This document shows, in pieces, positions 1-64,000 of a DNA stretch of 64,000 nucleotides; within the stretch, counting starts at the first letter, position 1; the number at the start of each line of letters is the position of its first letter. This DNA comes from Zygnema circumcarinatum SAG 698-1b. Lineage: Eukaryota; Plantae; Zygnematophyceae. The translations under genes were made by a program, and so were the position numbers. Location of the stretch: positions 3,387,909 through 3,451,908 of the forward strand of contig CM074804.1 of assembly GCA_037447605.1 (NCBI GenBank). The letters are read 5' to 3'. Under the pieces are notes generated by a model, which saw only the letters and a list, made by a program, of their open reading frames with translations, searched no databases and was not told the origin of the DNA.

Positions 1-836
1 TGCCCCCGCATGAGCAGAGCAGGCAGGGGAAGAGGGCGGCTTTGGGAGGCTTCATCGCATATCGTCGAAGCCCATTATCCACATTTCGGTATTATCGTAA
101 CGGGAATATTCGATTCAGAGAAACAGGTATGAAGGGAACGGAGGGGAAGCAAGCTCCCACTATCTGAAATCAGAAACGTAAACGAAAGTAGAAGTGGTTC
201 AAACATTTACCTTAGGTCCTCTTTCCTTTTGTGCTTAGGTCCTTTGCGACCAGTTCTTTGTGGTTCCCCATGATGCTGATTTTGTCCATGTACATTTGAT
301 GGCATCATCGCTATCGTGAGGTCAATGCCACATCATTTCTCTTTACCTTAGTATTGGTGAGTTATTGAATGGAGTAGATGAAGTGATGCACAAGAGGTTC
401 TCGTACGCTTATATACTTGAATTTGTCTCAATTTTACGATTGCCGGGGAACGGTACCATAGTCTTGCCACAAACATCAGAAAGGAAACAATCAAATGAAT
501 CGCTGATAGTACCAAGTTTTGATCAACCAAAGGAAAGCCACCTCTATGGCATCGACACATTCAAAGGTTAAAAACGTCTACAAATAAAACCTGAGCACCT
601 CATGAAGCTCCTTTGGTATGAATCCAAGCGGCAAGAGGACGCCTTTCATTCTGAGACTTTCAGGTGTATAAAACGAGTGACCACTCCTACAACATGGAGC
701 GGCTCCTTATAACTGTTCGCTAATGGGAATTGAATGTCAAACATGCTCTGCATCTTGTGCTCACAACATTCCGCTGTACTTCGCCTAACCCATGCTCCAT
801 ACTGAATCATATAACTAAAGAACAATGAACTCAATG

Positions 837-3312
837 CTATGAATCAGATGCACCCCTGTTTTGTACCAAATGCAGAGCTTCCCACTCCTGTCCCGGCTGC
901 AGCGTTACTCCCTCTCTCGCGACACTTGAAGTCAAGCAGACAACGCGATCCCGTGCCATCAAGTTGCTCTCGGCCCCCCAGACATTCACTACCAGATCTT
1001 CAAAACCTCGGCGATCCACCTGAAACGCCCTCCGCTTTCCCTGCAGAAATCACGTGCAGCAAAATGCGCTCTAGTAAGGTAATGTTTGTCCCAAAAGTAG
1101 CTCTTACAAGACTGAGAACTCTGGCAGTTCTTCCACAGATAAACAAATCCAGAAAGCTCCCTCCATAAAATCACCGACATGAGGAACTAGTCCGCGTTTG
1201 AAATATATTTTATATGTGCAGCTGCAACTTCATGTGTTGAATCCCAAAAAAAGATTCAGACCTTTGTAAAATTACTACTCCAGAAACAGCCAAGAAGTAG
1301 CAGGATTAGTTGTTCAGGAGAGGAGTTCGGAAAGAGAAGCAAAAGCTGTCAATACAGAGCAACACAAACTCAGGACCTTCAACCTTGCCATTAGCTCTGC
1401 TCTGAGGCAGATGAAACTTGTAACCCTTCAAGTGCCTGTCCGTTAGTCAGTGCCACCTAAGTAGAGAAAATGAAGTCCTTGATCCCCACAAGAAAGGTGA
1501 AGAAGCTGACTTCACTCAGAAATCGAAACATTTAGTTGACGTACTCCCAAAAAATTCTGTCAAGGTGCGAATCACTATGGAGAACGATGCAGCTTTCAAC
1601 CGCATTGTAATAAATATTACTTCTAACTGAAATGCGCTTGACGAAGCTTACCCGATCCAACAAGGTCACAGCTAAAGGAGCAGCGTTGTAAAGCCGCTCC
1701 ACGGGGGCGGTCAACCGTGCATACTCCTCTCCATGACGCATAGACTCACTAGACCATCGAGTGCTTGTTGATACTTTCTCGAAATCAGCAAAGGTCGCAT
1801 TTGAGCGTTCAAAGCTCCTCCCCTCTGGTATTGTTTTATCACTAACTTCCTTCGAAGAAGCTTCCGCTTTTTCGACAATCCGCTTGGTAGAAACTGTCCG
1901 CTTATCTACCTCTTCATTCTTGCCAGCTTGAGTTCTCCAGCCCAGGGAATCCCACCAAGCTCCTCCTCCAACAATCTTCTGAACTGATGCTTCTCGAGGT
2001 CCGACAAAATAGTTTGAGTCTACCAGACCAGCCAGGTACGACCCGTCCGCCGAATTCACAGAAATGTGAGATGCGCAAGCTGCCATAAAGGAACGAGTTT
2101 CGCTAGAGACATTCTTCACTGTTAAAACCATCCCCAACGAAGTTTGACTAAGTACCACAGTAATGCGGCAAGAAAGACCACAGCTCATCCATGAAGGTCT
2201 AATCGAAGCACCTTCCACCTCTTCCAAAACCACCTGAAACGAAAAAACAACAAACACAGTCAGAATCACCAAGGAAGGATGCTGACATTAAATTAATGAC
2301 CATGAGCTTCAATAAAGGTTGGCTGGCCGGCCGCCAATGCTAGGCTGATGCCTTGAAACCTACATTGCAATAAGTGGTTAATATTTTGCCGTTGCAGAAC
2401 TCCCAGAAATCGACGGTCAAACGTTTTTCCTTCGCCTTGAAAAAACTTTGAGCAAAATATTGCTAAAAGATCGTAGACCTCCCGTGCTTCTTGCCTCTGA
2501 GAAGCTCCAGACGGTTGCATCTCTATCGGACAGCATTACTATGCCTTCCAGCGACGACTACTTGAAGCTTTTGAGCAAAAAATGCCCATGCCACCCACCT
2601 GAACCCATTGTTGCGGATCGCTGCTTGCCTCTACTACCCTCCACTTGGGATTGCATGAAGCAGGCTCATCCTCAACACTTTGGAAAACCGGCACCACTCC
2701 TCCAGCGAGGCGAGCTCCCCCCATTCCCGAGTCATTTGCAGCGGCAAAGAGCGCCTCCTCAACGCCTCCATGCCACATTTTAGGCCTAAAAGAGGTAATT
2801 CGAGCCTCATCGACCAACAGCTTCGCATTTGAGCCATTTCCCAGACTAAGCTGAGCCACCACTAAACCTGAAGTACAAACAAAGTTCAAGAAGTCGCTGC
2901 CAAATCTTTCCTGCAAGCGCCGAGCTTCAGCAACTTCAGAATCTTCTTCTGCATCATCCCAATTAGCGGCCTCATTCTGCTTTGCATTGCTTCCTGCTCC
3001 ACCTTCAACTGGCGAGTAGTCGTCCACCACCGCAGAAGATAATGCCTTCGCCCTAGTGAATCTCCGTGCAATATTCTCTTTCTCTAGAAAGTCCCCTGCC
3101 CTTACAAAGCTACAAGAAACCTTTCTCCTGCCCGCCCCTTGAATACAAGCCGCTCCCTCTCTCCCCGACCTCCCTCTCCCGCCAAACAATGCGACATCCT
3201 GTAAAAAAATAGCACTCCCCTCCCCCTCTCCTGCAATTCCCACACCTACACCACTGCAAGCCAAGGCTAAAGCTGCCCGCACACATGCAGAACCTCCCCA
3301 TACAGCAGCCAT
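837..3312 (-). CDS. NDF5: NDF5/PnsB2-family plastid NDH assembly factor (aldose-1-epimerase-like fold); exons about 3312-2599, 2233-1652, 1040-837
   Basis: Spliced translation gives LSLGNGSNAKLLVDEARITSFRPKMWHGGVEEALF, WRVVEASSDPQQWVQ|VVLE, YARLTAPVERLYNAAPLAVTLLDR|GKRRAFQVDRRGFEDL and VTLQPGQEWEALHLVQN, matching recalled NDF5/PnsB2 motifs. Both GT-AG introns are phase 0. The N-terminus resembles a transit peptide. Confidence 0.8.
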
Positions 3313-3852
3313 GGCGGTAGGCCCAGGATTAGGATTCCGCTCCCCCTTCCCCCGCACAGTTCTCCCACCATGCCGTGTGTCCTGAACACGGAACCCCTTT
3401 CGGATCGGACGGCGGACGGCGACCAACTTCCGATCGGACGGCAGGCTGAGCAGCTACATAGAGATCGCGTCGTTTCAAGTCATCTTCTGCAGTGAGAGGC
3501 GCCGAGCTCCATCAAGCTCCAGCCATGGCGGCCTTGCGCCAGCTTAGCTTGATGGCAAGGGCAAGGAAGCGACCTCCGCCGCCTTCCCCTTTGTCTTCGT
3601 GGCTCCACCTGCCCCGACATCGTGCACTTTGTGCACTCCAACATGGCGAAGAACAAGTTTGCTGGAATCACACGGTTGCATACTTAGTGTTTTGGTATGA
3701 ATTTCAGAAATACCGAACAGAAGTTGAATTCGTACGCAGCAGAAAAACCATCAATTGAGACTTTTTGTTTGCCGCGGCTGGGCAAGAAGCTCAACGGAAG
3801 TGGCCAGACCGGGCAAAGCAAGCCATGCGTTTAAGCCATGGTCATGGCGCAC

Positions 3853-4260
3853 CTCCAAAGCCTTCTTGAACGAGGCCAGCGTGTTCTCTGGTAGCAGAGG
3901 CCGCGCTCCTCTGTGTCCGCAGCATGCAAGCCGTGCAGGCTGAGAAGGCTGCGAGAAGCAGCACCTTCCACCTCCATTGGTGCTGCTATCTCTCTCCTTC
4001 CAGGACGAGGACTGCGGCCGAGAATCTGAAACTTTTAGGGTATCGCTTGCAGCGAGCTGCTGGTCAGCCAGAACGCTGCAAAAAGAGCCGAGACGAGCAG
4101 CGCTGCAAGAGGCAGCCATGGCTGCCGCTCGGACGAGCTTCTTAGCCATGCGAGGCGAAACTGAAAGGGTGGGAGGAGGGAGAAAGGTCCTCCACCAGCC
4201 ATTCTGTGACTGACAAGGGTTTGAGGAAAACTTTTGCAAACTTTTCTCCACCTCTTGCAT
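3853..4260 (-). pseudogene. Isolated first exon of a glycerophosphodiester phosphodiesterase (GDPD); no downstream GDPD exons recognised
   Basis: The ORF ends in GHRGARPLLPENTLASFKKALE followed by a GT donor (GAG|GTGCGC at 3853/3852). This is the GDPD N-terminal HRG..PENT motif. No E.DV..T.DG...V.HD continuation was found before the NDF5 start. Confidence 0.55.
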
Positions 4261-5036
4261 CTTTTTGCTTTAGACACCACGGCGAGTTAGCGGTCTGGGA
4301 GATCAATACCGCATCTCTTTCATGCAGACCTTTTCTATGAGAATAATGAGAGTTTGAGGCTGTTCCGGCAGGCCCTTCTCGGACAGGCAGAGGAACTAGC
4401 CTGCCGGAACAACGGCCCAGAGAACCCGCTCACAGCACCGTGTAGCATTCCAGTTTTGATGAAACCGCAGCACTGCTCTGTTCTGCTCGACCTCAGTCTT
4501 TGGACTCCAGATAAGTAAGAAACACAAAGATACGCCGATGCCACATGCCGGCTTGTGATACCCAGAATTTCATTTTGTTTGAAAGTAAGTGTTAACAAAA
4601 GCAGATTCAACTGCGACGATACCTGCAAAGAGACTAGGGTTTGAATTGCATAGAAGCAGCAATCAGAATCTGCCAAAAAATTTGCTGCCAATCAGAGGCA
4701 GCACTTTTCAGCAAATCGAACTGCTCCTATTTCTATTGACCCTTCACAATCGAACACGCCAAGTGAGGTGCGTGAGTGAATGACATCGCTCTGAACGAGG
4801 TGCCGCGAGCACCCCCCATTGCTTGTTGACCACGTCCTACCAATTGAAACACGTCTCTGGACCTGCAGATCTGGGGCTCTTCATCAACGAATAACTGTAA
4901 TCTCCAGGGGTTTCCCGCTTTCCAGTTTCCCGCTGCCACAGTTATCTGAACTTCCTGAGAGTCAGACCCTTCGCAGGGTTCCCTTGTGCCCCTCCTATCG
5001 CGTCCAGCAGCCGAAGCAACACCCTTAGTCGAATGC

Positions 5037-8000
5037 TCAGAAGCGGCGCATCTCCTTGGGAGGGCGGAAAGGGATCCCAGGATGGCTCTGAGGAGTTGCG
5101 TTTTCCTCCTCCTTCCACATCTTGATGGTCTTGTCCGCCTCACAGGTGACGAGCCGCGTTCCTGTGACGTCGAATGAAAGGGCATATATGCCTGCTTCAC
5201 TGTCCAGCGAACCTGCACATGCATTCAACCTCTCGCATCATGCGAGTTAGAGCTTCTTCCACCTCCCACGCAAGAAATTACTGACGGTCCGTAATTGCTT
5301 TCCATATAGTCGCGACATTAGGAAACAGCGATTAAACGAGGGTGACCTTAATGTATGCCAAGATCCACTACAGCAAGCAGTCAACATAAGAAGCAAAAGA
5401 GAAAGCACTTCTCTCACCAGGTTGAACAACTGTTTGTGACTGCTGGAAGTTGTGTCCGCTCTTCCAGTCCCAAAACCACAAGCTGCCATTGTCCCCTGCA
5501 ACAGTGCAATTGCAACCACAGTCCATTCCCCTAGATTAATCGAGAATGTAATATCTTAAAGATAAGAATCTCACAATTACTCGAGCAAAGAATCGCAATG
5601 TCTGAGGGAGTAAGTGCTAGCCATGAGCAGAAATCTCAACCTTGAATGTCTAACGGCAAAGGAGCGAGCTGGAACTCTGTTGTTCCTATTAACGGCAAGC
5701 CTCACTAGCTGAGCCTACCTCCAGAGACGAGCACGTTATCCTCGTTGATCGCCATGGAGTTCACGATCGTGCGTTGCTGCGACCTGCGCAAGAGACAAAA
5801 AAAAAAAGCCATAAGCCATAGCTTGCTGTCTCGTGCACTCATGTGGAGGCAGTTGCAGGTCGTACCTCAATATTGGACCCTACAGGCGAAGCTTATCACT
5901 TACAAGAAAAGAATAGGATTGGACATGGAACACACAAGATATAAACAGCTTCAAACACGCTGCACACTCACACGCTACCCATGGACCAGTGAGAATAATC
6001 AATCGGACAAACGGGTTTTAAGCCAATTGTCATAACCAAGCAGGCAGAATGGAGCCCGGCAGTAGGGAAGGGAGGTCAGTGCGCTCACAGCATGTTATGA
6101 AGGAACTCCCCTCTGGGAAGGCGGAACTTCTTCATGTTGTCTGCGGATGCTGAAGCAAATGTGTGCCTGGCAACCTCAAAGAGCGCCAATCAGCTTTCCC
6201 AGAAACGAGCTTGCTGCTATTAACGCACTAGTCACTCAGGAAACAGTACGGCGCAGCCATCAGCCAACACACAACGAACAAGAGCATGTTCCACGACGAC
6301 CTCTGAGATAAGCGATTGCTAAGATGAAAGCCCCATCTTTCAAGTACGGAGGGTTCGTAGATTCGGGAAAAGAACTCACTCGAAGGGATGCATTGCTAAT
6401 GCGCGCACCGACTTTTTGTGGAAGGTTAAGGTTGACATTGACTTCCCTACATTTGCCAAACTCCTCTCCCTTCCAGCCCCAGTCAGAAGCGGTAGACATA
6501 ATGAAACAAATTCCACAGGAATGCAATGAATGAATGGAATGTATAGTGATTCAAACAGCTTTTTTTTTTAGAAAAAGAACATGACAAGCACCCGGGCAGT
6601 GAGCTATCGAGGAAAAAGAAGAAAAGCAAAAGGACCCAGAATTTCTTGAACCCAACATAGGACCGAACAGTGACCGGCCCAAGTTTGACTGCCCACTTGC
6701 GCTTTTCAGCCAAGCAATCACACGTGCCGGCCCGTACCGTACCTGCCGCAAGGTCCCACAGCTTGACGGTGGTATCGTGGGAGCCTGTGACCACCTGCGG
6801 GTCCTGTTAACAGGCAGTCCATTGACCAGCCATCGCCTGCAAAGTGGTTAACCGGATGCGCATAGAAAGCGCGTGACCATTGAGAGAGCGAGAAATGGCT
6901 GACTCACACTTCCATGCAGGTGTACTCCGCACCACTACACGAAACAGATAACGGATTCCTTTGGTGCACTTAACTGAGGTTCGTTTTCCCTTTAGCAATT
7001 GTATGTCTCAACAGATCGAACTCCCACATAGACATCCGACTGTCTCGTATGAAAGGAAACCCATAGCTTCCACTTACAGTAGCCTGTGTGAGGACGGAGC
7101 AGACAGTGTTCTCGTGGCCCGACAGAGCAAAGACCTGCGCTTTTGTGCGCATGTCCCATACCTGCACATTCCCTCCCACGTCGAAATAAGAACGAGAACA
7201 CACGACTACGTCCAAAGTTTTTTCTCCATCAAACTAGAGGACTTAGGAACAACAAGCCACCATGATAGAGACATCTTCAGAACTCTCCAATTCTCGCAAA
7301 AGCGGTCTTACTAATGGGCAAGAGGGGCAAGAATCGAACCCTGCATACGGAGTCGCGGCCACCTGTCATGATGACGTCCAGCGAGGGATGCAAAGTAAGG
7401 CAGTAAACTCCACTAAGGTGTCCGTGATAGGACCGAATCACCTGCAAGGTCACAACACATTCAAACAACAAGAGAAAATTTCAACAACTGCGAACAACTG
7501 AAAACGTTTCGAGACACAACCTGTCGGTGTGTACAAGCTGCCTTCCCAAACATGACTAAAGAAGTGACCAAATTCTGTCAGGAAAGGAGGAGGAAAGGGG
7601 GGAATGAGGCTGCACAAACGGAAGAACTCAGGAGCGACACAAAGCTATGGAATTGTTGTCAGGGTGAACTATAACTCTTAAACCTTTGGGACTTGATGAC
7701 CACTGTCGTATAAAGAAAGGCGTTTCTAATTAAATGATGTACACGCAATGGAAAAACTCAACGACATACGGCGGACTAGGGATAATTGCAGATTTAGGAC
7801 GGGCCGTCCGATTGAGGAAATTTGCACTAAGGATGTTTTCGAGGGTGAGTTTAATGATAACGAAACAAGGTTTTGCAATGCTTAGAACGATCCATCAACT
7901 TCTGAAAGACACTACTTCTCTGCGATAAAACACTGGACAACCACTGTAGTGGCAGTAGCTACTGCTGTGCAGGGAAACTTTCACGCCTTTTATGCGCAGG

Positions 8001-11000
8001 AATGAAGTAAAGATGAATGAGAAAAAATATCGGAATTCAGTCGGACACAGAAAGCCCACCTTGTTATACTCAAGGTCCCAGCACTTGACTTGCTTGTCAT
8101 CCCCAGCCGAAAACATGTACGGATGTCTCGGACTCACAGCCAATCCTGCATCATGCAATCCAAGTTTTCAAATCAACTACGAGCAGCCATGCTAACAGAA
8201 CGACCTAATCACATGCATAGCACCTTCACAAGGCATCCTGTAAGCCTCCCTCACCTCGAACCTGTTCAATGTGACCAGTCAGCGTCAGCTTCAGTTTGCC
8301 CGTTGCAACTTCCCAGATCTGGCACACAGTCATCAGACACATACCTCATCAATGATTGCATTAAAGAATGACAACAACAGCAATGAAGTGCATCCCTCGG
8401 TGAGAGTCAACTTGTGAGCACAAATAGAGTACAATCACCACTTGAACGACTCACAAGGCCATAGTATCTGGCACAGCAGAAAGAGGTCAATTGTGGTGCT
8501 TAGCGCGGCACTCAAAACTATTGGCTTGCAGGACAAACCAGAGCACGGGAGCTGGGTGTACAAAGGTTCTGTTTAAGACACCTTTATTGTACGATCCGCA
8601 GAGCCGGTGCAAAACCACTCGTTGCCGGGGTCAAACGCTATGGAGCGCACCCAACCCATATGTCCGCTTATGACCTGCAGATAGCAAGATCACATTCATC
8701 AATGGCAGCTTCAAACAAGAAAATGGACCCATGAAGTTCTGTGACAGAAGTTTCAAAGATCAGCATCGCCAAAATTTTATCGAGGCAAAACTCCTAAAGG
8801 AGAGCCAAGGTCAAGCACTCCTAGGACAGGTCAATAATGGATAAGTTCTAATGGTGAAAGAATGGCACAGATTTAAAATGCTGGTTAAAATCCTGGTACG
8901 ACGGGCCAAATATCACTACTTTCATTGCATGGAGCCCGACAACTGCAGCAACATTGGTTGGACCTATGCTCAGACATGTTATTGAAAATCAAAACAAAAT
9001 ACTACTCTCATCAGCCATACAATAACGGGGCACATACAATAACCAAAACGTATCATGAAGAAGTACAAGCTACATCTCAGAAGTCATACAGATCCCTAAT
9101 ACATATCCAACCAGGGACTTGCAGACTCCATCGGCAAAAATATTTGCCGACATCAGTTTTGTGTTTTCATGCTGATAGGGTGCTCAGCGCCGTCTATAAA
9201 TATAGAAGTAATTTCTTAAAAGTCTTATTATGCACATACTAAAGAAAACGTTTATTCTTCCTACAAAAACCCTAGAAAAGGAGATGTTCATCACCTAACA
9301 AAGGTCAAAGTCAGATCAAGGAAACAGCACAAAAACTATGAGGCGTACTACTCGAGAATTGGAGCTCTTGATCATTTCAGTGGTGAACCACCGTGCAATC
9401 TGACTTCTGAGAGACTGTCCTTCGGCTGGACTTAATCTCGGTTACCTTTGGGACTGTTGCCCCTTAGTTTCCTGAATCAGTGCTTCTGTCCCCGCTTTTT
9501 CTCTCCTTGACATGCATGGCTTTGTAAGTTCTGAACTATGAGAAACGATGGCTTGTTCACTTGCACATACGTTTAAACATCTACAGCATAGGAAGGTTGT
9601 GGTAAGGGCAGGAAAAAATGATGTAGAAACCAGATTCATTTGGAATGCAATATTTGTTAAGTTCATTTAAGAAACGAGTGTGCATTTAGGATGGCGGATG
9701 AAACAGGCAAGGTTTATACCCGATAATTCTTCCATGGAGGATGCCAGGCGGGTTTCGGCCATTTACTGGGCAACCGCTTCATAACTGCGGCACTTGGCTG
9801 ATATCTGTAGGCCCCACACAAATACAAAAAGTGTGAACTGACTGGCGACTGCCTACTGGTACCCATTGCAAGAGGTCACGAAAACTTTGTGCTTGACATC
9901 ATCCTTACGTGATGGGCCAGAGTTCATGTAATAAGTCAGATCAATGCTGCAAAGGACCTCACCTTTCAGGTAAGCCAGCCAATGCTTTGGAGTCAGCTAC
10001 TCTAGGAGCGGTTGTAGGACCTTGAAGAGTACTGTAATCCCCAAAAGAAGAAGAAGTTTCGAATTAATACATAACTCTAGCCATGCTTATGGTACTCCCT
10101 CCCCCCTTGCCCCCCTTCTTGGTTCAGCCCAAGAACTGATGGGTTTTGCATAATGTGTTGCCGTGAGAGTGCTCGTTCTGATAGTAAGAAATACGCGCTG
10201 ATTTGAGAAAGCCAAAACAACTGTCCAACAATGAGCTTTCCAGATGATACTCCAGCGCACATGTCCAGCAGGGAAGCTCACTCTTCTTAAACCTCACCTG
10301 GTTGCTTCAGGAGGCTTTACAACAATTTGCAGCGCTCTAGAGTCTCCTGCTGGGCGAGCACCATTGGCATCCAAAGAAATGCCTGGCCCCATGTTTGTCC
10401 AAGCCAAGGACAACAAAGTAAGACATTAAACGTCACTCAAAGGGAGCACAAATGCGAAATCAGGCCAGGCATAGTGACCGACAAAGGGAATTCATACGGC
10501 GTGACGAATCTGCTGAGTTGCCAACACTAGTTTGCTGATGCCTCATTGCGATAGTTTCGGTTCTCACTGCCTTCATGTCTCCGACGAAGTGCTGCCTGGG
10601 ATATGCATTGCACAATAAGACCCAGTTTGACCGAAAGAAGTAAACGGTCATCGTCAAAGCGGGATGCGGCCTCACCAGGTGCACTTGGATGAGGGTGTAC
10701 TCCAGCCACTATAGGCGGTAAAGCTCTCTCTGCCGAAGTTAAACTAGGAGCACCATCGCCTCTGCTATTAGCGAAGGCTCCACCATCCTTCGCTGGAACA
10801 GAAGGGAGCGGTAAGTCCTTCGCGATCTTATATTCATCACGAACCTGTTGTACAAGATAAAATGTGCGTTAAATATTCTGGCAGATGATCATGTAAAAGA
10901 ACCTTGAGTTTTCAAGGTTGTAGGGTAAATTGAATGCACATCGCGGTAAGCAACTAAAGGGCTCCAGGTTTCAAGCACGATTACATGACCTCTGCGAGCT

Positions 11001-11458
11001 TCAAATCTGCAAACGATAGCGAATGGAAGGAGCTTGGTGCTTGGTGCTAGTCTGTAAATTGTGCAAAAATAAAGCTCACCTTTAAAGACCTTCTTAAAGC
11101 TTTGCTGCAGTGCAAGAACAAGGCCCGGTCCATTCCCCAGGCTACAGCCTCCATCAGAAGGAATCCTTACATACCCATTCCACGCACGTCCTTCCTCTTT
11201 CAGAATAACTCTAACTCTTTGAGGCAAAATACACATAGCCATCGTCGCCGCCTCGTCCAACAAACCGCCCTTGCCATCCTTCTCACAAAGGGCGTCAAGT
11301 GCATCCTTTGCATACCTTGACGGGTCAGGACGGAACCGCTCCCCTCTGTTAGAATTGAATAGCTCGTAAGTGCGCTTGAGAGACCTCAGAGTCAACTTCC
11401 GCAAAGACTGCAACTCCACGGGAAACTCCCCAGTATCCGCCGCCATGGTGGAAGGCAT
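5037..11458 (-). CDS. PRL1: Pleiotropic regulatory locus 1 (PLRG1/Prp46 WD40 spliceosome NTC subunit), multi-exon
   Basis: N-terminus [20 protein letters not shown] exons include [57 protein letters not shown] and [18 protein letters not shown]-terminus [11 protein letters not shown]...[22 protein letters not shown]...RRF*. Confidence 0.95.
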
Positions 11459-11660
11459 TCCCTGCCCTTCCCCTCCGCCTCACCTCCCGAAGCCACCCGC
11501 TTCAAACTCTGCATCCCATATCAGCCACGCCTCCTGCAAGTGCAGGAAAGGCGGAGCCGGTGCTCGGAAAAGACGAGCAAGCTGCGTGCGGAAGGCGGAG
11601 GAACGGCGGGAGAGCGAAGCGCCTCGAAAAGGAAGTCCGTGCTCTGCGCTGCGTAACTTC

Positions 11661-11702
11661 TAGGGTTAGGGTTTGGGGCGCGTGAAGCTTTTTAGGGTTA
11701 GG
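11661..11702 (-). promoter_or_regulatory. Telo-box-like motifs in the PRL1/ATG4 divergent promoter
   Basis: TAGGGTTAGGGTTT at 11661-11674 and TTTAGGGTTAGG at 11691-11702 read as AAACCCTA-type motifs on the PRL1 strand, about 200 bp upstream of its start. Confidence 0.5.
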
Positions 11703-12112
11703 CGAAAGGCGCTGAGGTGGGCATGGGAGGTTGTTCTCCTCCGCAGGAGGAGAAAAGAGAGAGCAGGTCGGAAGGGGGGCCGCGTGGAGGGGCGGCTGCG
11801 CTGCACGCAGCGGTAACGCATGTGCTCTACGCGCTCCGCATGAGGCAATTCCGGGATCTCTTTTCCAGGTATTTCTGCATGCCCTTGTTCTGTTGGCAGG
11901 AAGAAAGAAGGCGGATCTAGCCGTTTTCAAGTGAATAGCATCAATTGTGAAGGCTTCTACTCGTTCTGTTTACTGGCAGAGTTGGATTGGGCTTAGATCG
12001 AGTCTCAGAAGGATGGCATTCTTGGTGAAAGTTGAAGTCTAGGTGAAGTTTGGGATGAACCTCAACTTGTTTGGTTCAATTATGAGCCCGCTGTACCGCT
12101 GCAACGTGAAGG

Positions 12113-15100
12113 ATGTTCTGCTGCATGAGAAGCATTGAAGGGGAACATGGTCAGGGTTCAACGGCCTTTGTAAGCCCATGCTCTTCTTATGCGGCTGTTT
12201 TTTTCTTTTTTTCTGTCATCGGTACCAGGCCTGCAGTAGTCTCTTGCCAAAGCCCGGCTTGGCTGTTGGGAGTCTGCTACGAGGCTCCTTTTGGAGACTC
12301 GACTGGAGATGAAGAGGCCTTGGCTAGGTTCCAGCGGGATTTCGAATCACGGCTATGGTTCACATATCGTAGAGGTGAGCCTTGCCTTGAAATCGGCTGT
12401 CCCTTATGCAAGATCTTTCCACAATTCACTCACTTCATATCTTAGGGGTGCTAGGAAAGCTTGCACAAACCAAGTCTGACCCGTCCTAACTATTGTAGTA
12501 GGATACGACATGTTATAGGTTCTGCACATTCGTTTTGTGCACCAACTGCCTTCTTGGGCGTACTGGGTGGCGTCGGCCAGATTTTGAAGCACTGGGAGAC
12601 AGCAACCTTACCAGCGATGTAGGGTGGGGCTGCATGCTACGCAGTGGACAGATGCTTCTGGCTCAGGTTCATCCGACGTCCCTTACATTAGTGGAACATA
12701 AGTGTAGGGGTTGTCAAGTTTGTGTAGAACATCCTTCGGTCGAGACCCATAAGTTCTGGGAAGATTCAAGTAATACCGGCCATGATCGTCAAATTTATAT
12801 ATTCTATGCACGTATTCATGGTGATATTCGAATCAATCAAGGCTCAGTATCATGAAGTTTGGCCATCCACTGGGAAGGGCAGGCTCTGATCAATGATCGG
12901 CTCGGAAGGTCTTGGCGATGGAATAATGAGGAGGTAGACAAACCTTTATCCTTCCTCTCCTTTCGTCTTGTTGCAGTGGCTAATTTCACAACTGATTCTT
13001 ACGGCCTCAGGGTGCTCCTTAGTAATGTTTTGTAAATTTATTGGAATGAGCAACAGGTATTCATCGTTGGCCAACTTCCAAACTAGCTATCTCACTGAAT
13101 GCCCTCGTTGCTTGGATCGTGCAGTTGGGACCCGAATACTTGGAGATTGTGAACAGCTTTGGAGATGCTCCTACGCGGCCGTTCTCTATTCACCATCTTA
13201 TAGCTGTGGGATCGAAGTATGGGCTTTGTGCCGGGGAATGGCTAGGCCCGTATGTGCTGTGTCGCACTCTCGAGGCTTTGGCTGATTCAAGCAACCCTGC
13301 CAGTAATCTTCTACGAATGGCAGTGCATGTGGTGGCAGGAGATGGGAAGAGAGAGTCTGGAGGGGCGCCAATGTTATGTGTAGATGACGTTGTCGAACTT
13401 TGTATACGAAGGAGTGCTGGACCTGAGGATGCGCAACAAATAGGAGCTAGCAATCCAGGCAATAGTTGGCATCCAGTCCTCATCCTGATACCCCTCATGC
13501 TAGGCCACGACAAAATCAATCCTAGGTGTGCCCCTCAGCCATTCGCTATTGGGTTTTTTTTGAGCAAGATGTGTAACGAAGAATAGCTGTATATACCAGG
13601 CTTGGTTAACAGAAAGGGTAGCAGAAGCATTGAATACATTCTTGATTGAGTTTCACACTCATGGTGGTCGCTTCATTGTTTGCAGGTATCTCCAATCACT
13701 GCGTGCTGTATTCGAGTTTCCACAGAGCCTGGGAGTGGTGGGCGGCAAGCCAGGAGGGGCAATGTACCTTGTCGGAACTCAGGAGGAGCAGTTGCTATAC
13801 CTTGACCCCCATCAAGTACAATCGGTAAGCCATGGTTAGAAGCAGACTTATCAAACACAAAAGCCTGCAGAACTGGCATTAAAGTCAGTTTTCTATTCCA
13901 CTAAGGGAAACTTTCGTCAGGGGGAAGGTCTTGCATTTTAGTTCCTCAAACCTTAAGCAGATGTCTAGTATGGCCATCTTCTGAAACTCAATTGTTAGCA
14001 CACAGGACAAGCGGATCAATTTCAAAGTGCAATCTTTGTTCGCAAGGTTTGCTTGAGATTACTCATCCGTTCATTGTTGCAAGAAATAATATGCTGTTCG
14101 GCAAAAGATAATGGATTTCATGCTTGTTTGAATGGTAATGAAATCTCATTCTCACTCACTATTTGGGAGGCTTTACCCCTCCAAGCGTGTTTATTTGTTT
14201 TGAATTGTGACTTGTAACATAGCAGCTTGGCTGCGGAACCTTGTCTGTTTGCTGGACTGCCCATCTTAGGTCTCCAATTGCGAGGCACTCAATTTTTGAG
14301 GCAACTTTATATCCTAAACGTCGCTTATATGTTCCTTCGTTCCTCATGTATGGTTTTTTGGAGGGTTCGCCAGACTAGCCTTATTCCCGAGAATTCTGAT
14401 CAGCAAGGCTTGGACACCAGCTCTTACCACTGCAGGTACAGAAGTCCAGAATGTTTTGGATGGCAGGAACTAATGTATCTTTCAAGTATTATAGCGCTGA
14501 CAGGCACGTGGCTACATGGATAGTAGGGGTGGAAAACTTATGGGGATTTGACTTAGGATGACAAACTGAGGAATGTAAGTGGGGGGGGGGCTTCTTGTGA
14601 CCTTCAAGCATGGCATGCTTCATATGAACAGACTGATTAACTGAACAGCAGCAAGAGTTTCACTCACCAGCGTTCAAGGGGCGCCTCTAGACAAAGGTGT
14701 TTCTGCAGAGGCTGATTGGATGCATGAGTGCATGACAGGGTGCCCCGGAAGATGCCGCTGGAGGCCATGGATCCATCATTAGCTCTCGGCTTCTATTGCA
14801 AGACCGAAGGTGAGTTATGGCCTAGAAGTGTTTAAACCGCTAGTGGGACTCCCTTAATGCTGGAAGTCCTGTTTTTGTTAGTCGATCTTGGGGTACGAGT
14901 ACACAAGCTAGGCTAGGGTTAATTTCGTTTTCCAAACCACAAGTGCTTGTCCTTGGTGCAGATGAATTTCAAGACCTATGTGTCCGATCTATAGAGCTGG
15001 CCGAACGATCCACTGGTGCACCAATGTTCACTATCGGAAGGCGTGAAGATTGGCAAACAGGCGGAGTTTCAGAGTCTCAAGAAAATCCATATGAAGAAGA

Positions 15101-15146
15101 TAAGGAGTCTTCTTCTCATGGGGAGGACGATTGGCAGATTGTGTGA
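12113..15146 (+). CDS. ATG4: Cysteine protease ATG4 (peptidase C54), multi-exon; start codon uncertain
   Basis: [39 protein letters not shown] (catalytic Cys), [29 protein letters not shown] (Asp/His), [11 protein letters not shown] and C-terminal EDDWQIV* (AIM/LIR-like). Confidence 0.95.
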
Positions 15147-16147
15147 GGAGAGGATTGTAACGGGGGAGAGCCTTTGGCCATGTCATGTGGGAATGGCCTT
15201 TCCAGCTCGCACTGTACATGCAGGAGGCTCGGATTGGTCATGTTTGTTGACCGACTTGCTCTCTTTCTAGGGAACTGTGAATATTAGCTTGACATTGTTT
15301 GCTGTGAATTGTTATGAAAGGACCGGACCGGTGTACATAAGCTTAGTGAACACATTTAGCCATTTTATTGGATTGATTGATAGTGAGCTGTGAGGCTGAA
15401 ACGGGCTTTTTGAGAAATGTACCTTTTGAACTAACAATGGAGGAGCGCCGTCCATTGTATTCCAAAATACAGCGCATTGCCATGGCCTGGCAGATTCTCC
15501 AAGAGGGATTTTGGTGGAGGAGTGCACGGACGCATATCAAGAAAACTTTCTGCAGCCTTCTGCATGCGGCACTTCCTCATAGTTGGAGTTCAGGATCTCG
15601 AACTGGACTTCATGGACGCTTTACAGAAACGGATGCGATTCAGACAACTTGTCTCTTCCCTGCACGTGATGTCTGGATATTGATACTGTTCCAACTTTCC
15701 ATTGACTGTAATTTGCATGAGGGTCTTAGCATTGTTTGAGAGTGTTGTTGTTTGACCTTCTCCTTGTATACTGATTGATCATTGATGCTTGATTTGGTTT
15801 AATTGCTTGATAGAGCGTCGTTGAGTTTGCATCGAGTCAGGCCATCCACGTGCTGAAGTCTAGCCAGCAAACACTCATATACTTTGCGCCAAACTAAAGC
15901 ATTGTGTTCCCCTTGTTCCCATGCATGCAACCAGAATCCTCCTCGTTTTTTGAGACAATGTTGTTGATTAAACGGTGTTTGATTGATCCAGTGGATTGTC
16001 TATGGGGTTTCTATGGTATAAATTGTTAGAAATTCTTCCATTTGCCGATGTGTCTCCACTAACAGCTGCCGGATCCAACTCCTCAGTTGTTGACATGATC
16101 TTATGCAGCCTCTAATTGCATACCAAATAAAGCATAAAGGCAATCAG

Positions 16148-16184
16148 ACAACAACAACAACAACAACAACATTAACAATAACAA
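16148..16184 (+). repeat. (CAA)n microsatellite
   Basis: Seen directly: acaacaacaacaacaacaacattaacaataacaa. Confidence 0.8.
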
Positions 16185-16199
16185 TGACAGGAATGACTT

Positions 16200-16610
16200 G
16201 GTTACACTATCCAGAAGTGTTCGAAAATAGCTTCACAACCTCCCAATGCTCCGATTCTGCATATCTTTAGAAGTCGTACACACGACGAATAAGCAAAAAT
16301 CCGGTCGAATCCCAACCATCAGATACCTTACCGATTGCAGATCTGCGCAAAATGCCAACCATCTACTACTGCTCTTTATAATTTTACGGTTCTATCTCTT
16401 TCATAAGTCAACTTGGATCCATTGGGATAGAGTTAGGGACAAAATCTTGCATGTTAAGCTTTTAAGGATATTTTTTGCGTACTTTTCCTGACACATGAAA
16501 ATACTACCGTCTTTCTTCCTCCCTAACTGAGTCCCTAGAAAATATTCAGTCTGTCTAAGATCGAACATATAAGTACTTTTACTTATTTCCTTTTCAAAAA
16601 ATTTCGAGGA
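16200..16610 (-). mobile_element. Degenerate Ty1/Copia reverse-transcriptase fragment
   Basis: Minus-strand translations across frameshifts give MFDLRQTEYFLGTQL..KDGSIFMCQEKYAKNILK, YLMVGIRPDF and RYAESEHWEVVK. These resemble the Copia RT motifs MKDLG...YFLG, SQEKY..IL, YL...TRPDI and HW.AVK. Confidence 0.7.
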
Positions 16611-16969
16611 AAATATTTGCCCCCTCTTTTGTTGTCCGGTGCCGCCGGTACGTACAACTCGATGTACATTAGCTCCCAACCTTTTTTGAGCTTATTTTTT
16701 TTCAGTCATTTGACGAACGAGAGGCTGCCGATGAGCTTTTCCTTATCTAACATTAACATTCACATTTGACTAACATTGCCATCTGTAAGATGGAACCACC
16801 GTTCTTGAAACCCCCTCTACCTACCTTTGCATCCTGACCGCTCTTCTTAAGCAGTCCACTCTCTGCCCTACTCCCAAGGAACCCACTCCGCGAGTGTTTA
16901 TCACCTGACAGCATGTCCAGCTACCACATGGCATATCTCATTATCCCTCAGTATGTCCCAATCGCGATC

Positions 16970-18600
16970 CCGTTGGCAACCTTGGAATTCAATGGTTGCA
17001 ACCATTGGCAATGGTTTGTTTTGTTTTGTCCCGTCGCAATGGTTGGCGACCTTGGAATGCAGTGGTTGCAACGATGGGCAATGGTTTTCAACGTTGCCAA
17101 CCATTGCCGCCAGCCCTAAACAACTATTGCCTATTGCCAATGGTTGGCAATCTTGGAATTCAAGGGCCGGCGGGCGGCAATGGTTGGCAACATTGAAAAC
17201 CATTGCCAATGGTTGCAACCGTAGGCAATGGTTGTTTCGGTCCGATGGCGGTCCGGGCGGCGATGGTTCCAACCATTTGGCAATTGCTGTTTCGGACCGG
17301 CTTGCCGAGAGACAAGCAGTCCGCCAAGGCGTCAGCTTGTGACGTCAGCCAAGAACAGCTCAAGAACAATGTCAACATTATTGGTCACACCATCGATGTT
17401 GATGTTTGACCATTTCCAGAAATGAAAGAAAAGAGTAAAATGTGTAATGGTTGTTTCGGTCCGATGGCAAGGGTTGTGTCGGTCGGGCAGCGATGGTTCC
17501 AACCATTGGCAATTGCTGTTTCGGACCGGCTTGCCGAGAGACAAGCAGTCCGCCAAGGCGTCAGCTTGTGACGTCAGCCAAGAACAGGTCAAGAACAATG
17601 TCCAACATGATTGGTCACACCATCGATGTTGATGTTTGACCATTTCCAAAAATGAAAGAAAAGAGTAAAAGGTGTGGGTGCGACACCGGGACTTCCCGGG
17701 AGGTCACCCATCCCAGTACTATTCCGGCCCACAGGCGCTTAGCTGCGGAGTTCTGATGGGATCCGGCGTAGTAGCCTAGGTATGATCGCACCACGTGTAC
17801 GGGCGTCCGAGTGTCCGCGCTTGTTCGTTCGTTTCTGTTTTCTTTTCTCCTTTCGAGGGAAGACATCGGACGCCTCCTTTCGGCAATGGTTGTTTGGGAC
17901 CGGCGGCAATGGTTGGAACCAGTGGCAATGGTTGTTTCGGTCCCGTCGCAATGGTGGGCAACCTTGGAATTCAATGGTTGCAACCATTGGCAATGGTTTT
18001 CAATGTTGCCAACCAAACCATTGCCGCTGGCCCTAAACAACGATCGCCAATGGTTGGCAACCTTGGAATTGAAGGGCCGGCGGCAATGGTTGCCAATCCA
18101 AAACCATTGCCAAATGGTTGCAACCGTACCGCAGGCAATGGTATGGTTGGAACCATTGGCAATCGTTGTTTGTTTTTGTCCCGTCGCAATGGTTGGCGAC
18201 CTTGGAATGCAGTGGTTGCAACGATGGGCCATGGTTTTCAACGTTGCCAACCACTGCCGCCAGCCCTAAACAACTATTGCCAATGGTTGGCAATCTTGGA
18301 ATTCAAGGGCCGGCGGGCGGCAATGGTTGGCAACATTGAAAACCATTGCCAATGGTTGCAACCGTAGGCAATGGTTGTTTCGGTCCGATGGCAAGGGTTG
18401 TGTCGGTCGGGCGGCGATGGTTCCAACCATTGGCAATTGCTGTTTCGGACCGGCTTGCCGAGAGACAAGCAGTCCGCCAAGGCGTCAGCTTGTGACGTCA
18501 GCCAAGAACAGCTCAAGAACAATGTCAACATTATTGGTCACACCATCGATGTTGATGTTTGACCATTTCCAGAAATGAAAGAAAAGAGTAAAATGTGTAA
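16970..18600. repeat. 5S rDNA repeat unit(s): palindrome-rich spacer plus about 225-bp subrepeats; period 1153 bp
   Basis: The about 225-bp block (aatggttgtttcggtccgatgg...gaaaagagtaaaatgtgt) occurs at about 17226, 17446, 18369 and 19930. The junction AATGTGTAA lies at 17439 and 18592. Region 17020-17245 repeats at 18170-18390. Confidence 0.85.
17676..17793 (-). rRNA. 5S rRNA gene, full length (118 nt)
   Basis: Reverse complement: TGGTGCGATCATACCTAGGCTACTACGCCGGATCCCATCAGAACTCCGCAGCTAAGCGCCTGTGGGCCGGAATAGTACTGGGATGGGTGACCTCCCGGGAAGTCCCGGTGTCGCACCC. A-box and C-box are present, helix I pairs, and T-runs (Pol III terminator) follow directly. Confidence 0.93.
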
Positions 18601-19187
18601 GGAGAACTATATACCGCCCCCTTTTTTTGGTTATCCCGCCACTGTTTTTTTGAAATCCGACCCTCCCATTTCGGCTATTCTGCCCCCCTCCCCCATTTTG
18701 GATATTCCGGGAGGAAATCGCCCTCCTGTTTTTAATATTTCTTTCCCGCGCCTCCCGTCCTCTCCCCGCCCCTCCCCTGCCCTCCCCCTCCCCTTCCCTT
18801 CCCTTCCCTTCCTCTTTCTCAGAAAGAAAGTGAAAGAGAGTGAGAGAGAGAGAGAGCAGAGTGAGAGCAGAGGAGAGGGACTACAGGAGAGAGCAAAGGA
18901 GAGAGAAGAGAGAGAGAGAGCAGAGGAGCGAGAGCCGAGGAGAAAGAGTATAGAGGAGAGAGAAAGAGCAAGAGGAGTGAGAGAAGAGGAGAGAGAGACT
19001 ACAGGAGAGAGCAAAGGAGAGAGAGAATGAGCAGAGGAGAGAGCAAAGGAGAGAGAGAGAGTGAGTAGAGTGAGAGCAAAGGAGAGAGAGACTAGAGGAG
19101 AGAGCACAGGAGAGAGCAAAGGCGAAAGAGAGAATGAGCAGAGGAGAGAGAGTAGGAGAGAGAAAGACTAGAGGAGAGAGAGCAGAG

Positions 19188-19218
<31 letters not shown>

Positions 19219-19923
19219 AGAGAGAGCAAGCAAGCAAGCCAACCATTACATCATGACAGAGCTTCACACCCACCAAAAGAAAAAGGATAAAAAGAGAATA
19301 AAAAGTTCCTAAATATAGAAAAACTCGCAAACCGAGAGGAAGAAGGGAAGGGGAGGGGTGGGCAGGGGAGGAGGGAGGGAGGGAGGGGTGGGCAGGGGAG
19401 GGAGGGCAGGGGAGGGGAGGGGAGGGAGGGGAGGGGAGGGAGGGAGGGAGGGGAGGGGAGGGAGGGAGGGAGGGAGGGGTGGGGTGGGCAGGGGAGGGAG
19501 GGAGAGGACGGGAGGGAGGGCAGGGAAGGGGAGGGAGGGGAGGGGAGGGAGGGAGGGGTGGGCAGGGGAGGGAGGGAGGGGTGGAGCAGGGGAGGGAGGG
19601 AGGGGTGGGCAGGGGAGGGAGGGAGAGGACGGGAGGGAGGGCAGGGAAGGGAGGGGAGGGGTGGGGTGGGCAGGGGAGGGAGGGAGGGGTGGGCAGGGGA
19701 TGTTAGGGGAGGGGTGGGCAGGGGAGGGGAGGGGATGGGTGGGCAGGGGAGGGGCGGGGAGAGGACGGGAGGCGCGGGAAAGAAATATTAAAAACAGGGG
19801 GGGCGATTTCCTCCCGAAATATCCAAAATGGGGGAGGGGGGCAGAATAGCCGAAATGGGAGGGTCGGATTTCAAAAAAACAGTGGCGGGATAACCAAAAA
19901 AGGGGGGCGGTATATAGTTCTCC
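18601..19923. mobile_element. Non-autonomous Mutator-like (MULE) element, 1323 bp, about 180-bp TIRs, 9-bp TSD AATGTGTAA
   Basis: Left end GGAGAACTATATACCGCCCC (18601-18781) is the near-perfect reverse complement of 19741-19923. AATGTGTAA lies at 18592-18600 and 19924-19932. The interior is (GA)-rich then (GGGA)-rich, with no transposase. Confidence 0.9.
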
Positions 19924-20159
19924 AATGTGTAATGGTTGTTTCGGTCCGATGGCAAGGGTTGTGTCGGTCGGGCGGCGATGGTTCCAACCATTGGCAATTG
20001 CTGTTTCGGACTGGCTTGCCGAGAGACAAGCAGTCCGCCAAGGCGTCAGCTTGTGACGTCAGCCAAGAACAGCTCAAGAACAATGTCAACATTATTGGTC
20101 ACACCATCGATGTTGATGTTTGACCATTTCCAGAAATGAAAGAAAAGAGTAAAATGTGT

Positions 20160-20198
20160 GGGTGCGACACTGAGACTTCCCGGGAGGTCACCCATCCC
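20160..20198 (-). pseudogene. Truncated 5S rRNA copy (3' 39 nt only)
   Basis: gggtgcgacactgagacttcccgggaggtcacccatccc matches 17676-17714 with 2 mismatches and has the same terminator flank. Similarity ends abruptly at 20198. Confidence 0.85.
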
Positions 20199-20300
20199 CG
20201 ACATGTTTCTTGCACCAGTTCTCACAAAAGGCTCAGCCTTTCCTCACCGTGTCCCTGAAATGGCCTGACTCACCATCGCGAGTAACTTCTTACCTCGTTT

Positions 20301-20636
20301 TTCCTTTTCTTATTCCTTCATCATCGAGTACTACCTCTGTTTTGCAGGTGGCCGCCACATAACTCTTATTTCCTTTTCTTATTCCTTCATCATCGAGTAT
20401 TACCTCTGTTTTGCAGATGAGCGCCACATAACTCTTATGTCCTTTTATTATTCCTTCATCATCGAGTATTACCTCTGTTTTGCAGATGAGCGCCACATAA
20501 CTCTTATTTCCTTTTATTATTCCTTCCTTATCGAGTATTACCTCTGTTTTGCAGATGAGCGCCACATAACTCTTATTTCCTTTTATTATTCCTTCATCAT
20601 CGAGTAGTACCTCTGTTTTGCAGGTGGCCGCCACAT
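20301..20636. repeat. 69-bp minisatellite, about 4.9 copies
   Basis: Units start at 20301, 20370, 20439, 20508 and 20577. The minus strand reads as a 23-aa repeat, KTEVILDDEGIIKGNKSYVALIC. Confidence 0.9.
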
Positions 20637-21254
20637 TCCGAGAAGCAAGCGCCTCCTGCAACCTGTCTGAGGGCTTGCTCGAGAAGGCAGCCAAGGCTTC
20701 CTGGACCGCACCGTACGGCGTGGTACGGACGGCGCTGGGGACTGCAACCCCCCGTCCGTACGTACATTTTGAAATGGTGAAATTTGCGTGGGAATAATAA
20801 AACTAGAGATAATAATAGCAGTCCTGGTCCGACCGGCTGGCGGGCGAGCACCACCTCCGCGATTGAAGTTTGAAGTTCGAACGGCGCAAGCGAGCCAGCC
20901 GCCAACGGTCGGTCGGGCCCCTCCGCGAGCTGCGCTGCCTCCCGCGCCCTCCCTCCGCGACGCCTCCCTCCCTCCCTCCCTTCCTCCCTTCCTCCCTCCC
21001 TCCCTCCTACCACCTCTTTCTTCCCTGCTCCATATCCCTGATCCCTTATCCTATTGTTATTATATCTTCCCTCTTTTCTCTCCCTGTTCGTTCCCCCTGT
21101 ATCCTATCCCTAATCCTTCCTTCCCACTTTCCTCGACCTGTTCCCTCGCTACTTGCGCGAGGTAGCTGGAGGCACGCCTGCAAACCTGCCTGCAGCAAGT
21201 TGGCTACCTCCTGCATATATTTTCAAGTTGCCGCCGCTCTCCCTGCATGCCGGC

Positions 21255-24200
21255 ATGCTCATGGAGACTCCGGCAACGGGACAGAGCTGCGTGAATGCTG
21301 ATGTAAACGAGGAGTTGGTTAACGCTGCTTGGCTGCAGCTTGGAATCGATCCAGCGGGGTTTCTCGATGATTCCGTCAGTATTGTAAGCATTATGAAACG
21401 AATGGCCTGAATAACACTAAAGTTTAATAAAAATAACTGGTGCAGGCACAGCTTTAATTGTTTTTCAGACACTATTTTCGTTGCTAGAGGTATAGATATT
21501 ATAACTTCAGTATAAATCCCCCTGTATCTCTTATTTAAAGAGGGTAGCGCTTGCTATGATATTAGAATTATTACTGCTAGATTCAGCGCGTGGTAGATTG
21601 CTTCTCCGCATTTTTCATTTATATAGACTTAGTCACTTTGCACTTTTCTCGAACAGTTTCTTTTGTTCATTACCCTGCTTGGTACTAAAAAGAACCTTTT
21701 TCTGGATACAACGATGAGCTGGGCAGGTCGTCCAATACCTGGCAGAATGTATTGATTCCTATGAGAGGTATGTTTCACTAAGACACTCAACGAATTTTGA
21801 AGATAACCTCAATGACGTAGAGGCTTTACATTCATCCCTACCTGGTGCTAGACTTGATTTCGGTTCTTCAGTAGGCTGCAGGGCAGGAATCATGCCTAGC
21901 GAAACGCTTGGCACAATCATCAGGCCTTTTTAGCACAAAGTATGATTCATCTGTTCGCAATTTAGGTTTGCCAAAACTGACGATAGCCTTGTGTCTGTAG
22001 TGTCCTACTGGCGCAGTTCGCACCTGCAACCTTTGAAGACGAAGTAAAGACCATTAAGGTGATTGTTACTTACAAATAGGAACATTTTGGAGCTAGATGA
22101 CTGAAAGGTCGTCATTCGTTTCAAGGCAGACTTGTCTCTGTTTACTCTGGATGAGTTATATGGCAAAACGCATTTCACATACATGTACTCGCCAAGTTTG
22201 CAAATACGGTATCTGCATTCCGTCTGTTAGCTCGCATGATTTACAACGTCTACCTTAAGCACGTAAATCACTTAAACTAAGGGAATTGATATATGCTCAG
22301 TATATAACTTTCAAGGAGCTCGTCAGGTTTCAGGTTTCCTGTGTTGCTTCTTTGCACGTGCTGTCATCATTAGATTGTGTTTAAGTGGTTAAAATGAGGC
22401 TTAGGTCACAACACAAAATGCTATCATTGCAGGCTAGATGTGGGAATGCATTGCATTGCTTCGGCTTCTGTCCTCGACGATGTTCAGTCGATAATATTAT
22501 GACCAGGAGATACAGCTGTCTAACAGGCCGTGGAGGCACTTTACGACATCCTTGTTGGAGCAGTGGAGAAAAATTGGTGTAAATTTCAAGCTTATGCTCA
22601 ACGAAACATATTCATTATCCCTGAAGGCCTGCACATACCGTCAAAGGTATGTACATATTCTCTCCTGAAAGGAGGGAGTCTTCTTTGAGATCTTGGCATT
22701 TACAGGTCAGACTAGGCCCGAGTTTCATCCATCTCATTATGAAGCCGTCACAATTGCATGAAACGTGTTAGCTCTGAAGTAGGTGATGACAATCTAGGGG
22801 CTGGGTTGCCAAAGCCACAATAGCAGGAAATGTGAAGTCGACTCCAAGATTGCCAGTGAAATCAGTGAATTGCCTGGGCAGGATAGGAGGACGAAGTACG
22901 CAAAGGTAGCACTATAACGGGTGTCTCAGAGGAGGAGAGGAAGCTGGCCTCCGAGTTGGACGACCTGAGACGAAAACTGGCAAAGGTCAGCATTAGCTTC
23001 ATCCAAAACATCATTCTACATCACACATCTGTGCCTGTACTGGAAACGTATTTGAAATTAGTTTTCTTTTTGTTTGGACCATTTCGAGAATGCCAGGCAT
23101 TCAGGCGTCCGTAACTGTGGCTCTTATTGAATAGGAAAGATGGACACTGTTGCGTGCAGGATGTTGTCCTGATGTCAACTGTTGTGGATGTAGACATGTT
23201 CCTAACTCCATGCATCCTATTTGCTCGGCAGGAGCAGGCAGAATTTGTCCGACTGCGGAAAGAACTTAAAGCTGTCAACATAAATATCCAAGAGTATAAA
23301 CATCCGGCCCTTGCATTGGAAGCCCTGAAGGTGGAAATGATGGCCAATGAAGGTAAGTGGCAGCTCCAACTGTGACCTTAGCTTGCCCAAACAGAGCTCC
23401 AAAGTAGCTAAACTAACTGCTGGGTTGAATGAACACGAGCCGAACTTGTCTGGCAAGCCTTGTCACCGCATTTGAAATTATCTATCCGATAAAAATAGAA
23501 TCTTTTAAATTCTCAGTCATCCTCTGGGGTTTAGAACAAATTCAATGATGAGCCTGATTCGATGCACCTCTTCCATACTGTGCTTTCATATGTTTTTGCA
23601 ATGTCAGTCCTCTCTGTGCATTTGGCCTCTGCATAAATTTTAGAAGTGCACAAGGAAAGAAGCTGATAGGTAGGAGGCAGCTGCAGCTAGAAGAGTATAG
23701 GTAGTGTTGCAACTGGTTGATAGTCCCACTTGCCCAAATTTCATTACTTTACATGCTCAACTGAATGGTATGCATGTTATATTGTGCCTGGAAGTACTAC
23801 GCTGAATGTGCGCGATATGCCTCCGGTGTCTAGAAGTCAGTCAATATACAATGGCGCAGGGCTTTCCTCTCACGTAAGGTTTCGTCACTTCTAGTAAAGG
23901 ATTGTCAGTCATTGGCTGTACCTACAGCCAGCCATAACAATGCCTCCTTGTTGCATCCGTGAAATAGGACTCGTGGAGCGTCTACAATGCCTCATGGATC
24001 GTGCAACAGTGCTTCGGAATTCACATGCCATTAGTAAGTGCACCATCCATAGCTGGTAGCGCTTGTCCCTTTGCAACATTTTTATTCTGGAATTTTAAGT
24101 ATGTTTAACGGCATGCAAAAGGTTCTACCCAGTTATGTGAGAGAAAATAGTAAAATGAGTAGAAAGTGTTGTCACTAGGATAAAATCTCTACGCGTCTTC

Positions 24201-24412
24201 TGTTGCTGGGCTTGAGTAAGTTTTATGAGAGATGGTCAGAGCATAAGCGGTTCTTCTGTTGGCAAAGTATTCAACCACTCCTTTGTGTCGTCCTCACTGC
24301 AGGCAGACAACAGAAGGCGACTGAGGCGGCCGCTAAATTGCCAGCAGAAGTTGTGGCATCCGCCTTGAGGCTCATGACCAGCAACAATACTGTCTTTCCT
24401 GCAGGCCTGTAG
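21255..24412 (+). CDS. MIS12: Kinetochore protein MIS12 homologue, multi-exon; some exons and the end are uncertain
   Basis: LGIDPAGFLDDSVSI|VVQYLAECIDSYE, AVEKNWCKFQAYAQRNIFIIPEGL (Mis12 F..Y..RNIF.IP motif), EEERKLASELDDLRRKLAK and a coiled coil EQAEFVRLRKELKAVN, all bounded by GT-AG sites. Confidence 0.75.
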
Positions 24413-25102
24413 CATATCTCATGAAATCATCCACAAGCGATCCATATTCTGTGGGTTACTTCCCCTAACCTTGGCAACCTGGTACCTGCACTGGCCCACC
24501 AGTGAATTTCCTGCAGCCGTATGGACCCTTCACCTCGTGGTCCTGTATAGACTATTCGGCGATATGAGCATGTAGCATCCCTTGCCTGAGGTTTAGTCGG
24601 TGGTCCATACAGGCCTTGCCCCACTTGCCAGGTGACGTGTCTGTGATATCAAGCACGTTCAGCGATGAACAACAATATCCAGCTCTTCAACTTGTAGTGT
24701 TTTCAGTCAAGAATACCACCGCTTTGGAAACATAGAGGATATCCTAAAGACTTAGAGACGATTCCAGATTCCAAGCAGTGTCGCTCGGTGACACCCCGAA
24801 CAGGCTTGGTTGAAAGTGGTAGCACTCTTAAAGATGGAAGCTCGGAAATCTGGAATGCTGGCTATGCATCATCACCCCCTTCGAATCAGTTTGCGTCGGG
24901 AGGTTCAAGGATTTGAGTCACTGCCAATTGTACAATCACTTTTTTTAGTAAGACACAGACAGCATGCTGTGAGATGCACTCAGATTGCCGGAAGCACTTG
25001 TGGCATATTTCAATGCAAACATCGACAATAATTATTCGAACTAAAAAACCCAAGACCCATTTGTCCTTTTTAAGCTTTGAATTGTACATCCTGTATACTC
25101 AG

Positions 25103-25261
25103 CAGTGGCGGACCTACATACAAGTTGGGGGAACTCCCCCCCCTCAGATTTTGATAAAAAAAACCTTTTCTTTATTTGAATTTTGAATTTATTTTATGTA
25201 TGTATTTTATGCTGGTAGGGGGCTTAGCCCTCCCAAAGGAAAAATCCTGGATCTTCCTCTG
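25103..25261. mobile_element. hAT-type MITE, about 159 bp, degenerate TIRs, near-perfect 8-bp TSD
   Basis: Starts CAGTGGCGGACC and ends GGATCTTCCTCTG. Flanks are ATACTCAG (25095-25102) and ATACTCAA (25262-25269). The interior is AT-rich with subterminal G/C runs. Confidence 0.55.
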
Positions 25262-25689
25262 ATACTCAACAGTATTACTTGTGCTAGCGCAACTGTGTAC
25301 CGTCGTCAATGCAGTCCAAAGAAAAAGAAAATTAAAAGGCACCCCTTAACAGGACCTTGTAGTCATGAAGAGCGTCCTACACGACTACTCTACAACCCTA
25401 ATTCGCGGCGTTTGGCGAGAACAAGAAAGCACAAGAAGAAGCGAACCTTACACAGTCGACTATGAAGGCAGCAGAGAGAGCGTGGCTTGAGAGGATGCGT
25501 TGCCGCGGCCCCGCCCACACGTTGACGAGGAAGGCGCCGTCCCTCAGCCGCTCTGCTGGGGGGGAGGAAAGAAGCTCTCGTCTTCGCGGCCCAGAATTGG
25601 CGGCCGCGAGGACCCTCCTCCTCGCCGAGGGGGACTGAGGGAGGTTCTTTGGCAGCGGGAGCGGAGCATCGTAGTCCCGTCAAGTAGCC

Positions 25690-28600
25690 ATGGTTTCCGA
25701 TGCTGCCAAGAAGAAGGCAGCTGCAAAGAAGACTGCTGCAGCTGTGAAGCGAGGAGCAGTGAGCACTGGCGCCAGGGCACATGTCTCTGGAGGTGCCGCT
25801 GCATCGACTAAGCACACAGTTGAGGACTCGGTGTCAGATAAGGTGGCTGACGCATTGCCGGGGAAAAATCAGTCTCGTTCTGTTAATTCGCTTAAAAGTT
25901 TGGCTGAAACAGGGGGCAATACTACAAGGATACATTTCAAGTACAGGGAAAGAAGCGTTTGTATGCGGGCCTGTAAAATTTGGTTGCTGGCGCCGATGGT
26001 TCTGGACCCAACCAAGCTGAAGGAGTTCGTTGAATTGGTGGTCTGTAAGTTGCACCTGGCAAGTGTGGGCGAATTCGTTGCTTGAAACTGCTGTATTGAA
26101 AAAAGTTCGGCCTGTTTTGCAGTCAAATACAGTGCAAGCTTTATCTACCAATATTAGTACCGACAATGCCGAAACGGAAAGGCGAATGCTTGCGGATAAT
26201 ATAAATCGACTTACCTTTCCACCAAATTTAACCGCTCGACAGCGTGCTATACTGCATGGTACGTTTCGTCATAGAGTGTGGCCAACCGGAATGGCAAATG
26301 CCATAATAAAAGCGGTGGCTGGGAAAAGTGCAGTTACATTTTTCAACAATGTTATTGAAAGTAGTAAATGAAGAATCAACTTGTAACGTTCATTATCCCT
26401 TCATGGACTATTCGGCCGGTAATTATCCATGTTAGACAGATGAACTAGAAGTATCAAAACCCTTTAACATACCATGCACTTGGCAGGAAACATGTGTGGC
26501 AAAGTGTAGTTAAGTCCTGGTTTTTTCAGTATGGCTAGGTCTTCCGACTCAGCATAATTGCCAAATCTGAATCGTATGCCGAATGTTCTTGCTTGAGTCT
26601 CATTATCGCATGGTTGGGTTTTTGGATTGTAGGTTTAACATGTGTGCCACTAGATCTCGACTTGGACATAACTTAGACTTGGTGCAATGCAAGACTTGCA
26701 ATGCAATGCGGACTTGTTCCATATCACTTCAACAAACCCATCCTACATCCTAACCTTCCAATCCATTCTTTTATTTTTTTCCATTCCCACAGACTTTGCG
26801 GAAACTAGCGGATTGAAGCATACAAGCGTCGGAGACACCGAGGACACGCGAAAACTTGTAATCTGGAGAGATGGAGAGGAAGGAATGACTAAAGCCTTGC
26901 AGTCTGATTCTTCCACGATAACCATGGGAGAGCTTGCGGAGATGATCAAGGAGCACCTGCATGTTGACACAACACCGCTACTTCAGATGGAGGAAGTTAT
27001 CGTGCCTGAACGAAGACAGGAAAAGAATAAAGCAAGTAGTGGTAGAATTGCCACATTTGGAAGTGGTACAAAACAATTGTTGACGCGGGAGGAATTCGTA
27101 TCCAAGATGGGCCCTTTAATCAATTTAGAAAGGGTCAGTAACGACTCTAGACGAATCCTATCTTGTTCGCCAAACTAAAATCAAAGGAATGACGTTGTGT
27201 TTGCTCGTTTTTATCACGGAATTTAACCTACAATGTGGTACGTAAGGATGCATGTTCCTTAGAGCCTGGAATCCAGTGACTGAACCGCCGCCTGTAAAGG
27301 AACTTGTAGCTGAAATGGCTTCTTAGTTTCGCTGCACGCAGTGCAATCATGATCTTTCTGCACCTTGAGAAGTTTCTCGACAAGGTTTTGACAATCGTAA
27401 CGGCACCTGCTTCATTCAGCTTGCCTGTAGGTGAATATTTTCTAATGACATATTGTAGTTTGTTTCTTATTTTTTATTTTTTTTTCCGTGAATCTTGATA
27501 TGTTTGAATTGACCTTTTGTTGCTGTCTGCTAGGATGCAGAAATATCTGCTTCCACGGAATCCACTGCGTTGCTGAAGCCGGAAACTGCTCAGAAGAGGG
27601 GTCGGACTCTTCTCAACTTAAAGTGTACTGATGCAGAGGCAGGCCTCTTTGGAAAAACGCTCATAGTTCTGAAGCCCAACAAGAGTGAGCTTCTCCCACC
27701 TCACAAGTTCACTCCACGCGACGTGGTTTCCATTAAGCCCAACAAGGCTGAGTCCAGTTCTCCTCCGATCGGACAAGGCGTTGTGTATCGAGTGCGGGAT
27801 GGGGCCATTACTGTCGCTGTGGACGATATGCCAGAAGAGGGTTTGGACGTGCCACTACGAATTGAGAAATTGGCTAATGAAGTCACTTATAAGCGCTTGA
27901 AGGTATGCTAGGACTGATCCCTCCTTTGTCTGGTCGTGTCACCTTAGAAACTGTCGTTTGTTCGTCCCAGGAAGCAAGCAGCGTGTGAACTAAGTCTGCT
28001 TGCTTTATAGCTTGTGAAAAGCAGACATGTTTTCCATTCTGCGCGTTTGGAAATTCTCAGTGGCAAACTTTGGCTTTTGTAGGATACACTCTCCGAACTG
28101 GCGAAAGGATCCATTAAGGGCCCAGCCAACGACCTTGTGCCGGTGTGTCTCAGTTACCAGCTGGTTTTTTTTCTCTTGCGCTTAGGACATGTGAATGGCT
28201 CATGTTTCTGCCAGCAGCTCTGCATTTACTGCAATTGCTCAGAATGAGATAAAGAGTAAGCCACTAGTGCTGAGGAAACCCCTGGAAAAGCTTGATATGA
28301 TAAGCATCGCAGTTTCAAACCAGGCTGCACCGGAGGAAAGGTTAAGTCTGTGTATGAGAATTGTTTAAGTGATCTCAGCCGTGAGATTTCTTGTTAACAG
28401 GTTCTTTTTGGCGAAAGACCGCCAACTTTTGCCAAAAGGCCTCCGGAATTCAGCCCGTTCAATGGAGGTCTTGATCATTCTCAGCGGGCTGCTGTCACTA
28501 AAGCGCTTGCAGCTGCTGACGTTGTGCTGCTGCACGGCCCTCCAGGCACAGGGAAAACCACGACTGTGATCGAGGTTAGCCCTACTTGAGGCTCACCTAA

Positions 28601-31600
28601 CGTTCAATCAATGGGAGTCTTTGGCTATACAAAGTCGACCCCGGATTGGCGGCTGCGTACACATATTTATCCTCCGCCTTGCAAAGATAGATTGTGATTA
28701 CTTTGTTTTGGATTGTGAAGTGATTGCAAATCTCAAGGGGGCTGAAGACAACGAGTCTGCAGTACTAGAAGTCTTACGGTGACTTCTGACTTGAATTGAA
28801 AGTTGCCAAAAGTTGTGTATCGTAATGCCGTGACCTTGAGAATTCTTAGAAATGTGTGGGAAACACAGTTCCAACCCAAGTTTCCTTCCCTGCATGCCGC
28901 CCACAGTCGGTGCTGGCCGGCATGGCAGGTGATCCTGCAAGAGGTAAAGCGCGGCGGCCGGGTGTTGGTCTGCGCGGCCTCCAACATCGCAGTGGACAAC
29001 GTGGTGGAGAGGCTGTCACGTCACAAGGTCCGCCTCGTCCGCCTCGGCCACCCGGCGCGCCTCCTTCCGTCGGTCCTCGCCAGCGCCCTCGACGCGCAGG
29101 TGAGGCCTCTCCTCCCTCCCCCTCCCCTCCCCTCCCCCTCCCCCTCCCCTCCCCTCCCCTCCCCCTCCCCTTCCCCCTCCCCCTCCTCCCCCTCCCCCTC
29201 CCCTCCCCTCCCCTCCCCTCCCCTCCCTCCTCCCCTCCCCTCCCCTCCCCCTCCCCCTCCCCCTCCCCTCCCCTCCCCTCCCCTCCCCCTCCCCTCCCCC
29301 CTCCCCTCCCTCCCCCTCCCCCTCCCCTCCCCCCTCCCCCTCCCCCTCCCCCTCCCCTCCCCCTCCCCCTCCCCTCCCCTCCCCTCCCCCTCCCCCCTCC
29401 CCCTCCCCTCCCCCTCCCCCTCCCCCTCCCCCTCCCCCTCCCCTCCCCTCCCCCCTCCCCTCCCCTCCCCCTCCCCTCCCCTCCCCCTCCCCTCCCCCTC
29501 CTCCCCTCCCCTCCCCTCCCCCCTCCCCTCCCCCTCCCCTCCCCTCCCCCTCCCCTCCCCTCCCCTCCCTCCTCCCCCTCCCCCTCCCCTCCCCCCTCCC
29601 CCTCCCCTCCCCCTCCCCTCCCCCTCCCCTCCCCCTCCCCTCCCCTCCCCTCCCCTCCCCTCCCTCCCCCCTCCCCTCCCCTCCCCTCCCCTCCCCCCTC
29701 CCCTCCCCCCTCCCCTCCCCTCCCCCTCCCCCTCCTCTTCTCTCTTGTCCTCATCTCGACTGACTTGTTTGAAGGGGCAATAGCCTTTGCAGTACCTGTC
29801 CATCTGCAGTGTGCGTCTCTGGTGGTTTTTTTCTAATGATGAGTTGTTCCTCTCACGAGCTTTGGAGGAACTCATTGTTTGCATCGTTTAAGGATCTGCT
29901 TCGTTCAGTTCCTCCTCTTTGTCCTGCACCAGTGAGCGTTGTTTTAGATGCTGGCGATTTTATCCCTCTAGGTTAAGGTTAGGTTTTGGGTTACGGCTAA
30001 GGGCTCAGGGTTAAGGACTAGTGTTTGGGTGTAGGGTAGGGTTAGGGTTAGGGATAGATGTCGAAGGGTTTAAGGATTAGGGTGTAAGTAGAGTTTATCG
30101 TTTAGGGTTAGGGTTTAGGGTTCAGGTTTAGGGATTTGGGCTTGGGTTAGGTTTAAACTGTAGAGTTAAGGTTAGGATTTAGGGTTTAGGGTTTAGGATT
30201 AGGTTTACATTTACGGTTAAGTGTCAGGTCGATTTTAGGGTTTAGAGTTATGGTTAGGGTTAGGCTGAAGCATAGGATTTAGCGTTTAGAGTTTAGGGTG
30301 AGGGCCTATGGTTTAGGATTTGGGGTTGAGGGTTTAGGGATTAGGGTGTAGGGTTAGGATTAGGGTCAGGACTCGGTTAGTTTAGTGTTTATGTTTTGGT
30401 TAAAGTCTAGGCTTTAGGGTTGAGGGTTCTGATTTATGGTTTGGGTTTTGGTTTATGGGTTCATGGTGAGGGTTAGATTTAGGGTTAGGCATTGGGGTTT
30501 AAGTTTTAGGGAAATATGTTAGGGTTTAGGGCTAGGGTTAGGATCTAGAGAAGGGTAGAGTTCAGAGTTTTGGGTAAGGTTAGAATTTAGAGTTAGGATA
30601 GGGATAGGGTTTAGGTTTAAGGGTTTTGGGTCAGGGTTTAGGGTGAGGGACTAGAGTTTAGGGTTTGGGTTCTTGGTCGAAGGGTTTACGGTTAAGGTTT
30701 CGGAATAAGGAAGGGTCAGGACCAGGGTTTTGCGTTTTGGGTCAGGGTTAGGGTTTGGGTTAGGATTGATAAGTGAGATGGATTTGGCATTGATCTCGAG
30801 ATCAATGATTGATAAGTTCATTAATAGGCAAAATGGGCAGATGTGCATGTGGACATAACTGTGGGTTTTGAAGGATGGTCAAAGGGAGGCCTTTGTCCTC
30901 CCAGGATAATTTTTTCTTTTTTTTTTTTGTTTTATATACCATCTATTCTGCTGGCAGCTATGCCTTCAGCTTTTGATGCAGTGTTGCATTATCAGTGTGG
31001 TTTTCAGCTTTTCCTTCGGAAATAGCCAAACCGATCGTTTATCGCGTTCAGGTGCTGAAAACGGACAACAGCGCTTTGGCCAACGACGTGCGGAAGGAAA
31101 TGAAGCAGATAAGCAGCAAGCTGCTGAAGACGAGGGACCGCCGAGAGAGGGGGGAGCTGCGAAGGGAGCTGAAAAGGCTTGGAAAGGAGCAGCAGCAGCG
31201 GCAGCAGCAGGCAGTTGCTGACGTCATCAAAGACAGTGCTGTGGTGTTGACCACTTTGACGGGAGTCTTAACTCGTCAATTAGAGGTGAGGGAGGGAGTG
31301 GTAGAGAGCTCTGATACGCACTTTGCCATCTGTAAAGCTAACGTAGTTGGCAATCTCAAATTACTTCATGTCTTCAGTGGAACAACTCTTCAATATCTGC
31401 TGTCTTCCTCTGCAGGTTAAGTGTTAGACTCTTTTTCTCTGATGGACTGCCCTCGTTGTTTCAATCACAACAGCTTGCATGTAAATCCACTGCAGAGCTT
31501 ATTGCTTCACCTCATTGCGGTAGATGTTATGCAACTGAAGTCCATGTCACTGTTTACATACCCATGTCTGAGTGATTCCACCATGCTTCACTTGAGAGTC

Positions 31601-33761
31601 TCCCATTCCGACACAACAAAAACCTCATACTACCTTTCTTGCCACTCTCCACGACAGTACCCAAGAGCAGACCAACTACCTCGACCTTGCCAATGACACA
31701 CCTTTCTCCCGTAAATCCTTATCTGACAACCATACTGAACCTCACACCAACGGCTGCCCCTCCCCCCTCCCCCCCCTCCCTCTCCCCTCCCTTCTGCCCC
31801 TGCTCACAGGGCACCACCTTCGACCTGGTGGTAGTGGACGAGGCCGCGCAGGCCCTCGAGGCGGCGTGTTGGGCCGCCCTCCTGCGGGCGCGAAGGTGCC
31901 TCCTCGCGGGGGACCACCTCCAGCTGCCGCCCACAGTGCAGAGCAAGGAGGCGGAGAGGGAGGGCCTCGGAGTCACCCTCTTTGAGCGTCTCGCCACCTT
32001 GTTGGGGTCAGAGGTGATTTCCTGGATGATGCTGTTTACCGAGAGGTTTGTTGTCAGGGAGTGCAAACCATGTTGTTGTATTTCCTGGGGTCTGTAGTCA
32101 TGGAGTCAGGCAGTGAGTGTGGATATGCAGCTTCTGCGAAGTGGCATGGATTGTAAGAGTGAGCGCCTTCTCCTGAGTCAACCGTAGGTGAGTTTTGGAA
32201 GGAGGTCAGACTGGTTGGAACTTGTTTGATAGCTGTTTTCTGTGGAAAATCGTGTGTACTGCATGGAGCCTGTTTCACGAGAGCTTTAGTCAAAACATTC
32301 GAATTTAGGAGTGTAGTTGCTAATAAACTGGAGACATGCTTGAGAACCATTCGTGTGTGAATGTTTTTAAAGTTTCAAAGTAACAATGTTAAGATTGATT
32401 GGTTTCAGTTCTAGAATTATTCCAAATCTTAAGCCAGTGTCTGTTGAAATGCCCTGTGGAGGTAACTGGGCGCACACCTAAACTTGTTGTGCATGTGCTT
32501 GGCGCAAGTTTAGTGAGCCTCATGGCTTCCGGTCCTTCTCAAATTCCTTCTTTACGATTCCAGTCTGAAGGAATTTCCAAAATCGCAGTGTGTAGTGTGG
32601 CAAGCATTAGCTTTGAAGAAGGAGATCGCTGTAGAGTCATTGACACTTTGAGCTATATAAAAGGTAGTTTTCTTGTATGGCTTGCTTGGAAACAGCGCTT
32701 TGGTCTCGGCTTGTCCAAGTGTAATTGGCTATGTTTCTCCACTTGCGATAACTTTGACCTCTTACATTGGCTTCTTGCAGGCCACAGCCATGCTCACAGT
32801 GCAGTATAGAATGCACGCTGACATCATGCGCTGGTCATCTGAGGAGCTGTACGACGGAAAGGTCACTGCTCACAGCAGCGTTGCCACGCACACTCTCACT
32901 GGTTTGGAGGGCGTGAAGGACAGCTCAGCAGCCACTCCTGTGCTTGTGGTAATTGACACGGCAGGCTGTGATATGGAGGAGTTGATGGAGGAGGAGGGAG
33001 ACAGCAAGCAGAATCCGGGAGAAGCAGCGGTGGTAATGGAACATGCTCGAAGGCTAATAGCTGCTGGGCTCAACGGCGGAGATATCGGCATTATCACGCC
33101 CTATAGTGCTCAGGTATAACCATCACAATGTAAACTGTAGACCAATGTGGGGCACGCAGCGGCCCCTGTCTCATTTATGGATTTTCAGGGTCTTTCTCAT
33201 TTCATGCCTAGAGTCTAAGCCAGTCGGACGGAACTGGAACTCGATCTACATGGTTTCTGTCTGTTAAGAGGAGATACGGGTGTGCCATTCTGCTGCAGGT
33301 TGGCCTGTTGAAGGAGATGCGGGCGACCGAGCCAGGGCTATCAGGAATTGAAATCAGTACTGTGGATGGTTTCCAGGGGCGTGAGAAAGAGGCAATTATT
33401 ATCTCCATGGTTCGATCCAATGATTCGGGAGAGGTAGGTGTCATGATCAAAGATTTTGAACTGCAAAGCTTTTATACAACTCTCTCGTTATAAGTCACGA
33501 AGACCTCCCTTGTGTGGCATCTTTCCAGCAGCTTCCTCGTTGATCTGAACATGAGTAGGTCTGTTATGTCGATGGGAGTCTTAGCAGGTTGGATTTTTGG
33601 CGGATAATCGTCGTATGAACGTGGCTGTCACGCGCGCTCGGAGGCACTGCTGCCTCGTCTGTGACAGCGAGACAGTGGGGTCCAATCCGTTCCTCAAGCG
33701 GATGCTCACTTACATGGAGAACCACGGGGAGCTGCTTAGCGCTATGGAATACGTGTCGTGA
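25690..33761 (+). CDS. SMUBP-2/IGHMBP2-type SF1 (Upf1-like) helicase with an N-terminal R3H domain and a putative ABCF1-like leader
   Basis: Helicase motifs: [13 protein letters not shown] (Walker A), [66 protein letters not shown] and NVAVTRAR. The plant SMUBP-2 start ([15 protein letters not shown]|DAEI..ETAQKRG) is preceded by the R3H motif [16 protein letters not shown]|[21 protein letters not shown]. The leader exon is [14 protein letters not shown]. Helicase and R3H are firm; joining of the leader exon is inferred. Confidence 0.85.
29104..29740 (+). repeat. C-rich (CCCCT/CCCTC)n low-complexity tract in an intron
   Basis: About 640 bp of nearly pure C/T starting 4 nt after the donor CAG|GTGAGG at 29100. 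Confidence 0.9.
29968..30766 (+). repeat. Degenerate interstitial telomere-like repeat (TTTAGGG/TTAGGG) in helicase intron 29100-31051
   Basis: Many exact and variant units, e.g. gggttagggttaggg and tttagggttagggtttagggttcagg, over about 800 bp. The G-rich strand is the sense strand. Confidence 0.85.
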
Positions 33762-34472
33762 TGGAGAGGTTCCTGCAGGCCGGATGGATGGGCCCAGTGA
33801 ATCAATGAAATGTCTGCAAAGCAGATGTCATTTTTTGGTGATGAATTGGAGTAAAAAATCCAAGGTTTAGAGTGTAGGATATAGTGTCTCGAGGGTTCGG
33901 GGCAAGTAAGACAAAGGCGACTGGACATAGTCTGAGTCAAAGAGATTGAAAGGCACTCGGTTTGATTGATTTGACATTAGCTCTTCGTCTCTGTCACTGT
34001 TGTATTGCCACAAGCAGAACTTTTCACTCCGTCGCTAGTGTCCGATGGTAACATCATAAGAATACCCAACACCAACAAAACACTAATGCAGGGCTTCGTC
34101 GACGAAGTACAATCAGACTTGGCCATCCCATGTGTTGCGCACAACCATACACAACATACGAATCACCGAGAAAAGAACACAGAATTTTGAATCGGGAATC
34201 TCATTTCGAATGCAATTGGTGGTATCCACTATTGTACCGTTTTCATGAGACGAGCAGTGAGAATGTACAACTGACTGCATGGGACTGCCCCGCCTCGCCA
34301 AACGAATCATGGCACCCAGCAGCTGGGGCAGCTCTGTCATGCCATGCGAGTCAAGTGAAGCCCCCGGCCAATAAGATGCATTTGGAACACTCTGTATGGC
34401 ATAGTGAGGTATGTCTATGTGCAGGTCCCATGTGGAAGGGCCGTGATGGCTGGTTGGCCCTGCAGGCGCAGG

Positions 34473-35962
34473 CTACCAGCTGCCTTGCGAACTTTTTGTA
34501 GGGTTGACGAAGAATTCGAAGCCCCATTCCGCCGTCAAGGCATACGGTTTGGAAATCTTCACTCCAGCCTCTGTGACAGTTGCAATCTGCAAAAATAAAG
34601 CCACAACTTGCTACCTTGTCAAGACTAGAAACAGTGATACATGTCAAAATAATACCTAGAAAACCAACGCCAGCAGACCGACTCAACATGATCTTGATTT
34701 TTTTTTAATAAACGAAAAGAGAATGCCAGCAATGCGTGCCACAGCAGTAAAACAGATTCGATGATAACAATGTCGATTCCCTCAGTGTCTGGCAAACAAC
34801 TAACTCTAGGGCTTAAAGACTCGGAACGCGCACATGATGCAGAGAGGCCTCTGTCATAAACACATCCTTACCTGTACTTTGTTAAGGGAACCTCGATCTC
34901 GATAGTACAACACTCGCAAGCATTTCTCCAATAGCTTGATACCCTCTTCCTCGGTCATATCTTCTCTGTGCTCTGCCCGAAAGATTGGACGTGCCAAGTG
35001 ATTGCCGAACCCAGTGGCCACATGAGCAGCCGTGTAGTGCACTCCAATCATGTTCACCTGCTCAACAGTCACAGGGAGCAATTTCGAAACAGGAAATAGG
35101 TCTATCAATGAGACATGTGTGACGGATTAGGCCCCTAAAGCAGACTAGACTGCTTGATGTTACATGTCCCACAACATAGCTTCTAAACAGACTAAATTAT
35201 TGCATTTTGTAATTTAAGCATTACCTGTACACTAAACTCAACCTTTGTGCTCTCCACTTGGTTGATGAATAATGATGCTTGTTCGAAGAAAGCGATGCAA
35301 GCAGTTTGACCATCTAAAGAATGTCTAAGCCCTTAAGAAAGTGTCAGGCAATAGCAGGATTGATGCTGCACCATGCCAAGATAGCTGCGTCCATCCTTCA
35401 CTCCACCAATAATGATGCTGTTCCACAGAGGATCGAACTTATTACGCCGATTGTACATCACGCGGTTCAGATAGTTGTGTATATCCCAAGGAGCATAGAC
35501 ATTGCCATCATCATTTGTGTAGTCAATAGTGCTGTACCAAACCATGCGAGCATCAGCATGATTAGTGGAGACAATATGAATAAGTTCTAGGCACACACCT
35601 ATCAACGACGAAAGGGTCACTACGTCAGCTTTGCACAAAATCTAAAAACTAATGGACCAGCAAGACAGTGCATGACAATGGCGGTTGATCTGCAACATGG
35701 GCAAAATTCATAGGCCAAACACCAAACGTAGTTCCTGCTTGCAAAGGTATCAGTATACTAAGGCCATCAGCAATACGTATCAACCACCAATCATATGAGA
35801 TTGGAAGACGGAGTCTGTGAGAATTTGAATGACAGGTCAGCGAATTGAGCTCTGCGATAATCCGCCGCGTCATGAATTAACCGAACAGAGTTGAACATGT
35901 CAGACAAATGTCAAAATGCAACCCGGCTCAAACTCGCCGCCTGAAATGTTCTGTACAAGACA

Positions 35963-36002
<40 letters not shown>

Positions 36003-37514
36003 TCTTCTCTACTTAGAAGAGAGAGCTAAATTTTACACAATTCTTCAGCTAACCTGCACTGTGATGGATGAGGGGTCGTACTCAAGCTCGTCCAGAAGTG
36101 TGTTGATGTAAAAGAAATCGCTAAGCTCCCCACTAGCTCCAATTACTGTATGATTTCCAACCGCCTTCAAGCGCTCCACTGACTTGTATCGCAATGTGGA
36201 CCCATAAGCTCCTGCAGTCTCAGAAAAAAATATTTCATAACTTGGCAGGTGATCCATCACAAGACAAGGAGAAGCGGCAAATCTATACACAACGGTAAAA
36301 GCATAACATTTTATCAACAGATAAAAACACGAGTACATCAAAGTGAGAATGAACAAACATCAAAATGTTGCAAGAGAAAACAAAATCCATCTAGACGACC
36401 AGGGGATGTCAAAACTGGTCCAAACCCAGGTTCCATAATTACACAAGATACACAAATCTGATGATCTTCCCTTATGACATAAACAGTCAATGCCAGGGGC
36501 AGCCACTCACCTAAGGTATCTGCAGCCAGCAAAACCCCATCTTTAAACTTGATACCCAAGACTGATGTACCCGTCACGTAAGGATATCTACAGCACCAAA
36601 CAATAAGGAATGGGGGAGAGAGACCGTCAGTCTTTTCAGAAGAATGGAGCATTACAAATATTACAGAAAGAACAAGAATACATAGGGAGAAAACAGAGTC
36701 TATCCACGAAACTCATTTTACCAAACTAGTGATCCACTTAAGCCATTTTAGTTGACCCCTCTTCAAAAATTCATATCCGCGTTGAAGCAAAACAAAACAC
36801 CTTCACATAAGCTGCTATGCCTCTCTCGAAATACAGATTCAATTAGGAAAGGTGACTAATGGGGGAAAATAGTCTCTACCCTCTCTTTCTCTCCTCTCTT
36901 TCCCTCTCTATCTATCTATCTACTCTCGCTAGATTGGCGTGAAAATGGTAGCTCCTAGCCAAATTAACATTGTGATACTCAGAATTAAGCTCGGTCATAC
37001 TTTAAGAAAGAGAATTACTCTCTGCAGTCATCCGACAAGAATAACAAGGGAAGTGTACAACTAACAAGGCCTTGAGGAGCAACGAGAGGAATTGCCCTTA
37101 TTTGGAGACTGCTACATCCGATTAGAGAGGCTTCAAGAACCGACTGCAGAGTAGTAAGAAAAAATATGTATTCATAAAATGCTACGAACTTAGAATCAAC
37201 TGCAAACTGCTTGAAGTCCGGCAAAACGTCGTGCTTGCAGCAACAAAGAATTCCACTAGATCCTGTTCCTGAACAGGTCTCCCTCCTCCAATTTATGGCA
37301 TTCAGAAGTGCAAGAGCGGGTGAGGAAAACGCGCAAGGGCCCAAACGACATACACTGTCTTCTTTGTAGGCTCGCTCAGCAGCCTGGGAATCTCAATTCT
37401 GCCGTTGGACGAGGCGCCCTCTGACGACTCCTGCCGCGCGGAGCCAGTCAGGAGCGGCGGGCCGGGCGGGCAGCCGAAGCCTTTGTAGCGCTGCACGTCC
37501 AGGAGGCCGTCCAT
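34473..37514 (-). CDS. PBG1: 20S proteasome subunit beta-7 (beta type-4, PSMB4/PBG1), multi-exon
   Basis: KKTV|YPYVTGTSVLGIKFKDGVLLAAD, YGSTLRYKSVERL, IGASGELSDF, MYNRRNKFDPLWNSIIIGGV, HVATGFGNHLARP, LYYRDRGSLNKVQ and C-terminal QGSW*. Confidence 0.95.
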
Positions 37515-37585
37515 GGCTTCCGGCGAGCGAGCGAGCAAGAAGGCGCAGGCAGACCACCTCTCTCCCTGCACGTCTTCGCCCCCCT

Positions 37586-37704
37586 GGTTTCCGGTTTCTG
37601 GCTTCCAGTTTCCGGTTTCCGGTTTCTGGTTTCTGGTTTCCGGTTTGTGGTTTGTGGTTTGTGGTTTGTGGTTTGTGGTTTGTGGTTTTCGGTTTGTGGT
37701 TTGT
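37586..37704. repeat. Heptamer tandem array (GGTTTNN)17 upstream of the proteasome beta-7 start
   Basis: Units ggtttcc, ggtttct and ggtttgt stay in phase over 119 bp, 72 bp upstream of the ATG at 37514. Confidence 0.85.
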
Positions 37705-38331
37705 GGTTCGAGTCTCGCCAAGTCGGCATCGCGAGTTTTCGGGTTTCTGGTTTTGGGGTCTCGAATCCTCGCGTCCGCAGTTTCAGGTGGCGGGTTCGAT
37801 CTGTCCTGTCGATCGTAGTTTCGTTCCTGCCGTTTCTGGTCAAGTTTTCACTCGGATTGCGGCTCTCTTAGAGCGTGATTGCTCACTCACCGTAATGTTA
37901 ACACGAAGATGAATTCATGTTCCGCTTCCAGTTTCGGTTAAGGCTTTGTTTTCAGGCTTTGGTTCCCAATTTCCAGTTCCTTGTGAGTATCGACGCGACG
38001 AACCTCCAGGCAAAAACACTTCTGGCCAAAAGCAACTGCACAGCTGCTATGCAGCAAAGGTCCCAACCGCAGCACTTTCAAACACTTTCATCACTTTCAT
38101 CAGCCTCGCCATCGTGAGATCAATGCCACTTCGTCCCCTTTCAAATGGCCGACAATCCAAAGAATAACAAGGTACAGCTTTCAAGAACAGAATGAGACAA
38201 GCGCGCATCAGCAACGAGCGGCGCGCTTTCCTAAGCCTTTGGCAGATTCCCTCTAATCCTGCTCAGGCTTGACATGTTGCCTCCAGACCACCCCTCCATC
38301 AGCAGCGTGACCCCACATGGCAGTTAACTTC

Positions 38332-40842
38332 CTATTCATCCCCCCACATGGGCTCCTGCTTAACGGTCCCACCTTTCTTGCCACTGCTCTGTTTACGCCT
38401 GTCAGCTACATGCTCAGCTGGATGCTCTCCCTGCGGTTTGGGCGGGAGAACGTTATAATGCAGCATTCGGCACTCCACCCCCCCCACAACAACGGGCCAC
38501 TTCTGCGCCGCCCGCATGCGCAACTCACTCGTTATTGAGCGATTGCCGCTGAGCACAAACACGTCAGCCCCGCTGCATTCGGCCTTGAGGAAGCGACCCA
38601 AGCTTTGCCACGTGTCACTTAGCCAGTGTGCTTCTTCACCGCTGCACAGCCCCCAAGCACCAAAGGATGCCCAGGTTTTCAACCAAAAACGTGGGCATAT
38701 ATTCGCAACCAACACAGCCACATAAATGGAATTTGAGTGTCACAGTCTACTTCTCGTTCTAGGAAAACACGAATTGATGTCAGGATCCTCACGTCAACCA
38801 TTTCTCGCGTGGAATTCAAACAATTTGGGAAAGCAGAGAATGCTAAAGGGTTCCATCAACTGCTTTTGACAAAACATAGCGACACTGGACCCACCATACA
38901 TACACAATGAAGGTAGAAGGTGGCAAGCGTGCCTCATCTGACCAAGTCGTGCACCCCAAGGGGGATTCACCACCACAAGAGAGGGAGATACTGGAGGTCG
39001 ATATTCAGCGCAGTCACTGCAACTCAGCTCCAAGTGGTGCAGCACGCCTGCAGTTCGGGCATCCCTTTCGCACAACGAAAGTGCGCCACCATGGATGTCA
39101 TTGCCAAGGAGGCGCAAGCCTTCCGGTGCTGCTCGTTTCAAGGCCTCCGCTTCCTCCAGACTCCTTGTCCATAATTGTGGAGAATAATCAGGCCAAAACT
39201 GCACACGGAATCCATAAGTCAGCAGGGACCTTACAATTGCAGAAAGCCCTCTGAAAAGGACAGAGCCGAACCAAGGCAGCCCACAAAGGCTGCCTACGTT
39301 TAAATTGAAAAAAATATTTTCAGACGAGAACAGAATAGCCTACCTACACACACCATTCTATCCTCATCCCTACAAGGGTGAGGCAGCACATGCAAGAAAG
39401 GGAATCCTCACTCACACAATGTCCAGCACCTCATTATGCAAAGGAACAACACAGCAGTCGTTCTCCAGACCAAAAACTGCACCTGAAAGGGCCATTCGCT
39501 GCGAAAAAGTCCAGGTGCGTGATTGGTTGCAATTAGAGCTGCCTCAATGAGCAGAGTCCCAGACCCGCACATCGGATCAAGGAGGACGTGTTCGTGTGGC
39601 TGCTTTGGTGGCCTCCTGTTACTATCTATGCTTCCGCCACTGCGATGAGCTCTTTCTCCTTCGTTCCATAACTTCTCCTCACTCTCGTCCAACAGTCCAA
39701 TCCTCTCCCTCCACTTGGCCCGCATCAACAAAGCGGCCGCAATGCCCTCGGACAAACTGGCTCGGTGCATCACGTCGCGGTATCCGCGCTTATGCAAGCT
39801 TGCCCCACTCATATCACGATAAAGCACAGCACGCTCACGAAATAATGAAAGAAAAAGTGGTAAATCTGCACATTCTCCAGGCATCGGAGGTTCTGGCTTC
39901 ACTCCTCCATATGAGTCTCTCAGAGCATCACATATGGCATCCTTGGCTCTAGTGGTCACAAGGCGGCTGTTGCTTACTGACTCGCAGTCCCATACTCGGC
40001 TCTCCACTGAAAATGTCCGCGCTAAGCGAGTAAAACCTTTTACACTCCCGTTCTCTGGTCGTTGCAAGCTCGGCTTCAAAGGGCCCTTAGACCCGTTCTT
40101 CCAGCCACGCCCTGCCTGCTCGGTAGGATTTACAAGGTCCGCCCACTTCACAGTGCTCCTCATGAACTCATACACTGAATCTCCAGCAGCCGCGCGGGGG
40201 TCCAAATCCGCTGCTGCCAAGCGTAGGAGCACTCGCACGGCACAGCGGAGCCATAAATTGGCTCTGCCCTGCATTACATCCCCAATCAATGGCTTCAACC
40301 CTTCCTGAACATGTTTACTTTGTTGACAGCTTAACTGAAAAGGAAAAAGAACCTCAGGATAATTAGCTGCTCCATGATGAATGCCGAAGGCCAAAGGCCT
40401 TCATCAGAACTTGGGCTGCAGTATTTTGATTAGTGCAATCCAGCGACAAACCAGCAAGATTTTCCCCTGAGAGGCTGCACCTATAGCCAGTCGCCATGGA
40501 GCCACAAAATGCCACGCCTGAGCTTCCCGCCTGCACTCCTGTCGCACCAATGCGCGCCGATTCAAGCTCTGCCGCCACCAAGTCCTCCACGCCTGGCGCA
40601 CACGTAGCAAAAAACTGCAAATTCCCCTCCCTCTCTTCCTCACTCCCACCTCTGCCCCCACTTCCGGCCTCGCCGTCTCTGTAAGGGCCATTTGCAGCCG
40701 CCCTGACACTCAGTCTGAGCCCTGCACAGCCCCTTTGCAAGCTCCAAACTCCCGCCAGCGCAAGCCCGCCTGCGGTCTGTGTCTGCAGAGCGTGTGGCGG
40801 GCACAGGAAAGGCCTCGCGAGAGAGGCCCCGGCAGCCGCCAT
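38332..40842 (-). CDS. THUMP-domain RNA methyltransferase, RlmL/RlmKL-like (23S rRNA m2G type), probably organelle-targeted
   Basis: FFATCAPGVEDLVAAEL, RANLWLRCAVRVL, AKDAICDALRD, SLHKRGYR, LLDPMCGSGTLLIEAAL (SAM binding), GNDIH and VVVNPPWGARLG (NPPY-like). The Ala/Ser-rich N-terminus looks like a presequence. Confidence 0.85.
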
Positions 40843-41061
40843 GGCAGCGCGCTGAGAGGTGAGGCGGGGCGGGGCGGCGCTAAAACTATCTCGCCGAAAA
40901 GTGCCCTCCCGCACGTGCGAGCCCGCAGAAAATACTGTACGAAAAGAAGAGAGAAGTGCGATGCGCGAGGAGAGCGTGGGTGAGAGAGGGGGAGGAGGGG
41001 GAGGAGCGAAAGGAAGAGGAAGAGGGAGAGGGGGGAGAGGGGGGAGAGGGGGGAGAGGGGG

Positions 41062-44000
41062 ATGGCGCGCGTTCGGGCGGCGCAGCTGCTTGTGAGGGCA
41101 GTGTGTCCGCTGCGCCTGCCTGCCGCCTTGGCGCCGCTTCCCCTCAGCCGCTCGCTGCACAGCTCGGCGTTTACTCGGTGGCCGCGTCTTCAGGTACTCG
41201 TATGTTCCCCGCAGCCTGGAGCCTTGGCCTCGCCGAAAGGGACCCTCGCCTTTTTTGCAGATATGCATTGCCCTGCGTCGTAGCTTCTGTTTTGGGTGTC
41301 AGGAAGGAGAAAAGCTATCTATTTTAGAAGAAGGCTGGAAGACACTGATTTATCTCAAGTGTCAAATTCGCATGGGCTACAGGCGTCCATAGCTGCAGAG
41401 GAGGCAACGCAGGCGCAGAAATCTTTGTCGTTCCACGTGCCTTCCGCGAATGCATATCCTCCTCATGGCCACACAACATTCCTCCATGAAAATGAGGCAG
41501 AAAATGAGGAGGAAAATGTCGGGCTTGAAGTGGAGATTGAGAATCCTGCAGGCGATGATGCTATGGGCTCGCCGAGGTCAGGTGCAGCACAAGGTGTGGC
41601 AGACTGACGCTGTGTTCTGCCTGGTTATGGATTACCTGGCAAAAAGCTCTGTCGCAGGGAACCGACAGAACAGTGCTTCGCTGTGTTCAATGCTTGCGTA
41701 CTTTAATGATTGTGTTATTTTTAAGTGCTCTGGTCGAGTCCAGTGCATCGTAGTCACAGCAGCTGTACCAGTAAGAATTTTCCTCTTGTCCCTGAGCTTG
41801 GGAATGGAGCCTTTTCAATTTTGAATCTATTGATCATAAGCTGAACCAGTTATGCATCAATTCGGCTGCAAAAATAACGCAGAATCGATTTATAAAAATG
41901 TCAAAGAAAGAGGGAACATGAAATTGAGATGACGGGTTTGGCCTCACTTCCTTTTTCTGCACAACCACTTTCAGGATTACAAACTGTGAAGTTGAAGGTG
42001 CTTCATGAAGGCCAACATAATTTGACGGATCAGAGTATACCGTGGCACACCTGGCGAGTGCTGAGGACCCTCCATGATGCAGGTTGGAGCCATGGGATAA
42101 TCTCTGACCTTGACATTTTTAACGCCTGTCCTTGAACTAGGTGCTTTTAGGCTGTAACGTATATCAACTTTTCATGTGGTTTTCAATTCTGGTGTCCTAT
42201 TTTACTTAGAGGTATGCATTTCCTTAAATGGATGTATAGAAGTTTGGCTAACTGTTTGGCTGTTGGAATGGGCCAAAACTTGGAACTGGGCTTGTATCAT
42301 TTGTACCAGGCCATGAGGCATACGTTGTGGGGGGAAGCGTTAGAGACTTGTTCCTGGGGGAGACTCCGAAGGACTTTGACGTCTTGTCTACTGCTGACCC
42401 ATACCAGGTTTGTGTTGCCTCATCTTCGTCTGTCTGATTGTTAGCGGAAGTACCAGTTTTGTGGCTTTGGCAAAGTGGTTACCTCAGACTAAACCCCGTG
42501 CTATTTGTGAACTGATGGGGATGAGTTACAGATTCACAAGGGGGATGAGTCTGTAATTTTCTCTTGAATTTGGATGTGGCTTTACTTCATGTCAAAGTGT
42601 ACAGTTGACTCTTTAGTTGGTGTGTTTTTTGATTCTAAAGCACTTGACCGTTCCAGAGTGCAAAAGTGCGTCAAAGGTTGTTAGATTCATGACGTCCCAC
42701 TTCAATACCGCTCATGCTCTAGACCTTTTGTGACGTAAATGAGAAGATATCGTATTTCATCTGCATCATTTGGATGCAGATGATTGTTGCAACCTCCTAG
42801 GCACCTTTTGGTTTTTTTTCTGATTTTTTAACCGTATCTCGCTTATCGCCTTTTACTGGATTCTTGGAATCCTGCCTATTCCAAGGAGTCACGACGGGTG
42901 CTAGTGGTTTAAAAATTTAGCAGCTTTCAGTTACTAAGTTATGATTCAGCCTTCATCTCTGTGTCTCTGAAGTGGAGGGAAAGAAACTTTTTACGCAAAA
43001 AGTTGTCTGGAGTTTTGAACTTCCCGCTTCCAATGTTTTCAAAAGAATAGTCCATAACAGTTGCAGCTGTTTAGATAGTGCTGTCATCAGATTCCGTGTT
43101 AGGCTGATGTAACATGTATCACAGTATTTGAAATCTTGCGTTGCTTGTGTTCTGAGCACAGGTCAAAAGATTATTCCAGGGAAGAGCGATTGTGGTGGGT
43201 CGCCGTTTCCCCATTTGCCATGTGCGAACTCATGGCATCATTACTGAGGTGGGTCATGCTTCCTATTGAAATATGCAGCTCGAGCTTCTTGCTTGCCCTG
43301 AGCCTTGCTTTGCATTCTGTCAGTGACGCTGTCTTCTAGAAAAGATTCAGCATATCCAAGCCTCTAGAATTTTCCCTGCATAGTGCAATGCATCTTCCGT
43401 GGCGGACACATCCTTTCTACAGATTTTGTTGAACGGCTTTCAAGTGTAGGCCCCTGTAAAGCAGTTGTGTTCAGTCTCGTCACCTCCCTTATTTTGAGTT
43501 GCAACGTTATTGGCGCATGCCAGTGTGCACTTTTGAAGTTGACTTTTTCTGCCAAAGGCCCTATAGATTCTGTTCCACGATCCCCTTCTATGCTTAGAGT
43601 GTGATTGAACCCATTCTCCGGCAGGTATCGAGCTTCAGCACAGAATCAAAAGACCCTTTTTTAAAAGGGAAAGGAAGGAAGAAGCAGCAATTGAAATTGA
43701 AGAAGCAGCGCTTTAATGGTGGGAATCCTGCAATGAACTCTAGTGAATATGAGTGGGATGACCGCGATACTGCGAGATGGAGAAACTCCCTCAAACGAGA
43801 CTTTACTGTGAATGGGTGCGTAAATCTGTCTTGATTTGCATAAATATGTTTCACTCCTGTCCAGAAATTTCAGCTTCAATACCAATGCATTCTTTCTAGC
43901 TGGGAACGAGCTTTTCGTTCTCGATAGAAGTATTCAGCTTCGAACATATTTAATCGCCTGAACTTTGGGAGCAGACCTCTTTGCCTTTAAAGTGGGAGCT

Positions 44001-47000
44001 TGTTTATGCTGTGAGCTCCTGAAAGTGCTTTGTTCTTTGCTCTAGTTTCTGCTTACATGGCTGATGGTGACAATACAAAGGCTCTCCTTTTCTCCCCACT
44101 TGCCGATCTGAAGGATTTTGGAGAGAGTAAGAGTCTCTCTTTCGGCTGTGCGCTTATGGGAAAATGAGGTTTGCACCGGGCGGCAGGCTGATGTATGAAC
44201 CATTCAAGAGAATATTGTACGACTACGTGGGGGGCATTCAGGACCTCAAGTTTCGCAAGGTGTTGTACTCCTTTGGTGCTTCCTGCTTTCTGCATTTTTA
44301 TCTAGATTCTGAATTAGTATTTTCTTGAAGCATTGGAAGTTCCATCTACATTACGATCAACTTGTAAGAAGCTGTTTATGGAATTACTACCGTTGAGCAT
44401 ATCTCCCTGTGAAGTCTGCAAAGGCTCTCCTAGTGAGAGTTGGCGTGACACAGAGTCAAATAGCAGCACATCCTCCAGATACGTTGTACATGGTTGTCTC
44501 TTAGCTTCACCTTCCTTATCTCTCCGATAGGGTTCTTCTTCAGGAGATCATGTGGCTGGGAGCAATTCTGCTCATTGTAACAGAGAGCGCACAGGCATCT
44601 GCAACATTGACTGGGAAACGAGTGTTGCAGGCGTCGCAATTGCTTAACATGATGTTGTTTGTGTGATGGCTGACCAGGTCCGCACAATATTGCCAGCAGA
44701 TTCGTTAAATGAAGATCCCGGTAAGCTGTCAATCTTTTAGTCGGGGAGCCATACTGCCCCATGCTGAATTTCCAGCTGTAGTGATTGACACAACTGAATG
44801 ACGATGAACAATCCTTCACTCTCCTTAGCCCTAGATGGAGCCCAAGGCAGTTCACGACTCCGCCATACATGAAGCGCCTTTTTCAACCTTGTACTTTTTG
44901 AAAAGTGCTTTCAATTGCTGTCCGCAGCTCGATATCTGCGAGCCATTCGCATTGCTGCTCGGCTGGGCCTCTCTTTGGATTCAAATGTGAGCCGTATGCT
45001 GGATAATTCGGCACCGGCTGTAGCCCTCGTTGGCAAGGTGATCATTCTGCAGTGGAGTTGTTCAATGTTCTTATTATGTATGAGTCGAGGGAGGGCAGAA
45101 TGTGAAATCCCATCTACCAATATGGTTATAAAACGACAGTCAAACTTTGCATGAATGAAAGCTGTAGAACATTTGTGGAATACAACAGTGCAGAAACCCA
45201 TGCTACGGTTCTGGAGGCACTGAACATTTCGGCAATTCCTGCAAATCTGCAATTGGAACTAGGGAGTAGGAACTGCTTCTACAATAACAGTTGATGGCTG
45301 TGAAAGTGCTGGTGATGTGGGAGCAGTCCCGGCTGATGTCGGAGGTTCACATTATGCTTGCGTATGGGGCAGCGGAGGCTTCACTTCGGTTATTGTGGCG
45401 CTTCCGCTTATTGGAGCTCCTCCTACCTTTGCAAGTAAAAATCCATGGTTCTATTGCTTCATATTCTGCACACTGCTTAAACGTTTGTGAAGATGGTCTC
45501 CTCGCTCGAGGAGCTCCATAGCACTGGTCACTCCTTAGTACATTTCTAAGTTCTTTGTCTTATTTCCCATTAACTGAAACCGAGACAGGTAGTCTTCTGT
45601 GTTCCTGTCGGAGGTTTATTAGGAATAGGTTCTGCTTGACTTCCTCCAATATTGGCATTTTCTCTCTCAAGTCTCCTCAGTTTTTTCTGAAGCTAGCCTT
45701 CATCAGGACTGATAAATCTTCTTTTTGAAAGGACTTCCAGACTCGAGCTTTAACAGGAAGGCTTGCATTCTTTGCAGGCTGAATACTTACGCTCATTAAG
45801 CTTTGCCCGGCGATCGACGAAGACAAATTTTCTTCTTGTATTAAGCTAACAAAACCCTTTCTTATTCATTGCTGGCTCCTTGCTTCGTTCTGCTCCCAAC
45901 CGTTGTTGATTTAAACATGCTGAGTTGTTCTTTTTCGAAACTGCTGCTTCTAGAGGTCCGTGCCTTCCTTATTCTGTGGCTGCGGCTCATTGATTGGGTA
46001 CGGAAAGGGAAGGTCAGGAGTTGATGGGCAGCCTCGATCGCTTCACTTCCCCTGACAAGCCCTGCAATGGGAGTCTCTGGTGGGTCTAAGGCATCACTAA
46101 GGCTCACGCACCATCCCTCAGTTGAAGTATCGTTCAGGCAGAACATAAGACATTGATCTACCATTAAATACTTCTGCCATGAATCATCTTTAGCTTTTTT
46201 CTGAAGTCAGGCCCTTCTAATAGCAGTTGAGCTTGCTTATATTTCAGCTATCGGCAAGCATTTGGTAACTGTAAAGGAAATGATGCGAACGCCTTTGAAT
46301 GGTCTGCCTATTTGTAGCTCATAGCTTGGCAGGTTTTTGGCATGTGGCAGGGTGGCATTGCTTGCGTTCCATATGGCCGTTGATGAGCAGAAAGTAGTGT
46401 TGTCCAGCACTGTTATAACAGCAGCAGCTTTGGCAGTTCACGATGGCCAAGGGGCAGTTGAGGCTGCCAAGAAAGCACAACGGATTCACAAACGATTGCA
46501 GAAGGAGAGGAATGGAGATGCGCAGGATGATAGATGGCGGGCAGCGAACGTGGCTGGTGAAGGAATCGATACGTCGACTGTGACGCAAGTCGAACCCGAG
46601 CTTGTTAAGGACGAGCATGTTGAAGGAAGGAGCCGGTTGAGGAGCAAAGATGCTGAATCGACAGAAACGTCAAACGCTATTGCAGGACGCGCAATTAAGG
46701 TGCTGAGTCTTTGGAGAGTCATGTCAGTCACTTTGATAACGAGCCTGTACTTGGTCTGGTGCAAAGTGCGGCTGACTTCTTCCGAATGCATATTTGTCAT
46801 TTGTTTGGGAAGAATCAGAATAAAGCTTCAGTGTAGAACAAGATAAAATTGGACGAGGTGGTCTTATTCTAAGCATGGGGATTCTGAGAGTATGGGAACA
46901 TGCAATTCTCCCACGGATTTCATATGGCCCTCCCTTTGTGATGAGACCTGAAGTCTCCTCTTGGCTGGGTTGGGAGGACGCAGTTGCTAAAAAGCTCGAT

Positions 47001-47684
47001 GGAACAGATACAAAAGCTTACAGACTTCGGTTTGGCGACAACCGTGACCAAGGAGCGTTTGGGTATTGAAGTTGGAGACCTTGTAAGAGCCTATCCTTCC
47101 TCATGGCAGCAATGGCTTCTTTTTTTTCGTTGTATAAACGAGGGTACATGCATTATATTGGATTGCGCGGATGCCTGACCGGTGACAGACTGGCAGACTG
47201 CGTTTAGCTGACGGGATTATGCCGCCTGCAAAATGTAGTGTTATTGAAGCTGTATACCTGGAACGCATTCACCTCCCTATTTCCTTATCAGATGTGACGT
47301 GAAGACTCTAGCTTTCGTGGCACAGCCGTGGAGTTGAGAGAGTAGAGGGTGAGAGGTTCTCGGTTTGGGTCTTCAGTTTTTCCTATGGATTTAATCGTGA
47401 CGTAATGAGCGTATTGAACAGCGCGATAATTGCTGACATGATTCGCGTGTCACCTTGTGCAGGTTGTCATTGCAAAGACCAATGCATTTCGTGCCAGGAG
47501 CATGTTTGATCGCTACAGGCGGCGCAAGAAGGATGGGGGTGACGAGCTCCTAAAGAAGACGCGGTCCTCGTCTCATGAGAGGGAGCATGAGGATGCTGAA
47601 GATGTCATTGACGATGAGTTAAAAAGCACCTCCTACATGTTCTCCAGAATAGTTCTCAATTCGATATATCCACGGACACCTTAA
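41062..47684 (+). CDS. Bacterial-type poly(A) polymerase / tRNA nucleotidyltransferase family protein (PcnB-like), putative organellar
   Basis: [21 protein letters not shown] (class II NTase signature), [67 protein letters not shown] and C-terminal RIVLNSIYP. The N-terminus is Arg/Leu/Ala-rich and presequence-like. Confidence 0.9.
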
Positions 47685-49078
47685 TTCAGAGGACCTTTTG
47701 GAAACGCTCCACACGATGGCCTGTTGAAGCTTTGGTGATTGCACCTCCCGCCCCCGTCTCTCTCAGAAACTGTCTCATGTCCTGTCTGTCTTGCGGACCG
47801 CTCGTGCTATGGACTGAACGGAAAATGGATCGCTCTGTTGTGTGCCTGAGCATGTCACCGCACCCTCATCCATATGAAAACGTCGCATTCTCCATCTCGT
47901 TGCCAGTGAGGAGAGATCGTGCTGCTTTTTGCAAAACCGTGAATAGTGGGCCTCAAAACTTCAGCAAAGCACTGGAACAAAAGCGAATGGGGATGTCCAA
48001 TGCACGTCCCCCGACGCAGATACAATGAAGCAGAATTCGCACAAACACACAAGATACGCTTTCGACTTTGAATAACTTCAACTGCGGTGTGCAGGCAATT
48101 GTCGAGCTGCACGTGCTCGGAAGGTTTCCTGAGGCACGGTGGCCCTTGTGGTCGCCCATCGTTAAAATCACCAAAGTCAATAGTTTCTTGTTGCTCGTGC
48201 AATTTATCGTCGTCGTTGCCAGAAAGCACGTCAAAGCATCCAGGTACACTTGTTATAGCGTTGTTTTGCCTTCTGTGACACCGCAAAACGTCCAATGTTA
48301 TTACAGTTCCTAGGGCTTTTGTAAGTCTCTTGCAAACTACATTCAGCGTGTTCGCTCTCTTCCGCTCTCTCACCGTAAAGCAGACAAGCAAACACATGTA
48401 CAGCGGCTCGTCTGGGCCTCCTTCGAGCTCCATCCATGGTCGCCCGGGGGCAGCTCTCGACTGATTGATTGGCTGCGCGGTTTCGTATGTATGTGGCTTG
48501 TAAGAAGCAAGTGGCGAGGACCCCCCCCAAGAGTCTCAGAAAGCCCCGCCCACCCTCTGCAGGCAGGCAGGAACCCTCTTCAGCTGTTCGCAACGCCGCC
48601 AGCACAGCGTCCGCCGCCCTGCCCCAAAGCTAATGCTCGCGTGCACTGCACTGCACTGCACTGCCTCTGCTCCCCGGATGGACGCGTCGCACGGCCCTTA
48701 AAAGTGCAAAGTTCGTTTCTCCGCTTAGCGTTTCAGCACCACTTTGTCTGCAAAGGGCAGAGGCCACCTTTACAGCCAGTTTGGCACATGTTCTCCACGT
48801 TTCCAGTCAACAGTCCTCGTATTTACCACCCTGAAGAGTGCGTCCCCAAGAAATTCGCCCCGATTTTGCCGAAACCACCTTTTTGTACGGTAACTTTGTG
48901 TTAGCCGTACTAGCCGTATTAGCCGTACAGTCTAATCACGTTACAGCAGTACAGTACAGTACTGTACCTGACCGTACGGCCTGGACGGACATCAAGAGTA
49001 CGGATGGTCGCACGAGCGATCTGCCCCCTTTTCTTCTTCCTTTCTAGCACGGCTTTTTAGCAAGAGAGATGATATATT

Positions 49079-49590
49079 TTGAACTCACGATGGCAAGGCC
49101 ATCAAACGTACATGAAGGAAATCAACATCGGGAACCAAAGGGAGCGGTCACAATGGACTAAAGGTCAAAGAAAAAGCTTCTGAACGGATGTCTACTCCTA
49201 GGCTCAACAACACGGCACTAGAAGCAGCCGCGAAGGTCACCAAGATGGCTTTTTAGTGGCCTTGCCATCGTGAGTTCAAACAAACATCTTTTACTTTTTT
49301 CCTTTTTTTTTTCGGCCAGAAGCAGAAAGTTTGTCGTGTAGTAGAATTCCAATCAAAAATTCTAGAAGTCAGGCCGTTTTATAAAACACTTTTAGAAGTC
49401 CCTCCTCGCGATGTGCCGCACATCGGTGACCTTCGCGGCTGCTTCTAGGGGCTGCGTTGTTGCGCCTAGGCGTAGTTTTCCGCTCCTAGCTTCGTTTTAT
49501 TGTGTTTCGGTCCTTTGTGACCAGTCCTTCGTGGTTCCACATTTTGCCTTTGTCCATGTACATTTGATGGCCTCGCCATCGCGAGTTCAA
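49079..49590. mobile_element. Foldback/MITE-like element with about 170-bp imperfect inverted arms
   Basis: 49079-49247 aligns with the reverse complement of about 49420-49590, including a perfect 24-mer CTAGAAGCAGCCGCGAAGGTCACC. 49078-49101 is also the perfect inverse of 49257-49280. No TSD was found. Confidence 0.65.
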
Positions 49591-50528
49591 TGAAGGTTCC
49601 ACTTTCTCCTTTTAGAAGGGCTCGTCAGTCGTATGGATGTACGGGTGGGTGTACGGTAATCCCTCTGACGGGCCAACGCCAATTCAATGACCGTACGACA
49701 GGCATTGTCACCTAAGGGAATTCCCTAAAATCCCGAATTTTACTTATTTTCGGGATTTGAGGGAGTTTTCTGTGCGTGCTTTGTTTGTACCGTTCTTGTA
49801 CTTTTTTGTAATTTTTGTGTATTTCTTTGGTACTTTGTTTGTACTTTGCAAGATTTTTTTTGTCTCGTAATAGCATTCGAATGTCATTGCCCGCCTGCAA
49901 AGTGAAAAAAAAAAAAAAAAGTCGAGAAAGCGAGCCATCCATCTTGAACAATCAACCCCCTTATGACAAAACTTAATGTCACAATTTTTCTAACATTGCT
50001 GACATGTCGAACGACGCATGCAGCATGAGAGTTCGCCTCCTCTTTCACTCCATGCTGCGATTCACATCAAACTGTGGTTCCCACAGCCGCACGCCGAGCA
50101 AGGCTCACTGCTCCAAGAACTGAACGATTGAAAATGCAACTCTCCAAAGGCCTCCCCCAAACCCCTCTGCTGCCCTCCCTACGTTTTCGCCAAAACGACC
50201 AAAGTGCTCGCTGTATTCAGTATTGACATCCTCTTGGCGCCAGCCTTATCTCCTCGTTCGAACACGAGGCAGAAACGGCACCCACACACAAGCAGCCGCA
50301 AGGCCTGTCTGTGAGTCCGAGCAGTGAGTGCCCTTGAGACCAAACTTGTGGTCGCGGCCGCTTGAAACTTCACCGACTTCCCGTCCTTTGTCCTTGCCCG
50401 CATTTCAGGCTTCAAAGGAAACGAGGCACGAGGGGGGCGGGCAGCAGGCAGGGAGACCGTATTTCGTTTCATCCGTACGTCAGGGACCGCCATGTGTACG
50501 TCTTATAATAGGGACTTTCTGAGTTTTA

Positions 50529-51064
50529 GGAGAATATACCGCCCCCCTTTTTGGTTATCCCGCCCCTGTTTTTTGAAATCCCACTCTCCCATTTTGGCTA
50601 TTCCCCCCCCTCCCATTTTGGGATATCCCGCCCCTACCTTGGACATTCCCCCCTTGTTTTTTCCTTCTCACACCGTAAAGACATTCGCAAAGAGAGAGCA
50701 GAGCAGAGAAGAGAGGGATCTCTCTCTCTCTCCCACTCTCTCTGAGCAAAGGAGAGAAGAGGAGAGAGAGAGAGCAGAGGAGTGAGAGCCGAGGAGAGAG
50801 AGTATAGAGGAGAGAGAGAGAGCAGTGGAGTGAGAGCAGAGGGGAGAGAGACTAGAGGAGAGAGCAGAGGAGAGAGCAAAGGAGCGAGAGAGAATGAGCA
50901 GAATCTCCTCCCGAAATATCCAAAATGGGGGGGGATAGCCAAAATCGGAGGGGGGGCAGAATAGCCAAAATCGGAGGGGGGGCAGAATAGCCAAAATGAG
51001 ATACTGGGATTTCAGAAAAACGGGGGCGGGATAACCAAAAAAGGTGGGCGGTATATAGTTCTCC
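50529..51064. mobile_element. Second copy of the same Mutator-like MITE family, 536 bp, 8-bp TSD GAGTTTTA
   Basis: Ends GGAGAATATACCGCCCC and GGGCGGTATATAGTTCTCC, and the GA-rich interior is shared with 18601-19923. GAGTTTTA lies at 50521-50528 and 51065-51072. Confidence 0.85.
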
Positions 51065-51481
51065 GAGTTTTATTTCGACTATACTAGGGACTTATTCAAG
51101 AATCTCTGGTTTGAACGATGCCTGCCGTACGGACTTACACTTCGTCCAATTTCAACGGTCGTAAAAAAGTTCTAAAAGTGTTTTAAATCTCGGAAACTCT
51201 TAGATATTAGAACGTTTTAATTCTGAAATTTAAACTCTAAAAGTCCTTTGTACGGACGCTTTGCCATCCCCAGCCCTGTCAGCGGGCAGCTGTGTAGACC
51301 TGCCCGGCCGCCCGCCTGCGGAGTGCATAGGGCGGAGTGCGCGCAGGCCATGATGGAAGGGAGGAAGGAAGCCCCGTCTGGCCCGCACGGCCCCTGCATC
51401 GCGCGCTGCACTTGCGATGGCCGCACTGAGATGAGACTCTTCTCCTCCGCTGCGGCTTCCGAGTAGAATGCGCATGGACTT

Positions 51482-54400
51482 ATGGCAACTTCAGGCGATT
51501 CAAATGGCCCGGACTCAATACCGCAGCGCAGGTCGGGGGATGCGCTCCCCTCCAGAGGGAGAATGCTGCCCCCTGTTGGCAGGCCTCCAACGGACAGTCA
51601 CCTTCACTCATCGCTTCCAGATGGTGCGCGCACCGTGTTTGCTGCAGCTCCGCTCGATGTGAGGGATCAGTCGCCACCTGCGCCCAATGCAGCTCAGCTT
51701 TCTCCTAATGGCCGCCTAACTAGAACTTCACTTGGAAGCCAACGATCTCGAACAGACAGTGCTGGAGCATCTCCGACAAGCACTCGGTCATCTGTCGGAA
51801 GTCCTGCTGGCGGCTCACCTGTGCGGCCTAGAGCTCCGGTCGCATCAGCGACGCCTGCTTCCTCCTCCTCCAGGATACCTCGCTCAGCCCCTGCAACTTC
51901 TGGTGATCCTAGCCAATCCAGAAGTCAAGAGTCTGCAGTTGCACGGAGACCTGGACAAACGGCCAGCTCCTCTACATCTCTCACTTCTCGCAGTGCCGCA
52001 GGCTCTACATCCCTGCAAGCAAGTAGCAGGATTAGGGCTAGCAGTGCCACCTCCTCTGGCCGTGCATCCAGCTCGCCATTGAGAAGCAGTCCAAGCAGCC
52101 AGACAGGATCACGGACCTCCACCCTCTCCAGTGCACACTCTCCTGCTAACAGACAGAGCCCTTCGCCATCTGCGATTAGGACAGGCAGCTCTCCTTCACT
52201 AGCGGCCGGGAAGTCTAGGTCACCTTCAATGGCAGAGAAAGGAGAGACAAGAGGAACGACTTCCGCAAGAGCTGGGCTTGGAAGCCGACCACCGAGCCCC
52301 GGGGGGACAGCTGGAGTGAGATCGTCCACTGGAACGGAGGATTCCGGGAAGGGAAAAATGGCAGCAAAAGGAATAAGCATCAAGGTGCACTACTAAGAAG
52401 GGCTTTTAGTGAGTCGTCTTCTTGCAAAATCAGATTGTGTATTGTAATTTAGAGGACATGACACGCGTTAAACCCCCCTCCTTTTTGCCGGTGTCCAGTT
52501 GGCCCTTGCGTTTTCACCTTGCTGGCTATAATTCGTTCTCAGGCTTGTTTGGGAATGGGCCGACTTGTGGGAGCAGACTTCTGGAAAGGCGCCAGTCGAA
52601 CCAGATCAGGTCAGTCTTCTTGTCGAAGGGAAATCCTTGTTTTAAGCTATCAAGCAAGTCCAAGCAATGGTTTTAGCTAGAGGTGCCTCTTTCTCGTCAT
52701 ACGCCACAACATAGCCTTTTTCCTTCCTTTGCCCTCTTTTCCCCCCCCGCCCCCCTATTTTTTGCGTTTCTTAGTCTCGCGTCGCTGACGTACTTTTGCA
52801 CACTTTGGGGATGCAGATTGCAGCACCAGCTTTTGACAAGGTGAGTACAAAAGCAGACATCTGGTTTCGCTGAAGCACGCAGTTCACCACTCATAAATAG
52901 TGAACTGACTTCCCCACAAATTGTCAGTTATTAGAGTTGCTCTTCGAGTTGGGCCTCAGGGTCTAGATTGAGTTGAGGGGTATAAAGTTGTTGATCTTTC
53001 TTTTCCGAAGTCATCTCCTTGCCTCCAAGAGCTCACATACATAATTTCATTATTGATGGGGTCAATGATTCAATGATTCGAACCTGAATCTAAACTTTCG
53101 TCCTTCCCTTAGCGTAGATGCTTATGTAAATTGGAGCATTACAGATGTTGCACAAATTTGCACCTTTTGCCCCTGCATGGCGTGACAGTTCCGAGCCTGC
53201 CTATTCTGACTATATTCCCCTATTCTGGAATAGTTTTTCGAATACGCACTTCTATCCTTACATTGTCGGATTTTAAAGCAAGTGAGCCCCGTAAAATATA
53301 TTCAATTTTTTTTTGTTTTTTTACGATCGCACTACGTACTCCATGGCTTTTGAACAAGGAGTATGGGTCCATGAATTTAAGTATGAACCTTGCCTAACAT
53401 GAACACTCGTGAATTTATCAAAAAGGGAAAATGGATCTAAGAAACGCAGTTTGTGTATTCTTAACTTGTTGGGAGGCATCACAGTATAGAAAATTTCGAT
53501 CCATAGCCTTATTGAATCAGTTTGCAGATTATACGCATGATCTCTACCGGGAGGACTGATACAATTCAGTGGGGGGAGTATATGGGGTCATATGAATTTC
53601 AACTTAATTTCACGATTGTTTTGATTCAAGATCTTTAGCAAATGTTTTAGATGTGGACCTCTAGTGTATAACCGTAAGTTAGCGACTAAGGAATGCAGCG
53701 GTAGTTCCCCGTCAGAGTTCACTTGTCATTGAGTGGCGCTGAAGGACCGCAAGGGATTCAATCGTTTATATTTTTCTCCGTGCCTCGTCATTGTTTCAAG
53801 AATGGAAGCTAGCTGTATTGTGTCGCTATTCCACGCCTTGATGGCATTTTGGCGGTAGGTCAATGTGCTTTACTGGATTTGTAGACGCGTGGCTGGCTTT
53901 ATTTCCTTTGCAGCAATGTCTCGCAGAGTGAGCTTGCCCCAAAGTTAGATTGAATTTGCAGTTTCCTTGGCGTTCAAAAGAATTGAAAAGAATTGGAAAG
54001 AATTCAAAAGAATTGAGCCAATAGTTAAACAGGTTTGAATGTGCCTGCTCTTACTGCGGCTCACTCTACGGTATGACGGGGTGCACAGTCAGTGATTACT
54101 CCACTGTAATTTTGGCAAGCTTCTGCTTCTTTTGTTTTGAAGTGATTTCCAGGCATGACTCGGGCAGCAAGAATCTCAAACTAACTCATGATTGTGTCTG
54201 ACTCGATTACTGCAGCTTGAAAACTGATTTGTCACTAAAGCCAGCTTTAATTTTAAGCCAAATGACCCGTCTCTGCGCTACTGCTGCTTTAATTCGTGGA
54301 ACATTGGCTTAATGGTCCCTGAAGGTTGAGCGTTACAAGTTTGTACGAAGATGAATGCCACATTTGTAACGATAAGTGTTGCACGATATTTAGTTGGGAA

Positions 54401-57400
54401 AAACCCTGGAGATAATGCTGAATGTGCCTGGAGTGCTGTGGATTCTTGGCAGGTTAATGCCCTGCAAGAGGAGAATGAGGATCTCCGCCGCAAGCTGATA
54501 GATTTGGAGGCGACACAGGCTGCAGTACGTTGTCTTGAAGCAACTTTTACACTACTTAGTGTGTTTCAAGTCTAGCTCGTTCAGAACATGGTTTTCACCC
54601 TAGTTGGTAGTTTCTGATGAGTTGCTTTTTCTTGTGCATGGCATAGTATGGATGAATCCTTGAGCTTGGATTGTGTATTGAGCATGTTGCACTGCGTCGC
54701 CTGTTAATGTCCTGTGTTCATGATGAAGGTTGTTTGTGACATGCACCGGCAGGCTAGTTGGAGCTGAAATGGTTGTGTGTGCTGTGCAATCTGCTCAAAA
54801 TCAACGCAAGACTGACCCTGTTTAGCTGACTTGTCGAGACATTCTTTCATGTATCAGAAATTGGTGACGCATAGGTCCAATTTTTGGACATCTCTCAATG
54901 TTGGTTTATGGCCTATCTTTCATTTAATCTAGGATCAGCAGGATTGTATGACCTATTTAGCATCCTTGAAGGGGTCAGTTCCTGTGAGACTCTTGCTTAA
55001 TTTGATGACGCCTACTTGTTTGATTAATCGAAGGGCTTTTGCTTTGAGTTCTTATTTCTTTCACTTGGCATGATTTTGGTTCAGATGGCTGACAATCCAG
55101 CCGCCTTAGAGCATTGGAAACTTCATCTACTCAGGACACAAAATTCGCAGCTTGAGAATCAGGTAAATATTCTTTCAAACGTCATCGTGGCATATTGAGG
55201 CACATTCCGGATATGCTGCAGTGGTCAGTGCATGGAATCATTGTGTTGACGCTTCGAGCTAGTCTGCGCAAGAGTTCGCACTACGATGTATTTATACATA
55301 GTTTGGATTTGTACGATCTTATTTCCTGATGTTTCCCTCCCTTCAGAGTTCAGACTGTTGCAGCTAGTTCTGCCTTTGGTCATTCCTCCAAGTTCGGAAG
55401 GCCAGACATATGACCTTTGGAAACCTCTATTCCTTTGTCGTGACTTTCAGTCTTGCCAAGTGAAATTTGTAAGCTCAGTCTTGATTCACTTGACATAATT
55501 CTGGATGTTGACAAGTGTGACATGTTTACAATAGGTATCTGCATTCCCTCACTCACTCAATCGCTCAGGTAGTCCACCCTTAGATCGGTACTTGTGAGAC
55601 AGGAACGCGGAACGCGGAGTTGTCTCAGTCTGTTTTGGGACTTGGGAAAGACGAACCTGCAGCACTAGGATAAGTGGGTTTGTCACGGCATGATAGACAG
55701 TCGAGGAAAGATGCATCCACGCTCACTAAAAATAACTAGAGTTTCTTTGTATTTGGGTTGCAGCTGCTTGCCACCACAGCTACCCTCGAGCAAGTTACCG
55801 AGTCTAAATCTCAATTGGCCTCCACACTTAGTCATTTTCAGCAAATGGTGAACCGCCTGAGGACAGCCGAGCAGCTACAAGAGCCGAAAGCTGACTCTGT
55901 CTCTCGAACGCCTCGGTCTGCATCAACAGCATCGTCTCTAAGAAGGACGCTTTCTGCTTCAACAAGCATTTCCCAAGCACCACCAGCATCTGCTAGGAGG
56001 CAAGCTTTGCCAGCTCGCTCATTTCCTCCCACATCAACCACTAGCACTTTAACCACTTCAACTCGGTCAACAGGAAGCACAAGGCCTTTAAGCACGTCTC
56101 CTCGAAACACAAGCACCTCTTCTCGGACTGGAGCTCCTGCCAATACAAGACAGGAGTCCTTGGCTGCCCGTACTACACCAGCCTCACCCCGCGCTGCTGC
56201 TGCAGGACCAGGCCGGAGTCCGACTGTTAGTAAAACTCCTGCTTCTATACGAAGTCCAAGTCCTGGAACACTTTCTACATCTGGACAAAGGCGTGAGAGC
56301 ACTCCTTCTGAACCGCCAGCTACATCTGAGACTCCTGCACCAGTGAGGCTAGCAGTGCCCCTAGAGTGGGTTGAAGATATGGATCAGTGGGCCCATGGGG
56401 TGCTGGAGAAGATTGCACGAAGTAGCAATGAACTGGCAGAATCATCAATCAAAGGGGAGCTTCCAACTGCAACAGCCTCCCCAACTGCAGCGAAGAAGTC
56501 AAGATTCAGAGTGATTGTTCTTCCGCTTGTGGATAATCCGGTTTTGCCACGAATAACAGAGGACGCGGATGCAAAAGATTTGGTTACGGTCGACACAAAC
56601 AATAGCTCGCGACAAGGTGGGCCCGCAAATTCAACAACGCGACCTTTTGTTGTCCTTCTGAAAATGTTTTATTCGAAGGAGGTGGAATTCCTAACAAAAT
56701 GCTTTCACAATCGACATGTGTGCAAAGCACGCTCGATTGTAGCAGCGAAATGATTATGTTAAAGCAAACTGGAAGTAGTTATGGACTACAGAACTGTCTG
56801 CATTAGGCCTGAACGTGCATTTACCTGTTGGACTGCTGCTTTGTGATTGCTTGGCGTAGCTGGTCCTTTGTTTTCCCCAGTTGATTTGCTCACTTAAGCT
56901 ACTTATGCAATACCTGAAGGCAGCTGAGTCGACATCTTCATGGGCTTTCTTATTGTTCCGCATAGGAAAGCTATCAGTTTCACTTCTTTTCCTTCAATAT
57001 TTGGAATGATGCCGGGTACTTCATCCTCAACTGCTGCGAATTCTGATATGGAGGGGGCTAATGGCTTGTATACACTTACAAGGTCACAGAGCCCCTCTAA
57101 AGAGGCTTCTTATTTTTAATAATTTATTTCTTGAGCAGCAGTTTGGCCATTGCTTCACTGTTGCCGTCCTGGCACCTAATGGCATAAGCTGAGGATAATC
57201 TGTGGGTCTGCCTGTGGATTGCAGAGCATCCCATTCTTGATTTGGTGCGCCTGCGGATTTTGGAAGCTCAGCTTGGAGGGCTCCATCCACGTCTCCTACG
57301 AGCAGCAGAGTTGTTGCACTCTCTGCTTCTGCCATGTCTGCCGACTGAGGTCGGTACACGCCATGGAGCCTGAGTCCAAACAGACTTTATCCGCACACTT

Positions 57401-60273
57401 GTTTGCGCTCTTATCCTCTGTTTCGGATACTTTAATATTTTCTTTCCCTCTTCCGCCCCACCTGTCTGCTAACTACTTGTTTAGGTTGTGGTTTTCCCTC
57501 TCTTCATGTACTGCAAAAAAAGTTTGACTTGTCGACTTGCGTGCTCACCAACATCAGAACATCTCAATCGCTTCTACACATATTCATGCTGAGGCTGGAT
57601 CGATTTTTAGCTAGTAATGTAGATGCAATGATGCGCGAGTTTCTCAAGTTGGAAATGCGACCTTTGTTGAACAAGGGAGATGGTAGGGGCATGTTTCATT
57701 CACGTTCCATTGTATCTTTGCCCTCTTTTAGAATTTGCGCTTTGTAGTTTGCAAGAAGCTGATCGTCATTTTTTTAGGTAGTGTTGCAATCAATGTTTTA
57801 TCCTATGGTTGGAGCTAAAGCATACACTGTCATTGAATTGGAGTTTTCAGCTTACACCTTAATTGATAAGATACTCTGGCATAAGAAGAAGGTAAGAGTT
57901 TTGAAATATGAGCTTACTTTTTGTATTTGTTGTCCAAATGAAGTGACTTAGGCTGTTAATGGGTAGTTGCTGAATTTTTTCAATGGATGTTGCCTGTCGT
58001 ATTCCTACCTGGTCAATGGCTGCAGACAATTGAGGGTGTCGAACAGGAGCTATCAAATGTGGATGCAGCTCTTCAAGAGGCAGCAGAAACTCTCAGCCAT
58101 GTGTCTGTATTTGTACCGCTTTTGGCTACATGGGGAGGCCAAGACTCGTTAGTGTCTTCACAACTAAGGGCCGCATTGGCGCAAGCAGTAAGCACATCAT
58201 ATGACGATAGAAGAGGGAACGAGAGTGGTCTTGAAGGGCCAGACATAGCAGGGCAAGTGAAGGATGGCAAAAGCCTGAAGATGGGGAAAGGGGACGAGCT
58301 AGCACCATTGGAGGACATTATTAAAAGTTTAATGAAAATCAAAGACACTGTGGAAGCAGGCTCAAGAGAAAAGGAGGTGAATGAGCAGCTGGAGACCACG
58401 ATACAACAAACCAGGTTGGTATACTGGTTGCTTTGATTGGTTGCTCAGATGGAATCACTTGTTGGGCCGTTTTGCTAAGTTGCGATGTTTCCTTCAATCA
58501 GTCTACTGAGTCATTTGAACCAAACCATGGGTGCTCTCTTTGCTGCTTTCCTCATCAGTAAGGGTGAGGCCACAGAAAGATGCCTTCATGCAATTCAGTA
58601 ACCCATGCCCCAAATAAGGTGGAGTTGTGAGTGTCTTGCAACGTATGACGAAGTGGAGCTGACCAAAGGCAGGAATCATGATGATATGCAGACGGTTGGA
58701 TTTCGTGTGGCGGAGTGAGAAACGTGCGCAAGAGGAGGAGATCGCCTTTTACAGAGGCTGCCATGCAGTCAATGTGAGTCTGTAATTCCCTTGCAATTGT
58801 AGGTATTTGGGATGTTCAGGCTGATTTTCCTTCATGCAATCATTAACGTATAGACAATTGTATTAAGGTTATTTGTGGAGGCACTGTCCACCCTGTACCG
58901 TGTTTGTGTGAAGATAGTCTTTAGCCCTTGGAGAGCCTTCTGCGGTGATATCAATATCTTGATGTTGACGTGCCAATGACCGTTTACGCAGCTGTACTGA
59001 ATGATGCAGGCGGCGCATGTGGAGAGGGTCACTCGCGTGGCACAAAGTGCATTGGAGAATGCCTTAGGAAATGCAACTAAGGTCATAGCTGTCGCTGCAG
59101 CAGCCATTCAACAGGTATGGTTGTGGGCCCCAGCCCCTCCTGTGCCGTAGGCTGTGACATGGATTGGCGTGCTAGAGAGTAAGCGTGGAAGCAGAGATGA
59201 CACGTACATTATCAGCTCTTTTGTTTGATGACGTCGAATAGCAGCCTGCGCTTGCCATTTGTTTTCAGGCCAAGTTATAATTAAAATAAAGCTGTTGTAT
59301 TGGTATTTGTTGGAGTCTAATGCGGCTCAAAAAACCAAATGTGTGATATCCTGACAAGAATGGCCTTCATGCTTTGCTCCAGGTTCTAATCGCTATGCAC
59401 CAGAGCCAAACCATGTCTTCAGACGAAGCAGACGTGCAAGTGCTCAAGCAGCTGCAGGTAAGGAGACTCTGTGGCCTTGATGTGAGACCTAAATTGTTTG
59501 TGGTGTTGTTCTCTGTGCACTTGATTTGCATTGAGCTGGGTGTACTTATGAATCCTTCAAATTCTGGATCGACCTCTTGTATTGTCCGGAAAAAAATGAT
59601 ATCAAACAGCACTGTTTAGCCCGTCACATTGGATGAAGGCAGGCAAATGTAATTTTTGATAGACTAGCTCCTTCACAAAAGCTGCACAATGGACGCCGTC
59701 TGCCTTCATTCTCCGTTTAATCCAACGTTTCGCTGAAACCACATGGTTGCATGCTTTGATTCCTGCAGAGTGCTGCCCCATCCCTGCGACGATTTGTGGA
59801 AGTATTGCCAGAGACTCTAAAGACTCTGTCAGCTGGGGGAGAAGGGGACGGGGAAGGGGGAGGGGAAGGAACTCCGTCTATAGTGAAACAGGCAGCCGGG
59901 AAAGTGATGAGCGCCCTTGAGCGAGAGTACAAGGACCGCCTCCAGGTGAGAGGCGTGCGGGAGTTCTGTGATGCTCGTCCATCCCGTATGGTGTCCATCC
60001 AGACTTAGAAAAGCTTCACACTTTTGGAATTCGAAACCATACGCGCTTTCTCGCGAAATAAGTACTAACAGCGAATTGAAAAGTACTTCCTTCCAAAACA
60101 AACAAATTTCATTTCAAAGTTTCAAGTCAGAAATCCCCAAATGTTCAAGGTGGACGTTAGGTCTAGGTAACCGCACTCGACTTTTAGCTGGAACACATTT
60201 GGATATAAGCACATAGAGAAATTCTCCCTTGCTCGCTCCGTACCCCCCACTCCCCACTCCCCCNNNNNNNNNN

Positions 60274-60313
<40 letters not shown>

Positions 60314-60567
60314 CCCCCTTCTCCCCTCTGTGAATGCTTAAGCCTAGCCCTATATGTAGGCTCTGAAACCGGCTTTAACCCTTGAGCTCACTCGCTTCCT
60401 TGGCCGTGGTGTATGGTTTCCTTCAAATTTTGCAGGTTATTTTTGAGAGTCTACAGACAAAGCGTGGGGAAGCTTACAGACTGAGGAGTATTTCGATTCC
60501 CCCCTCTCGGAGCTCTGTCTCTCCTTCGAGCATTGTCACCAGCTCAGAAGCTTTCAATGGAGTGTGA
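51482..60567 (+). CDS. Uncharacterised large protein: Ser/Arg/Pro-rich disordered regions plus coiled-coil exons
   Basis: Long ORFs at 51482-52396 and 55758-56753. In-phase GT-AG exons include VNALQEENEDLRRKLIDLE, MADNPAALEHWKLHLLRTQNSQLENQ|LLATT, LQTIEGVEQELSNVDAALQEAA, SAAPSLRRFVEVLPETL..EREYKDRLQ and a final exon 60438-60567. The family was not recognised. Confidence 0.65.
60244..60330. other. Assembly gap (10 N at 60264-60273) inside an intronic poly-C tract
   Basis: Seen directly. Confidence 0.95.
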
Positions 60568-61647
60568 GCACTGCATTGTGAGTACGTGCGTTGTCGGAAC
60601 ATCCTTATTTGTCACAAGCTGGAATAAAATTTGCTTTTCTTTTTTTCTGTCCTCTTTCTGCAAGAAGGCCACTCTGCAGTATGGAAGATTCCACTTTTCC
60701 ACTCTCCCTCCCATTCAATGAAATCGTAATGCTCGTATGTAAGATTTTCTCCAGCACCATGATGCGTTGCGGGTACTATTAAAACGAGAGCGTGAATGTA
60801 TTACTTGCTTGCCTGCCTTTCATTTTTATGGAAAAGAAGCGTCCACATATTTCCATGAGCGAATTGGCAAATGACAGAATGACAGAATTCCTCGCTTTTT
60901 CGTTTTTGGCTTTTAGTGGTACCAAAGACACCTGATCCATTTCTGATCCTCCTGTGCTATCGAACAATACATGTCGGGGTTGTAGCAACCTGCACTTAAT
61001 TGGAGTTGGAGGGAAGGGGTTGTTTTAGTACCACACCTGTATGTGTCTGAAACTTTTTAACATTTTAAACCTGTCCTTTTACAGAACTAAAGTGCGAATT
61101 ACACTGTACTTTTCGTGGTCCAGACGGTCGCATTTTACTCTTCCTTTTATTTTCGTACCTTCTCCCTACAGAGCTGCCCCATACTCACTGGCCCTTCCGC
61201 AGAACAGATTTTTAAAAAGTGAAAATAAATTTGAAAAAGCATGAGAACGAATCCTAAGTGAAAGACGAAGTAGGCAGTAATGGATGGAGGATGGTAGGAG
61301 TAGCTCCTAGGAGTAGCAGTTAGGATGGAGAAGGCAGTCCAATTCCCACATTTATAGCGGCCCATCTCGTGATCCACTAGTTCTGTTATTAGCAGTTTGA
61401 AGGAAACAACAGCATTAAATTCGGGGCTTGACGGGATATTTTTATTTACAATCTCCGCTAACTCTAATCATTAACACTGTGGACAGCTGAATGGACAACT
61501 TCAGCTTAGTCTTCAAAGACCTTCAGAGGCTTAGACTTCATTAAGGGCAATTTATTTCAGTAATAAAGGCATGAAATACACTGTTGGCATCATCTGCCTA
61601 TTGCCCATTTCTCAAAGGATTGACGTCCCCACTAAAGAAGGCGTTCA

Positions 61648-63919
61648 TCATCTACTGCTGAAGGCCTTTTCAAAGAGTTGGCGGTACTCGCTTTGCAGCT
61701 CGGCGATGTCTGCCAGACGAATCTGCAGACACACAGACCATCCCCTTGCTGCAGCTCAGATGAATAACCGAGAAGACTGGCTTTCACTATTGCTGATATC
61801 ATTATGATGATATTAAGCTGCGACCCCAGCCCATCCCATTACTAACTCGACTGATAATTTGAAACAAACAGAAAGAAAGTCCTCAAAATCTTTCCTGAAC
61901 TCTAAGGAACGGATAAGCACCTCTTGCACGTTAGAGACATGGTAGAAGCGCCACGCCGGATGATCACCTTCGTGTGAGTCAGTCAGTGCACCACTGCTCC
62001 CCCAGCAAGTGATTGCAATCATTGACTGCAGTAAATGCATCATACATACTGTTTTCTAGAAGGAAAAAAAGTAGCTTTGAAGGAAGGGAATGTGCTGCTC
62101 ACAGATCAATGTAAGCTGCCAGTCGGTGGTAGTCCGAAAGAAGTGGGCTTAATTCTCTCATGCTAAGGTGGTTTGGATCCACCTGAGTCAGATGCAAACG
62201 TGCTGCCTCTACCGCCTTCTGCAAACATGCTGTCAACAAATGAAAAGAAACGCACGGAGCTAGAAAGCTCTCACTGACTTAAATCTGCTAAGTTGCGCAC
62301 AGCATCTGGTGCTTTTCTGTTCTTACTGCGGGAGAAATCTTTCTAGTAGCGGCCTCATTCGTTTGCTGTGCTGAAAGGATGCGTAGCCCTAAATGGACGA
62401 GCTCGCCATCATCCAAGCCATGCACCGAGCGCACTACCCCCGGCGCTGCAGATGGCGGTTTTTCAGAAAGCTCCATTTTTTTCCGAAGGGAAGCCATAGA
62501 GCTGTCGTCTGGAATCTGTGCATGTTCCAGTTTTCGACCAGCCAATTCACCTTCATGACTTCCATGGCCATCACTCCATCAAGAATGCAATGGATCGCAA
62601 CATTTGCATAGGAACTTAAAGCATCCAAATAAGGAACAATAAATCAATAAATAGAGCGTGAGTAGAGTCTTCCGTCTGACACATAGAGAACTTACAAAGT
62701 TTGTCCCTATAGCTGGTTTGTGCTCCTCTTCAAGCTGAGGAGCCATAGCTGCCTTTTGCTCCGCTTCACGCTGAGCCGCCTTTTTAGCAAGAGGATCATC
62801 TGCCATGGTGAAAGACCAGTTCAATTCATGCATGCAAGGCTACTAAAGAAAAAAAATCGGTGAAAATGAAAAGAGTTCAGAGTTCCGCTCCCAGGAACGT
62901 AAATCAGGAGCTCAAGACAAAGACGATCAAGGAGGGGAAAGGAAGGAGGAGAAAGGAGTGGAGATTAGAATACAAACCAGGCAGTATATGGGAACCCGAA
63001 AAGAACGTATCATAGTTAGTAGGGAGGAAAGCGATGCACAAAGACGGATTCCTAGAGTTGGTTTTGAAGGCCTCCTCCTCTCTACGCCCTGAGAAAATTG
63101 CCCAGGGCTCCCATCATGCACTCACCATCGGAAACCAGCCACCAAATGTCATCAAATGTCGTCTTCCCATCGAAACCTCCCATTAGCAGCAATCGTTTAT
63201 CGACACGTGTCATTGTGTGATAAGCACGAGGAGGTGGCGGCTCGCTGCTTATCGCCAACTTCCGCCATTGGACAGTTGCTGCTCCCATTCATTCCCATCT
63301 TCCCGATAGATGTTTAGTGCCTCAGCAAAAGGTACTGGTCCAAGAAAGGTTCTATGTTCTAACTTTCATCACCGCTCTTCAAAGCAATGCAACATAGACC
63401 TCTCCCGCAGAGAAGCCGCAGCAAGCGCACCTCTATCCAGTACAACGCAGTCATTAAAGTACACGTCGTACCGAGAGATCCACCCTCCCGTACCATGGCC
63501 TCCAAAGATAACTACCTGCCCTCATGGCAAAAAAAGGTTCTCAATACGGTGAAGGGCCACCAAGAAAAAGCCCCTATTTACCGTGACCATGTCTCGTCTA
63601 CTTACAGCTCATGTGCTGCCAAAAGTAGGACTCTTCATTCAGGTTCTGGGAGAACCCATGACTTTTGCGCCTCAAAGAATAGAAATATGATTACACCCTC
63701 TGAGGACAACCTCGCCAATGCTTACCAGAGTTCCAATAGCGGAAGATGTATGGCCACAGCGGGCAGCCGGTGAGCTTCCCGGAATTTTTAAATTGGTCCA
63801 TGCAACTTCCTTTTCTGCCTTAAACCAGCCTCCAGAAACCTGCCACGAATCAGCAATTGCTCCTTTTCCCATTAAGACTACAAGTTCCTGCGAATTCTCA
63901 GACGTTATTACTATTTCCT

Positions 63920-63950
<31 letters not shown>

Positions 63951-64000
63951 AGGAAAAAGCTCGATTTATGCCCTCTCCATCAGTAGAATACCATATATGC
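61648..64000 (-). CDS. Kelch-repeat (galactose-oxidase superfamily) protein similar to Arabidopsis At2g36360-type; 5' part lies beyond the window
   Basis: [91 protein letters not shown]|[17 protein letters not shown], with the stop at 61648-61650. Confidence 0.85.
63924..63949 (+). repeat. (CTG)n microsatellite, intronic in the kelch gene
   Basis: Seen directly: ctgctgctgctgctgctgctgctgct. Confidence 0.8.

Follow-up and report, generated by a model that had tools for sequence, protein, structure and literature searches.

A SMUBP-2-type helicase gene that begins with an ABCF-type leader exon in the streptophyte alga Zygnema circumcarinatum

Structure and transcription of the helicase gene

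The window, by which we mean the whole stretch of 64 kb of Zygnema circumcarinatum DNA that was analysed, has a G+C content of 48% and is eukaryotic, with GT..AG introns. Its plus strand carries a gene for a helicase of the SMUBP-2/IGHMBP2/Hcs1 type, the full model of which comprises 12 coding exons and 827 aa and ends with ...SAMEYVS at position 33761. RNA contigs from four public runs of the same organism were aligned to positions 24600-29000 and verify the first six introns, while the exons past the RNA-supported part were modelled on a relative, the protein P0002. The features of the gene are as follows:

25460-25689, plus strand: putative 5' UTR (RNA contigs over exon 1 start at 25388 in run X1, 25460 in X2 and 25467 in X5)
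25690-25842, plus strand: coding part of exon 1, 51 aa, donor AAG/GT (RNA joint in 4/4 runs at depths of 14-129, continuous frame)
25690-25761, plus strand: ABCF2-type Lys/Ala leader core, codons 1-24 (pattern search, match of residues 15-22, conservation in contig L001)
25843-26122, plus strand: intron 1, 280 nt, phase 0, partly retained (RNA)
26123-26258, plus strand: exon 2, first half of the R3H domain (RNA joints)
26793-27133, plus strand: exon 3, second half of the R3H domain and linker (RNA joints, frame, Pfam R3H)
27534-27902, plus strand: exon 4, SMUBP-2/HCS1 1B domain (PF21138 at 62.5 bits, RNA joints)
28083-28142, plus strand: exon 5 (RNA joints, frame)
28401-28574, plus strand: exon 6, Walker A motif GPPGTGKT (RNA joints, domain search)
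28929-29099, plus strand: exon 7 (acceptor supported by RNA joint 28574/28929, donor placed by homology)
31052-31285, plus strand: exon 8 (homology model)
31810-32013, plus strand: exon 9, motif II DEAAQ (homology model)
32781-33113, plus strand: exon 10, AAA_12 (homology model)
33299-33433, plus strand: exon 11 (homology model)
33588-33761, plus strand: exon 12 and stop codon (homology model)

An ATG at 25690, in the context GCC ATG G that is graded good, opens an ORF of 131 codons and is preceded by an in-frame stop codon five codons upstream (segment 25675-26082). The original prediction, made from the letters of the window, had placed a first exon at 25690-26044; its start is upheld by this ATG and the upstream stop, but its end is not, since the RNA ends the exon at 25842. 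The joint 25842/26123 is present in all four runs at depths of 42, 14, 30 and 129, has GT..AG borders, reads AAG/GTGGCT ... TTTTGCAG/TCA and lies in phase 0, so that the coding part of exon 1 amounts to 51 aa and intron 1 extends from 25843 to 26122. A phase-1 splice from 26045 to 26132, as had been proposed, does not take place in these data: the joint 26044/26133 was seen in no run. The more general claim, that the leader exon is spliced in frame to the exon that begins the R3H domain, is confirmed by RNA contigs of the four runs with a continuous frame.

Further RNA joints are found at 26258/26793, 27133/27534, 27902/28083, 28142/28401 and 28574/28929, and an X2 contig uses an alternative acceptor of exon 4 at 27541. 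Taken together, the six RNA-supported exons form a single open frame of 411 aa that runs from the leader methionine through the R3H and 1B domains to the GPPGTGKT motif. The depth at 25842/26123 is comparable to that of the downstream exons, and the contig depth of exons 2-4 exceeds that of exon 1 in three runs. Exon 1 continues in the RNA in only two ways, spliced to 26123 or with intron 1 retained; neither a third continuation nor loose ends were found. Unspliced contigs over 25813-26150 have depths of 14 (X1), 10.4 (X2) and 7.0 (X5), against junction depths of 42, 14 and 30, which puts retention of intron 1 at about one fifth to two fifths of the coverage in three of the four runs. In the retained form the leader ORF terminates at 26085. 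The start of the 5' UTR is putative; no strand can be assigned to the RNA contigs, and the region is also covered by a minus-strand transcript.

Helicase family and R3H domain

The exon translations matched the Pfam families AAA_11 and AAA_12 and contain GPPGTGKT and VVVDEAAQA, and the family-specific 1B domain PF21138 was detected at 62.5 bits (cut-off 27). In PF21138, AAA_11, AAA_12, GPPGTGKT and DEAAQ the protein resembles SMUBP-2/IGHMBP2 and yeast Hcs1, UPF1-like SF1 helicases represented in plants by the AT2G03270 type. Relatives of the core number in the thousands; the best 120 are nearly all from plants and 596-744 aa long (mostly about 650, with one fusion model of 1091 aa), and many of them are named SMUBP-2 or Hcs1-like. 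The core is 62-70% identical to that of land-plant and Spirogloea orthologues. The sequences of 18 such orthologues were read, a set that covers Marchantia, Riccia, Calypogeia, Ceratodon, conifers, Amborella, angiosperms and Spirogloea. In a maximum-likelihood tree, midpoint-rooted with no outgroup and with Spirogloea on a long branch, the window protein and that of the Logan RNA contig L001 (see below) are sister to Spirogloea (Zygnematophyceae) with support of 100/100, beside the land-plant clade, which indicates that the helicase gene is the orthologue and not an extra paralogue. The C-terminus ...SAMEYVS is common to the window protein, P0002 and the land-plant orthologues and directly follows the AAA_12 core, and the protein is therefore devoid of an AN1 zinc finger.

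The spliced product of exons 2-3 matches Pfam R3H at 40 bits (cut-off 26.8), and for the R3H region of P0002, a relative from L001, the best solved match is the R3H domain of human SMUBP-2 (1MSZ). The pairing of a helicase with an R3H domain is shared with IGHMBP2; however, the order there is helicase, R3H and AN1 zinc finger, with R3H downstream of the helicase (PMC3505976), whereas in the window protein R3H lies N-terminal to the core, so that R3H and an SMUBP-2-type helicase are combined in the opposite order from animals. In IGHMBP2 the R3H domain increases the affinity for RNA about 10-fold and the ATPase activity about 4-fold, and IGHMBP2 has also been reported together with ribosomes and tRNA (PMC3505976). 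Among the best 120 core relatives Pfam R3H was found only on L001's own protein, and a search with the R3H extension (residues 1-160 of P0002), which relies on shared 5-mers, returned P0002 alone. Land-plant orthologues differ from the window protein in having neither the leader nor R3H, and an ABCF-type leader is not a known feature of the SMUBP-2 family. By eye, the Spirogloea gene model seemed to start within an R3H domain, but tests gave this no support.

The leader in a second species

In a homology search with the leader, the sole database relative was P0001, encoded on L001, a Logan RNA contig of 4.2 kb. Its leader is identical to that of the window in 23 of 24 residues and stands upstream of the same R3H-helicase. 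Exon 1 of L001 comprises 60 codons and ends in a donor of phase 0; after it come a retained intron and, from position 2070, the open frame of the R3H-helicase. The sole assembled contig retains intron 1, and the leader would here too be spliced to the helicase without a change of frame, from the phase-0 donor to a phase-0 acceptor across a putative junction at 1406/2070. The helicase cores of the two species agree in about 80% of their residues, the regions of R3H and linker in about 53%, and exon 1 outside the leader in only 19%. The fusion of leader and helicase is thus common to at least one other species and not specific to the window genome. Orthologues of SMUBP-2, to which the original prediction had pointed for comparison, gave a divided answer: the leader is shared with the species of L001 but was not found at the start of the 18 land-plant and Spirogloea sequences, in whose gene models 5' exons may be missing. 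The gene next to it upstream in L001, on the other strand, codes for an aldose 1-epimerase and is not in the window.

Similarity of the leader to ABCF proteins

The leader had been likened to plant ABCF1 with 18 of the first 22 residues identical, a count that holds against the common angiosperm form of ABCF and rises to 20/22 against the locus L040. A degenerate DNA pattern of codons 1-14, loose at positions 6 and 12, was run on 241 million metagenome records and retrieved 65 loci, 63 of which have recognisable ABCF-type sequence; the other two, L009 with a degenerate copy and L055 with a stretch that is truncated, are uninformative, and no recognisable gene other than ABCF was found among the 65. 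In this search the leader motif was thus virtually confined to ABCF genes, as had been predicted. Plant-type genes, which continue with ...ISDRTCTGVL-SHP-SRDI[RH] at the end of exon 1, account for 61 of the 65; an intron comes next in their genomic copies, and Walker A and LSGG occur twice in most loci. Two others (L032 and L033) are G+C-rich, green-algal-looking ABCF genes. L040 contains a complete ORF of 599 aa with two Pfam ABC_tran domains and ABC_tran_Xtn; among solved structures it comes closest to yeast Arb1 (E 7e-190), which marks the retrieved proteins as ABCF2-type. The N-terminal domain of ABCF2 consists of lysine/alanine repeats (Murina et al., PMC6723617); in the solved 60S complex the Arb1 chain begins after its leader, and the tail is absent from the structure.

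The profile of ABCF exon 1 matches at 25690 with an E-value of 1.5e-8 among 2178 six-frame segments, although this score, like any that includes codons 1-14, is partly circular, the ABCF set having been fetched with a pattern derived from the window. With full-length ABCF proteins of 597 and 599 aa, tblastn returned 25690-25857 (codons 1-56) as the sole match in the window, at E 2e-7. Since codons 1-14 of the window had served to fetch the ABCF set, residues 15-22 were examined separately. Here the ABCF form AAAA[AEV]KRG is matched in 7/8 positions by TAAAVKRG of the window and in 8/8 by AAAAVKRG of L001. When the remainder of exon 1 was shuffled 20,000 times, a match of this quality never arose, and local shuffles of residues 15-24 alone produced it in 27 (window) and 5 (L001) of 20,000, corresponding to p of about 0.001 or less.

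General searches with the leader failed, as this segment is short and low in complexity. No match was returned by phmmer among 1.84 billion representatives for the 118-aa read-through exon, a query that is short, of low complexity and in part an intron translation, nor by a search of the PDB with the leader, and in the ESM Atlas the leader gave uninformative scores of 0.77 or less to unnamed bacterial clusters. BLASTP, a check named in the original prediction, did recover the 20/22 match, but with composition adjustment at only 13.9 bits, which is not significant. When its first 14 columns were removed, the ABCF profile had no match, which confines the ABCF-like part to residues 1 to about 24. 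An ABCF origin of the rest of exon 1 was dropped on the same ground, and with it that of an 11-residue stretch which had been likened to DSLSSGVDAL of ABCF1: its similarity is not significant and its 'VADAL' part lies within intron 1.

Judged from sequence, the significant similarity to ABCF is limited to 22-24 residues of low complexity. Like the ABCF2/Arb1-type ATPases (plant ABCF1/GCN1), the helicase starts from its initiator methionine with MVSDA-x-KKKAA-x-KK-xAAAxKRG; in contrast to them, its gene lacks the ABC nucleotide-binding domains, the linker and the ISDRTCTGVL/SHPxSRDI block. The earlier observation that ABC Walker A and LSGG motifs are missing from the window holds for every frame of the 64 kb.

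Nucleotide conservation of the leader

The leader codons are identical in 66 of 72 nt between the window and L001, while the 5' UTR and the remainder of exon 1 are unalignable. Codons of identical residues differ in 4/22 cases in the leader against 283/520 elsewhere in the gene (Fisher p = 8.5e-4), and none of the 691 other windows of 24 codons is as conserved, which makes these 72 nt the most nucleotide-conserved stretch of the gene. Synonymous sites of the same codons vary freely among plant ABCF genes, and the nucleotide conservation is therefore not a general property of ABCF leaders. Possible causes are a constraint at the level of RNA or promoter, or the overlapping minus-strand transcript. 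It is tempting to speculate, although we regard this as rather unlikely, that the 24 codons of the ABCF2-type leader form a portable module constrained both as protein and as RNA, perhaps a targeting tail for ribosome, rRNA or nucleolus, the coding sequence of which might also act in cis (for example in translation initiation or in the overlapping divergent promoter), and that its transfer physically brought an IGHMBP2-type helicase to the translation machinery of zygnematophyte-like algae. Such a double constraint, if true, would account for the most nucleotide-conserved part of the gene. Recent gene conversion from an ABCF paralogue is unlikely, as the RNA contigs cross the leader without branching.

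Origin of the chimera

The gene is an expressed and conserved chimera, a new architecture in a known helicase family that arose by a known kind of event. Chimeric genes that form by 5' exon capture or exon shuffling are exemplified by jingwei and Sdic of Drosophila, and the window gene is similar in that a short 5' coding exon stands in frame on an unrelated gene body, in one lineage only; it differs in that the captured piece is a conserved tail of 24 residues and not a folded domain. Its transcripts are in frame, and the leader is missing in the 18 land-plant and Spirogloea orthologues. The 827-aa helicase is probably a streptophyte SMUBP-2/IGHMBP2/Hcs1 body to which an ABCF-leader exon and an R3H module were added, the former from an ABCF 5' end placed upstream. 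The capture of an ABCF 5' end had already been proposed in the original prediction, the core of which stands (a leader exon on the helicase mRNA, with no ABCF body), while its coordinates and splice phase do not.

Most likely, the 5' end of an ABCF gene would have been placed upstream of the helicase by duplication or by rearrangement/fusion in an algal ancestor. One added module would then be exon 1 with the first 22-24 codons of an ABCF2/Arb1-type leader, and the other R3H in exons 2-3. Splicing of the leader exon in phase 0 to the R3H exon would yield a protein that begins with the ABCF tail, of which selection may have retained only the first 24 codons. This leader might serve as a short, flexible, basic tail that touches nucleic acid or the ribosome, or as a localisation signal, alongside R3H. 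The transfer presumably went from ABCF to the helicase, judging from the distribution of the leader, which ABCF genes carry all the way from green-algal-looking contigs to the angiosperms, yet which is confined to one helicase lineage.

Could the Lys/Ala-rich N-terminus have arisen independently on the helicase, its likeness to ABCF being a coincidence of composition? The insignificant composition-adjusted BLASTP score, the lack of phmmer matches in 1.8 billion proteins and the loss of significant ABCF similarity past about residue 24 would all be in line with such convergence. Yet the match is nearly exact (18-20 of 22) and anchored at the initiator methionine, ABCF is the sole recognisable family that the motif retrieved from 241 million metagenome records, and the residues beyond the search pattern agree in 7-8 of 8 positions, as local shuffles that keep the composition seldom do; we therefore consider convergence improbable. 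An exon 1 of true ABCF descent could also be a mere leftover of a decayed ABCF copy that serves as leader or uORF only, the helicase being started from a downstream methionine or from a start site in intron 1. The appreciable retention of intron 1, with closure of the leader ORF at 26085, the intron retained in the L001 contig, the higher contig depth of exons 2-4 than of exon 1 in three runs and the free divergence of the exon-1 tail between the species are what such a relic might leave. We think it unlikely nevertheless, since the phase-0 junction preserves the frame in both species (as deduced for L001), 23/24 leader residues were kept while the flanking UTR and exon-1 tail became unalignable, every run has more depth at the spliced junction than over the retained form, and the start context is good.

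An extremely improbable arrangement, finally, is a common first exon, which with its one promoter would be used through alternative splicing by the helicase as well as by an ABCF body further away: neither strand of the 64 kb contains ABC exons, the RNA gives exon 1 its two continuations (26123 or retention) without loose ends, and the depth of exon 1 is not above that of the helicase exons, contrary to what use by a housekeeping ABCF gene would entail. Returning to the preferred reading, capture of an ABCF leader exon by the helicase gene, we note that the ABCF tail alone would have moved to an unrelated helicase and is nearly unchanged in two species, which argues that the tail works independently. 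The gene also provides an RNA-verified case of exon capture in a streptophyte alga.

Upstream region and minus-strand transcript

Two further features lie upstream of the leader:

25394-25401, plus strand: telo-box-like AACCCTAA, 296 nt 5' of the ATG
24921-25451, minus strand: intron of a divergent/antisense transcript (CT..AC joint 24920/25452 in run X7)

The telo-box-like element at 25394 is present as originally described and is the sole plus-strand copy of AACCCTAA in the window. Of 37 distinct plant ABCF loci, 21 have its core AACCCTA in the 400 nt that precede the ATG, and L001 does not. Capture of a promoter together with the ABCF leader is suggested by this element as a lead only, since it is a single copy at -296 and its core is missing in L001. 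A scan for sigma-70 promoters and terminators, which is inapplicable to a eukaryote, found nothing.

The minus-strand transcript has its first exon to the right of 25452, over the 5' region of the helicase gene, and its donor reads TGT/GTAAGG. A single X7 contig carries both the minus-strand joint 24920/25452 and the plus-strand joint.

Transcripts at the 5' end of the helicase gene

A single RNA contig of the window species, X7, carries both a CT..AC joint, which corresponds to a minus-strand intron (window 24921-25451, donor TGT|GTAAGG), and the plus-strand joint of helicase exons 1 and 2, and the start of a divergent or antisense transcript therefore lies within or beside the helicase 5' region. 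The contig L001 of the second species, which holds the leader and the R3H-helicase, likewise includes aldose 1-epimerase, in head-to-head orientation.

Minus-strand feature in contig X7
24921-25451, minus strand: intron
25452-25840: region adjoining it

In both species a sizeable share of the RNA keeps intron 1 (unspliced over window 25813-26150 and L001 1407-2069), and in this retaining form the leader ORF is cut short: the window ORF reaches 131 aa, that of L001 87 aa. Further downstream, exon 4 in the main X2 contig begins at an acceptor at 27541 (CAG|AAATAT), 7 nt downstream of 27534. As this acceptor shifts the frame and leads to a stop within 12 codons, the resulting isoform is probably unproductive.

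Plant ABCF loci

Genomic loci of plant ABCF genes have an exon 1 that stops directly after SRDI[RH], and the position of this ABCF intron is thus conserved. Of 37 distinct loci, 21 have the telo-box core AACCCTA in the 400 nt preceding the ATG, where chance alone would give about 5%, and AAG is the main codon for the leader lysines in the metagenome loci (L002-L066).

Repeats and assembly gap

Two of the repeat tracts lie inside intron 7 of the helicase gene. The microsatellite causes spurious long ORFs on both strands, rich in Pro/Ser or Gly/Arg, and the telomere-like arrays hold most of the telo-box-like 8-mers of the window. Long low-complexity repeats with purine/pyrimidine bias occur in 18500-21000, with spurious ORFs rich in Gly/Arg/Glu or Ser/Leu.

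Repeats and gap in the window
20290-20694, minus strand: ORF of tandem 'ICKTEVILDDEGIIKGNKSYVAL'-type repeats
29106-29735, inside intron 7: microsatellite (CTCCCC)n/(CCTCC)n, about 620 bp
29971-30671, inside intron 7: degenerate plant-type telomere-like arrays of TTTAGGG/TTAGGG units, 60-68% matches
60264-60273: assembly gap, run of 10 N

Follow-up and report, generated by a model that had tools for sequence, protein, structure and literature searches.

Introduction

In humans, IGHMBP2 is a disease-associated helicase (SMARD1, CMT2S), and how its R3H domain cooperates with the helicase core is, to our knowledge, not understood; a helicase of this type, Hcs1, is also present in yeast, where it is not known to have an R3H domain. 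In mouse Ighmbp2, the R3H domain brings about approximately 10-fold tighter RNA binding (lower Kd) and a 4-fold higher RNA-stimulated ATPase activity, and Lim et al. draw a parallel with the CH domain found N-terminally in Upf1 (PMC3505976), while the R3H domain of human Smubp-2 has been solved with a bound 5'-monophosphate nucleotide (2lrr). In the animal-type proteins compared here, the 1B domain begins at residue 8 and R3H follows only at about residues 716-776, with zf-AN1 behind it (Pfam); the initial annotation of the locus, too, had R3H C-terminal to the helicase in animal IGHMBP2.

The gene described below lies within the window (the whole 64,000-nucleotide stretch of Zygnema circumcarinatum DNA that was analyzed) and encodes the parts in a different order: a K/A-rich leader, R3H, a linker that is probably disordered, the 1B domain of SMUBP-2/HCS1 type, AAA_11, AAA_12 and the stop.

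Gene Structure and Transcript Evidence

Assembled contigs from four runs, each belonging to a different study of the window's organism, were mapped to 25500-29050, and the ends of exons 8-12 were set by tblastn of the transcript protein P0297 together with GT..AG sites. The resulting features are as follows (splice joints are written as the bases on either side, separated by a slash):

25690-33761, + strand: IGHMBP2/SMUBP-2-type helicase gene, 12 exons, 827 aa
25690..25842, + strand: exon 1, K/A-rich leader including the start codon, 51 codons (joint 25842/26123, GT..AG, four of four runs)
26123..26258, + strand: exon 2, first half of R3H, the R3H part being about 26180-26258 (Pfam half match, A1 alignment)
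26259..26792, + strand: intron 2, 534 nt, GT..AG (joint 26258/26793, four of four runs from four studies)
26793..27133, + strand: exon 3, whole (joints 26258/26793 and 27133/27534 in transcript contigs)
26793..26866, + strand: exon 3 part a, remaining half of the R3H core (aligns to P0181/P0297 and to the R3H domains of algal homologues)
26921..26986, + strand: exon 3 part b, helical extension of the R3H fold (motif D..L..L[IL]..HL.[IL]D, conserved from chlorophytes to the window gene)
26987..27088, + strand: exon 3 part c, linker, probably disordered (both length and sequence vary across A1)
27089..27133, + strand: exon 3 part d, helicase start (profile match to 4b3f/4b3g, land-plant N-termini)
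27342..27426, + strand: minor cassette exon in intron 3 with an in-frame TGA (joints 27133/27342 and 27426/27541, runs X2, X7)
27534..27902, + strand: exon 4, SMUBP-2/HCS1 1B domain (Pfam PF21138; joints 27133/27534 in three runs, 27902/28083 in four)
28083-28142, + strand: exon 5 (joints 27902/28083 and 28142/28401, four runs each)
28401-28574, + strand: exon 6 (joints 28142/28401 and 28574/28929, four runs each)
28929-29099, + strand: exon 7 (joint 28574/28929, four runs)
31052-31285, + strand: exon 8 (P0297 tblastn and GT..AG)
31810-32013, + strand: exon 9 (P0297 tblastn and GT..AG)
32781-33113, + strand: exon 10 (P0297 tblastn and GT..AG)
33299-33433, + strand: exon 11 (P0297 tblastn and GT..AG)
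33588-33761, + strand: exon 12, stop TGA 33759-33761 (P0297 tblastn and GT..AG)

The coding sequence amounts to 2484 nt (827 codons and the stop). The transcript contigs match 25500-29050 without any mismatch and all of the main joints are GT..AG; a contig of 905 nt consists of exons 1, 2 and 3, and another of 1084 nt of exons 2-6. Because of these joints and spanning contigs, the intron splitting R3H, which interrupts the domain one base past the His codon (the full codons of exon 2 end at 26257), is real, and R3H and the helicase reside on one mRNA, as which the window gene is spliced and expressed. This bears out the initial annotation, which had R3H split by intron 26259-26792 and its second half sharing exon 26793-27133 with the helicase start; in the translation of that exon, about 75 residues lie between the two. 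The annotation had, however, placed the start of exon 2 at 26133, where the transcripts give 26123 (joint 25842/26123 in all four runs), and its span was devoid of the upstream exon 1 (25690-25842), which supplies the start codon; for annotation purposes, the first three exons are to be treated as part of the helicase gene.

The leader encoded by exon 1 also opens the orthologue P0297 and the Closterium proteins P0015 and P0178-P0180, and 68 of its first 72 coding bases match the transcript of the relative. Upstream of the gene, the contigs of that relative have an aldose 1-epimerase gene that is not present there in the window. Apart from the cassette exon, whose in-frame TGA was read off the sequence, an alternative acceptor at 27541 is used in runs X2 and X7 (joint 27133/27541).

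Helicase Core and C-Terminal End

Exon 4 matches the family-specific 1B model PF21138 with an E of 6.5e-18 (65 bits, the cut-off being 27), and each of the core exons, when searched one by one, matches AAA_11 or AAA_12: exons 5-7 (28083..29099) encode the stalk and the first part of AAA_11, including Walker A GPPGTGKT, and exons 8-12 (31052..33761) encode the remainder of AAA_11, with motif II DEAAQ, and AAA_12, the translation of which contains motif VI VAVTRARR. As the window exons and P0297 are also placed by the tree in the streptophyte part of the SMUBP-2/IGHMBP2 family, adjoining the embryophyte clade, the gene is, judging by its sequence, an IGHMBP2/SMUBP-2/HCS1 helicase (Upf1-like SF1B) that is predicted to possess unwinding and ATPase activity.

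The frame closes at TGA 33759-33761 directly past motif VI/AAA_12, and the orthologue P0297 terminates at the same residue. Neither a C-terminal R3H nor a zf-AN1 was found, as the C-terminal halves of the animal-type proteins P0066, P0126 and P0150 match nothing else in the window; the earlier claim that the gene stops after motif VI with no R3H behind it is thereby upheld, and its architecture is not the animal-type IGHMBP2 one, in which R3H and zf-AN1 are C-terminal.

Identity of the R3H Module

Split as it is by intron 2, the domain is hard to score from the genomic exons: exon 2 alone yields a half match to Pfam R3H (PF01424; E 0.07, 13.6 bits against a curated cut-off of 26.8 bits, profile positions 12-35 of 60), exon 3 alone yields no Pfam R3H match, each half being too short to score, and neither of the two exons searched singly against the PDB retrieved anything meaningful. 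The stand-in was therefore the closest orthologue, P0181 (768 aa), along with a longer form of it, P0297 (830 aa). The transcript contigs that encode them are uninterrupted and belong to another organism (SRR8128902/4/5/6); identity to the window exons is 74% over 810 aligned residues. P0181 scores 33.3 bits with Pfam R3H (E 5e-8) at residues 13-65, ahead of 1B, AAA_11 and AAA_12, and its R3H is identical to exon 2 at 15 of 19 positions. In the Pfam check proposed in the initial annotation, AAA_11/AAA_12 were matched by the window's own exons, while R3H gave a half match below the cut-off in exon 2 and a score above it in the orthologue. Together with the transcript-linked exons, this upholds the central claim of the annotation, namely that an R3H domain precedes a SMUBP-2-type helicase.

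Across the 15 N-terminal modules aligned in A1, the window gene is seen to retain all six of the nearly invariant columns of the R3H region (P, Q, G, H, S, R), the G, H, S and R columns being held by exon 3 part a; the defining R-x3-H is present as R-A-I-L-H closing exon 2, where it is aligned with all of the homologues and with 1msz. The AlphaFold model of P0181:1-160 (pLDDT >88 over residues 21-110) is a strand-helix-strand-strand arrangement followed by an extra strand and two helices (84-95 and 100-108, pLDDT ~90), a disordered stretch at 115-130 (pLDDT <50), corresponding to the linker region, and the first helix of the helicase. The R3H fold (three-stranded sheet and two helices) is, accordingly, seen in the model of the orthologue. 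Foldseek searches with this model had 2lrr and 1msz as the top PDB entries (probability 1.0/0.99, TM 0.61 by target), together with FAP1 and SPAG7, and the ESM Atlas neighbors of the P0181 module were R3H clusters without exception, while the ESM Atlas feature search with the R3H module gave no usable match. The motif D..L..L[IL]..HL.[IL]D is the helical end of the extended R3H fold rather than a separate element. As modeled, the module would comprise the R3H core and a conserved helical extension, approximately 90 folded residues in all, with a presumably flexible linker of about 35-70 residues.

Distribution among Green Algae and Land Plants

A HMMER search with exon 4 (1B) against 1.84 billion representatives gave 440 matches, in many of which 1B begins 150-230 residues into the protein. 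When N-terminal R3H was scored by Pfam and a local green-R3H HMM, it was found in Closterium sp. NIES-68, Naga37s-1 and NIES-64, in Auxenochlorella protothecoides, Tetraselmis sp. and Polytomella parva, in several metagenomic clusters that are likely picoplanktonic green algae (one of them with 32 members) and, in a damaged form, in Spirogloea muscicola and Tetrabaena socialis. The layout thus spans Chlorophyceae, Trebouxiophyceae, Chlorodendrophyceae, Zygnematophyceae and metagenomic algal clusters; it is common to chlorophyte and streptophyte algae and is the usual algal form. The public Spirogloea model seems to be mis-spliced at the position matching intron 2 of the window gene.

No R3H was found in the ~650-aa orthologues of Ceratodon, Marchantia, Riccia, Calypogeia, Pteridium, Juniperus, Cryptomeria and Amborella, nor in about 100 angiosperm orthologues, At2g03270 type included, which extends to all sampled land plants what the initial annotation had stated for Arabidopsis only. 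In these proteins, a short basic leader is joined straight to the helicase start: the moss, liverwort, fern and seed-plant orthologues have lost R3H and the linker while keeping the leader. The R3H-less land-plant proteins form one clade in the maximum likelihood tree (100/100), outside of which the window exons and P0297 group near Spirogloea, followed by Closterium and, further out, by the chlorophytes; a constraint uniting the window gene with mosses and liverworts was rejected by the AU test (p 0.00044). The simplest reading, for a sampling of chlorophytes, Zygnematophyceae, mosses, liverworts, ferns and seed plants, is that the ancestor of the green lineage already had R3H at the N-terminus and that the domain disappeared a single time on the stem leading to these land plants, which would be a clear-cut loss of a domain close to the emergence of land plants. 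A word-based search with the N-terminal 160 residues of P0181 returned only the query itself, a result that reflects a module too divergent for the tool and does not imply absence.

The rarity implied by the initial annotation is, therefore, not seen, the layout having been found in several green algal classes and metagenomic clusters; its own proviso, that the architecture might already be widespread and annotated in green algae and bryophytes, largely holds for the former, with R3H even precomputed by Pfam for the public Closterium proteins, but not for the sampled bryophytes, which lack the domain. Still, the algal R3H-first proteins are filed as hypothetical or unnamed, and the layout is not described in the literature found on R3H helicases/IGHMBP2 in plants and green algae, which makes it a database-visible, yet undescribed, variant of a known helicase.

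Relationship to the Animal R3H Domain

A profile built from the green N-terminal modules and searched against all PDB sequences retrieved the R3H domain of human SMUBP-2 (1msz/2lrr) with an E of 1.4e-11 and 48 bits, while the next best solved R3H domains, FAP1 (E 0.47) and SPAG7 (E 1.8), both remained below 15 bits, and none of the other solved R3H chains (PARN, 1whr and KhpB in the Foldseek list) reached an E of 10. The last segment of the same profile aligns to residues 3-25 of the human SMUBP-2 core (4b3f/4b3g). The single orthologue sequence likewise had 1msz as its best PDB match (E 0.0023), and the local green-R3H HMM detects the C-terminal R3H of the animal-type proteins P0150 and P0066. 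The green R3H would thus appear to share its subtype with the R3H at the C-terminus of human IGHMBP2, in a comparison that encompasses few solved families and a domain of 50-60 residues.

The same R3H subtype is, then, encountered at opposite helicase ends, and relocation of one domain (e.g., by tandem duplication, fusion and trimming) is therefore favored over unrelated captures, as far as can be judged from these profile comparisons. The initial annotation had left independent recruitment and permutation side by side; it is the latter that fares better here (48 bits versus fewer than 15 for the other solved R3H domains). The comparison was made between green plants and animals, and no direction is assigned to the permutation.

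Discussion

The window gene is, with good probability, an IGHMBP2/SMUBP-2/HCS1-type SF1B helicase in the green-ancestral R3H-first layout, the green and animal forms being permuted versions of the same partnership. The more specific scenario, in which one ancient R3H-helicase partnership was circularly permuted (R3H coming first in the green lineage and last in animals) and then lost once on the stem leading to mosses, liverworts, ferns and seed plants, stands at roughly even chances. By analogy with the animal protein, the green R3H would be a tethered module for binding single-stranded nucleic acid (its 5'-phosphate end), which would raise RNA affinity and, hence, RNA-stimulated ATPase activity, as it does in mouse Ighmbp2. 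With so long and flexible a tether, the module might act whether attached in front of the helicase core or behind it: the disordered linker would join R3H to the helix leading into 1B, putting the module in the place that the CH domain takes in Upf1. The animal and green layouts would be permutations of a single ancestral partnership rather than separate inventions.

Whether R3H was instead captured separately, in front of the helicase in the green lineage and behind it in animals, the likeness of the two being convergent or generic, has to be considered, as the domain is small and mobile (its partners include G-patch, SUZ, DEAD and RRM), the green R3H domains score just 22-34 bits with the general Pfam model, and the fungal-type and land-plant orthologues indicate that the helicase works without it. 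Such independent recruitment is nevertheless unlikely in view of the 48 bits with which the green profile recognizes the SMUBP-2 R3H, as opposed to fewer than 15 for FAP1 and SPAG7, the detection of the animal C-terminal domains (P0150, P0066) by the green-R3H HMM and a Foldseek top match that is, likewise, SMUBP-2. A common ancestor with two R3H domains may also have existed.

A different question is what the module does, and a mainly regulatory or protein-docking role, by which it would gate 1B or recruit a partner as the Upf1 CH domain does, is suggested by its position N-terminal to 1B, the very place of CH, by the R3H-CH comparison of Lim et al. (PMC3505976) and by a conserved helical extension that lies outside the 60-position Pfam R3H model. 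The conservation of the R-x3-H residues and of the G-L-x-H-x-S-x-G stretch, common to the nucleotide-binding human domain, nonetheless makes docking as the main role rather improbable, and nucleic acid binding remains the preferred reading. As for the gene itself being an artefact, i.e., two adjacent genes (one for a small R3H protein, the other for a helicase) read as one, or a leader exon that is foreign, the minor premature-stop isoforms at the exon 3/4 boundary are what might raise such a suspicion; yet one exon encodes both the second half of R3H and the start of the helicase, contigs from independent studies each cover exons 1-3 or 2-6 in one piece, and the same continuous protein, leader included, is found in the transcripts of the relative and in Closterium genes, leaving this explanation a negligible probability.

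What remains of interest is a kingdom-level permutation of one R3H-helicase pair along with its undoing in land plants: the same type of R3H, at the opposite end in algae and dropped in land plants, amounts to a natural experiment on position and tether. If permutation and single loss are both true, R3H would serve as a tethered anchor for RNA ends whatever its position, and green algae would supply a natural “swapped” version for testing how R3H stimulates the SMARD1 helicase.

Comparison with Known Systems

The part order of the window gene is shared by Closterium GJP51811.1 (NIES-68), the Naga37s-1/NIES-64 products, Auxenochlorella RMZ52214.1 and the proteins of Tetraselmis and Polytomella, among which those of Closterium even open with the same leader, although these algal R3H-first proteins are just 57-61% identical to the window gene and the Closterium linker has long low-complexity inserts. 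The land-plant SMUBP-2 (At2g03270 type; in Marchantia “ATP-dependent RNA/DNA helicase IGHMBP2”, 654 aa) is orthologous in its core, 63-68% identical, and shares the start motif (L)E(E/Q)FVS.M.PLI.LEK, but carries only a basic leader of 20-45 residues, without R3H or linker, and belongs to a separate 100/100 clade. Upf1, too, is an SF1B helicase (Upf1-like) in which an accessory domain precedes 1B; that domain (CH) is, however, a zinc-knuckle Upf2-binding module whose fold is unrelated to R3H.

With human and mouse IGHMBP2 (4b3f/4b3g for the core, 1msz/2lrr for R3H), the window gene shares the 1B domain (PF21138), AAA_11/AAA_12, the N-terminal helix (residues 3-25) and, apparently, the R3H subtype (E 1.4e-11). 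It differs from them in having R3H ahead of the helicase, where that of IGHMBP2 lies about 70 residues behind it, in having no zf-AN1, and in adding a conserved R3H extension (a beta-strand and two helices) and the K/A-rich leader.

The leader in the 5′ portion of the helicase gene

The helicase gene opens with a leader ([20 protein letters not shown]) whose conservation, when the window is set against the transcript of the relative (the other organism, whose contigs L002, L003 and L004 encode a 74% identical orthologue, P0181/P0297), lies far above that of its other parts: the opening 72 coding bases match at 68 positions, compared with 72-79% identity elsewhere, and the agreement extends to synonymous sites. 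The Closterium proteins (P0015, P0178-P0180) have the same N-terminal start, and the leader is a genuine spliced portion of the gene; the constraint upon it may reflect an RNA element, a targeting signal or ABCF1 sharing.

Conserved leader and its neighbour in the relative
Window 25690-25761; L002 1544-1615: conserved leader of the helicase gene, also the N-termini of P0015, P0178-P0180 and P0297
L002 211-1290, minus strand: aldose 1-epimerase gene, head-to-head with the helicase and ~250 nt upstream; also in L003 and L004

The aldose 1-epimerase gene, uninterrupted in the relative's helicase transcript contigs, has no counterpart in the window, and the helicase neighbourhood is therefore not conserved.

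Introns 3 and 7

Transcript contigs reveal minor isoforms where the R3H module adjoins the helicase portion, at intron 3 (window 27134-27541), and those of X7, one of the organism's four transcript runs, show only minor forms at this boundary. These isoforms may represent unproductive (NMD) splicing or a route to an R3H-only product.

Features of introns 3 and 7
27236, plus strand: extra donor, intron 3
27342-27426, plus strand: cassette exon in intron 3, with an in-frame TGA
27541, plus strand: alternative acceptor of intron 3, 7 nt downstream, shifting the frame
29106-29735: (CTCCCC)n tract in intron 7, ~630 bp
29971-30671: degenerate plant telomere-type repeats (TTTAGGG)n in intron 7, ~700 bp

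Intron 7, 1952 nt long, holds two repeat stretches, of which the (CTCCCC)n tract yields long Pro/Ser "proteins" in ORF finder output and the (TTTAGGG)n one is an interstitial telomere-like tract within a gene.

Representation in public protein sets

No entry for the window's own helicase was found in the large protein collection searched, the only close entries being two transcript-derived proteins of one other organism, and annotated public protein sets seem to lack the form of the gene that this lineage carries. The public model of the Spirogloea muscicola orthologue (P0006, SM000124S25966) passes at residues ~50-65 directly from FPPSLTARQ to LAEAAKEHGL, without the R-x3-H piece, at the counterpart of window intron 2, a gap that probably stems from a mis-called splice site. 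The missing piece is likely why Pfam R3H is unrecorded for this protein, whose R3H scores 32.6 bits with a local HMM.
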